Part shown: positions 1 through 64,000 of the stretch, piece after piece
How the letters are laid out: each line of letters starts with the position of its first letter
Position numbering within the stretch: position 1 is the first letter of the stretch
Source: Deltaproteobacteria bacterium
Lineage (GTDB): Bacteria; Myxococcota_A; UBA796; CAJQPC01
Reading direction: 5' to 3'
Assembly (NCBI GenBank): GCA_016717595.1
Contig: JADKFE010000001.1
Coordinates: forward strand, 182,445-246,444
Length of the DNA stretch: 64,000 nt
The notes under the pieces: model-generated
Told to the model about the DNA's origin: nothing
The model's database searches: none
The model's input: the letters and a program-made list of their open reading frames with translations, nothing else
Translations under genes and position numbers: made by a program

Positions 1-296
1 GGCTCACCCCACAGAGCGCGCTCACCGTCGGCGAAGAGCTGCTCAAGGCGCGTGCGCTCACGGTCACCGCCTTGGCCAACCACGTTCAGGATCTTCTGCG
101 GCGCCGCCTGGTGAGCCCGTCCATCGGCCCGCGGCTAGAGGCCGCCGCGGATGAGGCCTTGGCCGATCTCGCCGCGAGCTGCGCGGTGCGCGCGGCCTGG
201 CTCGGCCCCATCGAGGGGGTGGCGCCGCCGCTGCGCCCCGCGCACATCGACTACCTCAGCCTGCTCGGGCGCTTTGGCAAGAAGGAGGAGGGCTGA
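1..296 (+). CDS. hypothetical protein, 3' end (open from window edge)
   Basis: The frame is open from base 3 to the TGA at 294-296. The TTG at 72 in the ORF track is only the first in-window start. The stop overlaps the next ATG (TGATG). No recognisable motif. Confidence 0.3.
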   Translation, partial: LTPQSALTVGEELLKARALTVTALANHVQDLLRRRLVSPSIGPRLEAAADEALADLAASCAVRAAWLGPIEGVAPPLRPAHIDYLSLLGRFGKKEEG

Positions 297-679
297 TGCC
301 GCACCCGGCGCTGCAGGCCGCGTTAGACGCCCGGCATGACCTGGGAAAATATGTGAGCCTCAACCTGCGCTTCTTGGCGCCCGACGCCGATCGTGCGGCG
401 CTGCGTGAGGCGCTGATCGCGGATCTCACCCAGACCCGCCGCGGGCAGAGCGGGTGCGAGTCCGCGCCAGAGGTGTGGGCGGCCTGTCGTGGGGGCCTCC
501 CGCCCGCCGCGCCCGAGACCGAGGAGGTAGACAAGGCGATTCAACACATACAGTCGCAGCTCCCCGGGCTGATGAACGACAGCCTCGATGACGACGCGCT
601 CCAGGCGCTCGCCCAGGCGGCACGAGGCGTCACCACGGCGCTCACGGCGCTCACCCGACGACTCAAGGACGCCCGCTGA
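296..679 (+). CDS. hypothetical protein
   Basis: 127-aa ORF with a GGAGGAGG Shine-Dalgarno-like run ending a few nt upstream of the ATG at 296. It is coupled to both neighbours by TGATG overlaps. No motif recognised. Confidence 0.4.
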   Translation: MPHPALQAALDARHDLGKYVSLNLRFLAPDADRAALREALIADLTQTRRGQSGCESAPEVWAACRGGLPPAAPETEEVDKAIQHIQSQLPGLMNDSLDDDALQALAQAARGVTTALTALTRRLKDAR

Positions 680-2289
680 TGGCCCGTCTGTTGATGGTGG
701 ATGATCAGGATCGGTACGCGACGCTGGTGCGCCGCGCCTTGCCCGAGCACGAGCTCGTGGGGCCCACACGCTCGTGGGCCGAGACCAAGGCGGCCCTGCG
801 TCGTCTGGGGCGCGGCGTCGATGTGGTGCTGCTGGATGTTCATTTTGACATCCCCGAGGCCGATCTCCTCGGGCTGCCCGAGTCGCCAAGCCCCAAAGAC
901 GTCGAGCGCGCCCGGCGCCAGCAGGGTCTACACATCTTAGAGGCCCTGCGCGGGAGCCACCCCGATCTGGCCGTGCTGTTGATGACCAGCCGGGATGACC
1001 TGCCCCTGGAGCAGGCCGCCGAGCGCCACCACGCTGAAGAATACACCTACTTCTTAGACGACGACCTCGCCGACGCCGACGCCCTGCGCGCCCAGATCGC
1101 GAACATCCTCGCCGCCCAGGCCGGAGAAGACAGCGACGGCCCGGTGTTCTGGGGGCGAAACCCGGCGCTGCGCCGCATCCGCGCCCAGCTCCTCACCTTG
1201 GCCCGGGGGCGGCTGCCGATCGTGCTGGGTGGCCCCACGGGCACAGGAAAGAGCCTCATCGCCCGGCACTTCATTCACCCGCGCTCGGGGCGAGAGGGCC
1301 GCTTCGTCTCGGTTGATCTCTCGACGATGCCCAAAGACCTTGTCACCGCCCACCTCTTCGGCGCCGCGCGGGGCAGCTACACCGGCGCCGTGGCCGACCG
1401 CAAAGGCGCGTTTGAGGAGGCCTCTGGCGGCACGCTGTTTCTGGACGAGATCGGCAACCTCGCGGAAGACGTCCAGAAGATGCTGTTGACCGTGCTGCAA
1501 GAGGGCGTGGTCACCCGTCTGGGCGACATGAAGGAGCGCCCCGTAGACGTGAAGCTCGTCGTGGCCACCCATGAGGATCTCCCCGCGCTCGTGCGCCAAG
1601 GCCGGTTTCGCGCCGATCTTTACATGCGCCTCAACCCCGCGTGTACGGTCTTGCTGCCGCCGCTTCGTGAGCGCCTGGGCGATCTCAACCGCCTGATCGA
1701 AGAGAGCTTTGAGAAGGCGCTCGCCGGGCCCTACCTGCGGGAGCTCGTCGAGGTCTACACACAGTCCTACGGCCTCACCGGGGCCAAGCTCACCTTGACC
1801 ACAGGCGACGAGGTGCCCGAGCCCGAGCCCGGCCTGCTGTGGGTGCTCCTGCCCCAGAAGGCCCTGGTGCTCCTGCGCCGCCACCCTTGGCCGGGAAACC
1901 TGCGCGAGCTGGTGATGACCATCGAGAACGCCCTGGTGTTCAGCTTCGCCGAGCTGGCGCAGCTTCGTGAGGTGGAGCGGCCGGATCTGGTGCAGCTTCG
2001 CCCCAAGCTCATCCGGGATCTGCTGCGCACCGGGGATCTCGACACAAACGAGCTGCCCGCGGATGGCTGGCGAGTGGAGGTCTCGGTGCGGGCCGCCGAG
2101 TCGCTCAACGACGTGGCGTTGGACATTGAGCGGCAGTATTTCTCCGCGTTGTGGCGGGCGTATGATGGGGACTTTCGGGAGATGGCGCGCTGCTTGATGA
2201 ACGATCCCGACTGCGCACGAAAGGTGCAGCTCCGCTTCAACCAGCTCGGCCTGAAGGTGCGTGACATGCGCGGGAGGGCTGAAGGTTGA
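679..2289 (+). CDS. sigma-54-dependent response regulator (NtrC-family enhancer-binding protein)
   Basis: N-terminal receiver (LLMVDDQD...VVLLDVHFD). AAA+ sigma-54 interaction domain with Walker A GGPTGTGKS, GGTLFLDEIG, a GAFTGA-loop variant 'RGSYTGA', and RFRADLYMRLN. The C-terminus has a Fis-type HTH-like segment. Confidence 0.85.
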   Translation: MARLLMVDDQDRYATLVRRALPEHELVGPTRSWAETKAALRRLGRGVDVVLLDVHFDIPEADLLGLPESPSPKDVERARRQQGLHILEALRGSHPDLAVLLMTSRDDLPLEQAAERHHAEEYTYFLDDDLADADALRAQIANILAAQAGEDSDGPVFWGRNPALRRIRAQLLTLARGRLPIVLGGPTGTGKSLIARHFIHPRSGREGRFVSVDLSTMPKDLVTAHLFGAARGSYTGAVADRKGAFEEASGGTLFLDEIGNLAEDVQKMLLTVLQEGVVTRLGDMKERPVDVKLVVATHEDLPALVRQGRFRADLYMRLNPACTVLLPPLRERLGDLNRLIEESFEKALAGPYLRELVEVYTQSYGLTGAKLTLTTGDEVPEPEPGLLWVLLPQKALVLLRRHPWPGNLRELVMTIENALVFSFAELAQLREVERPDLVQLRPKLIRDLLRTGDLDTNELPADGWRVEVSVRAAESLNDVALDIERQYFSALWRAYDGDFREMARCLMNDPDCARKVQLRFNQLGLKVRDMRGRAEG

Positions 2290-5039
2290 GACAGCTCTTT
2301 GGCGCGGGTCTCACCCTCTGGCTTGTGGGGGTTGGTGTCGCCGCGGCGCAGGATCCCGGCGTGCCCAACGATCCGGCGCCAGCGCAAGCGGAGGGCGAAG
2401 ACGGCGCGGATCTTGTGGGCCTCGGCCTCGACCCGGTCACCCGAGGCGTGTTTGTGGAGGCCGCGCGCCACGAGGCCCGAGGGAGCTGGGCCCGGGCGGC
2501 CTCGGCGTATAGCCTCGTGCTGGGCCGCGAGCCCACCTACGCCCCCGCCGTGCTCGGCCTCGCCCGCGCCCGCGAGCGCCAAGGCGACCGCCGCGCCGCT
2601 GAGGCCACCTTACGCACCTTGCCCATGGACGCCGACGCGGTGGAGGCCCTCGCCGCCCTGCTGGTAGAGGAGCGCCCGGCGGAGTCTGTGTCTCTGTATC
2701 GCACCTTGGGGACGCTGCGCCTGGGGGATCCCGCGCCGCTCTTGTTTGAGGCCGAGGCGGCGCTGCGCGCCCGAGACGTCGGCGGATCGGTGGCGGCCCT
2801 CGATCGATACCTCACGTTTGACGGGGCGAGCCGCAGCCCGGATCGTGTCGTCGAGCTGATGGTGGGCCTCGCCGCGGCATACAAAGACGCCGGTGACCGT
2901 GAGGCGGCGAAGATGTGGTTGCGGCGGGCGATTGAGCAGGCCCCCGACGGCGCCCTCGCCGAGGAGGCCCGGGCCCGGCTCGATCGTGTGCTCGTGGAGG
3001 AGGCCGCCGACAGCCTCGCCTTGGGCGGCGCCGAGGAGCTCGATCCCACCCTCACCGCCGCCCTGGATCTCGCCCGCCGGGCCCTCGCCGAGGGGGATCC
3101 CCAAGGGGCGGCTCGGCGTCTGGAGGAGCTCGCGAGCGTCGCGCCGCGCTCGCCGGAGATCTGGGGTGCGCTCGGTGAGGCCCGGCTGGCGCTGAACGAC
3201 GTCGCTGGCGCCGAACAGGCGCTGATGACGGCGGTGGCGCTGCAGCCCGACGAGGCCAACTGGCGGGTGAGCCTGGGGCGTCTCATCGCCCTGGAGTACG
3301 CTGGGCGCCGCCATCGTGAGGCCATCGAGGAGCTCAGCGTGGCGTTGACCCTGCGCCCGTCGTGGACCGAGCTTCGATATCACCTCGGCGTGCTGCACCA
3401 AGAGTCCGGCGAGGGGGTCGAGGCCTTACGCGCATTGGAGGAGTATCTGCGCGTGGCGCCAGAGGGTGTGTACGCCGAGGCCGCGCGCCTCGCCATCACC
3501 CGGCTCACCCGACCCCGCCCCGAGGCCCCGTCGGTGGAGCGTCTGAGCGCCGTGCCCCCAGACGGGGTGCCCCCTGAGGCGTGGCGGCGATATCGGCTCG
3601 CCCAGGTGTATCTGCGGGATCGCCAAGACGACGCCCGGGCCCTGGCGGAGATCGACGCGGCCTTGGCCCTGGACCCCGACTACACAGACGCCATCAACCT
3701 GCTCGCCCGGCTGCAGCTCCGCGCCGGCCAGCATGACGAGGCCCTGGCGACCTATGAGCGCAGCCTCACGATGAACCCCAATCAGCCACAGACGCTCTTG
3801 TCTGTGGGCTATGCGCTGCAGGCCGAGGGGCAGGTCGCCAAAGCCGCCGCGCGGTTTCGTGAGGCCGCCCGGGTGGGCGCCCCCGAGGCTTGGTACGCCT
3901 TGGCGGCCCTCGCCGAGCAGGACGGGCGCTGGATGGAGGCGCGTGAGCTCCTCGCCGAGTACTTCGCCCGCGCCGCCGGTGGCCGAGATCACGAGGCGGC
4001 CTTGGCCCTGCGCGCCTCGTTGGAGCGCCGCCTTCGGGCGACGGTGGGCCTGATCACCGGCGCCGCGGGGATCGTGCTGGGTGTGCCCCTGCTCATCCTG
4101 CGCAGACGACGCAGCGGCCTCACCCTCGACGCGCTCTTGCTCCAGCACCCCGAGTGTTACGAGGAGGTCACCGCCGCGCTCACCGCGATGCGACACGAGG
4201 TCATCAAACACAACACAACGGTGCTCAAGACCGTCGCTGACGCCTTAGACGCCGGAGACCCCGGCCCGGCGCAGGAGGCGCTCGGCCGTCTTGTGGCCCC
4301 TGACGGCGCCGTGGCCCGCTGGGAGTCGTCATTACGCGCGCTGGAGGCCCTGGGCGCGGGGCTCGGCCTGCGCCTGAACCTGCGTCACTTGGACCCCGCC
4401 TTGGCCCCGATGTGTCGGGCGTTTGACGCGCTTCGGCGCCAGGCGCGCCGGGCGCGGTCGGGCAGGGCGTCCGCCGCCGAGCTTCGCCGCATCTCGGACG
4501 CGCTGAACGGCGAAGGATATCGGGCGTTGGGCCGCCTCATTCGTGAGGCGAACGTGCGCACCCTAGACGAAGAGACGCTGCGCGCGGCCTGGGAGCGTGT
4601 GCGCGCCGAGCCCGCCTTTCATGCGCTGGCCCAGCGTGGGCAGGCGCTTCCTCACCTAACAATCCACACAGACGGCATGCACCTGCCCGTTCGGGCCAGC
4701 GCGCAGGAGCTCGACGACATCATCGTGAACCTCCTGCGCAACAACCTTCAGGCCACCCTCGCCGAGCGTGGTGATGACGCCCGCCTGGGCCTCATCTTGG
4801 AGGAGGAGCTCGACCCGGTCACCGGCTTAGAGGAGGTGGCGATGCGTTTCTGCGACAACGCCCGGTCTGTGCTCACCGATGAGATGATTCAGGGCCGCTA
4901 CATCGCCCGCGGCTTCGGCATCGTCGTCGAGCGGGTGCGCCGCCGCCGGGGGTCTGTGCGTGTTGAGCCCGCCGCGGCCCCCTACAACAAGGCCATCGTG
5001 GTGCGTCTGCCCCGGGCCGAGCGTGAGGACAACCCATGA
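2286..5039 (+). CDS. TPR-repeat sensor protein with TM helix and C-terminal histidine-kinase-like ATPase
   Basis: Signal-like N-terminus followed by about 600 aa of Ala/Leu/Arg-rich TPR-like repeats. TM segment VGLITGAAGIVLGVPLLIL. Possible H-box 'AMRHEVIKHN', N-box-like 'IIVNLLRNNLQA' and G-box-like 'ARGFGIVV'. TTGA overlap with the upstream gene and ATGA overlap with the downstream gene. Confidence 0.6.
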   Translation: MRQLFGAGLTLWLVGVGVAAAQDPGVPNDPAPAQAEGEDGADLVGLGLDPVTRGVFVEAARHEARGSWARAASAYSLVLGREPTYAPAVLGLARARERQGDRRAAEATLRTLPMDADAVEALAALLVEERPAESVSLYRTLGTLRLGDPAPLLFEAEAALRARDVGGSVAALDRYLTFDGASRSPDRVVELMVGLAAAYKDAGDREAAKMWLRRAIEQAPDGALAEEARARLDRVLVEEAADSLALGGAEELDPTLTAALDLARRALAEGDPQGAARRLEELASVAPRSPEIWGALGEARLALNDVAGAEQALMTAVALQPDEANWRVSLGRLIALEYAGRRHREAIEELSVALTLRPSWTELRYHLGVLHQESGEGVEALRALEEYLRVAPEGVYAEAARLAITRLTRPRPEAPSVERLSAVPPDGVPPEAWRRYRLAQVYLRDRQDDARALAEIDAALALDPDYTDAINLLARLQLRAGQHDEALATYERSLTMNPNQPQTLLSVGYALQAEGQVAKAAARFREAARVGAPEAWYALAALAEQDGRWMEARELLAEYFARAAGGRDHEAALALRASLERRLRATVGLITGAAGIVLGVPLLILRRRRSGLTLDALLLQHPECYEEVTAALTAMRHEVIKHNTTVLKTVADALDAGDPGPAQEALGRLVAPDGAVARWESSLRALEALGAGLGLRLNLRHLDPALAPMCRAFDALRRQARRARSGRASAAELRRISDALNGEGYRALGRLIREANVRTLDEETLRAAWERVRAEPAFHALAQRGQALPHLTIHTDGMHLPVRASAQELDDIIVNLLRNNLQATLAERGDDARLGLILEEELDPVTGLEEVAMRFCDNARSVLTDEMIQGRYIARGFGIVVERVRRRRGSVRVEPAAAPYNKAIVVRLPRAEREDNP

Positions 5040-5674
5040 CACAGGTGCTCATCGTCGAGGACGGCCAGGAGTACAGCGCCCTGTTTCAGCGGTATCTCAC
5101 CGAAGGGTTCAGCTTCACCCGCGCTGGTGACGGCCCCGAGGCCCTTCTGCTGCTACAGACGCGGGCCTTCGCCGTCATCTTCTTGGACATGCGGTTTGAC
5201 CGCGCCGAGCCCAGCCGCCTGCTGGGGGATCTCGCCGCCACCACGGCCCGCTTCACCGGCGACGAGGCCCAGGCCCGCCGCCACTTGGAGGACCACCAAG
5301 GCGTGTACATCCTCGCGGCCTTACGCGAGGCCGGGGTGAGCGTGCCCGTGGTGATGAGCTACGATTTTGACGGTGAGCCCCGGCGCTTCAAACACCTGGA
5401 GTCACGGTACGCGCCGCTCTCTTACCTCACCGATGACGCCGGGCCCGCCGAGATCCGCGCGGCGCTGGGGCGAGCGGGCGGCGGCTGCTCAGCGGGCGGT
5501 GAGTCGCCCCTCAGCCCCCGAAGACCCCACGCCCGACGGCCCGAAGTCTCGGCTCGGCGGCGAGGATCAGAAGCTCGGCCTCGACCAGCCACCCGGCGAG
5601 CGTTGACTCGGCCACCCCCTCGGGGCCCACACGAAGCCGCGTCGTCTGCGCTTGGGGCGGCCCGTCGCCGATAA
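5036..5674 (+). CDS. response regulator receiver-domain protein
   Basis: VLIVEDGQEY...VIFLDMRFD...VPVVMSY receiver pattern. The last ~60 aa are Arg/Pro/Ala-rich and run antisense into the convergent gene 5511..5936, so the true 3' end is doubtful. Confidence 0.6.
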   Translation: MTQVLIVEDGQEYSALFQRYLTEGFSFTRAGDGPEALLLLQTRAFAVIFLDMRFDRAEPSRLLGDLAATTARFTGDEAQARRHLEDHQGVYILAALREAGVSVPVVMSYDFDGEPRRFKHLESRYAPLSYLTDDAGPAEIRAALGRAGGGCSAGGESPLSPRRPHARRPEVSARRRGSEARPRPATRRALTRPPPRGPHEAASSALGAARRR

Positions 5675-5936
5675 GCAGCGCGCCAAACAGCACAAACCCC
5701 GCGTCGTCTCGGGCGGCGGTGAAGGTGAGGCGGGTCAAGGCGTCGGCGCGCTCGCCGCTGGGCGAGAGATCGACGCTCGCGGCGAAGGGCAGCGCCACGC
5801 TGCGGGTGAGATCCAGGGCGGCGTGGCCCAACGGCAGCTCCGTCGAGAGCCTGCTGGTGAGCGCCCAGAGCGCGGGCTCGACGGCGTCCTCGACACGTCG
5901 GAGGATCTCGGCGGGGGAGAGCGTCGTCATCATCAC
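5511..5936 (-). CDS. hypothetical protein
   Basis: 141-aa ORF with ordinary amino-acid composition. Its ATG overlaps the stop of the upstream cNMP-binding gene (ATGA at 5933-5936). Confidence 0.4.
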   Translation of the reverse strand: MMMTTLSPAEILRRVEDAVEPALWALTSRLSTELPLGHAALDLTRSVALPFAASVDLSPSGERADALTRLTFTAARDDAGFVLFGALLIGDGPPQAQTTRLRVGPEGVAESTLAGWLVEAELLILAAEPRLRAVGRGVFGG

Positions 5937-6475
5937 TCCGGCGGAAGCCAGACCGCTTCAGGGTCAACCGTCTCGTTCGCGGCGTCTTCAGCGCCCTCAA
6001 GCTGACGGCTCAAGAAGTACAGTCGGCGGTTGGCGGCCCGGAGCTGCTCGCTGAACGAGGTCGCCAGCAGCTCCCGCAGCGCCAAGGCCAGGCGACCGTC
6101 TAGGGTGCGCGGGGCGCCGTGAAGCAGCTCGCCCGGCAGCTCCAGACACAGAGACGGCGCCGTCGCGGCGATGGTGGCGGCGCGGGGAGAACCATCACAG
6201 AGGCTCATCGCGCCGAAGATAGCCCCCGGGCGCAGGCGGCCGATGCGCTCTTGTCCGCCGTCGGGCCGGGCGCGGCTCACCCGGGCGCTGCCCTCCAAGA
6301 GGATGTAGAACCGTGTCCCGGCGCTGCCCTCCCGGGTGATGGCCTCGCCCGGCGCCAGCTCCCGCAGCCGCGCGCGCTCGATGAGACGCACCTGGAGATC
6401 GTTCGGCAGGCCTCCCAGCAGCGGATGCTGGTGAATCGCGGCGCCGAGCGCCTCTTGGCGTTGTTCGGGGCCCAT
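5933..6475 (-). CDS. cyclic-nucleotide-binding domain protein
   Basis: cNMP-binding pattern: GEAITREGSAGTRFYILLEG...IGRLRPGAIFGAMSL...PRAATIAA. Confidence 0.7.
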   Translation of the reverse strand: MGPEQRQEALGAAIHQHPLLGGLPNDLQVRLIERARLRELAPGEAITREGSAGTRFYILLEGSARVSRARPDGGQERIGRLRPGAIFGAMSLCDGSPRAATIAATAPSLCLELPGELLHGAPRTLDGRLALALRELLATSFSEQLRAANRRLYFLSRQLEGAEDAANETVDPEAVWLPPE

Positions 6476-7051
6476 CTACACCCCCAGCCGCAAGAACCGC
6501 GCGAGCCAAGACCGGCGCGGCTGGTGAGGCGGCGCGGGGGGCTCTAAGGCCAGGCCCGGCTCGGCGCGCACCCGCGCGAGGCGCTCATACATCGCACGAA
6601 TTCGCCGCGCCATGTGGTGATCGATCTCCGAGAGCAGCCACAGCGCGGCGGGGTGCCCTTCAGCGCGCAGCTTCTGGTAGTCCTCGAGCGTGAGCGTGAG
6701 CGCCCAGAGCTCCGTCTCCGCCCGAGCGCTCGCCGACCGTTTGCGTCGGTCGAGCAGGCCAAGATCCCCCACAAAGTCCCCATCGCCCAGACGCCCCAAC
6801 AGCACGACACGCCCGTGCTCCAAGGCCCGCTCCACCCGCACCTGACCGCTGAGGATGAGGTAGGCCGGGCCCGGCGGGTCACCGGCGCCGAACAGCGGCG
6901 TCCCCGCGGCCAGGCGCACCGAGCCCATCAGCGCGAGCAGCTCGCCGAGATCCCGAGGGTCCAGCCGCGCGCTCTCAGGAAAGGCCCGGGTGATCGCCGC
7001 GAACAGCTCCGGATCGCCAAACAGGGTGTGCGCTGGGGCCTTGTCGCTCAT
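6476..7051 (-). CDS. cyclic-nucleotide-binding domain protein
   Basis: GTPLFGAGDPPGPAYLILSGQVRV...LGDGDFVGDLGLLDRRKRSASARA. It directly abuts the next cNMP-binding gene. Confidence 0.7.
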   Translation of the reverse strand: MSDKAPAHTLFGDPELFAAITRAFPESARLDPRDLGELLALMGSVRLAAGTPLFGAGDPPGPAYLILSGQVRVERALEHGRVVLLGRLGDGDFVGDLGLLDRRKRSASARAETELWALTLTLEDYQKLRAEGHPAALWLLSEIDHHMARRIRAMYERLARVRAEPGLALEPPAPPHQPRRSWLARFLRLGV

Positions 7052-7895
7052 CCTCTCACCGCCCGGCGTAACCAGCGTAAGCCCCGGCCGACGTGGTGAT
7101 AAAACGGCGTGCCCGAGGTGTCGGACTTGGGCTCATACGGCCCGCTGAGGTAGGGCACATACATCGAGCGCCGCAGGCTCGTGGGCCCCACCCGCGTGGA
7201 GGCCGCCACGCGGTGCCACAGGCGCCCATCATGCACGGTGAGATCCCCGGCAAGGTCTCGACGGCGATCTCCGCCGGGTCCGGCGCGTGCTGCAAGAAGT
7301 AGAGCTTGCGAAAGCACATGTCCATGAAGCCCTGGTTGTGGCTCCCCGGGATCAGCCGAAGACCGCCGTTGTCTGCGGTGATCTCATCGAAGTGAAGCCC
7401 CACGTTGAGCATCTGCTGGGGCATCCGCAGGTAAAACAGATCCCGCAGGCCGTCTGTGTGCCATCCCAGGCGCGGGTACTCGCTGCCGGGGTTGTTGAGG
7501 TAACGGTTGACGACGACGCCGTCCTTCTCGTCGTCACCGATGCGCGCGTCCTCACCGACAAGCCGCCGCACCGGCTCAAACCGTTGATCCCGCACAAAGT
7601 TACGCACCGTCTCCGAGAACATCGACGTGAACGCGAAGCGCTGCACAAACGGCCCCCCGGCGCTGTCTTTGCCCACGGTGAGCGGGATGCCGTACACCCA
7701 CCGCCGACCCTCCGCGATCCACCGCGCCTGCACCTCGTCCAAGGCCGCGGCGAGGGCCTCGATCTCATCGGGGCTAGCGACCCCGGCGAAGATCAAGAAG
7801 CCCCAACGATCCAAGAACGCCCGCTGCTCCGGGGTGATCTCCGGGCCGAGGGTGAAGCGGGGGACGTGGGTGAGCGTGGTCGTGAGGGCGTTCAT
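7048..7895 (-). pseudogene. phytanoyl-CoA dioxygenase (PhyH) family protein, frame-broken as sequenced
   Basis: The N-terminal 7056..7895 frame looks PhyH-like (RLGWHTDG...LNVGLHFDEITADNGGLRLIPGSHN). The C-terminal motif 'GDLTVHDGRLWHRV' lies in the 7048..7317 frame, whose stop forms an ATGA overlap with the next gene. The switch is at the C4/G4 run at 7245-7248, consistent with one missing base. Confidence 0.7.
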
Positions 7896-7965
7896 GGGGC
7901 AGGGGAGGTTGGGGGACAGAGGAGGATAGCACCTGGGCGGGCGGGGCGGGAGTCAGCGGCTCTGC

Positions 7966-8655
7966 TTAAGGCGGGTGCCGCGGGCCTCGGCGAGCTTCAC
8001 CGCGTGGCGTAAGCGCGGCAACACCGCGAGGGGTAGGGCGGAGGTCGCCGACAGCGGCCTCATAGGGCGTCAGCAGCGCCCGTACGGCCTTGAGCTGGGC
8101 GGCGTGTCCTGGCAAACCCAGGATGCGCTGAATCTTGCTGATCACCGCGTCGATGACGCTCTTTCGGCTGCGTACCAGGACCGCGGCGTTGAGGTTGAGC
8201 GTCGTGAGCAGCTCGACCTCATAGCGGGTGTCGTTCGCCGCCACCTTGCCATCGGGCAGGTATCGCACGAGCGTCTCTGTGTCGGGTGTCGGCGCGGCGG
8301 GGTTGAGGGCGAGAGGTTGGTTCCCGCGAGACTTGTCACAGTGGAGGGGGCTCAGGAGCTTACCGTCTGCCCTGAGCCACTCATCTTGTTGACCGCCTGG
8401 GCAGACCGCCAGGAGGTTTCGCCACTCAAAGTGGCTGGTGTTGGGGTCGCTTCGGGGGCGCCAATGCTCTAGACTCGTCGTGCGGTCCCGCAGCAGCCGA
8501 CCGTTGCAGTACGCGCAGAGGCCACGCTGCTCGGCGATCGCCGCGTCACGCAGCGCCTCCTTGTCGCCGGGGCCCTCTTCGCCCCAGGTTGCCCGCTGGG
8601 CGTGCAGTCTCACCGCCGCAGGGGGCGGCGCACCCTTCTGAATCGTCCGCATCAC
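7966..8655 (-). CDS. HNH endonuclease, TIGR02646/PtuB-like
   Basis: CAYCNGRL...SLEHWRPRS...WRNLLAVCPG...HCDKSRGN matches the Cys/His pattern of the HNH partner of Septu-type ATPases. The start (GTG 8655 or ATG 8652) overlaps the ATPase stop. Confidence 0.7.
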   Translation of the reverse strand: MMRTIQKGAPPPAAVRLHAQRATWGEEGPGDKEALRDAAIAEQRGLCAYCNGRLLRDRTTSLEHWRPRSDPNTSHFEWRNLLAVCPGGQQDEWLRADGKLLSPLHCDKSRGNQPLALNPAAPTPDTETLVRYLPDGKVAANDTRYEVELLTTLNLNAAVLVRSRKSVIDAVISKIQRILGLPGHAAQLKAVRALLTPYEAAVGDLRPTPRGVAALTPRGEARRGPRHPP

Positions 8656-9554
8656 CCCTCCGCGAGCATCAAGAGCGTCTCAATGCGCGCTAACTCGGGG
8701 TCGTCGTGCTCTAAGGTCGTTCGAAGCTCCTCGTAGATCGCCCGGGCCTCGGCGGTGTGGTCGTCGAGCAGGTCGTAGAGCCTTGCGAGCTTCTCCATGA
8801 TCGCCTCCGGTCGCTCGGGAACCTCAAACACCGTGTCGAGCAGGGTGTTGGTGTCGCGGCCAAAGGTCTTGGGGTGGCCGGGCAAAAACTTGAAGTCTTT
8901 CATCATCACCACGGCCTCGCTGGGCACCGAGGCGAGCACCTGGGGCGAGTGGGTGGTCACCATGAGCTGGACCTTGGGGAACGCGGCGCGCAGGGCTGGC
9001 ATCACCCGGCGCTGCCAGCCGGGGTGAAGGTGGAGATCGATCTCGTCGGCGAGTAGCACACCGGGGGAGGCTGTGGGGTCGGAGAGGTGGGGATTGAGGA
9101 TGGCCATCCGCCGAGCCACGTCACCGACGAGGAGGATGAGGCGGCGCTCGCCGTCGGAGAGCTGGTCGAGGTAGAGAGGGGTGCCGTCCTTCTCGATGGT
9201 GAGGCGGCCCCTTACGGTGCCAAGTGGGCCGCTGACATGCGTCCGAACTACGCGGAGATGCGCAAGCCGTTCGCCACGAAGGTGTTGAAGAAAACGTTGA
9301 ACGGCATCCCTGACCGCGCGGAGCGGCGGGAGTTGGAGACCGAGCGTGCCCCGTCGCAGACGTTGTTCATTCTCAATATTCTCCTCAGCTTCGTACCACG
9401 TCTCAAAGTCTTCAAAATGTGTAGCCTCCTGATCGAATGCGCCGATATATGCGGTTAGGCGACCCTTAGACCATTTACCTGATCGAAGGAAGTCGAGGAT
9501 GTTGCGAGTCGAGCTGCTATGTAAATATGAAAAACCGGAAGTGTAAGCCGGGCA
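8652..9554 (-). pseudogene. ABC/AAA_15-type ATPase (PtuA-like), N-terminally truncated remnant
   Basis: My hand translation shows the frame open from the stop at 9555-9557 down to 8652, but with no ATG/GTG/TTG before 9119. It encodes the signature 'LSDGERRL', Walker B 'VLLADEIDLHLHP' and H-loop 'VTTHSP'. No Walker A is present. The 5' part (9360-9590) is AT-rich (one 60-nt line hand-counted at 40% G+C). Confidence 0.65.
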
Positions 9555-9593
9555 TCATTCTTTGAGGCGATCTTTTCGACCACTCGTAGACCG

Positions 9594-10832
9594 CTACCCC
9601 TCCCCCCTCTGCCACCGCGGCACCATCCACTCCCACTTCACCGCGCTCTCCGTCGGCAGCACCACCTCAAAGATCCGCTCCTTCCCCTGAAACTGCAGCC
9701 GCCGCCGCATCTCCACCGACGTCGCCCGCAGCTCCGTGAACGGCAACCGCCAGCTCGCGGGCGCCTTGGGCGTCGGATGTAAGCTCAGCCCCTCCGCCGT
9801 GAGCCGCAGGTGCCCCACGCCCAGGGGCACGGCGTCGTCTTCGGTGACGTCGAGGAGCTCCGCGCGCTCGGACTCCATCACGACACCTTCGGCGGAGAAG
9901 CGGGCGAGGTCGGCGGCGCGGCGCAGGGTGACCAGGGCCTTCGCGGCGGTGACGGCTTCAGCGATGGGGCGCTCGCCGCCGGGGCCGCGTAGGGTCAGCT
10001 CGGGGGTGACGGTGTAGACGGCGAGGCAGGCGGTGCAGTGGAGCGTGTCGCCGCGCTCGGCCAGGCTGTCGAACACGCCGCAGCGGGGGCAGGCGAAGAG
10101 CGCGTTGGCGAGGCCCACGGCGAGCCCTCCGCCGCGCACGGGGAACCTTTGGCTGTCTTTGGCCCAGAGCTGAACACGCTGCTCTAGGAGGGGCCGCAGC
10201 TCCTTGGGTGAGCGCTCGTGCAGCGCCTCGGGCGGGTCCAGCTCGATATGAATTCGGCCCCAGCGCGGCTTGGGCGCCCAGCGGGGCCACACGCGGTCGG
10301 CGTTGTGCAGGCGCGCGGTCACCACGGGGGCCTTCATCAAACGCACGAGCTTCTCGATGCCGTCGAGCAGAGGCAAGGGCTCGCCGTCCCAGGAGCGCTG
10401 GCCCTCGGGGAACAGGCCCACGGCGGCGTCGAGCTCACGCCAGGCGATGAGCTGCTTCACCGCGCGCAGATCGGCGCTGAACTTCTTCTTGGGCACCGCG
10501 CCGAGCCAGCCCACAAAACGCCCCACGGGGCCCTCCTGCAGCAAGGCCTGGGTCGCCATAAAATGCACCGGGCGGTTCACGGCGATGGTGAGCAGGATGG
10601 GGTCCAGGGCGGTCTGGTGGTTTGAGAGCAGAAAGACCGGGCCCTCTTTGGGGAAATGCTCAAGGCCGCTCACGGAGATCGGCACACGCGGGCTCAGGCC
10701 CAGGCGAAACGTCGGGATGAGCCAACGCATCGCGCGCTGAATCATGGCGAGGTTCTCGGGGCTCGGCGGGGTCGCGGGGTTTCGGTGCAGGGCCATGTCG
10801 CCTCGCAGGAGGGGAACGGGGCAGGGCGCCAC
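9594..10832 (-). CDS. PlsC-type acyltransferase with C-terminal Cys4 zinc-ribbon region
   Basis: HX4D motif 'LSNHQTALDPILL', 'LFPEGQRS', later 'CPRCG...CTAC'. The start is ambiguous (10832, 10796 or 10745). Confidence 0.7.
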   Translation of the reverse strand: MAPCPVPLLRGDMALHRNPATPPSPENLAMIQRAMRWLIPTFRLGLSPRVPISVSGLEHFPKEGPVFLLSNHQTALDPILLTIAVNRPVHFMATQALLQEGPVGRFVGWLGAVPKKKFSADLRAVKQLIAWRELDAAVGLFPEGQRSWDGEPLPLLDGIEKLVRLMKAPVVTARLHNADRVWPRWAPKPRWGRIHIELDPPEALHERSPKELRPLLEQRVQLWAKDSQRFPVRGGGLAVGLANALFACPRCGVFDSLAERGDTLHCTACLAVYTVTPELTLRGPGGERPIAEAVTAAKALVTLRRAADLARFSAEGVVMESERAELLDVTEDDAVPLGVGHLRLTAEGLSLHPTPKAPASWRLPFTELRATSVEMRRRLQFQGKERIFEVVLPTESAVKWEWMVPRWQRGEG

Positions 10833-11078
10833 GCTAACCCATCCAGGCGCCCCGATGAAGCCCCCCAGCGGTCAAGGCTTCGTGGGGAGCCGCGCGGGAG
10901 GCGAGGGGAGGGCGGCGCGGCGACGATCGTCGGGGAGGCCGCGCGCACCGACGCCCGGCGCGGCGGGATCACGGCCCCACCACGAGACCAACCCGCCGAG
11001 CCCCTCATAGGCGGCGCCTCACCCGCTCACGATGAACGATTCCGCCCCACATCTCCGCGACGGTGTAGACTCCCCGCT

Positions 11079-11954
11079 ATGCCTGGGCTCATTCAGCGAC
11101 TCGTCGGACCCCCGATCTCCCCCGAAACCCTCGCGGCGCTCAAGGCGACGTCCGCGGTGAACTCCGCGGGCTACGACCCCTGGGGCCTCAACCCCGAGTA
11201 CGCCGCCGAGGCCACCCGTTACTTCTCGTTTCTGTACCGCCACTGGCTGCGGGTGGAGACCCACGGCTTAGAGAACGTGCCCCAAGGCCGGGTGATGCTC
11301 GTGCCAAATCACGGCGGGCAGCTCCCTCTGGACGGCATGATGGTCGGCCTCGCCATGGCGCTCGAGGCCAGCCCGCCGCGGGTGGTGCGCGGCATGGTCG
11401 AGCGCTGGTTCCCCAGCCTGCCGTTTGTCTCGACGCTGTTTGTGCGCTGTGGGCAGGTGGTCGGCGACCCCGAGAACTGTGAGGCGCTCTTGCGCCGTGA
11501 ACAGTGCATCATGGTGTTCCCCGAGGGCGTGCGCGGCAGCGGCAAGCTCTGGTCTGAACGATACCGCCTGCAAGAGTTTGGCTCGGGTTTTGTGCGCATC
11601 GCGCTGGAGACCCGCACCCCCATCGTGCCCGTGGCGATCATCGGCTGTGAAGAGACCTACCCCGCGATCTACAACGCCAAGACCCTCGCCAAGCTCATGG
11701 ACGCGCCGTATCTGCCGGTGACGCCCACCTGGCCGCTTCTGGGGCCGCTCGGCGCGTTGCCCCTGCCGGTGAAGGTGCAGCTCTATTTTGGCAAGCCCAT
11801 CCTGTTCAGCGGTGATCCCGACGAGCCCGATGAGAAGACCCACGCTCGGGTGGAGCAGGTCAAATCCACGCTGCAGGGCATGATCGACGAGGGCCTGCGC
11901 GCTCGCCCCCGGCTCAAGGCCCTCGACCGCCTCGCGCGCTGGGGGCGCCCATGA
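11079..11954 (+). CDS. lysophospholipid/glycerol-phosphate acyltransferase family protein
   Basis: 'LVPNHGGQLPLDG' and 'VFPEGVRGSG' acyltransferase motifs. The ATG at 11079 is preferred. The track's upstream extension from 10656 is Arg/Gly-rich junk. Confidence 0.7.
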   Translation: MPGLIQRLVGPPISPETLAALKATSAVNSAGYDPWGLNPEYAAEATRYFSFLYRHWLRVETHGLENVPQGRVMLVPNHGGQLPLDGMMVGLAMALEASPPRVVRGMVERWFPSLPFVSTLFVRCGQVVGDPENCEALLRREQCIMVFPEGVRGSGKLWSERYRLQEFGSGFVRIALETRTPIVPVAIIGCEETYPAIYNAKTLAKLMDAPYLPVTPTWPLLGPLGALPLPVKVQLYFGKPILFSGDPDEPDEKTHARVEQVKSTLQGMIDEGLRARPRLKALDRLARWGRP

Positions 11955-12886
11955 GCGTGCTCATCACCGGCGCGGCCGGGGCGCTCGCGGCGCTGGTCAC
12001 CCAGAGGCTTGAGGGCGGCGAGCCCCTGGTGGGCGTCGATCTGCGCCCGATGCGCGCCGAGCGGCCCTTCCCCGGGGACTACATCCAGCTCAATCGGTAC
12101 TCCAGCCGCCGCATGGCGGACGTGTTCCGCAAATACAAACCTCGGCTGGTGATTCATCTGGGCGTACGCGCCGGGTTTCAGCGGTCGATGCAAGATCGTT
12201 ACACCAACAACGTCTTGGGCACCCGGCACCTGCTCCAGCTCTGTGAACGATACCCCGTGCAGCGGGTGGTGGCGCTCTCGACCTACCACGTCTACGGCGC
12301 CCACCAGCACAACGCCGTGGGCATCCGTGAGGACGCCCCCCTGCGCGCCTCGCAGATCTTCCCTGAGCTCGCCGACGCCGTCGAGCTCGATCACACCCTC
12401 ACCACGTTTATGTGGCGCCAGCGGCAGGTCTCCACGATCGTGCTGCGTCCGTGTAACGTCATCGGCCCCACGCTCAACAACCAGATCAGCCGCCTGCTCC
12501 GTAGCCAGCGCAGCCCTCGACTGTTGGGCTTTGATCCCATGCTGCAGTTTATGCACGAGGACGACGCCGCCCGGGCCATCGCGCTGGCCTGCCAGTCCAA
12601 CCGCTGGGGCGTGTACAACGTCGCCGGGGAGGGCACGATCCCCTATGAAGAGGCCATCCGCCACGCCGGGGGCCGCCCGGTGCCGATCCCCAGCTTCCCG
12701 GCCTACGTCGCGGTCTCGTTGTTGTGGCGGCTGCGCCTGATCTTCCCCCAGCACCTCATGGACTATTTCCGATACCCCACGGTGATCGACGACTCGTCGT
12801 TCCGCAAAGAGCTGGGCTTTGAGCCCAACCACAACACCTTAGAGACCTTGGCGAGCCTGCGACTGTCGCCTCCGCGGCGGAGCTGA
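11951..12886 (+). CDS. NAD-dependent epimerase/dehydratase (SDR) family protein
   Basis: N-terminal 'VLITGAAGALAA' Rossmann motif, an STYHVYG region, and ATGA coupling to the acyltransferase. Confidence 0.75.
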   Translation: MSVLITGAAGALAALVTQRLEGGEPLVGVDLRPMRAERPFPGDYIQLNRYSSRRMADVFRKYKPRLVIHLGVRAGFQRSMQDRYTNNVLGTRHLLQLCERYPVQRVVALSTYHVYGAHQHNAVGIREDAPLRASQIFPELADAVELDHTLTTFMWRQRQVSTIVLRPCNVIGPTLNNQISRLLRSQRSPRLLGFDPMLQFMHEDDAARAIALACQSNRWGVYNVAGEGTIPYEEAIRHAGGRPVPIPSFPAYVAVSLLWRLRLIFPQHLMDYFRYPTVIDDSSFRKELGFEPNHNTLETLASLRLSPPRRS

Positions 12887-12889
12887 GCC

Positions 12890-13819
12890 GTGGAGCGCGC
12901 GCTCACACCGCTGATGGCGCGCTGGGCTGAGGAGGCGCTCGGCGCCGCGCCGCCAGAGGAGCCCGAGGCCACCTGCCACAGCTGTGTGATGTGTACGCCC
13001 GAGCCCGGGCCGCGGTTTTTGCCCGACGTGAAGTGCTGCATGTACCTCCCGGCGCTCAAGAACTTCCAGGTGGGCCTCGCCCTGCGCACCGAGGAGGGCC
13101 GCCGCACCACCTTGCCGCGCCTGGCCGACCCGCGAAACGTCACGCCCTTGGGGCTCACCCGCGGCGACGCGCAGGTTGGGCCCCTACGTCGGGCCTTGGC
13201 TGAAGGGCGCTTTGGGCAGGCCCCGGCCTTGGTCTGCCCCCACTTTGACGCCGTTGAGGGCGGACGATGTACGATCTGGGCCGCCCGAGACGCCGTCTGC
13301 GCGACCTGGTTCTGCCGTGTGTCGCGGGGGGCCCGAGGGCGCGGGGCCTGGCATGAGCTGCACAACCTGCTCACGGAGCTTGAGGAGCTCGTCGCCCGGG
13401 TCGTCGCCCCACGTCTGGGTGAGGCGCCGGTCGCCGAGCCGAGCTGGGGGCCGTGGGCCGGGCGCGCCGAGGCCTATTATGGCCGCTGCGCTGAGCTGGC
13501 CGAGGCGTTTGCCTGGGATGAGCTGCGGCGTCTGGGCGGCTTCGCCGTTCGATTTCGCCAGCGCAACGCCCGAGAGGCCCAGCGGGCCCGGGAGGTGTTT
13601 GAGCCGATCGTGTGGGATGTCCCCGGTCGCTGGGCGCTGGGCGCCGCGCGGACAGAGCGCGGCGAAGATGGCCTCGTCTACGCCTTTGGTGACGGCCCGT
13701 ATCAGCCGGTGCTGCTCACCGAGGCGCAGTGGGCGGACGTTCAGGCGGGCGGCGGCCCGGCGCTGAGCGACGCTTTGGCCCGGCGGCTCGTCGATCATCA
13801 CGTCTGGGTGGCCCCCTGA
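12890..13819 (+). CDS. hypothetical Cys-rich protein
   Basis: 309-aa ORF with Cys clusters 'CHSCVMC', 'KCCMY', 'CPHF..GGRCTIW...CATWFC'. Family not recognised. Confidence 0.4.
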   Translation: MERALTPLMARWAEEALGAAPPEEPEATCHSCVMCTPEPGPRFLPDVKCCMYLPALKNFQVGLALRTEEGRRTTLPRLADPRNVTPLGLTRGDAQVGPLRRALAEGRFGQAPALVCPHFDAVEGGRCTIWAARDAVCATWFCRVSRGARGRGAWHELHNLLTELEELVARVVAPRLGEAPVAEPSWGPWAGRAEAYYGRCAELAEAFAWDELRRLGGFAVRFRQRNAREAQRAREVFEPIVWDVPGRWALGAARTERGEDGLVYAFGDGPYQPVLLTEAQWADVQAGGGPALSDALARRLVDHHVWVAP

Positions 13820-13844
13820 GGGTGATCTGGGCTATGCTCTTGAG

Positions 13845-14693
13845 ATGAGCCCATCCGACCTCTTCTGTGATGTGTCCTTCGCCGCCCGCGTCGAGCGCGC
13901 GGACTGCCTGCTCCTCGCCGAGGCCTGTGTCTCCACGGCGCGGCGCCTCGACGGCGTGCTGGCCGCGCCCCTCGGCGGGGGGTTCGTCAGCTACGCCGAG
14001 CCCGGCTCGCCCCTGAACAAGATCGCGGGCTTAGGCTTCGCGCCGCTGCACCTTGGAGACCTCGCGGCGGCAGAGGAGCGTGTGCTCGCCCGGGGCGGCC
14101 CCGTCCAGGTAGAGCTCTCGTCGTTGGGAGACCCGGCCATCGGCCAGGCGCTCACCCGCCGGGGCTATGTGCTCATGGGGGTGGAGCAGGTGCTCGGCCG
14201 CAGAGTCACCCCCGCCGACGCCGAGGCGCCCCTCCCCGACGGCGTGACCGTCACCGAGTCCCCGCTCTCGGGGTTAGAGGGCTGGTTGCAGCTCCTCACC
14301 GAGGGCTTCTTGAGCCCCGACGGTCAAGGAGTAAAGTCCCACGAGACGTTTGAGCAGGCCACGCTCACACAGACGATGCGCGACTTTGCGCAGACTGAGG
14401 GCATGACTCGGTTTGTCGCCGCGGTGAACGGTCAGCCCGCCGGGGGGGCCTCCCTCCGTCTCACCGACGGGATCGCCCAGCTCTGCGGCGCGGCGACGCT
14501 CCCGGCCCTTCGACGCCGCGGTGTACAGACCGCGATGTTGACGGCGCGCCTCGCCTTGGCGGCCCAGGCGGGCGCCGATCTCGCGGTGATCACCACCATG
14601 CCCGGCAGCCGCTCCATGCAGAACGCCCAGCGCCGCGGGTTTGTGCCGCTCTACGTCCGGAACATGCTCGTGCTCGCCCCGGACGCCGCATGA
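13845..14693 (+). CDS. GNAT-family N-acetyltransferase (putative)
   Basis: The C-terminal 'LPALRRRGVQTAMLTARLALAAQAGADL' resembles the acetyl-CoA-binding Q/RxxGxG/A segment of GNATs. Confidence 0.55.
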   Translation: MSPSDLFCDVSFAARVERADCLLLAEACVSTARRLDGVLAAPLGGGFVSYAEPGSPLNKIAGLGFAPLHLGDLAAAEERVLARGGPVQVELSSLGDPAIGQALTRRGYVLMGVEQVLGRRVTPADAEAPLPDGVTVTESPLSGLEGWLQLLTEGFLSPDGQGVKSHETFEQATLTQTMRDFAQTEGMTRFVAAVNGQPAGGASLRLTDGIAQLCGAATLPALRRRGVQTAMLTARLALAAQAGADLAVITTMPGSRSMQNAQRRGFVPLYVRNMLVLAPDAA

Positions 14694-15916
14694 CGCCGCC
14701 CCGCGCGCTGCTCCTGCCGCTGCTCCTGCTCACGGCCTGCCCCCAAGCCCGGCGGGTGGAGGCGCCAGCGCGGAAGCCCACGGTCATCTTGATCTCCGTC
14801 GATGGTCTACGCGCCGATTACCCCGAGCGCACCAACCTCCCCACCATCGCCCGGCTGGCCGCTGAGGGGGTGCGCGCCGAGGCGATGGTGCCCGTCTTCC
14901 CCTCCAAGACCTTCCCCAACCACTACAGCCTCGTCACCGGACTGTGGGCAGAAGAGCACGGCATCTTAGACAACACGATCTATGATCCAGACACAGACGA
15001 GTGGTTCTCGATGACCGACTCCGCCGCCGTGTCCGACGCCCGCTGGTGGGGCGGCGAGCCCATCTGGGTGACGGCCGAGCGCCAGGGCGTGATCACCGCC
15101 ACCTGCTTCTGGCCCGGCAGCGAGGCGCCCATCGGCGGCGTGCGCCCCACCTACTATGTGCCGTACAACGGCGGGATGCCCTACGAGGACCGCGTGGGCT
15201 TGGTGCTGGACTGGCTTGATGAGGAGGCGCCGCCCCAGCTCATCACCGTGTATTTTGACGAGCCCGACGGCGCGGGGCACAAACACGGGCCCGATGATCC
15301 AGCCGTGGGGGACGCCGCGCAGGAGGTTGACGAGGCCCTGGCGCGCCTGATCGACGGCTTAGAGGCGCGGGGCCTCCTCGACGACGTACACGTCTTGATC
15401 ACCGCCGATCACGGCATGGCGAACATCAGCCTCGACCGTGTGGTGTTCGTCGATGACTACCTCAACGCCCAGCAGCTCCAGACGATCACCTGGACGCCTG
15501 TGTTGAGCTTCTACCCCACTGAAGGACTGAGCGCTGAAGAGGCTGTCACCGCCTTAAACCAGTCCCCACACCTTCGCTGCGCCAAAAAAGAGGATCGCCC
15601 GCCCGAACAGCACCTCTCCAGCCACCCGCGCCTGCCCCCGGTGATCTGTGACGCGGACGAGGGCTGGTCGATCTCGGGCCGCGAGTGGTTCGGGGATTAC
15701 CAAGACCTCTACCAAGGGGGCGCCCATGGCTACGACCCGGTGGTCGAGTCGATGCACGGCGTGATCCTCGGGCGTGGCCCCCGACTCAGCGGCGGTCGCG
15801 CCGTGGGCCCCACCCGCGCCGTGGACGTCTACAACCTGCTCGCCGCGCTCTTGCAGATCACACCGGCGACAAACTCCGGCGACCCCGCCGTGGCGGAGGA
15901 GTGGCTGGGGGAGTGA
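14690..15916 (+). CDS. ectonucleotide pyrophosphatase/phosphodiesterase (NPP, alkaline-phosphatase superfamily) lipoprotein
   Basis: Lipobox 'LLLTAC'. 'ISVDGLRADY', 'FPSKTFPNHYSLVTG' (nucleophile Thr), 'DEPDGAGHKHGP', 'ITADHGM'. Confidence 0.8.
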   Translation: MTPPRALLLPLLLLTACPQARRVEAPARKPTVILISVDGLRADYPERTNLPTIARLAAEGVRAEAMVPVFPSKTFPNHYSLVTGLWAEEHGILDNTIYDPDTDEWFSMTDSAAVSDARWWGGEPIWVTAERQGVITATCFWPGSEAPIGGVRPTYYVPYNGGMPYEDRVGLVLDWLDEEAPPQLITVYFDEPDGAGHKHGPDDPAVGDAAQEVDEALARLIDGLEARGLLDDVHVLITADHGMANISLDRVVFVDDYLNAQQLQTITWTPVLSFYPTEGLSAEEAVTALNQSPHLRCAKKEDRPPEQHLSSHPRLPPVICDADEGWSISGREWFGDYQDLYQGGAHGYDPVVESMHGVILGRGPRLSGGRAVGPTRAVDVYNLLAALLQITPATNSGDPAVAEEWLGE

Positions 15917-16096
15917 TCGGGGGAGTGACAGCGAGGACGGGGCGTGCGCGGGCGTCGGCGGCGCCCGCCTCAGTCGCTCACGGCGCCGCGGGCGAGGCCC
16001 CAAGAGGCCGTCGTCGACGTGTGGTTGCCCCTCGCGCCCCCGGCCCATTGATGCTACGCTGAGTGCTCAACGCCTCGCCCCCCTCAGGAGAACCCC

Positions 16097-17197
16097 ATGC
16101 TGCTCTTCGCCCTGCTCTCGCTCACCGGCTGCGTCACCGAGACGGGCATCGTCAAAGGCGGCGACGACGACACCGGCTGCGCCCCCAACGTCGTGTATGA
16201 CGACCTCGACGGCGACGGCTACGGCGCGGGGGAGCCCATCGCGGCCTGCGGCCCCGCCGAGAGCGGTCAGGTGATCGTCAACGGCGACTGTGACGACTCC
16301 AACCCCGACGTCTCCCCGGCGGCGATTGAGCAGTGCAACGACGTAGACGACGACTGTGACGGCGACGTAGACGACGGCGTCGGCGGCGCGACCTGGTACG
16401 CCGACGAGGACGGCGACGGCGTCGGCGGCGCGATGACGACGGGCTGTGAGGCCCCGGACGGCGCGCTCACCACCGGCGGCGACTGTGATGACAACAACGC
16501 CAACATCGCCCCCGGCGTGCCCGAGCTGTGTGACGGTGTGGACCAAGACTGCGACACCTTCATCGACGAGGACGCTGAAGACGCCACCACCTGGTACTAC
16601 GACGGCGACGCGGACGGCTACGGCGTCGAGCCCTCAGTAAAAAACTGCGCCCAGCCCCCGGGCTTCGTGTCGAACGACGACGACTGTGACGACACCGACG
16701 CCGCCTTGGCCCTTGACTGTGAGACGGGCGACCCCGCGGGCAGCGTCGTGTGCACCGGCGGCTATCTGCCCTACACCTTCACCGACACCAGCGCCACGGA
16801 GCCCGAGCTGATCCTCATGGGCGTGTATGAGCCCGACCCGTCCAGCGGCGGCGCCATCACCGTCGATATTGACCGTGGCGCCACGATGGTCCTGCACCTC
16901 TCCTCGTACACGGCCGTGGACTGGACGATCAACAACAACGCCGGGGCCACCATCGACGAGATCCTCGTCTCGGGCTATGAGGCCCAGACGGTCAACGCGC
17001 CGAGCGGCGTGCCCGTCACCATCCGCACGGCCGCCACCACGGGCACGAGCTTCGGCTACTTCTGCGGCTACAGCCTGCCCTACAACTACGGCGGCTGCGA
17101 CACCGACAAGCTCATCGCCGGGGTCGAGAGCTACACCGGGCTCACCATGGCGAGCTTCGCCGGGTGTTACCAGGCGCGCAGCTTTAAGGTGGAGTAG
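16097..17197 (+). CDS. lipoprotein with MopE-like putative metal-binding Cys/Asp repeats
   Basis: Lipobox 'LSLTGC' with a GGAG upstream. Repeats 'DCDDSNPDVSPAAIEQCNDVDDDCDG', 'DCDDNNANIAPGVPELCDGVDQDCD'. Confidence 0.6.
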   Translation: MLLFALLSLTGCVTETGIVKGGDDDTGCAPNVVYDDLDGDGYGAGEPIAACGPAESGQVIVNGDCDDSNPDVSPAAIEQCNDVDDDCDGDVDDGVGGATWYADEDGDGVGGAMTTGCEAPDGALTTGGDCDDNNANIAPGVPELCDGVDQDCDTFIDEDAEDATTWYYDGDADGYGVEPSVKNCAQPPGFVSNDDDCDDTDAALALDCETGDPAGSVVCTGGYLPYTFTDTSATEPELILMGVYEPDPSSGGAITVDIDRGATMVLHLSSYTAVDWTINNNAGATIDEILVSGYEAQTVNAPSGVPVTIRTAATTGTSFGYFCGYSLPYNYGGCDTDKLIAGVESYTGLTMASFAGCYQARSFKVE

Positions 17198-17211
17198 GCC
17201 CCGCCGGCCGC

Positions 17212-18651
17212 TCAGCCGCCGATGAGCCTGCGGTGCTCGGGCATCATGCAGCGGCTCTGCACCACGTCGATGCCCGCGTCGGAGAGGCGCGCGGCGGCGA
17301 GATCGTGGCGGATGCCGAGCTGAAACCACACAAACTTGGGCCGCCAGGGCAAGGCGAGCAGCTCTTCAGCGATGGCGGGGAGCTGGTCGGGGCGCCGGAA
17401 GATCTCGACCCCCACCACGGGCGCGGGGAGCTCGGCCAAAGACGCCACGGCGGCGGCGCCCAGCCAAGGCCGCCCGGCGAGCTTGGGGTTCACGCCGATC
17501 GGCTGCCAGCCCCGGGCGTGGAGGTAGGCCGGGACGTAGAAGGCGGGCTCCCAGTCGCCCTCTTTGGCGCCGAGCACGGCGAGGGAGACGGGGGTTTGCA
17601 GGATGGCCCGCAGCGCGGCGTCATCGGTGAGGATCGGGGGGGGGGGCGGGGGGGGGGGGGCCGGGCGGGGCCGCCGGGGGGGGGCGGGGGGGGGCGGGGG
17701 GGGGGGGGGGGGGGGGGGGGGGGCGGCGGGGGGGGGGGGGGGGGGGGGATGACCACCGCTGCAGGCTGCGCGGCTGAGGCGATCGTTGATGGCGACGCCC
17801 AGGGCGGCGTCGGCGGAGGGCTCGGCGAGGAGCAGATCGACGCCCAGGGCGTCTAAGCGCCGCAGCTCGGCGTACAGTCGCCGGGCGTGGTCTTGGGGCT
17901 CACCGGCGCGGAGGATCGCCACGGTGAGGCCTTGGGCGCGGGCGACCTCGGCCTCAGCGTCGGGGGTGTGGCTCAGGCGCAGGGCCGTGCGTGGGGCGTA
18001 GTGGCCGGGCAAGGTGCCGGGGGCGACGGTCTGGGAGGCGCCCAAGGGGCCGATGATCGCGGCGATGGCCTCGGCGGACACGCCGCCGGGGCGCAAGAGC
18101 GCGGGGACGGGGCCCGAGAGATCGACGATGCTGCTCTCCACACCGACGACGGCGGGGCCGCCATCCAACACAAACACCCCGGGCAGCTCCTCGCGGACGT
18201 GCTCGGCGGTGGTGGGGCTCACCCGGCCAAAACGGTTGGCCGAGGGCGCGGCGAGGGGGCGCCCGAAGGCCCACAGGAGCGCCTGGGCGACGGGGTGGGC
18301 GGGCACACGCAGGGCGACGGTCTCGCGGCCGCCGGTGACCTCGTCCGGCACGCCGGGCTTGCGGCGCAGCACGATCGTGAGCGGGCCGGGCCAGAGGGCG
18401 GCGGCGAGGGCCTCGGCGCGGGGGTCGGGCTCGGCGTACCGCGGCAGCCACGCGGCGTCGCCGAGGTGCAGGATGAGCGGGTGATCCACGGGGCGGCCCT
18501 TCGCGGCGAAGATCTGGCGCAGGGCGAAGGGGTTGAGGCCGTCGGCGGCGAGGCCGTAGACCGTCTCGGTGGGCAAACCGACGAGCTGACCGGCCTGGAG
18601 CAGCATCAGGGCGCGAGACATCGCGGCGGGTTCGGGCAGGGTGGGGGACAT
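17212..18651 (-). CDS. L-threonylcarbamoyladenylate synthase (Sua5/TsaC type) fused via poly-Pro linker to a CoA-binding domain
   Basis: YrdC motifs 'LPTETVYGLAADG', 'KGRPVDHPLILH', 'SANRFGRVSPTTA'. SUA5 domain 'GVESSIVDL...HYAP'. About 41 codons of Pro-rich linker. Then 'LAVLGAKEGDWEPAFYVPAYLHARGWQPIGVNPK' (CoA-binding/YccU-like). Confidence 0.75.
   Translation of the reverse strand: MSPTLPEPAAMSRALMLLQAGQLVGLPTETVYGLAADGLNPFALRQIFAAKGRPVDHPLILHLGDAAWLPRYAEPDPRAEALAAALWPGPLTIVLRRKPGVPDEVTGGRETVALRVPAHPVAQALLWAFGRPLAAPSANRFGRVSPTTAEHVREELPGVFVLDGGPAVVGVESSIVDLSGPVPALLRPGGVSAEAIAAIIGPLGASQTVAPGTLPGHYAPRTALRLSHTPDAEAEVARAQGLTVAILRAGEPQDHARRLYAELRRLDALGVDLLLAEPSADAALGVAINDRLSRAACSGGHPPPPPPPAAPPPPPPPPPPPPAPPRRPRPAPPPPPPPPILTDDAALRAILQTPVSLAVLGAKEGDWEPAFYVPAYLHARGWQPIGVNPKLAGRPWLGAAAVASLAELPAPVVGVEIFRRPDQLPAIAEELLALPWRPKFVWFQLGIRHDLAAARLSDAGIDVVQSRCMMPEHRRLIGG
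17636..17758. repeat. G/C-only low-complexity tract (111 G + 12 C on the + strand; runs G11, G13, G9, G9, G28, G31)
   Basis: Counted by hand from the printed lines. It lies inside the Sua5 fusion ORF and reads as CCC/CCG proline codons on the minus strand. Confidence 0.9.
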
Positions 18652-18759
18652 GGGGCAGGCTTAACGTGGGCGGGGCGCGCCCGGCGAATGCAACCGGCGC
18701 GGATCCGTGGCATCCTGCGGGCCGCGCGCCGCCCCTGCGCCGAGAGGAGGACTGAGAGC

Positions 18760-20371
18760 ATGACGACCACCGCCCGCCGAATCGCCCAGGCCCTCGCCGC
18801 GCGTGGGGTTCGCCACGCCTTCGGCATGCCCGGCGGGGAGACGCTCCCGTTGTTGCAGGCCCTGGATGAGGAGGGCATCCGCTTCATCTTGATCCGCCAC
18901 GAGGGCAGCGCCGGGTTCGCCGCCGCCGCCGCGGCCCAGCTCAGCGGGGCGCCGGGCGTGTGTGTCTCCACCCTGGGCCCCGGCGCCACGAACCTCACCA
19001 CGCCCCTGGCCGGGGCCCTGCTCGACCGGGACGCCGTCGTGGCCGTGACCGGCGAGGGCCCGCGCGGCCTGCGCAACGTCTACACCCACCAGGTCCTCGA
19101 TCAGACCGCGCTGCTGCGCCACGCCGTCAAACACGCCGTCACCCTCACCGCTGAAGAGGCGTGGCGAGAGGTGCCCCTGGCCCTGCGACACCTAAACGCC
19201 GGGCGGCCGGGGCCCGTGCTGTTGGCGCTGCCTCAAGACGTGTCCGTCGCCGAGCAGCCCCGGCGCTTCGTGGACCACTTTGAGCCCGCCCCGACCTCGC
19301 CCGCCCCCGAGGCCGTCGCCGCCGCCGTCGCCACCCTTCGGCGCGCGCGGCGACCGTGGGTGCTCGTGGGCTTGGGCGGGATGTCCGAGGCCGTCGCCGC
19401 GCCCCTGCGTGTGGTGGTCGAGGCGCTGGGCGCGCCGACCTTGACCACCTACAAAGCCAAAGGGGCGCTGCCGTCGTCGCATCCCCTCAGCGTCGGGGCA
19501 TTTGGGCTCTCCAGCACCGCCGACGCCGTGTGGCAGCGCGCGCTCGCCGAGGCGGATCTCATCCTCGCCGTGGGCTTGGACCCCGTCGAGCTGCGCCCGC
19601 AGTGGTTGCCGGGCTGGGACGCCTCTGTCCCCGTGGTCACCGTAGACCAAGCGCCGCCGCTTGACCTCGTTCACCCGCTCAGCCACTGCCTCGTCGGTGA
19701 CGTGCCCCGGGCCTTGGAGGCCCTCGCCGCCGCGCTGACCCCAGACGCCCCGCCGCCTTGGCCCACAGAGACCGTCGCCCGCTGGCGGCAGGCCCACGAC
19801 GCCTTGTTTGAGGAGGACGGCGACAGTTTGGGCCCCGCGGCGGCGGTTCGTGCGATGCAGGCCGGGCTGCCCCAAGACTGTGTCGTCACCCTCGACGTCG
19901 GCGCGCACCGCATCACCGCGGCCCAGCTCTGGCGCTGTGAGGCGCCCAACCGGCTCTTGCAGTCAGAACGGTCTGTGCAGCATGGGCTATGGCCTGCCCG
20001 CGGCCATCGCCGCCAAGCTCACCCGCCCCGAGGCCACGGTGGCGGCGCTCATCGGCGACGGCGGGCTGTGGATGACCTTGGGAGAGCTGGGCACGGCGGC
20101 GGAGCTAGGGCTTGACCTCGTGATCGTCTATTTCTCCGATCAGAGCCTCGCGCTCATCGAGGAGAAGCAGCGGCGAATGCGCCTGCCGCGCCTGGGCGTG
20201 AGCTTCCAGAACCCCGAGGTGACGTCGTTGGCCCGGGCGTTCGGCGCTGAAGGCCGCCGGGTCACCGAGGCTGGGGCCTTGACCGCCGAGGTCGCCGCCG
20301 CCGTCGCTCGGGGTGGGCTCAGCGTGATCGAGGCCGTGATTGACCCGCGCCACTACGCGCGGCAGGTCTGA
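18760..20371 (+). pseudogene. thiamine-pyrophosphate-dependent enzyme (acetolactate-synthase-like), frame-broken as sequenced
   Basis: ATG 18760 follows GAGAGGAGG. 'HAFGMPGGETLPLL'. After about 19960-19972 the sensible sequence ('NGLCSMGYGLPAAIAAK', 'GDGGLWMTLGELGTA') continues in the 19808..20371 frame. 'cagtcagaacgg' looks like one extra base. Confidence 0.75.
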
Positions 20372-20383
20372 GGGCCCCGGCGG

Positions 20384-21835
20384 ATGCTGTTTAACAGCAA
20401 GGTCTTCCTCTTGTTTGTGGTGGGGTTCTTCCCGCTGTTTTACGCCGTGAACGATCGGGCGCGGCCGTGGCTGTTGTTGGTCGCGAGCTACGTCTTTTAT
20501 GGCTTCTGGGATCCTTCAGTCTGTGTGTTGATCTTCCTCTCGACGCTGTTGGACTTTGTGTGTGGTCACCAGATCGCCTCGACTGAGAACGACACCGCGC
20601 GGCGGCGCTGGCTGGGCTTGTCGCTGCTGGGCAACTTAGGCGCCTTGGGCTTCTTCAAGTACCACGACTTTTTTGTGGGAGAGATGGCGTACTTGCTGAG
20701 CGGCTTAGGCTTCCACGTCACCGCCGAGGACTACCTGCTGCGCCTGATGTTGCCCGCGGGCATCAGCTTCTACACGTTTCAGACGATGTCGTACACCATC
20801 GACATCTACCGCCGCGTTCATGCCCCCGAGCCGAGCCTCTTACGTTTCGCGGTGTATGTGGCGTATTTTCCGCAGCTCGTCGCCGGGCCCGTCGAGCGCG
20901 CTGAGCACCTGCTGCCCCAGCTCGCGCGACCCTTCACGCTCACCCGGGCCTTGGTGATGGAGGGCGCGTTCCTCATCCTCTTGGGATTTGTGAAGAAGGT
21001 CGTCATCGCCGACCGCCTCGCCCGCGACATCGCCCCGGCCTTTGAGAAACACGCCACGGATGGCGCCTTGGCCGCGGCGAACATGCTCCTGTTCACCACC
21101 CAGATCTACGTCGACTTCTCCAGCTACAGCGACATCGCCATCGGCCTCGGCCTCTTGATGGGCGTGCGCATCTGCTCCAACTTTGACCTGCCGTTTGTGG
21201 TGCCGTCGATCCCCGAGCGTTGGCGCCGCTGGCACCTCTCGATGAGCCGCTGGTTTCGGGACTACATCTTCATCCCGCTGGGCGGCAGCCGCCGAGGCTT
21301 CTGGCGCACCCAGGTGAACATCCTCATCGTGATGTTCCTGAGCGGCCTGTGGCACGGCGCGAGCAACAACTTCGTGATGTGGGGTGTGCTCAACGGCCTG
21401 ACGATGGTGGGGCACGCCCTGGTGAAGCCGGGCCTCGACCGTGTGTCAGGCGTGATGGCGCAGGCGAACTTCACCCGCGTGCTCTACTTTTACCTCTGCT
21501 GCTGGGTGACGTACTGCACCATCGCCAGCATCAACATCTTCTTTCGCACCCCCGACTGGGACACGGCGCTCTCGTTCTGGCGGGCGATCTATGGGAGCGG
21601 GCTTGAGCCGTATCTGAGCCGCCTGCCGCGCCTGCACAAGCTCCCCGAGCCGATCCTGCACGGCGCGGCGCTCACGCTGCTGGTGTTTGTGCTGCATGAG
21701 GCCGAGCGTTATCTGGGCGTACAGCGGTGGATACTGCAGCGCCCCGGCGCCTGGGCGGTCTTCTGTGTGGTGAGCTTGTGGCTCATCATCACCTTCGGCA
21801 TCTCGGGGCCGATGTTCATCTACTTCCAGTTCTGA
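20384..21835 (+). CDS. MBOAT-family membrane O-acyltransferase (AlgI/DltB-like)
   Basis: Multi-pass hydrophobic protein with 'WRRWHLSMSRWFRDYIFIPLGGSRRG' and 'SGLWHGASNNF' (the conserved MBOAT His). Confidence 0.85.
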   Translation: MLFNSKVFLLFVVGFFPLFYAVNDRARPWLLLVASYVFYGFWDPSVCVLIFLSTLLDFVCGHQIASTENDTARRRWLGLSLLGNLGALGFFKYHDFFVGEMAYLLSGLGFHVTAEDYLLRLMLPAGISFYTFQTMSYTIDIYRRVHAPEPSLLRFAVYVAYFPQLVAGPVERAEHLLPQLARPFTLTRALVMEGAFLILLGFVKKVVIADRLARDIAPAFEKHATDGALAAANMLLFTTQIYVDFSSYSDIAIGLGLLMGVRICSNFDLPFVVPSIPERWRRWHLSMSRWFRDYIFIPLGGSRRGFWRTQVNILIVMFLSGLWHGASNNFVMWGVLNGLTMVGHALVKPGLDRVSGVMAQANFTRVLYFYLCCWVTYCTIASINIFFRTPDWDTALSFWRAIYGSGLEPYLSRLPRLHKLPEPILHGAALTLLVFVLHEAERYLGVQRWILQRPGAWAVFCVVSLWLIITFGISGPMFIYFQF

Positions 21836-21836
21836 G

Positions 21837-23002
21837 GTGACCGTGAACGAACAAGACCCGCAGCGCGCGCAGACCGAGGCCGAGACCCGCGACGCCGCGC
21901 GTTTTGCGCTGGGCCTCATGGCGCTGGCGGCCTTGTTCTTTGGGGTGTTGAGCCTGGGATACGGCCTACGCGCGCCCTTCGTCGAGCTTGGCCGCGAGGG
22001 CACGGTGAGCTGGATGTTCTGGAAGCTCGACACCTTAGACACCGCGGCGCTTCGGGCCCACCCGGGCGGGCGGGTGATGTGGCTGGTGGGCAGCTCTGTG
22101 ATCCGCGAGTCGTTTGACGAGGCGCTCGTGAACCAGGGCCTCGCCGAGCGAGGCAGCGTGTGGCGGGTGCAGAAGTTCGGGTTTAACCGCGGCGCCGCGG
22201 GCCTCGCCGCCGGGCTCGTCGCCGAGCTGCCGATTGAGCCCGGGGACACGGTCGTACACAACGTCTCCGTCGGCAACCTTCGCGCCGACTGGCTCAGCTT
22301 CGCCAACATCCCTGAGGAGCGACTGGTGAGCCTGCTCACCGCTGGGGAGCTCCTCGGGCTCAAGGAGCTGAGCGCGCAGGAGAAGCTCAGCGCGCTATTG
22401 ATGATCCCCGAGGGGTACTGGCGGTTTCGGAATGAGCACATGAACGGCCTCACCCGACTGTTCGCCTGGCCCATCTGGGGCGGAGCGTTTCCAACCCCCA
22501 AGACGAAGAGCTACAACCTCACCTTCCGCACCCTGGAGCGTGAGCGCAAGAGCCCCCGCAGCTTCGCCGACCCCACGGCCTATCGACTGTATCAAGACAT
22601 AGAGCGCACGGATCTCTCCCCGGAGCAGATCAACACCGCGGCTTGGTCCGGATGCGCCGTCTGTGTGAGGCCCGGGGCGCGGCGCTGCTGCTCATCGACG
22701 TGCCGCCCACGCGCCTGTTTCAGTCCCAGCTCATGTCCGCCGAGCTGCGCGCGGTCTGGGATGTCTGGCGTGAGGAGCAGGGCGTTCATTATTTCCCGCA
22801 GATCCCTGAGGACGACTACTTCGACCTCATCCACCCCAACTTTCGGGGCCGCGCGGCCCTGACCCCGGCGCTCGTGGACTGGATCTTGGACCCCCAGCGC
22901 GGCGCGCCGACGCCTTTGGGCGACTGGACCCCGCCGACCCACACGCCGGGCGCCGAGGCCGACCTGGGCTTGGATCTCGAAGCTGAAGAGGAGCCTGAGT
23001 GA
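21837..23002 (+). pseudogene. MBOAT-associated accessory protein (DltD/AlgJ-like role inferred), frame-broken as sequenced
   Basis: It starts 2 nt after the MBOAT stop. The sensible sequence switches from frame 21837.. to frame 22643..23002 ('VRMRRLCEARGAALLLIDVPP...HPNFRG') near 22638-22646. Confidence 0.5.
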
Positions 23003-23057
23003 AGCCGCGCGACCCGATCCCGGCTGTGGCATCTTGTGCGAGCGTCGAGGTGTGCCG

Positions 23058-23669
23058 ATGAAGGACCTGTTCGAACGATGTCCCGAGCTCCTCGCGGAGA
23101 CGGCCCCGCCGCTCACGGCGATCCTGAGCGCGCTGCGTGAGGTGCGCCCCTGTGAGCTTGAGCTCGCCGCGTCGCTGCGCCCCGATCCAGGCCGCCCTTA
23201 TGGTCGCCGCGTGTTCTTGGGCACCCCGGCGGTGGAGGGCATGTTGGCCACCTGGACGCCGGGGGCGAGCTGCGCCCCCCACGACCACGGCGGCTCGTCG
23301 GGCGGTGTGCGGGTGCTGCGGGGCGTGGCGACGCACCGGATCTACCGGGTGATCGACGGCGCGCTGCGCCTGATCGCCGAGGAGCGCGCCGCCGCCGGAG
23401 ACGTGCTGGCGTTCGGCGCCGGGCTCATTCACAGCATGGGCGACGGCGGCGGAGACGCCTCGTTGGTGACCCTGCACCTCTACGCCGGGCCCATCCCCCA
23501 CATGGTCGTCTATGACCTCACGCGCGGCGAGACCCTGAAGGTAGACGGCGGCTGCGGCGCCTGGGTGCCCGATGACCCGGCGCAGATCCTCGGTCGCTGG
23601 GCGGGGTTTGTCTCACCCTGCAGCGTCTTGGCCTCAGCCCCTCGGCTCGGCCTCGACGGCGAGGCCTAG
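23058..23669 (+). CDS. cupin-fold protein (cysteine-dioxygenase-like)
   Basis: 'CAPHDHGGSSGGVRVLRGVATHRIY...GLIHSMG' cupin His pattern. ATG 23058 is preferred. Confidence 0.5.
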   Translation: MKDLFERCPELLAETAPPLTAILSALREVRPCELELAASLRPDPGRPYGRRVFLGTPAVEGMLATWTPGASCAPHDHGGSSGGVRVLRGVATHRIYRVIDGALRLIAEERAAAGDVLAFGAGLIHSMGDGGGDASLVTLHLYAGPIPHMVVYDLTRGETLKVDGGCGAWVPDDPAQILGRWAGFVSPCSVLASAPRLGLDGEA

Positions 23670-25418
23670 CTCCATCAGGCGTTTGGCGAGGACCGGCAGG
23701 TCCGACCGCCGCACGAGGCGCTGCTCGGGGGTGACGGCGCGCTCCAGGAGCGGCCCGGCGAGCTCATCACGGCACAGGGCCTCGGCCACGCGGGCCGGCA
23801 GGTGGATCAGCAGGGCGTCCTCCAGACGGCAGGGCGGCAGGCCGTTCACCGCGAGCACGGCGGTCTCTAAGGCGCCGGGCAGGGTGGGGGAGACGTGTAA
23901 GCGGCGCAGCGTCTCTAAGAGCGCCTCGGGCTCGCGGGTGCGTTTGGGCGCGAGGCGGTAACGCAGACCGCCGCCTTCGCTCTTGGGCAGCGGCTCACCC
24001 ACCCGGGCCAAGGCCGCGCGTACGGTGAGCGCGTCCTCGCCGCTTGAGACCCAGAGCTGATTGTTCACCATGGAGAACCGCGCCGGGGGCGGCTCTTGGC
24101 CGCCGTAGTCGATCACCCGGGCCTCTTTGGTCTCGGCCTTCACCACGGTGAGCTGGCCGTTCTCCTCCAAGACGTTCACCCCGGTGAACAGCGTGATGCG
24201 CTCGGCGCTGCGGGCCCAGCCTTGCAGCGTCTGTTTGACCGACCACGGCATGCCGACGCGGCTGCGCTCGGTGAGGAACTCCAGGGTGTCGGTGTGACCG
24301 GCGGCGAGGTCGGCGGCGACGCCCTCCTGGGTGATGCGGTGCATGTGGACGCGGTCGCCGCCGGTGTAGGGCGCGAGGCGGCACAGGCGACCGTATTGAT
24401 CGAGGGGCAGCTCCCCCACGCCGACGAGCACGGCGAGATCCGGGGTCAACATGAAGCCCGGCGTGAGGCGGCGGGGCTCCCCTGCGCGGCGCAGCTCGAC
24501 CACCCCGGCGGCGTCTCGGGTGGCCTCGATGATCCCCAGCCGGTGCAGGGCGTCGGCGGCGAGGCGCAGGCGCGGGGCCTCGACCCGGCTCCAGCCCGTG
24601 AGGTCAAACCGGGTGCCGGGGTGCTCGGCGTAGCCGCCGGAGGGATCCGGCGAGCACAACACCTGCCGAGCGTGCTGGCTGAGCAGGGTGAGGGTAGGCT
24701 CCAAACACAACCAGCGATCGTCGATGAGGCTGAGCAGGGCGCGGGCGGCGGGGGCGAGCTCGGGCTCTAGCACGGCGACGGGATCGACCAGGGCCCGGGC
24801 CCGGGACTCGGGGAAACCGTAAAGCCTGCCCACGGCGGGCCGCGCGAGGCCCACGGCCCGGGCGTAGCTCAAGGCGAGCTCCCAGCGCAGCTCGTCGTCA
24901 CCCAAGGCCCCGAGCACCCGGCGGCGCACGTCTTTGCGGGCGTTGCCGTCGCGGTTGAGGCCCAGCGGGCTGGCCTCTAAGGCGGCGGCGACGACGACGG
25001 CGTCCCAGCGGGCGTCGGCGGGCGGGGACTGCGGCGTAGGCGCCTCGGCGGGCCGGGGCAGGCGCTCCTCCAAGGGCGTGCGGCGCTTGAGGCCGGGGTT
25101 CACCCGGCAGGCGGCGGCGTAGTGGCGGGGGTCGATGGTGGCGCCGACGCCCGGGGCCGTGTGGGGCAGGATGAACCCGCCGCGCCACAAGGCCTCGCCT
25201 TGGGCCTCGACGAGGGGGCGCAGGCGCTGATCGACGGCGCCAGAGGTGTCCCCGGTGAGCAGGAGCAGGTCGAGCAGGTCGCGGGCCACGTCGTCTAGGC
25301 CCGGCGCGGCGGCGCAGACCAGCGCTGGATCGCCGATGGCCTCCGGGCGCAGCGTCATTCGGGCCAAGAAGGCCGAGTCATAGGCGCGGACGAGGCGCTG
25401 GATGGACTTGTCAGACAC
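23634..25418 (-). CDS. hypothetical protein (resembles helicase-associated DNA-binding proteins found beside XPB-type helicases)
   Basis: Long ORF of ordinary composition. GTG 25418 lies just downstream of the preceding gene's stop. The track's N-terminal extension to 25790 overlaps that gene. Assignment is from memory only. Confidence 0.4.
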   Translation of the reverse strand: MSDKSIQRLVRAYDSAFLARMTLRPEAIGDPALVCAAAPGLDDVARDLLDLLLLTGDTSGAVDQRLRPLVEAQGEALWRGGFILPHTAPGVGATIDPRHYAAACRVNPGLKRRTPLEERLPRPAEAPTPQSPPADARWDAVVVAAALEASPLGLNRDGNARKDVRRRVLGALGDDELRWELALSYARAVGLARPAVGRLYGFPESRARALVDPVAVLEPELAPAARALLSLIDDRWLCLEPTLTLLSQHARQVLCSPDPSGGYAEHPGTRFDLTGWSRVEAPRLRLAADALHRLGIIEATRDAAGVVELRRAGEPRRLTPGFMLTPDLAVLVGVGELPLDQYGRLCRLAPYTGGDRVHMHRITQEGVAADLAAGHTDTLEFLTERSRVGMPWSVKQTLQGWARSAERITLFTGVNVLEENGQLTVVKAETKEARVIDYGGQEPPPARFSMVNNQLWVSSGEDALTVRAALARVGEPLPKSEGGGLRYRLAPKRTREPEALLETLRRLHVSPTLPGALETAVLAVNGLPPCRLEDALLIHLPARVAEALCRDELAGPLLERAVTPEQRLVRRSDLPVLAKRLMELGLAVEAEPRG

Positions 25419-25437
25419 GCGAGTCGCCCCCGAGATG

Positions 25438-25992
25438 CTATGCGCCGGACTTCGCGGCGGTCCACTCACCCTTGGCCGAGCAGTCGATGTTTCCGTCGAG
25501 GTCGAGATCAACACCGATGAAGGCGTGGCCCTCGATGTAGGTGCGATCCCGGTACACGTCATCGTAGGTGAGGCCACCCACGGCGATGTGCATGTTGCCC
25601 TCGGCGGACTCATGCACGCCGGAGAAGGTGGCCCCGCCGGTTGGGGCCACGAGGCCGAAGAAGCGCTCGCCGCTGTCCTCATCAAAGACGAGGTAGAGCT
25701 GGTCGGGCACGCGGCCTTTGATCTCCATCGCGCCGTGCACCACGGTGTCGGAGCCTTTGGAGAGCCCGGCCAGGCCGCAGGACTCCTCAAACTGTTTGGC
25801 GCCCATGGTGGCCGTCCACGAGCCCAAGATGTTGGGCACGTTGCCCGTGTCGCCGCCGTCGCCGTCGACGTCGCCGCACTCGTCGGGGATCTCCGCGACG
25901 CTGTCGTCCCCGGCGCGGCGATCGGCGCAGGCGAGGAGGCTCGGCGCCAACAGCGCGGCGGCGAAGGTGAGGCGGGCGGGCGTGGGGCTCAT
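25438..25992 (-). CDS. lipoprotein, function unknown
   Basis: Signal peptide with lipobox 'PSLLAC'. 184 aa. Coupled to the upstream OmpA-like gene (4-nt overlap). Confidence 0.45.
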   Translation of the reverse strand: MSPTPARLTFAAALLAPSLLACADRRAGDDSVAEIPDECGDVDGDGGDTGNVPNILGSWTATMGAKQFEESCGLAGLSKGSDTVVHGAMEIKGRVPDQLYLVFDEDSGERFFGLVAPTGGATFSGVHESAEGNMHIAVGGLTYDDVYRDRTYIEGHAFIGVDLDLDGNIDCSAKGEWTAAKSGA

Positions 25993-26648
25993 GGGCTCGG
26001 CTCCTGGCGGGGCGCGGGCACAAAACGCAGCTCGACGCGGCGGTTTTGTTCACGACCCTCGGGGGTGGAGTTGTCGGCGATGGGCGAGAAGCCGCCTTGA
26101 CCGGCGATGGTGAGGCGCTCCGGGGGCACGCCGTAGGTCTCGGAGAGCGCCCGCGCCAAGGCCGCGGCGCGGGCGGCGGAGAGCTCCCACACGCTGGGGA
26201 ACCCTTTGCCTTGGCTGCCCGGGGGCAGCTTGTCGTCGGTGTGGGAGACGATCAGCAGGTTGAACTCAGGGTGCAGGCTCAGCGACGTCGCGACCAGATC
26301 GAGGGTGCGCGCCGAGTCGGGGTGCAGCTTCACGCCGCCGTCCAAAAACAGCGCGCGGCTCGGCGCGAGGAGCACGACGACGGCGCCTTCGCGGGTGACG
26401 GACAGCTCGGTGTCGGAGAAGAGCTGGTGAAGCTCGGCGTAGAGCGTCGGGGCGGCGGTGTCCGTGGCGCAGGTCTTGAGGCGCTCGGTGAGCAGCTCGT
26501 TCTGCACCTTGAGCGCCAACACCTCCCGATCGAGGGCGCTGACCAGGGCGCGCTGCTCGCTCAAGCCCGCGCAGGCCCCGAGCGCGAGGGGCGCTAGGGC
26601 GAGAAGCGACGGCAGCGACGGCAGAGCAGGGCGCATCTTGTGGAGCAT
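25989..26648 (-). CDS. OmpA/MotB-family lipoprotein
   Basis: Lipobox 'ALGAC'. The C-terminal OmpA-like region reads 'WELSAARAAALARAL...NSTPEGREQNRRVELRF'. Confidence 0.7.
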   Translation of the reverse strand: MLHKMRPALPSLPSLLALAPLALGACAGLSEQRALVSALDREVLALKVQNELLTERLKTCATDTAAPTLYAELHQLFSDTELSVTREGAVVVLLAPSRALFLDGGVKLHPDSARTLDLVATSLSLHPEFNLLIVSHTDDKLPPGSQGKGFPSVWELSAARAAALARALSETYGVPPERLTIAGQGGFSPIADNSTPEGREQNRRVELRFVPAPRQEPSP

Positions 26649-26698
26649 AGCGGATTCGGGGCCGGTTGGTCACCCCGTCGCCGTCATCCTCCCCCTCG

Positions 26699-27601
26699 TT
26701 ATCCGTTGAGCCCGCCCGGCGCCCGGGCCTCGGGCAGGGGCAAGGCGTTGGAGTCGAGCCCCCACTCATCGGCGCCGCCACCTTTGCCTCCTTGGCGCGC
26801 GCGACCCGCGCCGCGCACCTTCAGAAACCGCTCACACCAGCGGCGCAACGACTCGGGGAAGCGCGGCCGCCAGCCTTTGCCCACGCGCTCAACCGCCATC
26901 AGCATCCAGTGCATGTGCAGCGGGTGGCGCTCCACGGGCTCCCCGGCGTAGGGCCCGCTGGTGAAACACAAGACCCCGTCTTTTCCGCGCCCGATCACCC
27001 CGTTCGGCGGGGGCTCCCCCAAGGCGTCCGCCCAGTCCAACAGCCCGTGGAGGTCCGTCGGCGCGTGCTCCCGGCGGGTCATCTCCACAAAACAGCGGCC
27101 GCAGGCCTCAGCGTCGTTCGTGGCGCGGTGGGCGCCCTCTAAGGTGACGCCCAGGCGCTTCGCGAGGTCGCCGAGCTTGTGGGATTGCGCTTGGGGGAAC
27201 ACCTTCATCGACAGATCGACGGTGTCGATCTCGGCGAGGGGATCCGGCCAGGCGCGGCCCAGGCGGCGCAGCTCTTCAGCGATGAAGCCGCGGTCGAAGG
27301 GGAAGTTGTGCGCGATGCAGATCGCCCCGGCGAGCAGGCCCACGAGCTCCGCCGCGCGCTTCTCAAACGGCGGCTGGCCCGAGACCGCGTCGTCGGTGAT
27401 GCCCGTGAGCTGCACGACCTTGGGGGGGATCGGGATGCCGGGGTTGATCAGCCAGTCATGGGCCCGCACGTCACGCACCTGGCCCTCAGCCGTCAAGAAC
27501 AGCTCGACGGCGGCGAACTCCATCACCCGGTCGCCGTCGTAGGGGTTGAGCCCGGTGGTCTCGGTGTCGAAGGCCACGATGCGCAGAGATCGCCAGTCCA
27601 T
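26699..27601 (-). CDS. DnaQ-like 3'-5' exonuclease (DEDDh) with C-terminal extension
   Basis: ExoI 'VAFDTETTGL', ExoII 'IAHNFPFDRGF', ExoIII 'HRATNDAEA'. ATG 27601 is preferred. The upstream part of the track ORF (to 28321) is antisense to folC-like gene 1. Confidence 0.8.
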   Translation of the reverse strand: MDWRSLRIVAFDTETTGLNPYDGDRVMEFAAVELFLTAEGQVRDVRAHDWLINPGIPIPPKVVQLTGITDDAVSGQPPFEKRAAELVGLLAGAICIAHNFPFDRGFIAEELRRLGRAWPDPLAEIDTVDLSMKVFPQAQSHKLGDLAKRLGVTLEGAHRATNDAEACGRCFVEMTRREHAPTDLHGLLDWADALGEPPPNGVIGRGKDGVLCFTSGPYAGEPVERHPLHMHWMLMAVERVGKGWRPRFPESLRRWCERFLKVRGAGRARQGGKGGGADEWGLDSNALPLPEARAPGGLNG

Positions 27602-27643
27602 GAGTCCGGCCTCGGGAGGGCAGACGGGGTAACCTCTGGGGCC

Positions 27644-29318
27644 ATGCCCCGCGAACCCGCCGCCGACCGCACCCACCACCACGCCGCGCTTGAGGCCCTC
27701 GCCGCCTCTCTGCAGGCCGCCTCCGCCGCGCGCCCGCCCGGCGGCCCGCCCATGGCCGAGCGGGTGGACGCGCTCTTGGCCGAGATCGGCGATCCCTGGG
27801 CCAGCGTCGTGGTGAAGGTCGGCGGCACGAACGGCAAAGGCAGCGTCGTGGCGATGCTGCGGGCTTGCTGCCAGCGCGCGGATCTCGCCGTGGCCACCTT
27901 CACCGGGCCGCACCTGAGCCGCCTCACCGAGCGGATCACCCTGGATGGCGCTGAGGTCGGCCCCGAGCCGCTGCGCCGGGCGCTCTTGGAGGCCCAGGCC
28001 GCCGGGGAGGCCGTCGTGGCGCGGCTGGGCCCCGGCGCGCGCCCGAGCTTCTTTGAGCTGCTCTTGGGCGCGGCGGTGATCCTCGCCCGGGCCTGGGGGG
28101 CCGAGGCGCTCCTCGTCGAGGCCGGCATCGGCGGGCGAGGCGACGCCACCTCCCGGCTCTCGGCCCAGGCCGTGGCCCTGGTGAGCGTGGGGGAGGATCA
28201 CCTCGACAAGCTCGGCCCGACGCTCACCCAGGTCGCCGCCGAGAAGGCGGGCCTGGCGCGGCCAGGGGAGGCGCTGATCGTGGGGCCGGGGGTGCCGCCG
28301 GAGCTGCTCACCGTGGTTCACGCCGCCGCGGAGCCGGGGGTGCGGGTGACGCAGGGGTGGGTTCGGCCCCGCGGGGGCGGCCGCGCGTGCGGGGGCCCGG
28401 GCGAACGGCCACGAGGCACAGAGTTATGCACACGGGGTTGGTGGTAAGGTGGGCCATCGCCGCGCAGGTCATCGCGGGAGACCCCAGGCGCCGATACGAA
28501 GGGGGACACCCAAGCACGCCCCCGCTCTCCCCTCCGCTCAAACTTCCACCGGCTCCTCTGTGTTCCTCCCTCTGTGTACTCTGTGCCTCTGTGGTTCGTT
28601 TCCTGGCGCTTCGAGTCGCCCCGACGCTCCTTCGCCGGTGAGCCCCTCGAAGAAGGCTCCACGATGGCACGACCGCATCCACGCGCTCCCCAACCCGAAG
28701 AATCGGCCGAGCCAGAGGCCAGTGGAGAGTGGGGAGACTGCGCCGCTGGTGGCATCAGGCGCCCCCTTCGCCACGGTGGCGCTGCCCGGCTTGGGCCCCG
28801 CGCGCCTGTCCCTCGCTGGGGCGCACCAGGCCGAGAACGCCGCCGTGGTCGCCGCGATCTGGGCCGAGCTTCACCGCCAGGGCCTCGTCCCCCTCGACGC
28901 GCTGCTCGGCGTCACCGAGGCCCGCTGGCCTGGCCGTCTGGAGCTTGTGCCCGGGGCCCCGGCGTGGCTCTTGGACGGCGCGCACAACCCGCCGGGCGTG
29001 GCCGCCTTGGCCCAGGCGCTCCCGGCGTACTGTACGGAGTCCGACCGGGCGCTGCTGGTCGGCGTGAGCGGCGGTCACGAGGCGGCGCTCTTGGCCTTGG
29101 CGGCCATCCCCGGCGAGCTGCACCTCGTCGGCGGCTTCTACCGCGCCGCGCCTGTGGAGACGCAGCTGGCCCTGCTCCCGCCCGGTCGTGTGACGGCGCG
29201 CTGGCCCGACGTGCCCACGGCCCTGGCCGCGCTCTCCACCCGGCGCGACAAGGCGCTCATCGTGGTGGCGGGATCCTTGTTTCTGGTGGGCGCGGCCCGG
29301 GAGGTCTTGGCGCCATGA
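27644..29318 (+). pseudogene. FolC/Mur-ligase-family protein 1 (folylpolyglutamate-synthase-like), split by a non-coding insert
   Basis: N-terminal half: 'VKVGGTNGKGSV', 'VEAGIGGRGDAT', 'GEDHLDKLG', 'EKAGLARPG'. The frame stops at 28447. The C-terminal half resumes in another frame: 'LSLAGAHQAENAA', 'LLDGAHNPPG', 'VVAGSLFLVG'. Confidence 0.7.
28400..28735. other. ~335-bp non-coding insertion inside folC-like gene 1 (possible MITE-like element or structured RNA)
   Basis: All three + frames read as junk or closed here, and the segment has visibly more A/T than the flanks. There is a 12-bp perfect inverted repeat (gaggcacagagt at 28413-28424 and actctgtgcctc at 28578-28589). Four CTCTGTG copies lie at 28556, 28570, 28579 and 28587, plus one inverted CACAGAG at 28417. 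Boundaries are approximate. Confidence 0.5.
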
Positions 29319-30623
29319 CGCCTGTGGAGCGGCTGTTTGAGGGTGACAAACACGGCGCGGGCCCGGGCCTGCACCGGATGAGCGCGCTTCTGGCGCACCC
29401 CGAGCTGTCTGTGCTGAGCACGATCCCCACGGCGCGGGTGACGGGATCCAACGGCAAAGGCTCCACCTGCGCCTTCCTCTCGGAGATCCTGCGCGCCTCG
29501 GGCCGGTCTGTGGCGCGCTTTACGTCGCCGCACATGAACGATCCGCGGGAGCGTTTTTGGCGGGACGGCGCCGACATCTCCGCCGAGGCCCTGGCCGAGA
29601 TCGCCGCCTGGACCCACGAGCAGGTGACTCTGTACGAGGCGCGCTTCCCCGGCGACCGTGTGGGCGCCTTTGAGCGGCAGGTGCTCAGCTTCGCCCGCTG
29701 GGTGGCCCTCGATCCCCCCGACGCCGTCGTGCTGGAGGTCGGCATCGGCGGGCGATTAGACAGCACCCGGGCTTGGCCCTGCGGGCTCGCCGGGCTCACC
29801 TCGGTGGACTTAGAGCACACGGCGCTGTTGGGGCCGACACGTCTGGACATCGCCTTAGAGAAGGCCCAGGCGGCGCCGTCTGGCGGCGTGCTGCTGCTCG
29901 GCGCCTTGCCCGGGGAGCTTCAGCGTCGGGTGATCGGCGCCTGTGAGGTGTGGGGAATTCACGCGGAGCCTGTGACGGAGAGCGCCGTGGTGCGTGAGGC
30001 GCGTCTGGACGGGGATCAGATGACCGCTTGGCTCTCCTTGCCCCAGCACGGCCATAGACCTCGGGCCCCTGCGTCTGGGGCTCTTGGGGCTTCATCAGGC
30101 GGAGAACGCGGCGATGGCGACGGCCTTGGCGCTGCGACTGTGTGGGGTTCGCGGTGAGGAGGCGGCCCGGCGGTTTGAGCCCGCGCTGCGGTCGGGCCTC
30201 GCCGCGGCGTGTTGGCCGGCGCGGCTGGAGCGTGTGGCGGAGGATCCGCCGACGTACCTCGACGCCGCGCACACCCCCGACGCCGCCCGGCGCCTCGCGG
30301 AGAGCCTGCCAGGGCTGCTCCAAGGGCGGGCGCTGGTGCTGGTGGCGGCGTGCTCGGCGGACAAAGACGCGGCGGCGGTGCTCTCGCCCCTCGTGGGGTT
30401 GGCCGAGCTTGTGATCACCACCCGGTCGGCGCGGGGGCAGGGCGCGGAGGCGCTGCGGGGGCTCGTGGTGGGGCTTGGGCGCGAAGGAGGCGCGGGCGGT
30501 GGAGCCCGTGGGCGCGGCGTTGGCGGCGGCGCGGGAGGTGGCGCGGGGGTGCGGCGGCGTGGTGGTGCTGGCGGGGAGCTTGTTCGCGGCGGGGGAGGGG
30601 AGGGTTGCCCGCTCAGGGGGTGA
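29315..30623 (+). pseudogene. FolC/Mur-ligase-family protein 2, frame-broken as sequenced
   Basis: ATGA coupling to gene 1. 'VTGSNGKGST', 'LEVGIGGRLDST', 'VDLEHTALLG'. The frame changes at the C4 run 30041-30044 (to 'AIDLGPLRLGLLGLHQAENAA', 'YLDAAHTPDA') and again around 30440-30478 (to 'VVVLAGSLFAAGEGR'). The 3' end is uncertain. Confidence 0.65.
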
Positions 30624-30689
30624 AGGGGCGGACTGGAGGAAGGTGACGAGGGCTTGGGAGGTGGGGCCTTGGAAGGCGTCGGGGGGAGG

Positions 30690-31482
30690 CCCAATTGTCT
30701 CTTGTCTCGATCAATCGCCACGGAGAGTGGGTCGCCAGGAAAGTAGGGCTGCCCGGCGATGGTCATCTGGGCCTTAAGGCGCTCGGATCGTTTGGTGTAT
30801 GCGGCTGCGTCTGGTGGACAGTGGTTGTTGAGGAGGTCGTCGGCGGCGGTCCAAGCGCCGGGCCATCGTTTGGCGACCTCGGGGGCGAGCACGGCCTCCA
30901 GGGTGCCATTGCCGTGGTCATCGGCGAAGATGAACAGCCCTACGGGCACGTCGCCGTGGCGAATCCAGCCGCCATGGCTCAGCCTGTCGACGTCCGAGAA
31001 CGTGCCTCCGTAGTCGTCGCGGAAGGTCTGCTCACGCGCGGCGATAGACGTGTCGGCATCGAAGACGAAGGCGACGGCGTACTCGGTCACCACGAACATG
31101 CCGTAGCTGTTGGAGAGCGTCGCGCTAAGATTGGACAACAGCTCAACGATCTTCGTCTTCGCGGAATCCGTGCCACAGCGCACAAGAGCACGAGCTGGTC
31201 GCGCGAGGCGTCGCGGAGGGCGCAGATAAACGCCGGAGCAGGCGCATGAGCGGCTTGGCTCAAACGCTCTCCGCCTAGCGCCCTTGTTGAGTAGTGCTGC
31301 ACAATCAGGGACACACCCCGGCCTGGGGCGTTGGGGTGCCTGGGAGTCTGCAACGCTCCAAAAGGCGACGGGAGCTTGTCAATGGGATCATTGATGAACT
31401 CCAGCCCAGCGACGGCACCTAGGCTTCGACGAACAAACACGATGTCATGGTTGCCTTCACAGAAGATGAGCAAGGCTTTCAT
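30690..31482 (-). pseudogene. Toprim-like protein (DUF4435/DUF3226/DUF4276-type, AriB-like), frame-broken as sequenced
   Basis: ATG 31482 overlaps the upstream ATPase stop (ATGA). 'MKALLIFCEGNHDIVFV' (Toprim Glu), then after a frame switch near 31183-31215: 'VAFVFDADTS' (DxD) and 'VGLFIFADDHGNGTLEAVL'. The ORF has no stop until 30095, but the sequence beyond about 30690 is Pro/Ser junk antisense to folC-like gene 2. Confidence 0.6.
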
Positions 31483-33695
31483 TTTGACCACCGAATGTCG
31501 AGATCAACGGCTCTGACGGCCTGGATAAGGCTTGATCCCTGATGTCGTCTCGCCAGGGTCGTCTCGCCGTCCCGCTCCAGACGATACGCCACCACGTCCT
31601 CGATGCGGTATTCGTTGAACAAGAAGGCGTCCACCGTCTCTTTGCTGTGGGTGGTGATGAAGACCTGGACGTTGAACTCGACGGCTAGCTGTTGGATGAG
31701 CTTAGTGAAGTCGATCAGGAGGCTCGTGTGGAGCGCGTTCTCCAACTCATCGATGAGCAGCACGCCGCCCTCCGCGCCCCCGAAGAGCAGTCCGATCTGG
31801 AACGCCCGCTGCAGCCCGTCGCCGAAGGACGACAGATCCGGCGAAGGCACACGCTGGGCGTGGGTCACAGTGAAGCGGTGATCACGGACCAGCTCAACGC
31901 TCTTGAGGTCGACATCTAAAAAGTCGCGCAAGAACTGGAGCACCCGATCCTTGATACCCAGCTTGACGGCCTGCTCGTTCGCGCTGGAGCGTCGTTGGGT
32001 CCGACGCAGAGAACGGCGAGTGGAACAGTGTCGGGCAGATCCAGCGCTGCTCCCCGACGAGGGTCGTGCGCGGCGCGGTGCCAACCACCAGATCGCTCGT
32101 GGAGCGCTGGTGCTTGTTGCCAAACTTAGCCTCGATCTCAAGCACCCCCAAGAAGCCCGCGCGGTTGGTCTCTGGGTCGTCAGGGTCGTCTGTGACGCTC
32201 AGGTGAACGGAGACCTCGTCCTGCGGAGGGTCACCAAATCGGCCTGAGATCATCGCTGGACAAGGCAGTTCGGGCTTGAGCCACTCCATGTCGGTGAGAA
32301 CGTCCCAGCGGGCGCGGCGCCGTAGTGTCTCAAACAACCCACGGGGATCGGACTGGTGGATGAGTAAGCTCACCGCTTCCAAGAAGCTCGTTTTGCCAGC
32401 GTTGTTGTTGCCGACAATGAGGTTGATACGCCCCGGTTGCTCAAGCACCAAGTTCTTGAGCCCCGGTGCGCGCTCGATGTGGAGCGATGTGAGGTGTTTG
32501 CGGCTCACCTCGGTGTACGCGGGCCACGGAGCCGTGAGCTGTTGTGGCGCCTCTCCGCCTCTCCGCTTGGCTAGCAAGCCCTGGAGCACAAGGATCTGCT
32601 CTTGGACCTCATCAGACTGACGGGCGTTTAGCTTTGTAGACAGCCGCTTTACGTTCGTTACCCCATACCGTAGCGTCGCCACAGCATCGTTGCCCGCGTT
32701 AATCAACAAGAGCTCGCTCACGAGCGACGCGGAGGAGAGGCTGCGCGTCCGATTCAGCGCAGAGACCGCTGCGGAGTCCAGAATGATCTTCGCAAGATCC
32801 CGAATCTGCCCACCTGTTGTAATCGCAGGATCAAGCGTTCGGGAGTTGCCGACCGATTGTGGATCTTCGTCGTCATCCTCATCACTGGCCTGCTCTCTGG
32901 AGATCCACGAGAAGAGCTGGCTCAAATGCTCTGTGTTCGTTGCGCGCTCTGCCCAGTCTTCCCATCCAAGCCAGGTACGAATGTCCGGCGCCTTGAGCAC
33001 CTCACGAAGAATGTTGAACTGCTCGGAGCGAAACTGCTCGCCGTAGTCGCTCTTTTGGTAAGCCTCACAGAGCGCGAGCGTGCGCACGCTGAGGTTGAAC
33101 TCGCGCCGTGAGACACCGAGCATCGCGCAGATCTTGTTTGGGTCTTGCTTGTGCTCGTCACGCAGGCTGCGCATCAGCTTGGCTTGGTTGATCGGAGGCC
33201 ATTGACGTTTTCCGCTAATGTGATGCAGCCCCATGATGATCATGTGGTGCATCTTGTCCTGCTCCTCGTAAATCACGCACGGGATCGCCTCAAAGAGCGC
33301 CGGGCTCAGCTTGCCGAGCTGACCCGTCGAGCCCTCATACTGAGCCTGCATGTGCTTGAGGGTGCTGACCCGACGGTTGCCCTCGACGACGAGGTATCGA
33401 TCACCGGACGCCCGCCGAACATGAATCGGCTCCACATCCAGCCAGCCATTCTCTTTGAAGCTCTCAATGTTGGTTGGCTGACGTTCTCAGCCCTGTGGCC
33501 AAGGATGAAAGCGCGGGTGCGGCGCTGCACATCCTCATTAAACTGGTCGGCCTCTTTGACGTCTACATAGTCCACGTGATCAATGAAGCGGAAGTTGTTT
33601 GGATCTAAGTAGAGGCTCTTGAGCGGCAGCAGCAGACGCTCCGCCCTTTCAGCAGCGGGCGGGGTGAGTGTTGGGGGGCGTGGGTCGTCGCTCAT
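31479..33695 (-). pseudogene. ParB/Srx N-terminal domain fused to ABC-type (AAA_15/AAA_21-like, AriA-like) ATPase, frame-broken as sequenced
   Basis: Reconstructed across breaks near 33466-33483 and 31975-32000. ParB-like 'LPLKSLYLDPNNFRF' and 'IHVRRASGDRYLVVEGNRRVSTLKHM'. Walker A 'LIVGNNNAGKTSFLEAV', signature-like 'SSFGDGLQRAF', Walker B 'GVLLIDELENALH', 'ITTHS'. Confidence 0.65.
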
Positions 33696-33747
33696 TCGTA
33701 GCTCCTCATCCGCCGAACCTTAACACACCCGCCGCCCCCCGCGCCCC

Positions 33748-34125
33748 TCACTCCCCCTTGGGCTTCGTGTAGAAGAAGCTCTTCACCAGGGCGGGCTGCT
33801 TGGGGTACAGCAGCGTGAGCCGGGGCTCAGCCTCGTCTAAGTGGTCGCAGGCCTGCTCGAAGGTGACGCGCAGGCGGGCCTTGGCCTCGTTCTCGGCGGC
33901 GTAGAGGGCCTCGCGGTGGGCGCGGGCGGTCTCCAGCGCCGTGAGGCCGTTGTGGAGATCGGCGGTGGGCACGGCGGCGAAGTCGGGCTCGGCGGCGATG
34001 GCGGCCAAGGCGCTGTGCAGAAAGCGGTTTTGTTCCTCGCCGTGGCCGCGCTTGATGGCGTCGGAGGGGTTCTGGGGGAACACCCGGCGGTAGCGGGGAT
34101 CTTGGCGGTCGCGCGCCGCGATCAC
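33748..34125 (-). CDS. hypothetical protein
   Basis: Ordinary composition from 'VIAARDRQDPRYRR...' onward. The track's upstream part (to 34212) is poly-Gly from a G/C-rich run. The start is uncertain. Confidence 0.35.
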   Translation of the reverse strand: MIAARDRQDPRYRRVFPQNPSDAIKRGHGEEQNRFLHSALAAIAAEPDFAAVPTADLHNGLTALETARAHREALYAAENEAKARLRVTFEQACDHLDEAEPRLTLLYPKQPALVKSFFYTKPKGE

Positions 34126-34145
34126 CCCGCCAAGCTGAGCCCCCC

Positions 34146-35138
34146 CTACTGCACCCCCCCCCACCCCTCCGCCGCCGGCGCCACAGGCGGCGGCGCCGCC
34201 GTCCCACGCCACCCCCAGAGCTGGTCAAACAACGCCGCCATCGCCGTGATCGACCCATACTCCCCACCCACGCCGACCTCCAAGATCGGCCCCACAGGCT
34301 CCCCGGGCCCGGCCACGCGGTTCCGCAGCGTCACCTGGGCCTCGCCCGTCCCGGCCTGCCCGCCTTGCTCCGCCCCAGGCCACACCATCCAGGCCTCTAA
34401 GTACGAACGATCGGCGAGGTTCTGCACCTCGGCCACGCTCAGCGAGACGTTCCGGTCTAGGGTCTTGCCCTCACGCTCCAACGTCGCGATGAGCGACAGG
34501 GTGGTGATCACGTCCCCGGCCAGCTCAACGCTCACGCCGGTCATGGCCAGCTCGTGCAGGCCGAGCTTTCGTAGGCCTTGGGTCACCACACGGTCCCCCT
34601 CGGGGCTCCACAACAGCGTGAACTGCTCATAGAGCATGATCTCGGCGCCCAAGGCGTCGATGCGCAGGGCCGACCAGGCCTCGCGGCTGTAGACCTCGCC
34701 CGTGGCCACGTCTTCAGGCACGCCGCCGACGGCCTCGGCGAAGGTGAGCGCCGCGCGGTTCGCCCGCTGGTTCTTCGCCTGGGCGTCGCCCAGGGGGTCG
34801 ATGGCGATGGAGAAGACGACCACCTCGGGCGAGCCGGCGAGCACGGCGCGGTCGGCCTCGGTCAAGGTCTCGCCGTACTCACCCAAGGCCGACGGATCCC
34901 AGCGGCCCCAGGCATCCGCCGGGAGAACTTGCAGGCTGGCCACCGGGCGGGTGGCGGCGCGGCGGGGGAGGCGCCGGACCATCTTGAACTGATCGTCTAA
35001 GGCGGCGCGCAGGGCGTCTACGTCGGCGTCCGGGCACTCGGCGGGGCACCAGATCGCCACCGTGGCTCGGGCGTCGGGGACCACGACGGGCGGGGCGTTC
35101 TGCGTGCTGAGGGTCAGAAGCGCGGAGAGCAGAGACAT
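34146..35138 (-). CDS. hypothetical protein
   Basis: 330-aa ORF with ordinary composition. No motif recognised. Confidence 0.4.
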   Translation of the reverse strand: MSLLSALLTLSTQNAPPVVVPDARATVAIWCPAECPDADVDALRAALDDQFKMVRRLPRRAATRPVASLQVLPADAWGRWDPSALGEYGETLTEADRAVLAGSPEVVVFSIAIDPLGDAQAKNQRANRAALTFAEAVGGVPEDVATGEVYSREAWSALRIDALGAEIMLYEQFTLLWSPEGDRVVTQGLRKLGLHELAMTGVSVELAGDVITTLSLIATLEREGKTLDRNVSLSVAEVQNLADRSYLEAWMVWPGAEQGGQAGTGEAQVTLRNRVAGPGEPVGPILEVGVGGEYGSITAMAALFDQLWGWRGTAAPPPVAPAAEGWGGVQ

Positions 35139-35228
35139 CGGGGCTCCAGGTCGGACACGACAAGATAGCTCGCCAACACCCGGTTATGGGGGCGGTGACG
35201 CGGCCAAAGCGGCCACCCCGGAGCGACC

Positions 35229-38200
35229 ATGTTCAGCGACCTGCTGTCCCCCGTAGAGCTTGAGGCCGACATCTTGGCCTTCTGGCGCGAGAACGACATC
35301 TTCGAGGAGGGCCTGCGCATCAGCCGAGGCCGCCCGGAGTGGATCTTCTACGAGGGCCCGCCCACGGCGAACGGCCTGCCGCACAACGGCCATGTGCTCA
35401 CCCGGGTCATCAAGGATCTTTTCCCGCGCTACAAGACGATGCGGGGCTTTCATGTGCGGCGCAAGGCGGGCTGGGACACCCATGGCCTGCCGGTGGAGGT
35501 CGAGGTCGAGAAGACGCTGGGCATCCACGGCCGCGAGGCCATCGAGGCCTACGGGCTTGAGCCCTTCGCCCGCAAATGTGTCGAGTCGGTGTTCACCTAC
35601 ACGAAGGAGTGGGAGGAGCTCACCGAGCGCATCGGGTTCTGGATCAACCTCGAAGACGCCTACGTCACTTACCACCGCTCCTACGTCGAGAGCGTGTGGT
35701 GGGCGCTCTCTCAGCTCTTCAAGAAGGGCCTGTTGTACCAGTCCCACAAGGTCGTGTGGTGGTGGCCCCAAGGCGGCACGGCGCTCTCCGCGGGGGAGGT
35801 CGGCCAGGGCTACAAGACCGTGGATGATCCCTCGGTGATCGTCCGGTTTCCTGTGGACGGTCAGCCCGGCGTAAGCCTGCTCGCCTGGACGACGACGCCC
35901 TGGACGCTGCCGTCGAACACCGCCATCGCCGTGGGGCCCGCCCTGGACTACGCCGTCGTGGCGTTTGGTGAGGAGCGCCTCATCGTGGCCGCCGCCCTGG
36001 TGGAGCGGTGTTTAGGGCCCGAGGTCACCGTGCTGCGGCGATGAAGGGCGCGGAGCTGGTGGGCTGGCGCTACCAAGGGCCGTACAGCTTCGACACCCCC
36101 GTGGGCGGCGACGGCGGGCGGGTGATCGGCGGCGACTTCGTGAGCTTGGACTCGGGAACCGGCCTCGTACACACCGCCCCGGCCTTCGGTGAGGATGACT
36201 TCCGCGTCGCCAAGCTCAATGGCATCGGCCTCATCCAGCTTGTCGAGCCCAACGGCAACTTCTCGGCGAAGGCGGGCTGGCTGGCGGGCAAGTTCTGCAA
36301 AGACGCCGACAACGACATCATCCGCGATCTCAAAGATCGTGGCTTGTTGTTCAAGCGCGAGACCTACCGCCACGACTACCCCTTCTGCTGGCGGGCGGAC
36401 TCCGATCCCCTCATCCAGTACGCCCGCCCGGCGTGGTTTATCCGCACGACGGCCCTGAACGCTGAAGCGCTGTCCAACAACCAGGCGGTGCGCTGGCTGC
36501 CCGAGCATGTCAAGGAGGGCCGCTTCGGCGACTTCTTACGCAACAACGTGGACTGGGCGCTCAGCCGCGAGCGTTTCTGGGGCACGCCCCTGAACATCTG
36601 GCGCTGCCCCGACTGTGGTGAGATGATGGCCCCGGCCTCCACAGCGGAGATCCGGGCGCTCAACCCTGACGCGTTTGATCCAACAGTAGACGAGCACCTC
36701 CAGGTGCACCGCCCGTGGATTGATCGGGTGACCTTGCCCTGCAGCGCCTGCGGCGGCACGATGGTGCGGGCGCCGGAGGTCATCGACTGCTGGTTTGACT
36801 CGGGCTGTATGCCCTTCGCCCAGTGGGGCTTCCCGCACCAGGGTGTGGAGGCGTTTAAGGCGAGCTTCCCCGCCGACTTCATCAGCGAGGCCGTCGACCA
36901 GACCCGCGGCTGGTTCTACTCGCTGTTGATGATCTCCACGCTCCTGTTTGACAAGGAGAGCTGCGCGGAGCTGGGCTTGGGCGATGTGGGCGAGGCGCGG
37001 CCCTACAAGACCTGTATGGTGCTCGGCCATGTGTGTGACATGGACGGCAAGAAGGAGTCCAAGTCCAAAGGCAACTACACCAGCCCCGATCTGGTGATGA
37101 CCGGGCGGGTGCGGCAGCAGGTGGTGCCCGACACACGGCTCAAGCCGGGCCAGCTCGGGCTCAAAGAGGCCCAGGTGCGGGCGCTGGACTTGGGCGCTGA
37201 AGACCGCTTCACGGCGACGGGCCCCGAGGGGCAGAGCATGGCCCTTGAGGTGGTCGTCTGTGAGGTGAAGGGCAAAGACATCATGGGGATGCACCCTGAC
37301 GACATCGCCGCCTTGGGCCTCGCGCCCGAGAAGGACGGCGCCACGCGGGTGAACCTCAAGGCGCCCTTTGAGCCGCCGGGGGCTGATGCCTTCCGCTGGC
37401 TGTTCACCAGCTCCAACCCGCCGTGGAACAACACCCGCCTGAGCCTGCGGGCCATCCGGGAGGGCCAGCGCGACTTCTTGATGCGCCTCAAGAACGTACA
37501 CAGCTTCTTCACGATCTACGCGAAGATCGCCGGGTTTGACCCCAACGCCCCCGCCGCCCGGGCGCCGAAGGACCGCGGCCCGCTGGACCGCTGGATCCTG
37601 CACGAGCTGAACACAGTCAACGCCCAGGTGATCGCCGCCTTGGACGACTACCATGCTCTACGACGCGGCGCAGGCCCTGCGCGGCTTCGTGGAGAGCCTG
37701 TCCAACTGGTATGTGCGCCGGTCGCGTGAACGTTTCTGGGGCGAGGGCCCCGAGACCCAAGACGCGCTCACCACCTTGTATGAGGTGCTCACCCGGCTCT
37801 CCCGGCTGATCGCGCCGTTCGTGCCGTTCACCGCAGAGGCCATGTACCTCAGCCTTGAGGCCGGTCAGCGCAAAGGGGCCTTGGCGTCTGTGCACCACAC
37901 GGCCTACCCCACGCCGGATGAGGACGCCCTGGCGCCGGAGCTGGCTGAAGACATGGCGCTTCTGCGGGAGCTGGCGAGCTTGGGCCTCGCGGCGCGAAAG
38001 AGCGTCGGCGTGCGTGTGCGCCAGCCCCTTCGGGCCCTGGAGGTGATCTTGGCCCGCCCCGAGCGCGCCGAGCGCCTCGCGCCGCTGCTGCCGCTGCTGC
38101 TGGACGAGCTCAACGTGCGGGAGATCCACTTCTCCCAGGAGCCCGAGCGGTTCGTCGAGTTTAAGGTGAAGGCCAACTTTAAGGCCCTGGGCAAACGTCT

Positions 38201-38675
38201 GGGCAAAGACATGAAGCTCTGCCAGACGATGATCACCGGCATGGACCCGGCGGCGGTGCGTCGGGCGGTCTTGGGCGACGGCCTGCGCCTGGAGCTGCCG
38301 AGCGGCGAGGTGGTCTTGGGTCTGGAGGAGGTCGTGGTGGAGGTGAGCCCCCGGGAGCACTTCCAGGCCGCGGGCTCGGCGAGCGCCGTGGTGGCCCTGC
38401 ACGCGGATCTCGACGACGATCTCCGCGAGGAGGGCCTCGCGCGGGAGGTGCTCAGCCGCGTACAGACGATCCGCCGCGAGCTTAACTTGGGCTACACCCA
38501 GCGCATCGACCTCAGCATCGACGGCGACCCCGCCTTGGTGAAGGCCGCCGAGCGGTTCCGCGAGCACCTCAGCCGAGAGTCCCTCGTGCGCCAGTGGGGC
38601 GCGGGAGACGGCGGCGAGGCGCGCACGCTGGACGTCGATGGGCTGCCGCTGATCCTGCGGGTGAGCCCGGTTTGA
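35229..38675 (+). pseudogene. ileS: isoleucine--tRNA ligase, two frame breaks as sequenced (probably sequence errors)
   Basis: '[20 protein letters not shown]' (HIGH-type), 'GWDTHGLP', 'WRCPDCG', 'KESKSKGN' (KMSKS-type), 'SNWYVRRSRERFW'. The protein continues across three track ORFs, with switches near 36025-36040 and 37648-37656. Confidence 0.85.
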
Positions 38676-38725
38676 GCGAGCCCTGAGCCCTCGCCCCCGG
38701 CAGATCGCCGGGGGAGGCCGAGGGT

Positions 38726-39826
38726 GTGCTACAACCAGCGTCCGCCGGAGGTCCAGTGGACGTCACCCTCATCGGAAACTCGCCCGCCGTGCTCACCGCG
38801 GGCATCCTGCTGATCTCCAAGGCGCGCAGCTTCGGGCTGCCGTCGCCGCGGGTGGCGATCATCGGCGATCCCGACCAGATCACCCCTGTAGAGGGCCCCG
38901 CGGTGCTGCACTCCCATGTGTTGGCGTCCTGCGGGGTGGGCCGCGAGCTGAGCCGCGGCGCCTTGGTCGTGGTGCCCGGCCCGCCGGACGCGCCGCTGAT
39001 GGTGAGCTTCGCCAAGGACGGGCGCTCGGGCTGGTTCCAGATCGACATGGCCGGCGGCGGCCTGCACCCCGCCACCCAAGGGCTGATGCGCCTCTCGCGA
39101 GATCCCCGCCCCGTGGCCCGAGAGGCCAGCCGCCGCCTGCGCCGGGTGCTCTCAGGCCTGGGCATCCCGTCTGAGCCCGCGCTCTTGGACCTGCTCTTCG
39201 CCGCGCCCGAGCCGCCGCTCTCCCGCATCGCCTTGGCCTTACGCGCCGCGCGCTCGCTCACCGGCGAGGAGGGCAGCCCCATGACGCGGCTGCTCACCCC
39301 CGAGCACGGCGTCTGCCCCGACCCGCTGCCCTTGGGCGTGACCGGCGAAGAGGTGCTCGCCCGCCGCGCCGATGGCCGCCTGGAGCCCCTGCTCGGCCGG
39401 GTGCGGGTTCACGCCCGGGACGCCCTGGAGGAGTGGCTCGACGACATCGCCGCCTTGGCCAAAGAGGACGGAGGCCGTGATCTCGCGCTCTTGGGCGCCT
39501 TGGCCGAGCTGGGAGGTCACCTGGGGATGTTGCCCGCGAGCTCGATGTTGCCGCCGCCCGACAGCGCCGCGGACACCGTGGCCACGGGCATCGGCGCGGC
39601 CTTGGGCGCGTCCGTGGGCGAGCGTGACGCCAGCCGCTCCTTGGTGACCATCTTCCGCTTCTTGGGCGGCCGCTTCGTCACCGAGGCCCGGCACCCCATC
39701 CGCCTGATGGACGCCGAGCCCCCGGCGGGCCGCCTGGAGCGCTGGCAGTGGTTCGCCCAGGCCGTGGCCGAGTCCGCCGACGCCGTAGACTCCTTGTGGC
39801 GGCGGGTGATCGACCCGGCGAGCTAA
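38726..39826 (+). CDS. hypothetical protein
   Basis: 366-aa ORF. N-terminal 'VDVTLIGNSPAVLTAGILL' could be a dinucleotide-binding beta-alpha-beta, but the family is not recognised. Confidence 0.4.
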   Translation: MLQPASAGGPVDVTLIGNSPAVLTAGILLISKARSFGLPSPRVAIIGDPDQITPVEGPAVLHSHVLASCGVGRELSRGALVVVPGPPDAPLMVSFAKDGRSGWFQIDMAGGGLHPATQGLMRLSRDPRPVAREASRRLRRVLSGLGIPSEPALLDLLFAAPEPPLSRIALALRAARSLTGEEGSPMTRLLTPEHGVCPDPLPLGVTGEEVLARRADGRLEPLLGRVRVHARDALEEWLDDIAALAKEDGGRDLALLGALAELGGHLGMLPASSMLPPPDSAADTVATGIGAALGASVGERDASRSLVTIFRFLGGRFVTEARHPIRLMDAEPPAGRLERWQWFAQAVAESADAVDSLWRRVIDPAS

Positions 39827-39833
39827 GCGCCGC

Positions 39834-40349
39834 TCAGGCCTCACCCAGCCGCTTCGCCCCGGCGGGCGGGCCCGGCAGCGCAGGCAGGCCGCTCACCGGG
39901 CGCTCAAGCCACGCCTCACCGTCGTGTTGGAACGCCTTCACCTCCGCGACGTGCCCGTCAAACACCGCCACCACCACCTGAGCGGCGTCGGGGAAGCTGG
40001 GCTGGCCAAACGGCGCGGCGGCGGCGATGTCTGTGGCCGAGAGATAGGCCGGGTGCCCGGGGTGCGAGTGAACGATGGCGAGGAGCGCCTCTCCTTGGGC
40101 CTCGGCGGCGTCGATCAGGCGCTGGAGCTTCAATGGGTCCATGGCGTAGGCCGTGCGGGCGTCGCGGGGGTACGCCGCCGGGTCCATCGTGTGCAGTCGG
40201 CCCTGAAGGTTGGGCATGGGCACAAACCGGGCGGCGTGGGGATCTGACACAGAGCCCAAGACCACGCCGCAGCCCTCCTCGGGGAAGCAGGAGATCAGGT
40301 GGTTGAACAGCTCGGCGAGGGCGGGGGAGGGCAGGTGCAGCGGGCGCAT
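39834..40349 (-). CDS. MPN/JAMM (Mov34) family metallopeptidase
   Basis: 'EEGCGVVLG' Glu and the JAMM motif 'HSHPGHPAYLSATD' (HxHx7Sx2D). ATG 40349 is preferred. Confidence 0.75.
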   Translation of the reverse strand: MRPLHLPSPALAELFNHLISCFPEEGCGVVLGSVSDPHAARFVPMPNLQGRLHTMDPAAYPRDARTAYAMDPLKLQRLIDAAEAQGEALLAIVHSHPGHPAYLSATDIAAAAPFGQPSFPDAAQVVVAVFDGHVAEVKAFQHDGEAWLERPVSGLPALPGPPAGAKRLGEA

Positions 40350-40460
40350 CGGGGCTCCTGAGGGGGTGGAGGAGGCGCCGGGCGAAGATGCGCGCGGCGG
40401 CGTCAGGGTCAAGCCCGGCGCGAGGGGTTACCCTACCCCCGACGATGGCTGAGGTGCCCG

Positions 40461-41372
40461 ATGTTCGCCTGCCCCAAGACCCGCGCCCCGCTTCAAGACT
40501 GGTACTCCCAGGCCGCCGACACGCTCTACCCCGTGCTCGACGGCCTGCCGGTGCTGGTGCCCGACCCCCACCGCTTCTTGATGCGCCACGGGCCTTGGGA
40601 CCCAGGCTATGGCGCGGCGGGAGAGCCCCGCGAGCCCTTGGGCGTGGCCGAGACCGACGCCGTGACGCCGTTTTTGCCCCCGTCGCGGCTGCCCCTGCGC
40701 CCCCTGCTCACCGAGGTGATGCACACCCTTGGCGACCGCGACCCGGAGAGCGTCTGCGCGGCCTGGGCGGCGGAGCGCGCGATGAGCGGCCCGGCGGTGG
40801 ACTGGGGCTGCGGGGTGGGCACGATGAGCTACAAGATGGCGCGGCTGGGCCGAGAGGTCTACGCCTTGGACCGCTCGCTGGAGGCCGTGAGCTTGGCCCG
40901 CGCGCTCCTCACGGGCGGGATCGATGAGCTGTGGGTGCCCACCCACCGCGGCGGCGCCGAGGCCACACGCCCGCCGATCTCTGTGGTCAACACGCCCACC
41001 CACTTCGCCGTGGCCGACGTGCGGCACCCGCCCTTGGCCCCCGGGCGCTTCACCTGGGTTCACCTGGGCATGATCCTCGACGGCCTGAGCGCCGACGACC
41101 AGGTCGACGCCCTCGCCGGCGCCGTCGAGGCCTTGGCGCCGGGCGGGATGTTGACCCTCACGACGGCCTATGACACCGGGCCGGCCTTGCCCGCCCAGCC
41201 CCGGCCCGAGCCTGAGCTGCACGAGGCGCTCACGGCCTTGGGCATGAGCCTGATGGCTGAAGAGGACGACGTGCCGCGGGTGCGGCGGCGCTTTGACCGG
41301 GCGGTGGAGATCACGCTGGTTCACTGCATGGCCTGGCGCAAGGCCGCGGGCACACCGACACGCCGCGCGTGA
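40461..41372 (+). CDS. SAM-dependent methyltransferase with Trm112-like N-terminal segment
   Basis: 'CPKTRAPL...LYPVLDGLPVLV' followed by 'VDWGCGVGT' (motif I). Confidence 0.6.
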   Translation: MFACPKTRAPLQDWYSQAADTLYPVLDGLPVLVPDPHRFLMRHGPWDPGYGAAGEPREPLGVAETDAVTPFLPPSRLPLRPLLTEVMHTLGDRDPESVCAAWAAERAMSGPAVDWGCGVGTMSYKMARLGREVYALDRSLEAVSLARALLTGGIDELWVPTHRGGAEATRPPISVVNTPTHFAVADVRHPPLAPGRFTWVHLGMILDGLSADDQVDALAGAVEALAPGGMLTLTTAYDTGPALPAQPRPEPELHEALTALGMSLMAEEDDVPRVRRRFDRAVEITLVHCMAWRKAAGTPTRRA

Positions 41373-41455
41373 ACCCCGCCGCGTTTGAACCCCACGCTCC
41401 TTGAACCCCCCTGCGCGGTCGGCTACGTTCCGGGGCGATCCCACGGGAGCCCCCG

Positions 41456-42798
41456 ATGAAGCCCGAGCCGCCGAGCGACGCGCCGCGCAAGGTCTACATG
41501 AAGACCTTCGGCTGCCAGATGAACGAGTACGACAGCGGCAAGATGCTGGCCCTGCTCGCGAAGGACGGCTTCACCCCCACTGAAGACGCTGAGGAGGCCG
41601 ATCTCATCCTCGTCAACACCTGCTCCGTGCGCGAGAAGCCCGAGCAGAAGCTGCGCTCGTTCATCGGCGAGGTCCGCCACCACCGCGCCCGGGGCGCCCG
41701 CATCGGCATCGCCGGGTGTATGGCCCAGCACGCCGGAGAGGCGCTGTTTAAGCGCTTTCGTGAGGACGTTGACCTGGTCTTCGGCCCCGATCAGGTGCCC
41801 CGAGTGCGAGAGCTCGTCGAGCGCGCCCAGACCGAGCGTGTGCTCGAGAACCGCTTCATGGACGCCGACGACTACCCCTTCGTGCGTGAGCTCAGCCCCG
41901 AGACGGCGGGCCAGGTGGGCGCCTTCGTCACCATCCAGAAGGGCTGCGACAACAAGTGTACGTTCTGCATCGTGCCCGCGACCCGTGGGGTAGAGCTCTC
42001 TCGCCCCTCCGCGCAGATCTTGGAGGAGGTCCGGGCGCTCACGGCCCGAGGGGTGCGTGAGGTCACCTTGCTCGGCCAGAACGTGAACTCGTATGGCCTC
42101 AAGGTCGGCGGTGAGCTGACCTTCGCGCAGCTCCTCTACGCCGTGGCGGCGGTGCCCGGCGTCGATCGGATTCGGTACACCACGTCTCACCCCCGGGACA
42201 TGGGCCTGGACGTGGTGCAGGCCTACCGCGATCTGCCCCAGCTCACCAGCCACCTGCACCTCCCCGTACAGTCCGGCAGCGACGCCGTGCTGCGGCGCAT
42301 GAAACGGTTTTACAAACGCGCGGACTACCTCGCCCTGGTCGATCGCCTCCAGAGCGCCCGGCCCGATCTCAGCCTCACCACCGACGTCATCGTCGGCTTC
42401 CCCGGCGAGACGGACGAAGACTTTGAGGAGACGATGACGCTTCTGGAGACCGTGCGGTTTGACGGCTCGTTCAGCTTCATGTACTCCCCCCGGCCCGAGA
42501 CCCCGGCGCTCAAGCTGCTCGACGGCGCGGTGCCCGAGTCTGTGATGAAAGCGCGCCTCGCCCGGTTCCAGAAGCGCCAACAAGAGCTGACCTTAGAGGG
42601 CAACAAGCTCATGGAGGGGCAGGTCTACGACGTGCTCATCGAGGGCCCGAGCCGCTGGGATCCGGCGGTGGTCTGCGGCCGCACGTCCACGTTTAAGATG
42701 ATCAACCTCCCCGGTGAGCTTGGCTGGACCGGGCAGACCGTGCCCGTGCGTATCGTGCGCGGCTTCACCAACACCCTTCGCGGCGAGCGCGCGGCCTG

Positions 42799-42799
<1 letters not shown>
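41456..42799 (+). CDS. miaB: tRNA-2-methylthio-N6-dimethylallyladenosine synthase
   Basis: 'YMKTFGCQMNEYDS', 'LVNTCSVREK', radical-SAM 'GCDNKCTFCIVP', and a C-terminal TRAM-like region. Confidence 0.9.
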
Positions 42800-44676
<1,877 letters not shown>

Positions 44677-44682
44677 GCCGCG

Positions 44683-46926
44683 CTAGCCGCCGAGGGTCTC
44701 CGAGCGGGCCTCCGCCAGCTCCCACATCCGAATCCAGGCCTCGGCAGAACGAAACAGAGGCTCTAGATCGGCCTCAGAGGCGGCGTCGCGGCGGGCGTCC
44801 TCCAGAAGCTCTGGCAAGAGCCCGATGTGGATCATGCCCTCGGTGTTAAAATCGACGGCGCGCTCGCCGAGCTGGGGCTGGGCGAAGGTGACGTCCCCGG
44901 CGTACGACTCAAACGGGTAGGTGATGGGGTTGACCTGCTCTGTGCTGCACGCGCCCTCGGCGAAGCGTGGCCCCCGCGATCCCGCGAAGCCGTTGAGATC
45001 AAAGCCCATGGGGGTGCCGGGGTAGCCGCCCTGCGCGGTGATTCGTGCAGCGCTCTCGGTGACGCCACGGACGGAGCTGCCGGGGTCGGCGGCGTCGTGG
45101 CAGCGGCCCAAGCCCACCGTAGAGATGCCGCCCAAGGCGTAGATGCGACCGTCCCAGTGGCGCCCGTGGGTGCCCGCGGCGGGGTAGTCGTGCTCCTCCA
45201 GAAGCTCAAACGCACGTTTGTACGACCAGGCGGGCAGGTGATCGAGCTCGATGATCATGCCCCGGGCCATCATGCCCATCAGCAGCGCCTCGCCAACGTC
45301 GGTGAAGGCGCCGTTCTGGCAGAACTGGCCCTCGGTGGACCCGCCGAGGATCTCCTGCACAAACTCGATCGCCGTGTCGAGAGGGTCGTCGTGAAAGCCG
45401 GTGAAGTCGTGGGGCGGGTCGCTCAGGTACACGTCGCGGGGGAAGTTTAAGGCGGTGAAGCTGATCGCGCCGCCGTCAAAGCCCCGGGGCATGTCGGGCT
45501 CTGGGCAGGAGTCGGTCTTGTTGGTCCAATGACCGCTGTTGAAGAAGTTGCCCAGCTCCAAGAAGTCGCCGGAGCCGTCGCCGGGGGTGAAGCGGTTGTC
45601 GTATTTGTGGTTGGGGAACAGGGCGCGGACGCCGCGCTCATAATATTCGTCGAGCTTCGCCTCGACGTAGGCCTCATCACAGACCGGGCCGCCGGGGCGC
45701 GGGGTGAGGTGGCAGTCGAAGAGATCCGACGTCTCAATGCCCAACACCACGGCGAGCTTCCCGGCGGCGATGACCTCTCGGGCCTCGGCGGGGCTCTGAA
45801 CGATGCGGAACCAGCCTTTGCCCTCTCCGCCGTGCTGGGCGTCGATGTAGCGCTGCATCGCCCAGGTCTCGTCGATGATGCGGTCTACGGCGGTCATGTC
45901 TTCGCAGTCGTACCGGGAGGGCGCGATGCCTTCGCCCACCATAAAGTTGCAGATGATGGCGTTGGTGGTGGCGTGCTGAATCTCTAGGCGCAGGCCCGCC
46001 ATCCAGGCGCGCTCTAACCAGCGGTAATACTGTACTTGGTGTGTGGAGCGTTTGACGGCGTTTGGCCAGTCGGGGAAGGTGGGGTAACCGGCGGTGAGGT
46101 GGTTATCGACGCTCAGCTCCCCTTCAACAAGATCCCCGAGCACGGCGGTGAGGTCTCCGGTGCTGTTGCCCGAGCCGTCGTAGATGTAGCCGAAGAAGTC
46201 GTGACGCCCGGCGGGGCCATGAATGGCCTCACAGTCGGGGAGCGCGTGGGGCACGCCCAGGCGGTGAAACGCCGCGCCGTGGTAGATGCCGCCGCCGAAG
46301 GAGAGGTTGGACAGCAGGTGAGAGTGCGCATCGACGATCCCGTACAGTGTGCCGTCGTCAAACGTCGTCTTCGTGATGCTGCCCGCGGCGTCTAAGGAGA
46401 GCTCGGGGAACACCGCGCAGCCCACCGCGGGCTCAAGCGTGATCGCCAGGGCGTCGCCCTCCTCCATGACCAGGCCGTCGCGGCCCAGCCAGGCGTCGTT
46501 TCGGCGGTTGTGGAGCTGGTATCGTTCGCCGCCGCGAGACGAGGGCTCCAGCGCCCACTCACCGCCGGAGATGAACGTCTCGTCGATGACGCCGCCGACG
46601 ATTCGTGACAGCTCGGACTGTAAGGCGGGCTCCCGGGTGACAAGCTCGGTGTTGGCGACGAGGTATTGTTCAGCCTCGTCAAAGAGCAGATAGACGCCGA
46701 GGTCGGCGGCCTGAAGGCGGAATCGGGCGGCCTGATCTTCTGCGCCGCGCTCCCAGGTGTAGCTGCCCTCGCCGGGGACCAGCCAGCGCTTGTCTTGGCG
46801 CAGAGAGACACACTGGCCGGACCAGCCCTCGACGTCGAGGCCCTCGACGACGGGCTCACGGTCACATCCGGCGAGCAGGGGGGTGAGGAGGGCGAGGGTG
46901 GGGAGCGTGCGAAGGAGGCTGTGCAT
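44683..46926 (-). CDS. lipoprotein, putative TIM-barrel metal-dependent hydrolase (M19-dipeptidase-like)
   Basis: Lipobox 'LLAGC' after ATG 46926. 'GIVDAHSHL', 'VLGIETSDLF', 'YYERGVRALFPNHKYDNRF'. The assignment is weak. Confidence 0.4.
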   Translation of the reverse strand: MHSLLRTLPTLALLTPLLAGCDREPVVEGLDVEGWSGQCVSLRQDKRWLVPGEGSYTWERGAEDQAARFRLQAADLGVYLLFDEAEQYLVANTELVTREPALQSELSRIVGGVIDETFISGGEWALEPSSRGGERYQLHNRRNDAWLGRDGLVMEEGDALAITLEPAVGCAVFPELSLDAAGSITKTTFDDGTLYGIVDAHSHLLSNLSFGGGIYHGAAFHRLGVPHALPDCEAIHGPAGRHDFFGYIYDGSGNSTGDLTAVLGDLVEGELSVDNHLTAGYPTFPDWPNAVKRSTHQVQYYRWLERAWMAGLRLEIQHATTNAIICNFMVGEGIAPSRYDCEDMTAVDRIIDETWAMQRYIDAQHGGEGKGWFRIVQSPAEAREVIAAGKLAVVLGIETSDLFDCHLTPRPGGPVCDEAYVEAKLDEYYERGVRALFPNHKYDNRFTPGDGSGDFLELGNFFNSGHWTNKTDSCPEPDMPRGFDGGAISFTALNFPRDVYLSDPPHDFTGFHDDPLDTAIEFVQEILGGSTEGQFCQNGAFTDVGEALLMGMMARGMIIELDHLPAWSYKRAFELLEEHDYPAAGTHGRHWDGRIYALGGISTVGLGRCHDAADPGSSVRGVTESAARITAQGGYPGTPMGFDLNGFAGSRGPRFAEGACSTEQVNPITYPFESYAGDVTFAQPQLGERAVDFNTEGMIHIGLLPELLEDARRDAASEADLEPLFRSAEAWIRMWELAEARSETLGG

Positions 46927-47191
46927 CCCGGCATCATATCGTGCAAGGCGCGGAGGTGGGCGGCGGCGTGACATGTTCTGCGCCCCGGCGATCGACCGGA
47001 TCCGCTCCTCTCAGGCGTGGTTCATGGTGAGCGGGCTGCTGGGGCGCTCATGACGATGTGGCCTTGTGGCACGGCGCTTTGAGGCTAAAAAGTTGGGCGT
47101 AACGCGTCCATGTAAGCGGCGTGTAAGCGTAGAGAAGGCCCGTGGGCCGTTTGAGCGTGAGAACCTGCGCAACAACCCTCACGGAGCCGAT

Positions 47192-47845
47192 ATGCACCGC
47201 AGCTCGCTCATCTGTCTCATCCCCCTCGCGTTCGCCTTTGGCGGCGACGAGGCCCAGGCCCAAGACCAGGGCACGAGCGTACAGCTCGCCTTTGACCTCC
47301 CCATCGCCGCCCGCGACCTTCGCCGCGCGGGTGTGCCCGAGCCCGAGGTCAAGATCGTCCTCAGCTCCAGCCGCGACAAGGGCCTACGCGCGCACGAGGC
47401 CGACGCGCTCATTCGTAGCGCCGAGCGTGACGTGAAGGAGCGCGGGCCGGTGGATAACTTCGGCGCCTTCGTTCAGTCCAAGCTCGATGAGGGCCTTCGG
47501 GGCAAAGACCTCGCCGCCGCCATTCACGCCGAGCATGAGGCGCGCGGCAAAGGCCACGGCAAGGGGAATGACGATCACGGCAAAGACGATGACGATCACG
47601 ACGACGACGATGACCACGGGAAGGGTCACGATGATCGTGGGAAGGACGATGATCACGGCAAAGACGATGATCACGGCAAGGGCGGCGATCGTGGCAAAGG
47701 CGATGACCGTGGCAAGGACGACGATCACGGCAAGGACGATGATCACGGCAAAGGCGGTGACCACAAGAAGGCCCCAGAGGTGGGCGGTGGAAAACCCGCG
47801 GGCGCTGGCGGCGGCAAGGCCCAGAGCGGCGGGAGCCGTCGATGA
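47192..47845 (+). CDS. secreted His/Asp/Lys/Gly-rich repeat protein
   Basis: Signal-like 'MHRSSLICLIPLAFAFGGDEAQA'. The C-terminal ~75 aa read 'GHGKGNDDHGKDDDDHDDDDDHGKGHDDRGKDDDHGKDDDHGKGGDRGKGDDRGKDDDHGKDDDHGKGGDHKK'. Confidence 0.6.
   Translation: MHRSSLICLIPLAFAFGGDEAQAQDQGTSVQLAFDLPIAARDLRRAGVPEPEVKIVLSSSRDKGLRAHEADALIRSAERDVKERGPVDNFGAFVQSKLDEGLRGKDLAAAIHAEHEARGKGHGKGNDDHGKDDDDHDDDDDHGKGHDDRGKDDDHGKDDDHGKGGDRGKGDDRGKDDDHGKDDDHGKGGDHKKAPEVGGGKPAGAGGGKAQSGGSRR
47552..47770 (+). repeat. imperfect ~18-nt tandem repeats (gacgatgatcacggcaaa-like) encoding the DDDHGK units
   Basis: Repeated 'gatgatcacggcaa(a/g)g(a/g)c' units are visible in lines 47521-47770. Confidence 0.7.
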
Positions 47846-48120
47846 GCCGCCTCACCTCTACGCTCAGCTCTACGCTCAGCACAGCGTTCATGGCGCTCTC
47901 GTTGTCCCTGCTCCTCGCCTGCGGCGGCGCGACCGAGGCGCCCGCCGCCGATGACGTGTCTCGCGCCGCCCGAGTCGCCCTCGCGGTTCAGTCTGGCGTG
48001 GCCGAGGCTGAGGCCCTCAAGGCCGAGGGCCTCAGCGCGGAGCAGCTCGACGGGATGCTGTATGACATCGCCGCAGATCCGGCACAGTCAGAGGCCTACG
48101 CCACGCTGCTTGGACGTTAG
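47842..48120 (+). CDS. small lipoprotein
   Basis: Lipobox 'LLLAC'. 92 aa. ATGA overlap with the upstream gene. Confidence 0.5.
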   Translation: MSRLTSTLSSTLSTAFMALSLSLLLACGGATEAPAADDVSRAARVALAVQSGVAEAEALKAEGLSAEQLDGMLYDIAADPAQSEAYATLLGR

Positions 48121-48132
48121 TGCGTGCGCCGT

Positions 48133-48161
48133 CTCGGGGAGAGGTTAGTCCTCTCCCCGAG
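48133..48161. terminator. perfect 12-bp stem hairpin between convergent genes
   Basis: ctcggggagagg (48133-48144), ttagt loop, cctctccccgag (48150-48161). The stop codon of the minus-strand VWA gene lies in the loop. There is no clear U-tract. Confidence 0.4.
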
Positions 48162-49305
48162 CGGTCACCACGCCCCGCCGCGCGGCCCACAACGAGAGGT
48201 CGTCGCGGCGTAAGGCCGCAGACATCAGCTCGGGGAAAAGATCGGGGGTGCAGCCAAACGCGAAGACGCCATGCTCGGCCAAGGCCGCGGCGAGCTGGGG
48301 GTTGTAGGCCGGGCGGCCCTCGTCGGAGAGCGCGAGGAGCACGATGAGCTGGGCGCCACGTCGCACGATCTCGGCGGCGATGTCTACGGTGCGCTGGGTG
48401 TCTCCGCCGTCGAAGAGATCGGAGATCAACACCACGACGGTGCGCTCGGGGCGCTGGAGCTGGCCCAAGGCGTAGGCCAAGGCGCGACGGAGATCGGTGC
48501 CCCCGCCGAGCTGGGCGGCGAGGAGCAGCTCGACGGGATCGTGAATGTGGTCGGTGAGATCGGCCACCTCGGTGTCAAACGCCACCCAGCGGGTGTGAAC
48601 GCTGGAGAGGCCGCCGAGCACCGCCGCGAACACGCTGGCATACACCACAGACGGCGCCATCGACGCGGACTGATCGACGAGCAGGATCACCTCGTTGAGC
48701 CCGGCGCTGCTCCGCGAGCAGCCGATCAGCGTCTCGGCGATGATCGTGCGACGATCGGCCTGAACATGGCGCAGGTTCTTGAGGATCGTGCGGTGCCAGT
48801 CGATCTCCGCGAGGCGGGGCCGGTGTTTGAGGCGCCCCGGCGCGCGGCGGCCGCGCAGGGCGGCGCGTGTGGGCTCGGTGAGACGTCGGCGGAGCTGCTC
48901 CACCACCCGGCTGATGAGCTGCCGCGCGGCGTCTCGGGCCCGGGCGGGCAAGGCGCCGCGCAGGGTGAGCAGCGTGGCGACGAGCTGGGGGTCGGGCTCG
49001 ATGGACTCCAGCAGCTCGGGCTCGGTGAGCAGGCGGGTGAGACGCAGGCGCTCCAAGGCGTCACGCTGCATCACCCGAACGGCGCTCTGGGGGAAACAGC
49101 GGCGAAGATCAGCCAGCCAGCGGTGAACCTTGGGCGAGGCGCTGCCCAGGCCCCCGGCGCGGTCGCTGTCGTAGAGCGCCTCCAAGGCCCGATCCATCGC
49201 CAGCTCATCGTCTGAGAGGGATGGGCTGGGGCCGTCGTTGTCCCCGCCGCCGCCGAGCACGAGGCGCCAGCGGCTCAGCCGAGGATCGTGTGGGGTGTCG
49301 CTCAT
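48145..49305 (-). CDS. VWA-domain protein
   Basis: MIDAS 'LLVDQSASM', 'GGGTDL', 'VVVLISDLFDGG'. ATGA coupling to the upstream gene. Confidence 0.75.
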   Translation of the reverse strand: MSDTPHDPRLSRWRLVLGGGGDNDGPSPSLSDDELAMDRALEALYDSDRAGGLGSASPKVHRWLADLRRCFPQSAVRVMQRDALERLRLTRLLTEPELLESIEPDPQLVATLLTLRGALPARARDAARQLISRVVEQLRRRLTEPTRAALRGRRAPGRLKHRPRLAEIDWHRTILKNLRHVQADRRTIIAETLIGCSRSSAGLNEVILLVDQSASMAPSVVYASVFAAVLGGLSSVHTRWVAFDTEVADLTDHIHDPVELLLAAQLGGGTDLRRALAYALGQLQRPERTVVVLISDLFDGGDTQRTVDIAAEIVRRGAQLIVLLALSDEGRPAYNPQLAAALAEHGVFAFGCTPDLFPELMSAALRRDDLSLWAARRGVVTARGED

Positions 49306-51508
49306 ACACGGGCTCCCAAGATCATGGCGAGGCCGGGCAGCACGAGCCGGGCGCGGTCCTCGTGAATGGGCGGGCCGAGGCGGGCCTCCGCGCTGGGGGC
49401 GAGGCCCAAAGCGCGCACCTTGTCGCCCATCGCCCGGCGCTCGGCGTGGCTAAAATGGGCGAAGGCTCGGCGCGCGACGGGCAAAAGCGCCCGAAAATCG
49501 AGGTCTTGAAGCTCGGAGAGCCACTGATCAAGGGCGGCCCACAGCCCGTCCTGGTGGATGAGCAAGAGCCCGCTCCCGGCGAGCACCCCCTCCAGCCAGC
49601 CCGCCGCGTCCTCCAGTGAGCGCGCGGTGGTGAGGTTCAGCCTCGCGAGGCGCGAGAGCTCGTCGCCCTCCAGGCGCCCCCCCTCCAACATCAGCCGCGT
49701 CGCGCGGCCTCGCAGCCGCCCGTGGGCCTCGTCGTCCTCACACAGTCGTGTCAACGCCGTGGCCCACTCGCCGAGCATCCCCGCGTCATCCAAGGTGATC
49801 AGCGCCAGATGTGCGGCCTCGACGCTCTCACACAGACGCTCGGCGGCGAGGGCGTCAATTCCCCGGCACGCCGCGGGCAGCCCCACGACGGCGCGCTCAA
49901 ACAGGGCGAGCAGGACCGGCCGCACCCGCTCGGCGGGGGTGGCGCGCACGTCCCCGTAGCGGGTGATCTGGGCCAAGGGGCCGAGGCAGCGCAGCAGGTG
50001 AGACAGATCGGTGGAGAGCGCGGCCCGGGAGGAGAGGGCGGTGAGCAGGGATCTACGGCCTCGGGCAGATCCGCGAGCAGCACCTCATCCAGAAGCTCGG
50101 TGAGCGCGGGCAACTCCAAGTTGGCCTGGCAGCGGGCGATGGCCTTGGCCCCGGCGGCGGCGGCGACCGTGTTTCCAAACGGCGCCGCCTCAATGAGACG
50201 TAGGGGCATGTCCAGGCGCCAACGGAGACGCCAGACCTCGGCGAAGCTGCCGCGCTCTCGGCCGGTCTGGTCGCGGGGCTCTCCCCACGGCGCGCCGAGG
50301 AGGTTGAGGCGGCGCAAGAGCGCGCTGCGGGCGCGGCCGAGCTCGTCGCGCAGATCGAGGGTGAGATCGGGCGGGTGCTCGGCCTCGCGCAGCGGGCGAA
50401 GGCGCAGGCGGGTCACCTGCTGCTCTAGATCGCGCTGAATGGGCATCATCGGCGCCCCAGCCGGGGCTACACCGATGGCCTCGCCGACCTCCAATGCGCG
50501 GCGAAGCTGGGCCATCGGCGCCTCACGCCCGCCGCAGACCGTGGCCTGCAGCGCCTCTTGAAGCTCGGTGAGGCCGGGCGCGGGGCGACCACGAAGGGCG
50601 GCCAAGGCGCGGGCGAGGCGAACGGCCTCGACGGTGTGCCCAGGGGAGACGTCTTGGCCTTTTGTGCGCCATAGCTCGGCGGCGCGGCCCACCCAACGAA
50701 TGTCTCTGTCCACCGCGTGCTCAAAGAGGTGTTTGTACCAGCCCGGCGCCTTCACCCCGGCGCCATAGCCGCTCTGTAGCGCGAGCTTGCCTTCGCTCCA
50801 CGGCACCCAGGTACACTCCACCTTCACCTTGGGCAGGCCCTTGAGGCGCTGGTCGTCTTCACGGCGGGCGGCGTCGTTCATGATCGCCGGGGCGTGCCAT
50901 GCGCCACAGACGACGGCGACACGCTTGGCGCCCTCCTTCTGTGTCTCACGCACCACCCGGCGCATCCAGGCCTCACGCTGGGCCTCTCGGGGGGACGCCG
51001 GGATGAGATCGTGCTCACGAAGGGCCGACATCGCCACAAACACCGCGTCAAACAGCCCCTCGTCGGTCTCCCGGGACTCAAAGCAGTCCTCCCAGAAGGT
51101 GTCGGCGTCGTCGTATCCGGCGGCGGCGGCCAAGGCGGCGAGGCCGTCGCTGCGGTCGGCGTCGGCGGGCTGGCCGAGGCGGTGGCGCTGCGGCAGATCA
51201 CAGAAGCGGGCGAGGGCGCCACGCCCAAGCGCCCAGCGCAGGGCCACCCACTCCGGCGAATAATGGTGAAAGGGGTACCAGACGGCCAAGGATGGGTCTT
51301 GGGGCGCGTAGACCATCAGCGCCAGGGGCGGGCGGGCGTCGGCGGCGCCGATCAGCGGGATGAGCTCGTCGGCGTCTGGCGGGCCCTCGACGAGCACGGC
51401 GTCGGGATCATACCGATCCAAGGCCGCGGCCAAGGCCCGGGCGCTGCCGGGGCCGTGGTGGCGCACGCCGAACACACGCACGCTCGGGGGCTCGCCGTGA
51501 ACCGTCAC
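49302..51508 (-). pseudogene. large conserved protein of the SWIM/AAA/VWA cluster (DUF5682-like by position), frame-broken as sequenced
   Basis: Sensible sequence in 49799..51508 up to 'LLADLPEAVD', then continuing as 'LLTALSSRAALSTDLSHLLRCLGPLAQITRYGDV' in the 49302..49976 frame. The break is at the G3/C3 run at 50048-50050. Confidence 0.55.
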
Positions 51509-51511
51509 GGG

Positions 51512-52642
51512 CTACACCAGCTCCATAAAGGCGCGGTAGAGGTCCATCCAGCCCTCACGCTCCTTCACGACGGCGCGCAGATACTCCTGGAACGCCACGG
51601 AGTCTTGCACCGGGTCACGCAGGATGGCACCTGAGACAGACGCGGCGAGATCCGCGGCGCGCAGCTCACCGTCGCCGTAGTACCCCGCCATCGCCATGCC
51701 GCTCACCAATGACGAGATCATCTCGGCGGTGGAGAGCGTGCCGCTGGGGCTCTTGAGGCGGGTGCGACCGTCTTCAGTGACGCCCCGGCGCAGCTCGCGG
51801 AAGATGGTCACCACGCGCTGAATCTCGGCCAGGGCCGGGGTGGCCGTGGGCAACGCCAGAGCGGTCCCGATGGCGCGCACACGCTGGGCGACGATGCGCA
51901 CCTCCTCCTCGGCGTCTTCAGGCAGAGGCAGGATGACCGTGTTGAATCGCCGGGTGAGCGCGGCGGAGGGCTCGTTCACGCCGCGGTCGCGGTCGTTGGA
52001 GGTGGCGATGAGGTTAAAGCCTTGGCGGGCCTGGACCTCTACGCCAAGCTCAGCCACGGGCAGGGCCTTCTCGGAGAGCGCGGTGATCAGGCTGTCTTGC
52101 ACCTCGCTGGGGATGCGGCTCAGCTCCTCAACCCGGGCGATGCGCCCTAGCTGCATGGCGCGCATGATGGGCGAGGGCACGATGGCGTCGGGGGTGGGGC
52201 CCTCAGCGAGCAGGCGGGCGTAGTTCCAGCCGTACCGAAGCGTGCTCTCGTCGGTGCCCGCGGTGCCCTGCACGATGAGGGTGGAGTCGCCGCAGATCGC
52301 GGCGGCGAGGTGCTCGGAGAGCCAGCTCTTGCCGGTGCCGGGCACCCCCTGGAGCAGCAGCGCGCGGTCGGTGGCCAAGGTGGCGACGGCGATCTCCACC
52401 AGTCGGGTGCGGCCGATGTATTTTGGGCTCACCTCAAAGCCGCCGGGCAGCCGACCGCCGAGAATGTAGGCGCGCACGGCCCAGGGCGAGAGCGTCCAGC
52501 CCGGCGGGCGGGGGCGGTCGTCTAGCCGCGCGAGCACGGCGAGCTCTTCAGCGAAGGACTGCTCGGCGTGGTGGCGCAGGCTCGTCGCCAGTGGCGCGGC
52601 GAAGGAGGCCGCGGTGGAGGGGTTCTCTGAGGGCTGGCTCAC
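51512..52642 (-). CDS. AAA_5/MoxR-like ATPase
   Basis: Walker A 'LLQGVPGTGKSWL', 'IARVEELSRIP' Walker B region, 'FNLIATSNDRD', 'ALTRRF'. GTG 52642 overlaps the upstream stop (GTGA). Confidence 0.8.
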   Translation of the reverse strand: MSQPSENPSTAASFAAPLATSLRHHAEQSFAEELAVLARLDDRPRPPGWTLSPWAVRAYILGGRLPGGFEVSPKYIGRTRLVEIAVATLATDRALLLQGVPGTGKSWLSEHLAAAICGDSTLIVQGTAGTDESTLRYGWNYARLLAEGPTPDAIVPSPIMRAMQLGRIARVEELSRIPSEVQDSLITALSEKALPVAELGVEVQARQGFNLIATSNDRDRGVNEPSAALTRRFNTVILPLPEDAEEEVRIVAQRVRAIGTALALPTATPALAEIQRVVTIFRELRRGVTEDGRTRLKSPSGTLSTAEMISSLVSGMAMAGYYGDGELRAADLAASVSGAILRDPVQDSVAFQEYLRAVVKEREGWMDLYRAFMELV

Positions 52643-54180
52643 GGGAGCTCCTGGTGCAGCGCGCGGCGCCGCCGGATGGTGTCCTGAAACTGGATGAGCA
52701 TCAAGCGCCAGCGGCGCCCGACGAAGCGGTCGGAGAGGCGCACCTCGGCCTCGGGCAACAACGACGCGGGCAGGCCCAAGGCGGCGTCGTGGAGGTGAAG
52801 CTCCCACCACAAGAGGCCGGGCAGCTCGCGGCGGGTCTCAAGCTCGGTGAGGCTCTCTTTGAGCGACATCAACCACAGTCGGCCCAGGCGCTCGCTCCAG
52901 GGCCGGGGCGTCGCCGCCAAGGCCGCCGCGAGCACGTTGGTGTCCTGTGCGGCGTGGGCCTGGATCAGCTCGACGATCAGCGCCTCAAGCTCGGCGGGCG
53001 GCATCACGCGCAGGAGCTCCTCACGCCAATGGGCGGCGCGGCCACGGGACAGCGCCGGGTGGTGCTCGTGCTGGCGCCACCAGCGCCACAGCGGCAGGGC
53101 CCAGCTGCCCTCTTGGTGGTTCAGCGCCGCCCGGCTCAAGCCCTCGGCGGCGGCGAAATCTTCAGGTTTGAGCAGGCTGAGCAGGCCTTCAGCGCTGAGG
53201 TTGTGGCGTTGGGTCCACCGTGACGGCGGCACACAAGCGAGGATCTGCGCCGCCCACCACGCCTGGGGCCCCAAGCCAAGCTCACCGGGCTCGCTCACGC
53301 CGTCGCGGCTGAGCGCCCGGCTGTGCTCATCGGGCGGGACGAGGCGTAGGGTGGCGGCGCCGCTCAAGAGGCGCGCGATGCGGCCTTGACCGGCGGGTTT
53401 GTATCGCAAGAGGTCTTCAGCGCGACCCCGCATCCGCATCCCCAGCCGGGAGTGGGGCATTCGCCACAGACGTTGGGCGGCGGCGCGGCCCACCTGTGGC
53501 GCGCGGTCGTCCAAACACAGCTCCAAGAAGGGCTCATCGGCCATGCTCAGGCCCTCGTCTAAGGCCGCGATCAGCCGCGCGCGGTGATCCGCCGTCTCTT
53601 GGGGCCAGAGATCTTTGAGCAAGCTGAGGCCCATCGCCGGATCGTGGCGGCGGATCGCCCGCAAGGCGTGCAGGCGGGTGTCCGTGGCCTCCTCAAACAG
53701 TCGGCGGCGCAGCTCCTCTAGGTCGGCGTCCTGGGAGCGGCCCCAGGCGAAGCTGGGGTCTTGGGCGGCGAGCCAGCGGCCTCTCTCGCCCAAGATCGGC
53801 GTGAGCAAGGCCCGGCGCTCGGGCTCGGTGACCGAGAGCGCCAGGGGCAACAGCGCCGGGGGCAGCACACGGCCTCGGTCGCGGGCGCGCTGGCACAGCT
53901 CAGGGAGCAGCTCCGCGCCTTGGCCGGCCAGGGCCTCCTCAATGAGCCGCGCCACGCCCGGGGGCAGGGCGGGGGAGGGGTCGTCTAAGGCGGGGACTGG
54001 GCTCGCCGCCGGGGGCAGGGGCGTGAACCCGGCCTTTCGCCACGCGCCCCAGGCCCCGGCGAGGAGCAGGATTCGCCAGGGCGGGGCCTCCTCACGGGAG
54101 ACGAGGGCGTCTACGGGGGTGCCGGTCTCCGCGGCGGAGGAGTCGGCGCCGATCAGCGCACGTCGCACAAAGGGGTGCAT
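52639..54180 (-). CDS. hypothetical protein of the SWIM/AAA/VWA cluster (DUF5691-like by position)
   Basis: Leu/Ala-rich helical-repeat-like sequence. ATG 54180 overlaps the SWIM gene stop (ATGA). Confidence 0.5.
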   Translation of the reverse strand: MHPFVRRALIGADSSAAETGTPVDALVSREEAPPWRILLLAGAWGAWRKAGFTPLPPAASPVPALDDPSPALPPGVARLIEEALAGQGAELLPELCQRARDRGRVLPPALLPLALSVTEPERRALLTPILGERGRWLAAQDPSFAWGRSQDADLEELRRRLFEEATDTRLHALRAIRRHDPAMGLSLLKDLWPQETADHRARLIAALDEGLSMADEPFLELCLDDRAPQVGRAAAQRLWRMPHSRLGMRMRGRAEDLLRYKPAGQGRIARLLSGAATLRLVPPDEHSRALSRDGVSEPGELGLGPQAWWAAQILACVPPSRWTQRHNLSAEGLLSLLKPEDFAAAEGLSRAALNHQEGSWALPLWRWWRQHEHHPALSRGRAAHWREELLRVMPPAELEALIVELIQAHAAQDTNVLAAALAATPRPWSERLGRLWLMSLKESLTELETRRELPGLLWWELHLHDAALGLPASLLPEAEVRLSDRFVGRRWRLMLIQFQDTIRRRRALHQELP

Positions 54181-55487
54181 CAGCCCCCCACCACGGTCAG
54201 GGGCCCGCCCGGGGCCGCGCAGGCCAAGGGGCGAAGGGCCTCGCCGTCCCACTCGCCCATGAGACGCAGAGGGTGACCGCCGGAGCGCGCGATGAGCGCC
54301 CAATGATCGCCCGAGGTCAAGGGCAAGCCCAGCCCGGCGTCATCGGAGACCCGCCACCGGCCGTCGATGCGCGCCGGGGTGACGCGCTGCAGGTGCATCG
54401 GCTGGCGCTCCAAGAGCGGCTGGGCCCCCCACACCGCCGCCGCGCGCTCTAAGGCGACCTCCACCGACGGGTCACCGTCTGGCAGATTCAGCACAAACTC
54501 TGGCCCCCCCAGGCGCTCCCCCAGGGCCGCGCGCTGAGGCGACGGCGAGGGGTAAAAATGCAGCGCCGCGTGCAGGGCCTCGCCCACCTGCAGCGGCAGG
54601 GGCTCTAAGGCGCGCTGCTCAGGGCAGAAGTGCAGCCAGAGCGCGAAGCGTTGAGTCTCTTGGCCATACAACCACGACCGCCGCACCTTGAGCGCGCCGC
54701 CGGGGGCGGTGTCTGTGGCGGCGCCGAAGAGCAGCCAGCGGTCGAGGACGGCGGGCTCGTCACGAAGGAGATCCGCGGTGCGTGTGGTCCAGCCGATGAG
54801 GCCTCGCAGCTCGTCTTGGGCGGGCTCGGGCAGGCGTGAGATTCGGGAGTACCCCTCGACGATGAGCGCGAGGCGGCCCAGCTCCAACAGCGCGCGCTCC
54901 GGCCAGTCGTCGCTGGCGCCGACGAGCTCGGCCAGGCGGTGAACCCGACCGGTGAGGCCAGCGGCTTGGGCGTCGGAGAGCCGCGCGGCGAGGCCGGTGA
55001 GATCGGCGTCTCCGCTGGTCTCTAAGCTGACGAGGCCGCCCCGGGCGCGGTCGCACAGCCAGAGCTTCAAGGCGTCGAGCCCCGCGCGCACCTTCTTCTC
55101 ACGCTCGGCGATTCGGCGCTGGCGGGCCTTCTCATCGACGGGGCGCTCGGCGTCCGCGCCGCGCTGGCGGGCTCTGCGGCGGCGCTGCCACTCGGTGACG
55201 TCTTCAGGCGCCGGGCGCTCCCGGAGCAGGTCTGGGGTCTCGGCGGCGAGGAGCTGCAGCGCGATCAGGTGGTGGCAGGGCCGCTTGGGGATTGAGCAGC
55301 CGCAGCGCCCGGCGCCGTCGGCGAGGTCAACCATCACCCAGAACGGCTCCTCGGCCTGAAAACAGCCCCAGAGGTGCCCTTCGTCGCGCCCGAGCTGGTC
55401 CCACAGCCCCGCCCGGGCCGTGCGACGCGCGGCGACCTGGGTGGAGCGGTCGGGCGCCTGGGCGAGCAGCTCCTCGGGGGTAGACAT
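54180..55487 (-). CDS. SWIM zinc-finger protein
   Basis: 'CGCSIPKRPCHHLIALQL' matches the CxC..CxH SWIM pattern. ATG 55487 is preferred. Confidence 0.7.
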   Translation of the reverse strand: MSTPEELLAQAPDRSTQVAARRTARAGLWDQLGRDEGHLWGCFQAEEPFWVMVDLADGAGRCGCSIPKRPCHHLIALQLLAAETPDLLRERPAPEDVTEWQRRRRARQRGADAERPVDEKARQRRIAEREKKVRAGLDALKLWLCDRARGGLVSLETSGDADLTGLAARLSDAQAAGLTGRVHRLAELVGASDDWPERALLELGRLALIVEGYSRISRLPEPAQDELRGLIGWTTRTADLLRDEPAVLDRWLLFGAATDTAPGGALKVRRSWLYGQETQRFALWLHFCPEQRALEPLPLQVGEALHAALHFYPSPSPQRAALGERLGGPEFVLNLPDGDPSVEVALERAAAVWGAQPLLERQPMHLQRVTPARIDGRWRVSDDAGLGLPLTSGDHWALIARSGGHPLRLMGEWDGEALRPLACAAPGGPLTVVGG

Positions 55488-55603
55488 CGCGGCTCCGCAG
55501 GGACCTCCTGACTTATCCCATCCGAAGAAGACGCGCCGCACAGGGTCGACCGCCCCGCCCACTTCCGGCTATGCTGGGGAATCTCCTGTCCCGCAGAGGT
55601 CCT

Positions 55604-57541
55604 ATGCGCCGCCGCGTCCTCACTCCACCCAGCGTGCTCCTCGTCTTCGTCGCCCTCACCGCCTGCAAAGGGGGCGACTCGGAGCTCGTCACCGCCCCTC
55701 CCGCCCTGCTCACCCTCGACGCGGAGTGGGTTGAGCTCGGTGAGGTCGCCATCGGCGAGACGGCCACGGGCACCCTCACCCTACGCAACGAAGGCGGCGT
55801 GACGTTGGGCGTCGGTGAGATCACCGTCGATGACGACGCCAGCGCGGGGTTCACCGTCGGGTGGGAGCTCGCCGACGCCCGCTGCGAAGGTGACGGCCGC
55901 GTGGCCGAGTACGCCGATGAGGTGCGCCTCACCCTCGATCCGGGCTGCGCCTTGCCCATCACCGTGGGCCTCAGCCCCAGCAACCGCGGCGAGGTGTACG
56001 CGGCGATCAAGATCCCCACCGTGGGCGACACCGCCGACACGCCCACCTTCTGGGCCGACCCGATCCACGCCGTCGAGCAAGGCTACAGCCACGCCACGGT
56101 CTTGGACGGCTACGGTCGCCTGCTCATCTTGGGCGGCCTGCTCGACTTCGCCCCGGTGGCTTTGGGGGATGAGCAGTGGTCGCGGCTCACCGTGCGTAAC
56201 CAAGGCGACAGCGCGCTCACCCTCGACGGCTACACCACCATCGGCGACGACTGCGCCGCCTTTGAGATCGGCGAAGGCTTAGAGGCCGGCGAGCGCATTG
56301 AGCCGGGCGAAGAGGCGCTCTTGGACATCGCCTTCACGCCGCTGGAGTACCGCGAGCACGTCTGCGCGCTCACGGTCTTCTCCGATGATCCCGTCGATGG
56401 CACCCAGAGCATCACCCTGCGCGCGCTCTCGACCTGCGCCGTGGCCCAGGCCCCCAGCGTGAAGGTGCTGGGCCCCGAGACGGGCACCATCGTCACCGCG
56501 TCAAAGGGCCTCAACCTCAACCTGCGCGTCACCCACGAGCACCAAGATCCGAGCACGCTCACCTGCCTCATCAAGAGCGCCGCCGACAACCTCAACACCG
56601 TCGCCGCCTGCTCTCCGCCGTCGAGCGAGGCCGCCTTTGAGGTGGCCATCCCCGTGTCCAAGCTCGACGACGGCCCCGACACCCTCGTCGTCGAGGTCTA
56701 CGACCTCTGCGGGCGCATGGCGAGCGCGAGCCTGCCCATCGCCGTCAACAGCGGCGACTCCGACGACGACGACGGCGACGGCTGGGGCGAGACGAGCGGC
56801 GACTGTGACGACAACAACGCCGCGGTGTACCCCTACGCCGCTGAGGACCAAGACGGCCTGGACAACGACTGTGACGGCGGCAAAGACGACGGCACAGACG
56901 CCTGGGATGACGACGAGGACGGCTTCTCTGAAGACGACGGCGACTGTGACGACAACAACAACAAGACCTTCCCCGGCGCGGCCGAGCCCGCCGATGGTCT
57001 AGACAACGACTGCGACGACGAGTCCGACGAGGGCACCTTACGCGCGGACGACGACGAGGACGGCTTCTCTGAAGAGGAGGGCGACTGCAACGATCTCGAC
57101 CCCGACGTGGCCCCCGGCGCGCCTGAGCTCTGTGACGGCCTCGATCAAGACTGCGACGACCTCGCCGACAACGACCTCCTCTGCGGCGTAGACGCGCCGT
57201 GGATCCTCGGTGATGTCGATCTCAGCCAGACGGCGTGTGAGCTTGGCGACGAGATCACCGCGACGGCCTGGGCGATCGACCCCCAAGGCACGGCGATCAC
57301 CTACGCCTGGAACCTCGCCGCGGGGCTCAGCGCCGACAGCCTGAGCATGTCGAGCCTCACCCTGTCCTGCCCCTCGACCTTGCCCGCGAGCGCCGGAGAT
57401 GGGCAGGCCTATGTGATGAGCGTCGTCTCCGCCGACCCCGAAGGTCACCAGAGCTTCGCGTTCGGAGAGGTGATGGTGTGGCAGACTGGCGCTCTGTACC
57501 AGGATGTTGTGCTCTCTGGAGCCGACACCGCCGCGCCCTGA
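55604..57541 (+). CDS. large lipoprotein with Ig-like beta-domains and MopE-like Cys/Asp repeats
   Basis: Lipobox 'ALTAC' after ATG 55604 (GAGG upstream). 'TLTLRNEGGVTL', 'LTVRNQGDSALTL'. Repeats 'DCDDNNAAVYPYAAEDQDGLDNDCDG', 'DCDDNNNKTFPGAAEPADGLDNDCD', 'DCNDLDPDVAPGAPELCDGLDQDCD'. Confidence 0.6.
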   Translation: MRRRVLTPPSVLLVFVALTACKGGDSELVTAPPALLTLDAEWVELGEVAIGETATGTLTLRNEGGVTLGVGEITVDDDASAGFTVGWELADARCEGDGRVAEYADEVRLTLDPGCALPITVGLSPSNRGEVYAAIKIPTVGDTADTPTFWADPIHAVEQGYSHATVLDGYGRLLILGGLLDFAPVALGDEQWSRLTVRNQGDSALTLDGYTTIGDDCAAFEIGEGLEAGERIEPGEEALLDIAFTPLEYREHVCALTVFSDDPVDGTQSITLRALSTCAVAQAPSVKVLGPETGTIVTASKGLNLNLRVTHEHQDPSTLTCLIKSAADNLNTVAACSPPSSEAAFEVAIPVSKLDDGPDTLVVEVYDLCGRMASASLPIAVNSGDSDDDDGDGWGETSGDCDDNNAAVYPYAAEDQDGLDNDCDGGKDDGTDAWDDDEDGFSEDDGDCDDNNNKTFPGAAEPADGLDNDCDDESDEGTLRADDDEDGFSEEEGDCNDLDPDVAPGAPELCDGLDQDCDDLADNDLLCGVDAPWILGDVDLSQTACELGDEITATAWAIDPQGTAITYAWNLAAGLSADSLSMSSLTLSCPSTLPASAGDGQAYVMSVVSADPEGHQSFAFGEVMVWQTGALYQDVVLSGADTAAP

Positions 57542-57548
57542 GGTGACC

Positions 57549-58451
57549 ATGTCCCGCCCGCTGCCCCTCGCCGCCACCCTCGCCGCCACCTTCGCCGCCG
57601 CCCTGCTGCTCACGGCCTGCGCCGGAGACAAAGGTGCCGACGACGGGGTGCTCAACGACGACTCCGGCGGGGACGGCGACGACACCAGCGACAGCGAGGA
57701 GCCCGTCGTGCTCAAAGGCGACGGCTTCGGGCTGTACGCCACGACGGGCAAGATGACGGCGTGGCACAACGTCGACTACGTCATCGACACCACCGCCGAC
57801 GCCTCCCAGACGGTCGGCGACGCCACGGCGTTCACGGCCCTGGCCGACTTTGACGGCGACGGTTTAGAGGACCTCTGGCAGATCCCCGTCGGGAGCGCGT
57901 CGATCACCGTGTACATGGCGAACGGCGCGGGCTGGACGGATCCGCCCGACTTTGAGATCGTGACCGACCTCTCCAAGACGCTCAACTGGTTCACCGGCGA
58001 CTTCAACGGCGACGCCTTGGACGACGTCGGCCAGATCAACACCAACAACGGCCGCCTGCTCGTTTACCCCAACGCCGTGGGCTACTTCGACCCCGACGCC
58101 AAGGTGCCCAGCGACGCGCCCTTTGACCTTCGCGCCCAGCTCTTCACCGGGGATCTCGACGGCGACGGCGCCGATGAGCTCGGCACGGTGCTCGACGGGG
58201 TGATCTCGGTGTGGGACATGGACGACGGCGCGCTCGTCGAGCCCGCCTTGATTGAGGTGACCGCGCCGGGCTCGGTGCTCGCCGCCGTGGCCCTGGACCT
58301 AGACGACGACGGCTACGCAGAGCTGGGCATCTGGACGGGGAGCACGCTCACGCTCTACCCCAACCAGGCCGGCGCCGGGTTTGACCTCAACACGCCCACG
58401 TCGATCCTCTTTGGCCAGTCGGGCACCCCCTTCGCGGGCGGCTTCAACTGA
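57549..58451 (+). CDS. FG-GAP/VCBS-repeat lipoprotein
   Basis: Lipobox 'LLLTAC'. 'DFDGDGLEDL', 'GDFNGDALDDV', 'GDLDGDGADEL', 'LDLDDDGYAEL'. Confidence 0.65.
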   Translation: MSRPLPLAATLAATFAAALLLTACAGDKGADDGVLNDDSGGDGDDTSDSEEPVVLKGDGFGLYATTGKMTAWHNVDYVIDTTADASQTVGDATAFTALADFDGDGLEDLWQIPVGSASITVYMANGAGWTDPPDFEIVTDLSKTLNWFTGDFNGDALDDVGQINTNNGRLLVYPNAVGYFDPDAKVPSDAPFDLRAQLFTGDLDGDGADELGTVLDGVISVWDMDDGALVEPALIEVTAPGSVLAAVALDLDDDGYAELGIWTGSTLTLYPNQAGAGFDLNTPTSILFGQSGTPFAGGFN

Positions 58452-58470
58452 GCGTGTCGCAGACTAAGAA

Positions 58471-59031
58471 TTAATGCGACACCAGCGGCCAGTACGCCTG
58501 TAGCGTAAAATCAGGTGAGTTCTCGCCGGTGTGACAGGCGACGCAGGCGGCCTCCGCCACGGGGAGATCGCCATATCCTGCCGCCTCGGGCTGGCTGAGG
58601 TGGTCGCTCCCGGGGCCGTGACAGGACTCACAGCCGAGGTGCTTCAGGTCCGGGGTCTGCTTCAGGTTCACGAAGCCGCCGGGGTGACCGAAGCCGGTGA
58701 CGTGACAGGGGATACAGCTCGGGTCGTAGCCCCGCTGGTGCTCGTTCAGCGTGTCCCAGGCCGTGGCGTGGGCGGAGCTGGCCCACACGGCGGTGGCTTG
58801 GGGGTGGCACCCGGCGCAGGCGGCGGCGCCGACATACCGGGCGGTGGCGCGGCTCACGCCGCCGAAGGGGGGCAGGGGAGACGCGCCAGGGTGAACCGGG
58901 GGCCCGCCGCGGGGATCGTTCACCCAGGCCGTCGCCGTGTTGGCCTCATTGGGGAGGCTCGTCGGGGCCTCGGTCTCCGCGATGCGGGCGCAGGCGAAGA
59001 CGGCCAAGAAGGCGAGGGCGAACGGATTCAC
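58471..59031 (-). CDS. tetra-heme c-type cytochrome
   Basis: Signal peptide plus four CxxCH motifs: CAGCH, CIPCH, CESCH, CVACH. Confidence 0.8.
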   Translation of the reverse strand: MNPFALAFLAVFACARIAETEAPTSLPNEANTATAWVNDPRGGPPVHPGASPLPPFGGVSRATARYVGAAACAGCHPQATAVWASSAHATAWDTLNEHQRGYDPSCIPCHVTGFGHPGGFVNLKQTPDLKHLGCESCHGPGSDHLSQPEAAGYGDLPVAEAACVACHTGENSPDFTLQAYWPLVSH

Positions 59032-60038
59032 TCCGGCGCCGCCTCGCCCCCGAAGGCGAGCTTCTGCGCGGCCTCGATCTCGTCCCGGGCCTGGGTCACC
59101 AGCGCGGCGAGGCGCGGGGAGTCGGGGATCTCGGGGTCGAGGTCGATCTTTCGATCGACGACCAGCTCAACCCCGCCGCCGTCCTCAGCGGTCAGGCGCA
59201 GCTCGCCCAGGCGCATGGTCTGGTTGTGGCTGCGCACCCAGAGCGCCTCCCCCACACGCTCCGGGGCATAAAACGCCTGGTGCATGTTGGTGTCGATGAC
59301 CACGTCCAGCTCGGGCACGGCCAAGGCGACCTGTCGGGCGACGTCGGTGGCTTGGTAGGAGAGGAGCACGAGCACGTCTACTTGAGGGGCCAGCTCACGC
59401 AGGGCCTCCACGGCGGGCTCTTGGGGGTAGAGCACCTGATGATCGGGGCTCAGGGTGAGCGTGAACCCTTGGCTGGTGATGCCGGTGACGCCTACACGGA
59501 GGCCGTCACGCTCCAGGATCACCCATCGTTTTGGGCCCGCGGCGCCGGGGGCGGTGACGATGTTCGCCGAGACGGCCCAGTCGGGGACCTTCTCTAGGCT
59601 GAGCAGGCCGGGAAGGTCGTGAACGCCAACGTTCGCCGCGCTGAGCCCCACGGCCTCTAAGGCGCTCACCATCCAGCGGTTCATCACCGGCACGTCGGGG
59701 CGGGTGAGGCCGTCAAAACCGGAGGGGTCCTCAAGCCAGTAGCCGCCGTGCAGGAGCAGATCTCCTTGGCCGGGGTTCGCCGCGCGGCTGGCCTGGAGGT
59801 AGCTGTCCATGCGGGTGATCGAGCCGCGGGGGCGCGTGGGGCAGCCGCAGGTCTCTAAGCTGCCGCGGTGCTCTCCGGCGTAAAACAGCACCAGCTCGGC
59901 CTGGGCCGTCGAGACCCGGGCCTCGACGGGGCCGCTCACGGCGAGCTCCGCGCCAGAGCTCGGGACGCTGGCGGCGGCGGGCGGCTGGGGCGCGCGGGTG
60001 GCGCAGGCGAAGACGAGGAGCGGGCCGAGGGCGATCAT
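59028..60038 (-). CDS. periplasmic metallophosphoesterase/5'-nucleotidase-like protein
   Basis: Signal-like 'MIALGPLLVFAC', 'LFYAGEHRGSLETCGCP'. 4-nt overlap with the cytochrome gene. The track's extension to 60899 is Arg/Gln/Pro-rich junk antisense to the next gene. Confidence 0.45.
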   Translation of the reverse strand: MIALGPLLVFACATRAPQPPAAASVPSSGAELAVSGPVEARVSTAQAELVLFYAGEHRGSLETCGCPTRPRGSITRMDSYLQASRAANPGQGDLLLHGGYWLEDPSGFDGLTRPDVPVMNRWMVSALEAVGLSAANVGVHDLPGLLSLEKVPDWAVSANIVTAPGAAGPKRWVILERDGLRVGVTGITSQGFTLTLSPDHQVLYPQEPAVEALRELAPQVDVLVLLSYQATDVARQVALAVPELDVVIDTNMHQAFYAPERVGEALWVRSHNQTMRLGELRLTAEDGGGVELVVDRKIDLDPEIPDSPRLAALVTQARDEIEAAQKLAFGGEAAPE

Positions 60039-60110
60039 GCCCAGCACTATAGCCCCGGCGTGGGCCGCTTCGGTAGCGGTGAGCGCGCCACGAAGGATAG
60101 GGGAGGGCCG

Positions 60111-61361
60111 ATGGTGTCGATCCCCCCCACATTTCGCCGCGCCGCGCCTTGGGTGGCCTTGGCCCTGGCGACGGCGCTGCACGTTCGCGGCCTCGTCACC
60201 GAGGACTGGCCGGTGGTGAAGCGGGAGCGCCACGCCCGAGACTTCGCGTCGTACCACTACGCCGTACACGCCGCTGCCGCCGGGGACGACCCTTACGACG
60301 CCGCGATCTTGGGCGAGCTGGCCAAGGCCGAGGGCACCCGCAAGTCGGTTCACCCCTACTTCTACCCGCCGCCGTTCTTGCTCACGATGTTGTGGGCGCT
60401 GCCGTTGACGCTCAGCGAGGCCTATCGCCTGTGGTTCTGGGCGGACTCGGCGTTTTTTGTGGGCGCGGTGGTGGCGGCGCTGCGCCTCATCGGGCCGAGC
60501 CCGGCGGCGATCTGGGCCCTCGCGGGGCTCTTGTTGGCGTTCACGCCCCTGCGAAACAATCACCTCATGGGCCAGGCCAACCTGCCCGTGCTCGCCTTGA
60601 TGACCGCGGGCCTCGCCGCCGCTGAAGGCCCCCGGCGCCGTGAGGTCTTTGGCGGAGCGTTGGTGGGCGTCGCGGCGATGATGAAGATGAGCCCCGGGCT
60701 CTTGGTCGCGTGGTGGCTGGTGCGGGGTCGTTGGCGCGCGGCGATCGTGGCCTGCGTTACAGCGGTTCTGTTGACCGTCCTCACCTTGCCGCTTCTGGGC
60801 CCGGCGCTGCAGCTCCACTTCTACCGTGATGTTCTGCCCGGCTTCGGCAGCGGGGACTACCACGGCCTCAAGGTGCCGCTCACCTTGTTCGGCAACCACA
60901 GCCTGCCGAACCTCTGGGCCCAGGTCTTCCCGGCCAAAGACGGCCTCTCCTCCGCGGCCCGCCTCGCCTCTTCAGTGACCAACCTCGGGCTCGTGGCCGC
61001 GGGCTTCGCCGCGCTGCGCGCCCCCAAGGATGGCCTCGCCGTCGCCAACGCCGTCGGCGCGCTCTCTTGCCTGATGGTCGTCGTCCCGGCCTACGCCTAC
61101 GAGCACCACCTCACGTTTTTGGTCCCGGCGGTCTTGGCTTCAGCGGCGGCCCTGGGCGCCGGGCGCCTGCCCCGCCTCGCCTGGGGGCCGTGGCTTCTGG
61201 CCTTCGTGCTGCTGTGCGCCCCGCTCACCGCGCTCAAAGATCAGGCTGGTGAGTCGGGTGAGATCACAGCGTTCTTGTTGCAAGAGCTCAAGACCTTCGC
61301 CGTGCTCCTGTTGGGGGCGCTGTGTGGGATCGCCGCGCGGCAGAAATCTTCAGAGAGCTGA
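60111..61361 (+). CDS. polytopic membrane glycosyltransferase-like protein (GT87/DUF2029-like)
   Basis: About 10 hydrophobic segments. The N-terminal loop 'HARDFASYHYAV...VHPYFYPPPFLL' resembles DUF2029 proteins (from memory). Confidence 0.5.
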   Translation: MVSIPPTFRRAAPWVALALATALHVRGLVTEDWPVVKRERHARDFASYHYAVHAAAAGDDPYDAAILGELAKAEGTRKSVHPYFYPPPFLLTMLWALPLTLSEAYRLWFWADSAFFVGAVVAALRLIGPSPAAIWALAGLLLAFTPLRNNHLMGQANLPVLALMTAGLAAAEGPRRREVFGGALVGVAAMMKMSPGLLVAWWLVRGRWRAAIVACVTAVLLTVLTLPLLGPALQLHFYRDVLPGFGSGDYHGLKVPLTLFGNHSLPNLWAQVFPAKDGLSSAARLASSVTNLGLVAAGFAALRAPKDGLAVANAVGALSCLMVVVPAYAYEHHLTFLVPAVLASAAALGAGRLPRLAWGPWLLAFVLLCAPLTALKDQAGESGEITAFLLQELKTFAVLLLGALCGIAARQKSSES

Positions 61362-61416
61362 GCAGATCCAGTCATCCAAAACGACGGGTCAGGTGTCTGT
61401 TGTTTAGGAGGCTCCA

Positions 61417-62094
61417 ATGTTCAGAGCCGCGCGGTGGATGGTGCTCGGGGCGCTCGGGGGGATGACGGGCTGTCAGGTCCAGGTGAGCCAAGAGGTCTTG
61501 GACCTCTCCGGGCTCGACGTGACGCGGCTCGACGTGAGCTCGGTCTCCGGCGCGGTGACGGTCACCGCCGGAGAGACCTTGGCCGTGGAGCGCAGCGCCG
61601 AGTCGGGCGTGCCGGGCTTTGAGTTCCGCCACAACGAGCGGGACGGCGTGTTGACCTTGGAGGAGCGCTGCCCCCTGCCGCGCACCTGCGCGGTGACCAC
61701 GACGATCACGATGCCCGCCCACCTCGATCTCAGCGTAGACCTGCGCTCGGGGCAGGTGAACCTTGAGGGGCTCAGCGGATCTGTTGACATCACCGGCGAG
61801 GGGCTCACGGTCAGCGGGGCCGCCCTGCGGTCCAGCGCCCTGACGATGAACATTGACAACGGGACCGTTGCCCTGGAGCTTGAGGATCCTCCGCGGGAGG
61901 TGTTCATTTGGGTCGGGTCCGGGGAGGTCAACCTCAACGTCCCTGCTGGGGTGTATCTGCTGGATGTGGAGGCGCCCCTCGGGGAGCTGCGGCTGGTCAA
62001 CGTCGTGCATGACCCCGCCTCGGACCTGACCCTCTCCGCGGTGGTTGATGTCGGGGATCTCGCCGTTGAGGGTGAGGTGCTCACCGCGGAGTGA
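61417..62094 (+). CDS. lipoprotein with beta-strand repeats (DUF4097-like)
   Basis: Lipobox 'GMTGC'. Repetitive 'SGAVTVTAGE', 'GSVDITGEGLTVSG', 'GEVNLNVPAG' strands. Confidence 0.5.
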   Translation: MFRAARWMVLGALGGMTGCQVQVSQEVLDLSGLDVTRLDVSSVSGAVTVTAGETLAVERSAESGVPGFEFRHNERDGVLTLEERCPLPRTCAVTTTITMPAHLDLSVDLRSGQVNLEGLSGSVDITGEGLTVSGAALRSSALTMNIDNGTVALELEDPPREVFIWVGSGEVNLNVPAGVYLLDVEAPLGELRLVNVVHDPASDLTLSAVVDVGDLAVEGEVLTAE

Positions 62095-62227
62095 CCGGGG
62101 CCCGGCGCCTCTGACCTCCCCTTGACACACGCCCCGCCGCGCCGTTGTACACCGTGCCAACCCCCCCAAGGCGACAGAGCCCGGGCTCAAGACGAGCTTG
62201 GGTGAGCGCCCCTGAGCCCGGTGTCGT

Positions 62228-63913
62228 GTGATCCTTCCGTTCACTCCGCGCGCAGGCGGCGCGGCGCTGGTGTTTGGGCTCAGCCTTCTGGGGCTCTGGG
62301 GCGTTCAGGCCCGAGACAACCCGAGCTGGGTGCCGCGAGGCGCGGACTGGGACTCGTGGATCCTCAGCGCCCTGGCGCTGGGCGCGGACGTGCCCTACCC
62401 CATGAGCCGCTGGCCGCTCTATGGCGGGCTCACCGCCGCCCTGGATCTTGTGCTCGTCGGCCAGCCGATCTTCATCGCCGCCCAGCTCACCTCGATGCTG
62501 GCGACGGCGGTGATGATCATGGCGCTGTGGCGGGTGGCGCGGGCGCTCATCGGCGGCCCCGGGGCCTGGGCGATGGCGCCGCTCACCTTGATGTTCCCGA
62601 CGGTGCTGGAGCAGGGGGTGTGGGCGAACGGCTACGCCTTGTGGTGCGCGGCGGCGGCCGTGGCGGTGATGGGCCTCGTGGAGCTGGCGCGCGGCGAGGA
62701 CCACCGCTGGGCCGCGGTGTGCGGCGCGGGGATCGCCGGGGTGCTGGCGGTGATGGACAAGGGCCTGGGCCTGGGCCTGATGTTGTTGGGCCTCGCCGGG
62801 CTCACCGTGGCCGGGCTCGCCGCCCGGGCTCCGGCGGGACAACGCCTGAGCCTGCTCGCGCGGCGCTCAGCCTGGGGCCTCGCCCCGGTGGTCGCCTTGG
62901 CCTTGGCTTACGCGGCCTTCCCCGAGCCCCTCGCCAGCCTCGACGCCCAGGTGCGCATCGCTGAAGGCAGCCGCGCGCCGGACGTCATGCCGACGGCGGA
63001 GGGCGGGCGGCTCATGCTGCCCCCGATGGCCCCGGGCGGTGAGCTGCTGCTGGACGAGGGCGGCTATGTCTTCGGTCGGAGCATGTCTCCGGCCACGGTG
63101 TTGAAGGCCGCGCGCGCCGTAGACGCCGGGGAGGAGGTGCGCGCCGCGCGCCTCACGCGGTCTCTGGACGATCTTCGGGCCACCTTCCCCGGGGCGAGCC
63201 GGGAGGTGATGTGGGGCCTCGGCCTCGGCGGCCTCACGCTGTTGGGGGTCGGCCTGCTGGGCCTTCGGCGGGGCCGCCCGGCGGCGCTCGTGGGGGCGCT
63301 GGGCCTGGGGGTGACCGTGGCGGGGGTCTTGCCCGCGCTCTACGCCGAGAACCTCCAGCTCCGCTTCTTGACCCCGGCGCTCACCCTCACGCCGCTCCTC
63401 GCCTTGGCGCCCCTGGCCGCGCTCACCCGTCGTGTCCCGATTTTATGCTACAGCCCCCTGGCCTTGGCGTTGTGGCTGGGCCTGGTCTGGGAGGAGTCGC
63501 CGTACAAACGCAGCGACCTCGTGCTGCACAACATGGCGAACGGCGGCGCTGAGCTGGCGACGCGGGTGTGGTACAGCCTCAACCGGCGGCTGCCCGATGA
63601 GGGGATTCATGTGATGGAGCCCGTTCGCGGCGGCCTGTTCTTGCTCGAGGGGCGCGGCGGCGCGGTGCTGGAGACGCCCCAGGCGACGCCGCCCCAAGAC
63701 GGCTGGCTCGTGATCTGGCACCAGGGGCAGCTCGACCCCAACGGCCTCATCGGCCAGCCCGCCTCGGTCTTGGACCTCAGCCGCTTTGAGGCCCAGGCCG
63801 TGATCGCGCCGCGGATCATCGCCGCCGTGTTCACCGAGGACGCCTTGCGCGGCTGGCTCGTGCTGTTGGCGCCGCCCGGCGACGTGGGGGCCTTGGAGCG
63901 CCTCGGCGACTGA
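62228..63913 (+). CDS. polytopic membrane protein (possible GT-C-type glycosyltransferase)
   Basis: 561 aa with many hydrophobic segments in the N-terminal two thirds and a soluble C-terminal domain. No specific motif recognised. Confidence 0.4.
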   Translation: MILPFTPRAGGAALVFGLSLLGLWGVQARDNPSWVPRGADWDSWILSALALGADVPYPMSRWPLYGGLTAALDLVLVGQPIFIAAQLTSMLATAVMIMALWRVARALIGGPGAWAMAPLTLMFPTVLEQGVWANGYALWCAAAAVAVMGLVELARGEDHRWAAVCGAGIAGVLAVMDKGLGLGLMLLGLAGLTVAGLAARAPAGQRLSLLARRSAWGLAPVVALALAYAAFPEPLASLDAQVRIAEGSRAPDVMPTAEGGRLMLPPMAPGGELLLDEGGYVFGRSMSPATVLKAARAVDAGEEVRAARLTRSLDDLRATFPGASREVMWGLGLGGLTLLGVGLLGLRRGRPAALVGALGLGVTVAGVLPALYAENLQLRFLTPALTLTPLLALAPLAALTRRVPILCYSPLALALWLGLVWEESPYKRSDLVLHNMANGGAELATRVWYSLNRRLPDEGIHVMEPVRGGLFLLEGRGGAVLETPQATPPQDGWLVIWHQGQLDPNGLIGQPASVLDLSRFEAQAVIAPRIIAAVFTEDALRGWLVLLAPPGDVGALERLGD

Positions 63914-64000
63914 AGGGGGGAGGGGCGCTCGGGCCGAGACCGTGTACACTATGCGGCCTCGCACAGCCTGGAGCCCAGATGACTGAGAACGGCCTCGCCC

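Follow-up and report, generated by a model that had tools for sequence, protein, structure and literature searches.

Septu is a well-studied defence system, and the loss of defence genes by deletion is common. In stand-alone Septu of type I, represented by the E. coli complex (PDB 8EE4/8EE7), the ATPase PtuA and the HNH nuclease PtuB are encoded by two co-oriented genes which overlap at their junction. PtuA of this type is characterized by an ABC signature, a Walker B motif, an H-loop, and a C-terminal helical extension, and PtuB is a TIGR02646-type HNH protein with a pair of cysteines and a catalytic histidine. Homologous PtuA and PtuB modules are part of type I-A retrons ('type II Septu'; Retron-Eco7/Ec78 and Retron-Eco4/Ec83), where they are combined with a reverse transcriptase (RT) and an ncRNA. 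PtuA also has its ABC-type ATPase core in common with other defence ATPases of the AAA_15/AAA_21 type, namely Gabija GajA, AbiL, PARIS AriA, and OLD.

The interplay between the two proteins is documented for retron-associated PtuAB of E. coli, and it is to this pair, not to the stand-alone Septu of the clade described below, that the functional data cited here refer. Retron-associated PtuAB is toxic whereas neither PtuA nor PtuB alone is, and active-site mutations in either protein abolish the effect (PMC12640716). PtuB is active as a nuclease only in complex with PtuA, and replacement K99E in the Walker A motif of PtuA abolishes its oligomerization (PMC13376987). In the solved retron complexes PtuB is held by PtuA's C-terminal extension (PMC12819146, PMC13376987); specifically, PtuB's C-terminal domain docks on this extension, and it is a pair of extensions that holds PtuB (PMC12819146).

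The locus studied here is located in a 64-kb stretch of DNA, which was analysed as a whole and is referred to as the window. Very probably it represents a stand-alone type I Septu ptuA-ptuB pair that was disabled when ~393 nt were lost in one deletion (Table 1). With the known type I systems it shares the co-oriented genes overlapping at the junction, the ABC signature, Walker B motif, H-loop, and C-terminal helical extension of PtuA, and the TIGR02646-type HNH domain of PtuB with its Cys pair and catalytic His; among the PADLOC models, PtuA1 and PtuB1 fit best. Unlike these systems, it lacks Walker A, the first ~113 codons and the start of ptuA, and the spacer upstream of it, and the PtuB tail is frameshifted as sequenced, which marks it as a pseudogenised copy. 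The feature thus belongs, in inactivated form, to a known defence system and contains little that is new in kind. It does, however, provide a clean, base-resolved case of a chromosomal Septu inactivated while relatives keep it, and a census of defence systems should not list it among the working Septu systems.

Table 1. Features of the Septu locus and its flanks (coordinates refer to the window)
Feature	Coordinates	Strand	Remarks
Upstream acyltransferase gene	9594..10796	-	Pfam PF01553, E 4e-17; stop TAG 9596-9594
Deletion junction	9590..9591	-	MAFFT alignment, BLAST HSP ends, residue mapping on P0001-P0004
5' scrap of ptuA remnant	9530..9591	-	two other frames: VYEWSK, then KIASKNDARLTLPVF
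ptuA remnant, long open frame	8652..9554	-	~residues 131-426; TGA at 8654-8652
ABC signature LSDGE	9147-9161	-	ptuA remnant
First possible start, GTG	9117..9119	-	downstream of signature motif
Walker B LLADEID	9036-9056	-	ptuA remnant
H-loop TTHSP	8943-8957	-	ptuA remnant
PtuA C-terminal helical extension	8655..8865 (approximate)	-	retained; solved-chain match
ptuB (HNH nuclease)	7966..8652	-	228 aa from ATG; PADLOC PtuB1, TIGR02646
ptuB Cys pair CAYC	8506-8517	-	present
ptuB catalytic His in LEHW	8464-8469	-	present
ptuB N79	8416-8418	-	present
ptuB HCD	8335-8343	-	present
Frameshifted ptuB 3' tail	7953..8041	-	gap lists vs L004, L005, L001; alignment; tblastn
Downstream PhyH-family dioxygenase gene	7895-7048		gene after ptuB

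The open reading frame for the HNH protein is on the minus strand, ends at 7966, and may start at GTG 8655 or ATG 8652. Its product matches PADLOC PtuB1 (PDLC00322; E 1.2e-39) and TIGR02646 (59.6 bits; cutoff 52.15), which, tail frameshift aside, places it in the PtuB family; the match to the NCBIfam PtuB model NF041761 (E 4e-24) stays below the equivalog cutoff. For the ptuA remnant, PADLOC PtuA1 (PDLC00271) was matched with an E value of 1.5e-78 (263 bits) over profile positions 158-412 of 421 only, and NCBIfam PtuA NF041760 with an E value of 2e-50 over positions 329-519 of 524, again below the equivalog cutoff. The Pfam families detected were AAA_21 (E 5e-16) and AAA_15 (E 2e-7). Compared with Gabija GajA, AbiL, PARIS AriA, and OLD, the PtuA profiles score far higher, and the partner is a PtuB-type HNH protein instead of a Toprim protein or a helicase. 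The TGA of ptuA and the ATG of ptuB share one base (TGATG, 8654-8650), and the same layout of adjacent, co-oriented genes is found at the junction in the relatives L004 and L005, as is typical of an operon. An initial annotation made from the sequence had recognized a TIGR02646-type HNH gene overlapping the stop of an upstream ORF, and had interpreted the two as a Septu pair whose ATPase was cut by a deletion. Profile matches, intact syntenic relatives, and a junction defined at the level of single bases bear out this interpretation; the HNH motifs CAYCNG, LEHWRPRS, WRNLLAVC, and LHCDKSRGN as well as the overlap are all present, and both the TIGR02646 and the PtuB profiles are matched.

Among solved structures, the best matches of the remnant are retron PtuA chains: residues 119-296 of the query correspond to positions 344-533 of Ec78 PtuA. 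In the stand-alone Septu PtuA 8EE4, chain positions 275-450 correspond to query residues 127-291. Retron PtuA proteins are 542-552 aa long and possess an N-terminal extension, whereas the intact relatives of the protein studied here comprise 426-430 aa and do not have that extension. No RT gene is present next to the pair in the window, nor was an RT Pfam family called at this place in the syntenic loci L004 and L005, and the window has no Rfam match at the gathering threshold. Based on the profile and solved-chain matches and on the absence of both an adjacent RT gene and an Rfam match, we assign the pair to stand-alone type I Septu and reject membership in retron type I-A, which also agrees with an acyltransferase and a PhyH-family gene being the neighbours.

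The long frame of the ptuA remnant is open from TGA 9557-9555 to 8652 and encodes LDQLSDGERRLILLVGDV, LLADEIDLHLHP, and TTHSP. Thus, signature, Walker B, and H-loop are retained while Walker A, which in relatives reads GPNGSGKS at residues 30-38, is absent from the remnant, and the nucleotide-binding site is incomplete. The remnant is PtuA by ancestry but it is not a functional PtuA. Since no ATG, GTG, or TTG occurs in this frame before GTG 9119, any product could comprise at most 155 aa, and no Shine-Dalgarno-like sequence was discernible by eye upstream of that GTG. The upstream stop, the lack of a start before 9119, and the lack of Walker A had all been read from the sequence in the initial annotation, and each of these points holds. 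In the database, the nearest homologues are full-length proteins sharing 80-87% identity (87% in the case of P0001), to which the 300-residue remnant translation aligns from about residue 131; the last 62 PtuA residues are identical to those of the intact P0001. About 20 codons at the 5' end of the remnant can be read only with two frame switches, from VYEWSK to KIASKNDARLTLPVF and from there to SYLHSSSTR, as deduced from three-frame translation, the gap list versus L005, and tblastn HSPs in frames -1 and -3. At each switch a single base is missing, once from an A-run (9573-9576) and once from a T-run (9530-9534).

The sequence that the window has in common with its relatives ends at TAGCGG (9596-9591), three bases past the acyltransferase stop codon. 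What follows, TCTACGAGTGGTCG..., is equivalent to codon ~114 of ptuA in intact alleles, and the junction reads TAGCGG immediately followed by TCTACGAG. Around codon ~114, relatives have LHQWSK, YDWYK, or FEWYR where the window has VYEWSK. Compared with L004, about 393 nt are missing (3573..3964 of L004), which in that relative make up a 56-nt spacer, the GTG start codon of ptuA, and its codons 1-113 with Walker A, and the adjacent 3.57 kb of the window (9591-13160) are 97.7% identical to L004 at the nucleotide level right up to 9591. The missing N-terminal part of PtuA was not found elsewhere in the 64-kb window (tblastn; the best hit, with an E value of 0.04, was an unrelated P-loop), and the exact junction sequence had no match in the one metagenome collection scanned. 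We propose that a single loss of ~393 nt took the spacer upstream of ptuA, with its putative promoter and ribosome-binding site, the start codon, and the first 113 codons, and with these the Walker A P-loop as well as the greater part of the hypervariable segment discussed below. The remnant does adjoin the 3' end of the acyltransferase gene at 9594, as had been noticed initially; by contrast, the statement that only the C-terminal half of the ATPase is left has to be corrected because the deleted share is ~27% (113 of 426-430 codons). The acyltransferase gene itself does not belong to Septu; the deletion has its left edge there.

Four metagenomic relatives, all from uncultured Myxococcota, exhibit the same gene order. 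In three of them PtuA is complete, with 426-430 aa, so that intact versions of the locus do exist at the same site. In L004 the order is epimerase, acyltransferase, acyltransferase, PtuA (426 aa), and PtuB (233 aa); PtuA of L005 consists of 429 aa and starts with GTG. A scan of a genome collection with the acyltransferase as query yielded two MAG contigs of Myxococcota, both syntenic, and a single distant relative. One of the MAG contigs (L008) has genes for PtuA (430 aa), PtuB, and PhyH in this order; the other (L007), whose acyltransferase is 95% identical, ends 63 codons into ptuA, Walker A included. The distant relative (L009; acyltransferase 41% identical) does not possess Septu. In this clade Septu thus appears to occupy a fixed chromosomal spot between the acyltransferase and PhyH-family genes. 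As judged from these sequences, the locus is an old chromosomal resident of the clade, and the window copy is the only truncated one among these loci.

Divergence from L004, the closest relative, provides an indication of when the deletion occurred. For the acyltransferase (97.1% nucleotide identity) a dS of 0.10 and a dN/dS of 0.07 were determined, as compared to 0.118 and 0.12 for the 186 C-terminal codons of PtuA. Since dS and the low dN/dS of the remnant match those of the housekeeping neighbour, the deletion is likely to be recent relative to the split from L004; by dN/dS against this relative, the remnant displays no sign of relaxed constraint.

The nuclease gene is better preserved than its partner but it is not the intact HNH gene of the initial annotation, at least not as sequenced. 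Alignment with relatives revealed that the catalytic His and the Cys/His ligands of PtuB are conserved. The LEHW His aligns with a position occupied by His in one solved Ec83 PtuB chain and by Ala in another (presumably the wild type and a catalytic mutant), and a GGAGG sequence is located 4 nt upstream of the ptuB ATG. In the 3' tail, one base is missing from each of two C-runs (~8039 and ~8029), which puts the last ~25 residues out of frame, although an assembly error may be the cause. The conserved tail PLAVLPRLRHAVKLAEARGTRLKQSR can still be read in another frame (-3) with 92% identity (tblastn) down to the ancestral TGA 7955-7953. Hence, PtuB of relatives (233 aa) ends with ...GDLPPYPLAVLPRLRRAVELAEARGTRLKQSR and that of the window with ...GDLRPTPRGVAALTPRGEARRGPRHPP. 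The affected tail belongs to the helical C-terminal domain that docks on PtuA in the solved retron complexes. An exact look-up of the PtuB protein in a public assembly index returned no record.

Similar lesions are present in other parts of the window. The PhyH-family gene has a single-base gap near 7246, with the conserved C-terminus GDLTVHDGRLWHR... in another frame. Frame switches were flagged by a codon-position scan, used instead of a simple G+C-phase track which was too noisy for frameshifts, and three of them were confirmed by profile search: in the gene for a TPP enzyme the C domain is out of frame with the N and M domains (~19965), a PDC-M38A-like ATPase is broken between profile positions 65-543 and 543-714 (~32000), and a DUF5682 protein between positions 1-480 and 481-727 (~50050). 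As so many broken conserved genes within 64 kb are unlikely for a free-living bacterium, the assembly probably contains indel errors. Given these frame errors elsewhere in the window, the sequence quality at the Septu locus cannot be taken for granted.

An artefact of assembly or polishing in a strain-variable region, with the genome in reality containing an intact ptuA-ptuB pair, could in principle account for the 393-nt gap and the single-base gaps alike. Besides the broken genes just mentioned, this explanation is favoured by the 1-nt differences from close relatives, seven in 13 kb, each of which is a gap on the window side and most of which lie in short runs of one base, and by the fact that the short-read contigs of relatives break inside the variable region of PtuA (L001-L003 start and L007 ends there), as is expected where strains differ. 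Over these 13 kb, on the other hand, the coding frame breaks, five in number, are confined to 2.4 kb of ptuA, ptuB, and the PhyH-family gene, with none in ~9.5 kb of other coding sequence, which speaks for real gaps. By our calculation the chance of such clustering is roughly 3e-4 if breaks were evenly spread; it fits real decay as well as a locally poor consensus in a strain-variable region. We consider it about equally probable that the 1-nt gaps are artefacts or real. An artefact is much less likely for the large deletion, however: a clean loss of 393 nt, extending from 3 nt past a stop codon to a homologous codon, does not resemble a homopolymer-type error, and the flanks align without rearrangement. 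It is thus probably real, an event different in kind from the 1-nt gaps, and an artefact that hides an intact pair is unlikely. Even less can be said for a PtuA that is naturally short or split, i.e. one that works without a P-loop part of its own or has its N-terminal part encoded by a separate gene. In support of such a protein, the remnant aligns nearly end to end with the profiles PDLC00286 (positions 22-280 of 289) and PDLC00275 (85-341 of 348), and several database homologues have only 201-367 aa. But the full-length P0001, which covers positions 1-412 of PDLC00271, matches the short profiles with its C-terminal part only, and these are therefore partial profiles and not evidence for a family that naturally lacks the N-terminal half. 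The short homologues examined turned out to be contig-end fragments, proteins with miscalled starts, or the product of one broken gene. Accordingly, the 201-204-aa homologues P0010, P0015, P0016, and P0024 were rejected as independent truncations; L001-L003 are contigs that start inside ptuA, and L005, L006, and L025 have a full-length ptuA with a miscalled start codon. P0066 likewise has a miscalled start, P0048 sits behind a broken N-terminal part, and L024 is a broken gene. Moreover, a stretch of 145 codons in the remnant is free of start codons and no N-terminal fragment was found in the window, which renders a naturally short or split PtuA extremely improbable. A corollary of this comparison is that several short 'PtuA' proteins in public databases are products of faulty gene calling, for which GTG starts or contig ends are responsible.

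It might also be argued that ptuB has been kept and is expressed for another role, e.g. as a free HNH nuclease, perhaps together with a 155-aa PtuA fragment bearing the PtuB-binding helices. The intact HNH catalytic motifs and the GGAGG before the ATG are compatible with this idea, as is the C-terminal extension of the remnant which, as mentioned, does not differ from that of an intact relative. Furthermore, no terminator-like site was found between the acyltransferase gene and ptuB, and one promoter-like match is located inside the remnant (9406-9378). Transcription of ptuB could hence occur by read-through from the acyltransferase gene and translation from its own GGAGG, and the gene may still be expressed. 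However, PtuB activity needs a PtuA oligomer, which in turn needs Walker A (PMC13376987), the tail of PtuB lies in the PtuA-binding domain and is frameshifted as sequenced, and GTG 9119 is not preceded by a visible ribosome-binding site. A recent deletion explains the conservation of the remnant equally well, and we regard a retained function of this kind as very unlikely. With a PtuA that is devoid of its P-loop, its start codon, and the promoter-proximal spacer, neither a scaffold for PtuB nor defence is to be expected. By analogy with the retron-associated proteins, we infer that the disabled Septu system no longer defends and that the leftover ptuB would be a harmless, inert orphan.

A low G+C content at the upstream end of the remnant had also been noted initially. 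The low value as such was confirmed (0.47-0.55 over ~9300-9600, as compared to ~0.70 in the surroundings), but intact alleles are equally low there; it normally goes with the hypervariable middle part of PtuA and is not a mark of the deletion. For the same reason we rejected its interpretation as a deletion scar or as a foreign insertion. In intact alleles whose acyltransferases are ~90% identical, identity drops to 27-80% over PtuA residues ~31-180, with the lowest values (27-57%) at ~61-120. Between the window and L004, nucleotide identity amounts to 93-100% in the flank, drops to 48-85% in the remnant scrap and the PtuA middle (9520-9160), returns to mostly 95-100% in the 3' part of ptuA, and is 75-90% in much of ptuB (8557-8078). 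Synonymous sites in PtuA codons 161-240 are saturated in this comparison, whereas dS is ~0.1 in the flanking acyltransferase gene and the C-terminal part of PtuA; ptuB has a dS of 0.33-0.41, and much of it is thus elevated in divergence, too. No intact allele with the same variable region as the window was found, the closest one (L014) being only 74% identical.

It is conceivable, though we put it forward with considerable reserve, that in this long-term resident Septu a segment of ~125 codons between Walker A and the signature motif is swapped among alleles by recombination. The deletion itself could be a by-product of such an exchange as its right end falls inside the variable segment. If correct, the segment would be a candidate for the module that confers specificity on stand-alone Septu or serves as its sensor, and its sharply bounded, low-G+C hypervariable sequence could point to what these systems sense with.

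Comparison of ptuA alleles identified a hypervariable, low-G+C segment with sharp borders, which comprises approximately residues 31–180 of PtuA. Within it, identity between alleles ranges from 27 to 80%, as opposed to about 90% for the acyltransferases encoded in their flanks, and reaches its minimum (27–57%) around residues 61–120. In a comparison of the window with L004, one of three relatives' syntenic loci with full-length PtuA (the others being L005 and L008), synonymous sites are saturated in codons 161–240, and dS is about 0.1 in the 3' part of ptuA and in the acyltransferase flank. Divergence is also raised across much of PtuB. As judged from these alignments, the pattern of divergence suggests that alleles have been exchanged by recombination. 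The variable region of PtuA also holds the starts of L001–L003 and the end of L007, relatives' short-read contigs that carry only part of ptuA and originate from four different samples or MAGs; such breaks are to be expected if this segment differs between co-existing strains.

The sole σ70-like promoter match within 7800–11200, where 0.1 matches are expected by chance, is TTGAGA-17-GAGAAT (9378–9406, minus strand) in an AT-rich stretch of the ptuA remnant; it is a match to the consensus only.

Start codons of several full-length genes for PtuA homologues are miscalled, and the corresponding public protein entries comprise only 201, 204, and 367 amino acids. One of these genes starts with GTG; the remaining genes have an upstream start that was overlooked. 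Such short entries can mislead pseudogene checks that are based on length. The homologue in L006 is more distant (52% identical to P0004, a PtuA homologue from the database). The neighbouring genes encode a large Helicase_C protein, a protein with an MZB domain, a further AAA_15/AAA_21 ATPase, and a PDDEXK_7 protein, and the region around it (L006 1702–14530) looks like a defence island.

Features at the Septu locus, elsewhere in the window and in relatives' loci
Feature	Location	Strand	Remark
Divergent stretches at the Septu locus	window 9160–9530 and 8078–8557		
Loci of relatives compared for divergence	L004 3626–5607; L005 7317–9274; L008 1475–3430		
Full-length PtuA homologue genes behind short entries	L005 7317–8606; L006 7286–8542; L025 ~2820–4104		
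PhyH-family gene downstream of ptuB	window 7048–7895	minus	break near 7246
Second candidate defence locus	window 30098–33486	minus	PADLOC matches

The second candidate defence locus encodes a PDC-M38A-like AAA_15/AAA_21 ATPase (PADLOC PDLC04607, E 4e-124), which is divided between two frames near 32000, with a weak PDC-M38B-like match (E 8e-11) after it.

Compared with L001 and L005, the PhyH-family gene has a one-base gap at its break, which shifts the conserved C-terminus (GDLTVHDGRLWHR...) to another frame and may be either real or an assembly error. Frame breaks affect two conserved genes elsewhere in the window: the N and M domains of a TPP-dependent enzyme (~19965, plus strand) share one frame and the C domain lies in another, and profile positions 1–480 and 481–727 of a DUF5682 protein (~50050, minus strand) are in different frames. 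These two cases suggest that the assembly is prone to indel errors. Additional candidate frame breaks are located at ~22634, ~30053, ~30472, and ~37652.

Follow-up and report, generated by a model that had tools for sequence, protein, structure and literature searches.

An A/T-free tract joining sua5 to a CoA-binding gene in one Myxococcota assembly is probably a technical artefact

Introduction

Known bacterial contingency tracts are uninterrupted and about 7–20 nt long. They are associated with surface or restriction-modification genes, close to the promoter or the 5′ end, and recur in orthologous loci with length polymorphism. The poly-G/C contingency loci of Campylobacter, Neisseria and Haemophilus resemble the locus described here, which lies within a 64-kb stretch of DNA (the window), in that both contain an in-frame G/C homopolymer in which a change of ±1 nt alters the product. 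In contrast to those loci, the tract in the window is 114 nt long and interrupted; it is found at the 3′ end of a gene with a housekeeping role, and no relative has it.

A second point of comparison is technical. In two-colour sequencing chemistry a G is called from no signal and a C from red only, and poly-G arising from signal loss has been documented (PMC6129281). As in the poly-G of two-colour Illumina instruments (NextSeq/NovaSeq), the G runs in the window begin abruptly after correct sequence, contain sporadic C but no A or T, and are absent from independent assemblies. The window tract differs in being internal, in having no complementary poly-C half and in being followed by normal sequence, and frameshifts near it hint at long reads.

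By Pfam, the two parts of the reading frame that spans the tract are ordinary members of the Sua5/TsaC2 and YccU-like CoA_binding_2 proteins, yet no fusion of the two was present among the homologues retrieved. In relatives of the window the locus is like other translationally coupled pairs of the ATGA/GTGA type, the sua5 stop codon overlapping the CoA-binding start by 4 nt, whereas in the window this overlap is overwritten.

Results

Composition of the tract and of the reading frame through it

The features of the locus are as follows.

17212–18651, minus strand: apparent fused ORF of 479 aa (Sua5, a Pro-rich 38-mer and a CoA-binding domain), from ORF translation
17765–18651, minus strand: body of the sua5/tsaC gene, threonylcarbamoyl-AMP synthase, from Pfam and homologues
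17749–17764, minus strand: private, poorly alignable flank, from BLAST ends and junction alignments to relatives
17635–17748, no strand assigned: A/T-free tract of 114 nt, absent from the related loci L001–L009
17212–17634, minus strand: body of the CoA_binding_2 (PF13380) gene, from Pfam, tblastn and junction alignments

On the plus strand the tract comprises 101 G and 13 C, with no A and no T, and its G runs measure, in order, 11, 13, 3, 4, 1, 9, 9, 28, 2 and 21 nt, the two longest being C28 and C21 on the coding strand. The runs are broken by C alone at all 13 interruptions, without A or T; every interruption is of the G-to-C/C-to-G type and none of the 13 is a transition. A preliminary description of this DNA had placed the tract at 17636–17758, as 123 nt with 111 G, 12 C and no A or T. 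Those boundaries need correction: the A/T-free part is 17635–17748, 114 nt, and, since 17749–17758 reads ATGACCACCG, the interval 17636–17758 has a composition of 103 G, 16 C, 3 A and 1 T. The same description listed G runs of 11, 13, 9, 9, 28 and 31 nt, all of which are present save the last, which is G21 and not G31.

Read on the minus strand, the tract forms 38 codons (27 CCC, 4 CCG, 4 GCC, 2 CGG and 1 CGC) that encode 31 Pro, 4 Ala and 3 Arg, with consecutive Pro runs of 7, 12 and 8. The peptide string had been given correctly, though as 41 codons, where 38 residues fit 114 nt; the length is, as claimed, a multiple of three, and ORF 17212–18651 on the minus strand is open throughout its 479 aa.

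The tract is far above chance expectation, the probability of such a stretch at the window GC content of 69.6% being about 1e-18 per position (0.696^114). Other A/T-free stretches reach at most 29 nt in the 64-kb window and 35 nt across 542 kb of related loci, and the longest homopolymer in the window outside the tract is 9 nt. Within the 64-kb window the position of the tract is internal, not at a contig end, and the tract is G-rich over its full length with no G(n)-C(n) join. The sole other window homopolymer of at least 8 nt, a C9 run at 34154–34162, is found at the 3′ end of a minus-strand ORF (34146–35138), with more C-rich runs alongside.

Pfam assigns residues 17–189 of the 479-aa ORF to PF01300 (Sua5_yciO_yrdC; E = 5e-52), residues 192–296 to PF03481 (Sua5_C; E = 2e-17) and residues 356–473 to PF13380 (CoA_binding_2; profile positions 2–115 of 116, E = 6e-25), which bears out the domains proposed earlier, Sua5 upstream and CoA-binding downstream; the Pro-rich segment occupies residues 302–339. 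Both parts are ordinary full-length members of the Sua5/TsaC2 and CoA_binding_2 families, and the sua5 body is orthologous to stand-alone proteins of 301–303 aa. The 479-aa fused ORF owes its existence to the tract alone.

Changes in tract length would alter the product. With one nucleotide more or two fewer, the frame yields a 343-aa product that stops four codons past the tract; with one fewer or two more it yields a 386-aa product. In both, the Sua5 domains are untouched and the CoA-binding domain is lost. The preliminary description had expected a TGA directly after the tract in a shifted frame ("cga tga"), and the shifted frame does stop, only four codons later and not at once. Formally, the tract would switch its product with length, as would any in-frame homopolymer.

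Close relatives carry two separate genes at the locus

We compared the window with the same locus in L001 (GCA_016706815.1), L006 (GCA_016719515.1), L007 (an ENA wastewater MEGAHIT contig), L002–L005, L008 and L009, all of which are assemblies of other strains and not independent reads of the same sample. On the sua5 side, L001, L006 and L007 are 98.0–98.7% identical in DNA to the window up to 17757/17765, and their BLAST alignments to the window stop at 17757–17765. On the other side, from 17635, the DNA identity is 98.1–98.3% for L001 and L006 and 93.2% for L007. Between these matching flanks lie 15 nt in L001 and 23 nt in L006 and L007; the corresponding interval of the window is 121 or 129 nt long.

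In L001, L006 and L007 the junction reads ...GCC TAC GGC GCA AAG GAG CCC CGA TGA, and ATG ATC CTC ACC... begins inside it, so that in the close relatives the stop of a 303-aa sua5 gene overlaps the start of a 141-aa CoA_binding_2 gene by 4 nt (ATGA). The more divergent loci, L002–L005, L008 and L009 (83–87% DNA and 88% protein identity), likewise carry two genes in this arrangement, with GTGA as the overlap. The CoA-binding body in the window corresponds to residues 2–141 of the 141-aa protein of the relatives; by tblastn its 140 aa are 98.6–100% identical to L006, L001 and L007, and it lacks an ATG or GTG start of its own. Convergent with this gene and 14 nt from its stop is a plus-strand gene (16097–17197) for a protein of 366 aa that is rich in Asp and Cys and has copper-binding repeats of the MopE type (PF11617 in the annotation of L001 and L006).

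At all nine close Myxococcota loci, two of which (L004 and L009) are one and the same contig, sua5 and the CoA-binding gene are separate and overlap by 4 nt, and the tract is missing. In the relatives aligned across the junction (L001–L004, L006 and L007) the tract site holds only C4, and no intermediate tract lengths were seen. The preliminary description had proposed a comparison of orthologous Sua5 loci, and had put forward both a contingency tract and an evolved linker; the finding of two separate genes at nine of nine close loci, without the tract, is an outcome that the description itself had named as refuting, and supports neither of these readings. No CoA-binding homologue (E <= 1e-5) was detected in 78 more distant Sua5 loci, for which up to 3 kb of stored DNA on each side was available, and on these sequences the pairing of sua5 with CoA_binding_2 appears to be lineage-specific. 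The best related locus in the genome_contigs collection had 88% identity, with none closer, and a literature search on the accessions of the relatives returned no papers.

Neither the fusion nor the junction was found elsewhere

A search for Sua5 homologues among 5.8 billion protein clusters returned stand-alone proteins throughout its best 120 matches, all of about 300 aa (275–360) with only PF01300 and PF03481. These include P0001 (97% identity) and P0002 (88% identity), and the closest homologue, P0124, is identical at 296 of 302 aligned residues. In the 90%-identity cluster, the 15 proteins listed of 21 members are stand-alone and 301–303 aa long, and proteins of this cluster end in ...DRLSRAAYGAKEPR or close variants. 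With the CoA-binding part as query, the best 150 representatives out of 1.84 billion were mostly stand-alone proteins of 135–160 aa. Nine longer proteins among them were checked by Pfam and none was a Sua5 fusion; they carried enoyl-CoA hydratase (ECH), a PLP enzyme, formyl transferase, glyoxalase or no second recognised domain. An exact look-up of the 479-aa product found no record.

The junction specific to the window reads ...GGTGGTCAT-C(n), and a 24-mer across its right-hand side had no match in genome_contigs and none in metagenome_contigs. A 24-mer common to the window and the close relatives likewise had no match in metagenome_contigs.

These searches bear on the idea that the two domains and the poly-proline linker evolved as one conserved protein, which would give a Rosetta-stone link between t6A synthesis and the CoA-binding protein. 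A functional or expression link is plausible, given that the genes are adjacent with a 4-nt overlap at nine of nine close Myxococcota loci, and CoA_binding_2 is known joined to other enzymes (ECH, PLP enzymes, formyl transferase and glyoxalase). However, the architecture occurs in none of the listed homologues and is missing even at 98% DNA identity, and the codons of the linker are not those of an evolved sequence. Its Pro codons are 27 CCC and 4 CCG with no CCT or CCA, and its third codon positions are 100% G/C, whereas Pro usage across the window is 54% CCC, 34% CCG and 13% CCT plus CCA; the sole other run of at least four Pro in 32 long window ORFs is written CCA CCC CCG CCG. The codon make-up of the tract is not like that of an evolved linker. 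Stand-alone homologues and separate genes in close relatives refute a conserved fusion, and we give this explanation almost no credence.

The sequence beside the tract is also private to the window

On the coding strand the private flank reads ...GCC TGC AGC GGT GGT CAT, in place of the last 6–7 codons and the stop of sua5. Of the 14 nt that adjoin the tract towards sua5, 8 are unlike every relative; on the CoA-binding side the ATG/TGA triplet is missing and the window sequence picks up at ATC CTC ACC. The last residues of P0124 are YGAKEPR, and their counterpart in the window is CSGGHPP. Expansion of the native C4 run by simple slippage is ruled out, because slippage would keep both flanks intact and here about 14 nt of one flank are unalignable and the ATG/TGA overlap is lost. 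Between strains, sua5 varies most in its C-terminal tail (YGAKEPR, YRAPE, YREPR and others), which makes the tail a plausible site for a metagenome consensus to fail.

The private flank has no evident likeness to Illumina, Nextera, ONT or PacBio adapters. A faded read would be predicted to place the C positions of the tract in line with the true downstream sequence, and no correspondence was apparent by eye. We also considered a foldback (inverted-duplication) chimera, in which the left flank would recur, inverted and with errors, to the right of the tract, as happens in hairpin chimeric reads. Positions 17749–17766 do align to the reverse complement of 17604–17623 with 15 of about 19 matches, but 453 of 2000 shuffles of the segment matched that score, which is not significant, and after the first 18 nt or so the ordinary orthologous end of sua5 follows, not an inverted copy. 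A foldback is very improbable.

A real insertion would account for some features of the junction

The flanks and the tract could alternatively record a real and recent, strain-private complex indel, in which a G/C-only tract replaced the stop/start overlap and produced a Sua5-(Pro-rich)-CoA-binding fusion. C28 and C21 would then be extremely prone to slippage, with Sua5 made constantly and the CoA-binding domain made in one of three tract-length phases. Several features fit: the ORF is in frame with stop and start codons gone, the insertion sits at a domain boundary tolerant of insertions, length changes (+1/−2 or −1/+2 nt) truncate the product to 343 or 386 aa with the Sua5 domains spared, and the CoA-binding body, having no start codon of its own, is producible only as a fusion. 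Long-read assemblies are, moreover, able to span tracts beyond the reach of short-read assemblies.

Against this, relatives at 98–98.7% DNA identity show C4 only and no intermediates, the junction has no second occurrence in two public collections, the altered flanks are not explained by slippage from C4, and no Sua5-CoA_binding_2 fusion was found elsewhere. No source is known from which 114 nt of DNA made only of G and C could have come, and the interruptions are of G<->C type at 13 of 13 positions, with no transitions. Consecutive prolines stall ribosomes and require EF-P, and Pro runs of 7, 12 and 8 would stall translation. Homopolymers of 21–28 nt would be extremely unstable, and they are longer than those of any bacterial contingency locus known to us. 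A real insertion is unlikely on this evidence, and its reported length and sequence may themselves be imprecise. That an insertion of more than 100 nt in one wastewater Myxococcota strain also acts as an extreme slippage switch, with Sua5 on and the CoA-binding domain dependent on phase, we consider rather improbable.

The assembly contains other private indels, and long G or C runs are common in public contigs

Two further private frameshifts, each of 1 nt, are found in the window assembly 2 and 5 kb from the tract within 14.5 kb compared. The gene for a TPP (thiamine-pyrophosphate) enzyme at 18760–20368 on the plus strand is split over two frames near 19963–19968 by one extra base, the window reading CCGTTCTGACTG where L006 and L001 read CCGTT-TGACTG; the enzyme is intact at 536 aa in L006 and at 534 aa in L002, and has a different private break in L001. 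The gene for a 386-aa hypothetical protein at 21843–22999 on the plus strand, intact in L006 and L001, is frameshifted near 22639, where a CCC run has become one C shorter (AAGCC-GCGG versus AAGCCCGCGG), a homopolymer-length error of the sort typical of long-read consensus. L006 has a private split of its own, with a phosphodiesterase in three pieces. Private split genes in the window, L001 and L006 show that this group of assemblies carries uncorrected indel errors. As a candidate for an analogous artefact, a C12 run in L006, at a point where its alignment breaks, was uninformative, as it sits in a strain-variable intergenic spacer. The spacer between the Mur-ligase-like and RNase T genes is 402 nt in the window (28356–28757) and a differing, C-rich 76 nt in L006 (224–299).

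A scan of IMG/VR contigs for G28 found at least 120 stretches, and we examined 85 of the tracts. Seventy-one lay no further than 300 nt from where the stored stretch ends, and 14 were internal. The internal tracts (for example those in L104, L137, L157 and L166) often resembled the tract of the window, being long G or C runs broken almost only by the complementary base, and several of the 14 were one-sided. Assembled contigs in public collections commonly contain runs of at least 28 G or C. Two of the viral contigs, L092 and L143, have G(n)-C(n) joins in their interior, about 30 plus 35 nt long, the form expected when an assembler merges two poly-G read tails from opposite strands.

Discussion

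The private tract, the split locus, the damaged flank and the indels nearby are direct observations, from which we infer a technical origin for the tract and the platform or assembly step that may lie behind it. The preliminary description had left two options, a real tract and an assembly artefact. We regard the tract as probably an artefact of sequencing or assembly; this option is favoured, not proven, by a comparison with the assemblies of relatives as opposed to reads of the same sample.

In outline, poly-G base calls of low information would have entered the consensus of this one assembly, and the tract is probably not in the genome. The true locus would be a 303-aa sua5/tsaC gene followed by a 141-aa CoA_binding_2 gene, the TGA of the first overlapping the ATG (or GTG) of the second, and from the layout of the relatives it is most likely that the window genome also carries two translationally coupled genes here. 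About 15–23 nt over the gene overlap would have been replaced by 114 nt of G/C and about 14 nt of unalignable sequence. The two genes read as one ORF because no stop codon can be written with G and C alone and the length is divisible by three, and the frame would be kept by chance one time in three. G calls from dark cycles of two-colour Illumina sequencing are one possible source of the tract, and a stall in a long read or a consensus error at a strain-variable site may be another. The nearby frameshifts suggest long-read consensus. We know, however, of no well-documented poly-G artefact for long reads, and the tract has no poly-C half of the kind left by merging two opposite-strand poly-G tails, which also counts against an artefact.

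The location of the tract, inside the 64-kb window and away from a contig end, counts against an artefact as well. It lies exactly at the gene junction, removes the stop codon and keeps the frame, and a viable real fusion needs all three. By our own estimate the chance that a random artefact comes to lie no more than 10 nt from a gene boundary is about 2%, a coincidence that the strain variability of the site offsets only partly.

A real tract would be hypermutable coding sequence of unusual length within a housekeeping operon, a strong G-quadruplex and an EF-P-dependent element and, to our knowledge, the longest coding homopolymer switch in a bacterium. Most likely, though, the tract is present in the file and not in the organism. 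If it is an artefact, the 479-aa "Sua5-CoA-binding fusion" should not be annotated or counted as a new domain architecture, nor can it be used as Rosetta-stone evidence, the locus being two translationally coupled genes. It would also mean that junk poly-G can occur within a long contig, hold a frame open and mimic a proline linker, so that the tract, though of little biological interest, would serve as a useful warning for annotation.

What the first reader, a model, noticed from the sequence alone, without database searches (positions are those of the whole stretch)
28400..28735. Non-coding ~335-bp element inserted in a FolC-like gene, with an internal 12-bp inverted repeat and a CTCTGTG array
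Seen in sequence:
- FolC-like gene 1 reads normally up to '...AAEPGVRVTQGW' (about 28360).
- It resumes in a different frame at '...ETAPLVASGAPFATVALPGLGPARLSLAGAHQAENAA' (about 28735).
- The roughly 130 codons in between are junk or closed in all forward frames and are visibly less GC-rich.
- Inside the insert, gaggcacagagt (28413-28424) pairs perfectly with actctgtgcctc (28578-28589). Imperfect extensions continue on both sides (cgaacggccac... / ...gtggttcg).
- CTCTGTG occurs four times in 38 nt (at 28556, 28570, 28579 and 28587), and once inverted at 28417.

Established knowledge: in FolC/Mur ligases only a few tens of residues separate the corresponding motifs.

Inference: a small non-autonomous mobile element (MITE-like), a structured RNA, or possibly an intron has split the gene. 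The downstream coupled paralogue may compensate.
Basis: partly seen in the sequence, partly recalled or inferred. Interest (0 to 1): 0.65.

Follow-up and report, generated by a model that had tools for sequence, protein, structure and literature searches.

The report
Repeat-bearing insertion splitting a FolC-like gene
A 385-base stretch of non-coding DNA, built around a hairpin repeat also found in many unrelated bacterial phyla, sits inside a folate-enzyme-like gene of this uncultured bacterium; it is a real old insertion, not an intron or known RNA, and the repeat family matters more than the broken gene.

Summary
The sequence features are real. The insert is slightly larger than reported: 28355-28739, 385 nt. 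It lies right after the Q codon of ...RVTQ in the first of two coupled FolC-like genes. Three orthologues (85-93% nt identity) have an uninterrupted site. The closest relative (L004, 96%) carries the same insert with an internal 167-bp segment inverted.

Only the CTCTGTG array plus GGTTCG (about 28545-28612) recurs elsewhere. Its 20-mer occurs in more than 119 loci from cyanobacteria, Sorangium, Planctomycetota, Acidobacteriota, Proteobacteria and others. There it is usually an intergenic hairpin, and sometimes it is read in-frame inside real genes. No Rfam family and no held paper matches it. The rest of the insert is private to this lineage.

It has no terminal inverted repeats, no target duplication and no intron signature.

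The assembly has about 0.4 frame-breaking indels per kb; even IleRS is "frameshifted". So the frame change across the insert and the breaks in the second FolC gene are not reliable evidence of gene death. The flanking coding sequence is still under purifying selection (dN/dS 0.29-0.36).

Verdict: an ancestral insertion of repeat-bearing DNA, later rearranged. Whether the gene is dead, split, or carries a 128-aa loop is unresolved.

The parts
27644..28354 (+). FolC-like gene 1, N-terminal 237 codons (ATP-binding part), ending with ...RVTQ
   Evidence: TIGR01499 folC scores 208.6 bits for the spliced protein. This part is 88.6% identical to P0001 residues 1-237. GC3 is 0.9 or higher.
28355..28739 (.). 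The inserted non-coding DNA (385 nt, 3n+1). It is absent from three orthologous loci.
   Evidence: Empty sites in L001, L127 and L128 read CAG-GCx-CCG-GCC-TTG. There is no GC3 signal in any frame. GC is 0.65-0.69.
28355..28397 (.). Left flank of the insert: very GC-rich, origin unknown
   Evidence: No significant similarity to the target site or to any fetched locus.
28398..28432 (+). Left, degenerate arm of the hairpin (CGAACGGCCACGAGGCACAGAG...), containing the 12-nt repeat at 28413-28424
   Evidence: Inverted repeats I4, I5 and I7. It forms the closing stem of the 216-nt fold. It is collinear with L004 1268-1309.
28451..28621 (.). Segment that is inverted between the window and L004. Its breakpoints lie in a 4-bp inverted microhomology, GGGC (28451-28454) and GCCC (28618-28621).
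   Evidence: Window 28500-28621 matches L004 1427-1306 at 90% over 122 nt, reversed. In-silico inversion gives one collinear alignment: score 127.8, against 33.3 uninverted.
28545..28612 (-). Array module: four CTCTGTG units plus GGTTCGTTTCC. Read on the minus strand it is AAACGAACCACAGAGGCACAGAGTACACAGAGGGAGGAACACAGAGG. This is the only part shared with other phyla.
   Evidence: The 20-mer (rc of 28580-28599) hits more than 119 loci in species-representative genomes and 2 viral contigs. BLAST of the insert against those loci covers only 28545-28612.
28622..28739 (.). Right flank of the insert: origin unknown, not shared with L004
   Evidence: It contains a small local CTTCGAG/CTCGAAG stem.
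28740..29318 (+). FolC-like gene 1, C-terminal 192 codons, in the +1 frame relative to the N-terminal part
   Evidence: 93.4% nt identity to L127. dN/dS is 0.285 against L127. The stop overlaps the gene 2 start as ATGA.
29315..30606 (+). FolC-like gene 2 (paralogue), with two single-base frame breaks near 30050 and 30480 that are probably assembly errors
   Evidence: Alignment to the intact 436-aa L001 orthologue shows two 1-nt insertions. tblastn finds three frames.

Best explanation
About 385 bp of non-coding DNA was inserted once into the first of two translationally coupled FolC-like genes. The event happened in the common ancestor of this organism and the strain sampled in contig L004. 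The insertion lies in the part of the gene that codes a variable, probably surface-exposed turn.

The insert is organised around a hairpin-type copy of a short palindromic repeat: stacked CACAGAG units anchored by CGAACC on one arm and GGTTCG on the other. That repeat is dispersed in many bacterial phyla, mostly between genes. The two arms (28398-28432 and 28556-28606) pair over a 130-nt loop.

Later, a 167-bp internal piece (28451-28621) flipped in one of the two lineages, by illegitimate recombination or template switching at a 4-bp inverted microhomology.

The element codes nothing and is not spliced. As assembled, the N-terminal frame runs into a stop 30 codons into the insert and the C-terminal half continues in the +1 frame. 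So the gene is read as two pieces.

Shown: the insertion, its limits, its repeat content, the inversion, and continuing constraint on the flanks.

Inferred: a single origin, the inversion mechanism, and that the repeat module, not a transposase-defined MITE, is what links it to other genomes.
For: Insertion:
- Three empty sites at 85-93% nt identity, against filled sites in the window and in L004 at 96%.
- The insert is non-coding: no GC3 signal and lower GC.

Repeat family:
- The 20-mer occurs in more than 119 loci from at least 8 phyla.
- It forms a hairpin with a partner arm 15-236 nt away in 11/11 Sorangium loci and 34/45 other non-cyanobacterial loci. The window's partner arm is 155 nt away.
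- The 216-nt sub-element folds with z = -3.4.

Single origin plus inversion:
- The left part is collinear between the window and L004 (score 19.8, against a control maximum of 17.8 in 2000).
- The core is reversed at 90% identity.
- In-silico inversion restores a single alignment.
- Core divergence of 10-15% is of the order of dS = 0.084.

Not an RNA family or intron.
Against: - The point where the insert meets the gene differs by 25 bp between the window and L004. The window's left flank cannot be shown to derive from those 25 bp.
- L004 ends inside the insert, so only one inversion junction is seen.
- L004 carries an extra 16-nt direct repeat of its target that the model does not explain.
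- dN/dS of 0.36 between the two insert-bearing strains (P = 0.005 against neutrality) is unexpected if the gene was simply killed at the time of insertion.
- No read data were available to confirm the window's own arrangement.
Confidence: 0.6

Rival explanations
1. The insertion is carried in-frame. The true insert is 384 nt, and the assembly has one more 1-nt indel between 28350 and 28444. Gene 1 would then be a single ORF encoding a FolC-like protein with a 128-residue, low-complexity loop insertion. This would resemble palindromic elements tolerated inside Rickettsia genes, and copies of this same module in Nostoc genes.
For: - The C-terminal frame is open across the entire insert; the chance for one given frame is 6.7%.
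- The assembly has 0.44 frame breaks per kb, including two in IleRS and breaks in both PDC-M38 genes.
- Both gene halves remain under purifying selection.
- The site aligns to a length-variable turn of FPGS, near residue 230 of 1FGS.
- The module is read in-frame in Nostoc ChlH/CobN and in a GBA2-like gene in three genera.
Against: - The expected number of indel errors in the critical 95 nt is only about 0.04.
- A minus-strand frame is also fully open across the insert and a second forward frame is open across most of it, so open frames are cheap at this GC.
- In L004, a short-read assembly, the N-terminal frame hits a stop 38 codons into the insert.
- There is no coding signature in the insert.
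Confidence: 0.22
2. Two independent insertions of related copies of a mobile element hit the same 25-bp stretch of the gene in opposite orientations. This would mean a target hot spot, possibly linked to the TTGGTGG...GGGCG motif that occurs both in the gene and in the element.
For: - The junction with the gene differs by 25 bp and the core orientation is opposite.
- L004 has a 16-nt direct repeat of its target next to a mini arm (15/16 identical, 0 of 300 shuffles reach it).
- The outer flanks of the two inserts differ.
Against: - The left 42 nt of L004's insert are collinear with the window's left arm in the same orientation.
- A single 167-bp inversion explains all 203 visible nt.
- No other copy of the private part exists in anything searched.
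- No target duplication in the window.
Confidence: 0.1
3. The segment is a functional RNA element: a self-splicing intron, or a structured regulatory RNA embedded in the gene. The mature message or protein would then be intact.
For: - The 216-nt sub-element forms a long hairpin on the sense strand (z = -3.4).
- The flanking coding sequence is still constrained.
Against: - No group I, group II or any other Rfam match, even at E<10.
- The whole insert folds with z = +0.4.
- The core is inverted in the nearest relative, which a spliced RNA would not tolerate.
- The hairpin arms are the generic repeat module found in many intergenic contexts.
Confidence: 0.03
4. The insert is an assembly artefact of an error-prone long-read MAG: a chimeric or misplaced segment.
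For: The assembly has many indel errors. The window's arrangement is supported by one record only.
Against: An independent short-read contig from another wastewater project (L004) carries homologous insert DNA at the same place in the same gene. The errors seen elsewhere are 1-2-nt indels, not insertions of hundreds of bases.
Confidence: 0.03

Closest known systems
REP / REPIN / BIME-type extragenic palindromes (including the GTAG- and CGTC-tagged REP superfamilies of PMC3733652, and the REPINs of PMC3116915)
   Same: - Short, non-coding, hairpin-forming repeats dispersed mainly between genes, often just after stop codons.
- Two inverted arms with a variable spacer, as in REPINs.
- Likely side effects on transcripts rather than a coded function.
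   Different: - The arms are stacks of a heptamer (CACAGAG at 8-9-nt spacing), not small imperfect palindromes.
- No GTAG or CGTC tag.
- The same 20-mer is shared across phyla, whereas REP families are usually species- or genus-specific.
- No RAYT association could be tested.
- The window's copy is intragenic and apparently single-copy within 64 kb.
MITEs (for example Correia elements or Nezha; named from my own knowledge, not tested here)
   Same: Small, non-autonomous, AT-richer than the host, able to interrupt genes, present or absent between close relatives.
   Different: No terminal inverted repeats at the insert ends, no target-site duplication, no second full-length copy found, and no partner transposase identified.
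Rickettsia palindromic elements (RPE) carried in-frame in protein genes (from my own knowledge; RPE appears only as an abbreviation in PMC3733652)
   Same: - A palindromic repeat sits inside an ORF at a variable surface region.
- Family members are read through in-frame in real genes: ChlH/CobN and a GBA2-like gene.
- The host gene is still under constraint.
   Different: As assembled, the window's insert is 3n+1 and has a stop in the upstream frame. Most of the 385 nt is not the repeat. The family spans many phyla, not one genus.
Small dispersed repeats (SDR) of Nostocaceae (Elhai et al. 2008, Genome Res 18:1484; cited in PMC3116915 and PMC5861425)
   Same: Very small repeat units nested inside other repeats in heterocystous cyanobacteria. 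In Nostocales the module occurs as a roughly 30-nt single arm inside larger inverted-repeat elements.
   Different: - That paper is not held, so sequence identity with any SDR family could not be checked.
- PMC5861425 says SDRs were found only in Nostocaceae and that SDR5 may insert at HIP1 sites.
- Here the module is in at least 8 phyla, and only 3 of 62 cyanobacterial copies have HIP1 nearby.

Membership tests
MITE | Terminal inverted repeats at the ends of the inserted unit | tested here: not met
   The only strong inverted repeat (28398-28432 with 28556-28606) is internal, 43 nt and 133 nt from the insert ends. The 122-bp core shared with L004 has no inverted repeat of 10 nt or more and folds worse than shuffles.
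MITE | Target-site duplication flanking the insert | tested here: not met
   Comparison with three empty sites leaves no duplicated bases beyond a possible 1 nt. The insert has no significant copy of its target (P = 0.1-0.6).
MITE | Multiple near-identical copies in the same genome | tested here: inconclusive
   No second copy in the 64-kb window. The central 20-mer gave only one chance hit in JGI metagenomes. No protein-level echo among 5.8 billion proteins. The rest of the source genome could not be searched.
REP / REPIN | Short imperfect palindrome with a conserved GTAG or CGTC tag, in high copy number, extragenic | tested here: not met
   No such tag. The arms are heptamer stacks. The window's copy is intragenic and single in 64 kb.
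REP / REPIN | Associated RAYT (Y1 transposase) gene in the genome | not testable with these tools
   Only 64 kb of the source genome and 8-kb blocks of other genomes were available.
Group I or group II intron | Conserved catalytic core detectable by covariance models | tested here: not met
   No Rfam match at gathering score in the window, and none at E<10 in 28200-28900 apart from one unrelated sRNA fragment at E = 4.2.
Group I or group II intron | Fixed orientation and conserved structure among relatives | tested here: not met
   The core is inverted in L004. The whole insert folds with z = +0.4.
Group I or group II intron | Precise removal from the transcript | not testable with these tools
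   Needs RT-PCR or RNA-seq.
Cross-phylum CACAGAG-array palindromic module (defined here) | CGAACC + (ACAGAGN)n arm, identical over 20 nt | tested here: met
   The reverse complement of window 28580-28599 equals the 20-mer found in more than 119 loci.
Cross-phylum CACAGAG-array palindromic module (defined here) | Inverted partner arm within about 15-236 nt, forming a hairpin | tested here: met
   The partner arm at 28398-28432 lies 155 nt away and is degenerate.
Nostocaceae SDR (Elhai 2008) | Sequence identity with one of SDR1-8 | not testable with these tools
   The paper is not held.
Nostocaceae SDR (Elhai 2008) | Insertion at HIP1 (GCGATCGC), as reported for SDR5 according to PMC5861425 | tested here: not met
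   3 of 62 cyanobacterial copies have a HIP1-like site within 40-60 nt.
Programmed invertible element (inverton) | Inverted repeats of roughly 10 nt or more at the inversion boundaries | tested here: not met
   The boundaries share only GGGC/GCCC. No repeat pair sits at 28451 and 28621.
Programmed invertible element (inverton) | Nearby site-specific recombinase; both orientations in one population | not tested
   No recombinase domain appears among the genes called in L001, which extends 6 kb either side of gene 1, or in the PDC-M38 island. Population reads were not available.
FolC (TIGR01499) for the host gene | Full-length match above the curated cutoff | tested here: met
   The spliced gene 1 scores 208.6 bits against a cutoff of 162.65, covering profile positions 2-399 of 400. 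It also aligns to 1FGS at E = 1e-32.

The most novel reading that the evidence does not exclude
The CGAACC-(ACAGAGN)n module may be an undescribed family of very small palindromic elements with these properties:
- It is shared almost letter for letter by distant phyla (Nostocales, Sorangium, Planctomycetota, Acidobacteriota, Proteobacteria and others).
- It can sit inside working genes in-frame.

The FolC copy would then be a tolerated intragenic member whose host gene stays under selection. A bolder version is that its inner segment switches orientation and so toggles the gene. The evidence does not exclude that, but I rate it unlikely (about 0.05).
Probability: 0.3. Interest if true: 0.6.

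Novelty: new member of a known kind. Interest (0 to 1): 0.4.

Why it matters
At the level of this locus it matters little. It is one more gene interrupted by a small repeat-bearing insertion, in a draft genome whose indel errors make "frameshifts" unreliable.

Two by-products are of wider interest.

1. The repeat module is conserved over 20 of 20 bases in more than a hundred species from very different phyla. It has no Rfam entry and no sequence match in the searchable literature. It also occurs in-frame in essential genes such as Mg-chelatase. That raises the question of how so small a sequence spreads or is maintained across phyla.

2. The interrupted FolC-like gene is still under purifying selection in two lineages that appear to have inherited the insertion. 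If confirmed, proteins of this fold can tolerate either a large loop insertion or a physical split at this position.

Tried and rejected
1. Known RNA families. Rfam at gathering score on the window and on 15 related loci, and at E<10 on 28200-28900, found nothing relevant.
2. Literature by sequence. Nucleotide 15-mers, 11-12-mers and the peptide echoes NHRGTE/TTEAQR gave only unrelated primer hits or nothing. Keyword searches led only to REP, REPIN, HIP1 and TAACTGA-repeat papers. Elhai 2008 is not held.
3. More copies of the private part of the insert. BLAST against the window, a viral scan and a JGI metagenome scan of the central block (L126 is a chance hit without any array), and a protein search with the ORF spanning the insert all came back empty.
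4. A 122-bp core with its own terminal inverted repeats, by analogy with the Nostoc composites. Rejected: no inverted repeat, and fold z = +1.1 to +1.6.
5. Inversion by recombination between the two hairpin arms. Rejected: the 18 nt beyond the right arm are inverted too, and TTGGTGG..GGTGGGC keeps its orientation.
6. The window's left flank as a decayed copy of the 25-bp target (a long target duplication). Not significant.
7. HIP1-flanked insertion as a link to SDR5. Seen in 3 of 62 copies.
8. Promoter or intrinsic terminator inside the insert. None found.
9. I first read the L004 copy as an independent insertion in reverse orientation. Gapped alignment with controls changed that to one insertion plus an internal inversion.
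Full report
**Observation**

The 12-nt perfect inverted repeat is at 28413-28424 and 28578-28589. The four forward CTCTGTG copies are at 28556, 28570, 28579 and 28587, with one inverted copy at 28417. The window holds 18 copies against 8.9 expected, and five of them lie within 180 nt.

GC falls from 0.76-0.83 in the gene to 0.65-0.69 in the insert. GC at third codon positions is 0.9 or higher in the N-terminal frame up to about 28370. It lies between 0.57 and 0.87 in every codon phase until about 28730, and recovers in the +1 frame.

One detail is wrong. The frame of the C-terminal half is open through the whole segment, from 28350 onward.

**Host genes**

- Gene 1, with the segment removed, matches TIGR01499 folC over the whole profile (208.6 bits, cutoff 162.65). 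It also matches L. casei folylpolyglutamate synthase 1FGS (E = 1e-32).
- Gene 2 starts at 29315, overlapping the stop of gene 1 as ATGA. It is a paralogue.
- The source is an NCBI record annotated as a Deltaproteobacteria MAG, locus tag IPO67_01075, on a contig of 266,626 bp.

**Limits of the insert**

Uninterrupted orthologues exist:
- P0001: 430 aa, 87% identical (loci L001-L003).
- P0002: 429 aa, 82% identical (L128).
- P0003: partial, 92% identical (L127).

All three DNA sequences read CAG-GCx-CCG-GCC-TTG at the site. The window reads CAG | 385 nt | GCG-CCG-CTG. The insert is therefore 28355-28739 (382 nt if ACT is counted as gene). Either way its length is 3n+1, and there is no target-site duplication. 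The site aligns to the VPK|AKLHGWGQ turn region of 1FGS, where homologues already differ in length.

**What the insert is made of**

No Rfam family matches it on either strand, even at E<10. There is no second copy in the 64-kb window, of the whole insert or of the array module.

The 216-nt piece at 28395-28610 folds into one long hairpin closed by the two arms. The z-score is -3.4 on the plus strand and -1.9 on the minus strand. The whole insert is no more structured than shuffles (z = +0.4). No promoter-like or terminator-like site was found.

**A widespread module**

The 20-mer CGAACCACAGAGGCACAGAG is the reverse complement of 28580-28599. The hosts include:
- many Nostocales;
- several complete Sorangium genomes, each hit at more than one place;
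- Gemmataceae and other Planctomycetota;
- Verrucomicrobiota, Acidobacteriota and Gemmatimonadota;
- Alpha-, Beta- and Gammaproteobacteria;
- Spirochaetes and Chloroflexota.

In Sorangium (11 of 11) and in other non-cyanobacterial hits (34 of 45), the 20-mer is one arm of a hairpin. The partner arm lies 15-236 nt away. The hairpin is flanked by an A-run and a T-run, and often sits directly after a stop codon.

In Nostocales (57 of 58) it is a single arm followed by GAGTTTGAGAG. It is frequently nested between other inverted repeats such as AGGACTTACGCA / TGCGTAAGTCCT.

The window's copy has a partner arm 155 nt away, and also an AAGTTTGAGCGGAG block.

Only window 28545-28612 is similar to these loci. 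Rfam does not recognise the canonical forms either. No held paper prints the motif or its peptide echoes.

In AT-rich Nostocales genomes the module lies in-frame inside long, clearly real ORFs:
- Mg-chelatase ChlH/CobN in L028 (...AYFG-NEPQRHRGHGEEEE-IRSLL...);
- a GBA2-type glucosylceramidase in L053, L048 and L077 (...ANHRGTEVTEV...).

**The nearest relative**

L004 is a 1470-bp short-read contig from a wastewater metagenome. It is about 96% identical to the window in the gene. It also leaves the gene at this place, 25 bp further downstream, and its protein call (P0005) ends in a tail that echoes the reverse translation of the window's insert.

- Window 28500-28621 equals L004 1427-1306 at 90% over 122 nt, reversed. 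Weaker similarity extends to 28466.
- I first took this for an independent insertion in the opposite orientation.
- A gapped alignment then showed that the first 42 nt of L004's insert are collinear with window 28394-28454 in the same orientation. The score is 19.8, against a mean of 5.8 and a maximum of 17.8 for 2000 control segments.
- Inverting window 28451-28621 in silico turns the comparison into one collinear alignment of all 203 visible nt. The score is 127.8, against 33.3 uninverted and 112.5 for the whole insert reversed.
- The breakpoints fall in a 4-bp inverted microhomology: GGGC at 28451-28454 and GCCC at 28618-28621.

The simplest history is one insertion in the common ancestor of the two strains, followed by an internal inversion in one of them. 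This fits the distribution: present in the two closest sequences, absent at 93%, 87% and 85% identity. It also fits a core divergence of 10-15%, of the order of the synonymous distance of 0.084.

Three points remain open:
- the 25-bp offset of the junction;
- a 16-nt direct repeat of the target in L004, bracketing a mini arm (15/16 identical; 0 of 300 shuffles reach it);
- the fact that L004 ends before the second inversion junction.

**How far the frames can be trusted**

Comparison with L001 shows frame breaks in the window in several places:
- two in isoleucyl-tRNA synthetase (35229-38672);
- two in FolC gene 2;
- one in a 387-aa gene.

The two genes of a PDC-M38 defence-like system are each split as well. 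IleRS is essential (established knowledge), so these are best read as consensus indel errors, at about 0.44 per kb of coding sequence.

Three consequences follow.
- The "broken" paralogue is probably intact in the cell.
- The +1 frame difference across the insert is weak evidence on its own.
- One further 1-nt error anywhere in 28350-28444 would make gene 1 a single ORF with a 128-residue insertion. The expected number of errors in that interval is only about 0.04. The chance that the needed frame is open is 6.7%, times one third for the length class. So neither reading is clearly favoured by these numbers alone.

**Is the gene dead?**

dN/dS for the N-terminal half between the two insert-bearing strains is 0.36 (15.2 non-synonymous and 15.8 synonymous differences; one-sided P = 0.005 against neutrality). 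For the C-terminal half against L127 it is 0.285 (P = 0.0001). Both values lie within the range seen between intact orthologues, 0.24-0.45.

If the insertion predates the split of the two strains, the gene has not been drifting as a pseudogene for most of that time. It may still work with a loop insertion, or as two polypeptides. Alternatively its loss is recent. L004, which is short-read data, does have a stop 38 codons into the insert.

**Comparison with known kinds**

The insert works like a small repeat-bearing insertion of the REP/REPIN or MITE kind, but it fails the defining tests for both. It has no terminal inverted repeats, no target duplication, no GTAG or CGTC tag and no demonstrable multiple full-length copies.

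The Nostocales form recalls the small dispersed repeats of Elhai et al. 2008. That paper could not be read. The one reported property I could test, HIP1 flanking, is seen in only 3 of 62 copies.

In-frame carriage recalls Rickettsia palindromic elements (my own knowledge).

Intron and structured-RNA readings are not supported.

**Verdict**

The finding is a real, old insertion of non-coding DNA that carries a member of a cross-phylum palindromic repeat. It was later rearranged, and it sits in a gene that is still constrained. As a locus it is ordinary. The repeat family and the persistence of the host gene are the parts worth following up.

Noticed in passing
window 35229-38672; 29315-30606; about 22600; 30650-33435: The assembly carries frame-breaking 1-2-nt indels in conserved genes. 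Relative to the intact L001 orthologues or profiles, IleRS is in three frames, FolC gene 2 in three frames, a 387-aa gene in two, and both PDC-M38 genes are split. The rate is about 0.44 per kb of coding sequence, so apparent pseudogenes in this window should not be taken at face value.
   Followed up: yes
window 30605-34133: A 3.5-kb segment absent from the syntenic L001 locus lies between FolC gene 2 and the 330-aa gene. It encodes a candidate anti-phage system, PADLOC PDC-M38A (ATPase; E = 9e-117 and 2e-53 for its two fragments) plus PDC-M38B (DUF3226).
   Followed up: partly
L028 (Nostoc sp. FACHB-110); L053, L048, L077 (Aphanizomenon, Nostoc, Anabaena); L115: The CGAACCACAGAGGCACAGAG module is read in-frame inside long real ORFs. 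In Mg-chelatase ChlH/CobN it reads NEPQRHRGHGEEEE. In a GBA2-like glucosylceramidase it reads ANHRGTEVTEV, at the same position in three genera.
   Followed up: partly
L031, L111, L113, L121, L037 (flanks of the 20-mer): Next to the CACAGAG arrays there are arrays of other 7-9-mers that also end in GGTT, such as CTCTGCG, CTTCGTG, CTTGGTG and TCATCGGCG. Some form outer palindromes around the module. This hints at a superfamily of heptamer-array hairpins with interchangeable units.
   Followed up: no
L004 1252-1309: A 16-nt direct repeat of the gene's own sequence, TTGGTGGCGGAGGGCG and TTGGTGGCGGTGGGCG, brackets a 26-nt piece with a mini arm (GAACGAACCACAGA). It looks like a very small insertion with a long target duplication, or a slippage product. 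It is unexplained.
   Followed up: partly
L013 5700-5810, L100 6725-6835, and 13 of 62 cyanobacterial copies: In Nostocales the module is often nested in a composite element of about 95 nt, closed by a 12-13-bp outer inverted repeat, AGGACTTACGCA / TGCGTAAGTCCT. The DNA fold z-score is -2.8 for L100. A second context type has GGGACTTCCAA / TTGGAAGTCCC.
   Followed up: partly
L009 (Sulfuritalea MAG), near position 806-825 on the minus strand: A hairpin copy of the module sits directly after a stop codon and just upstream of a gene starting [29 protein letters not shown], which I read as EF-Ts (tsf). This is a position typical of REP-like elements inside operons.
   Followed up: no
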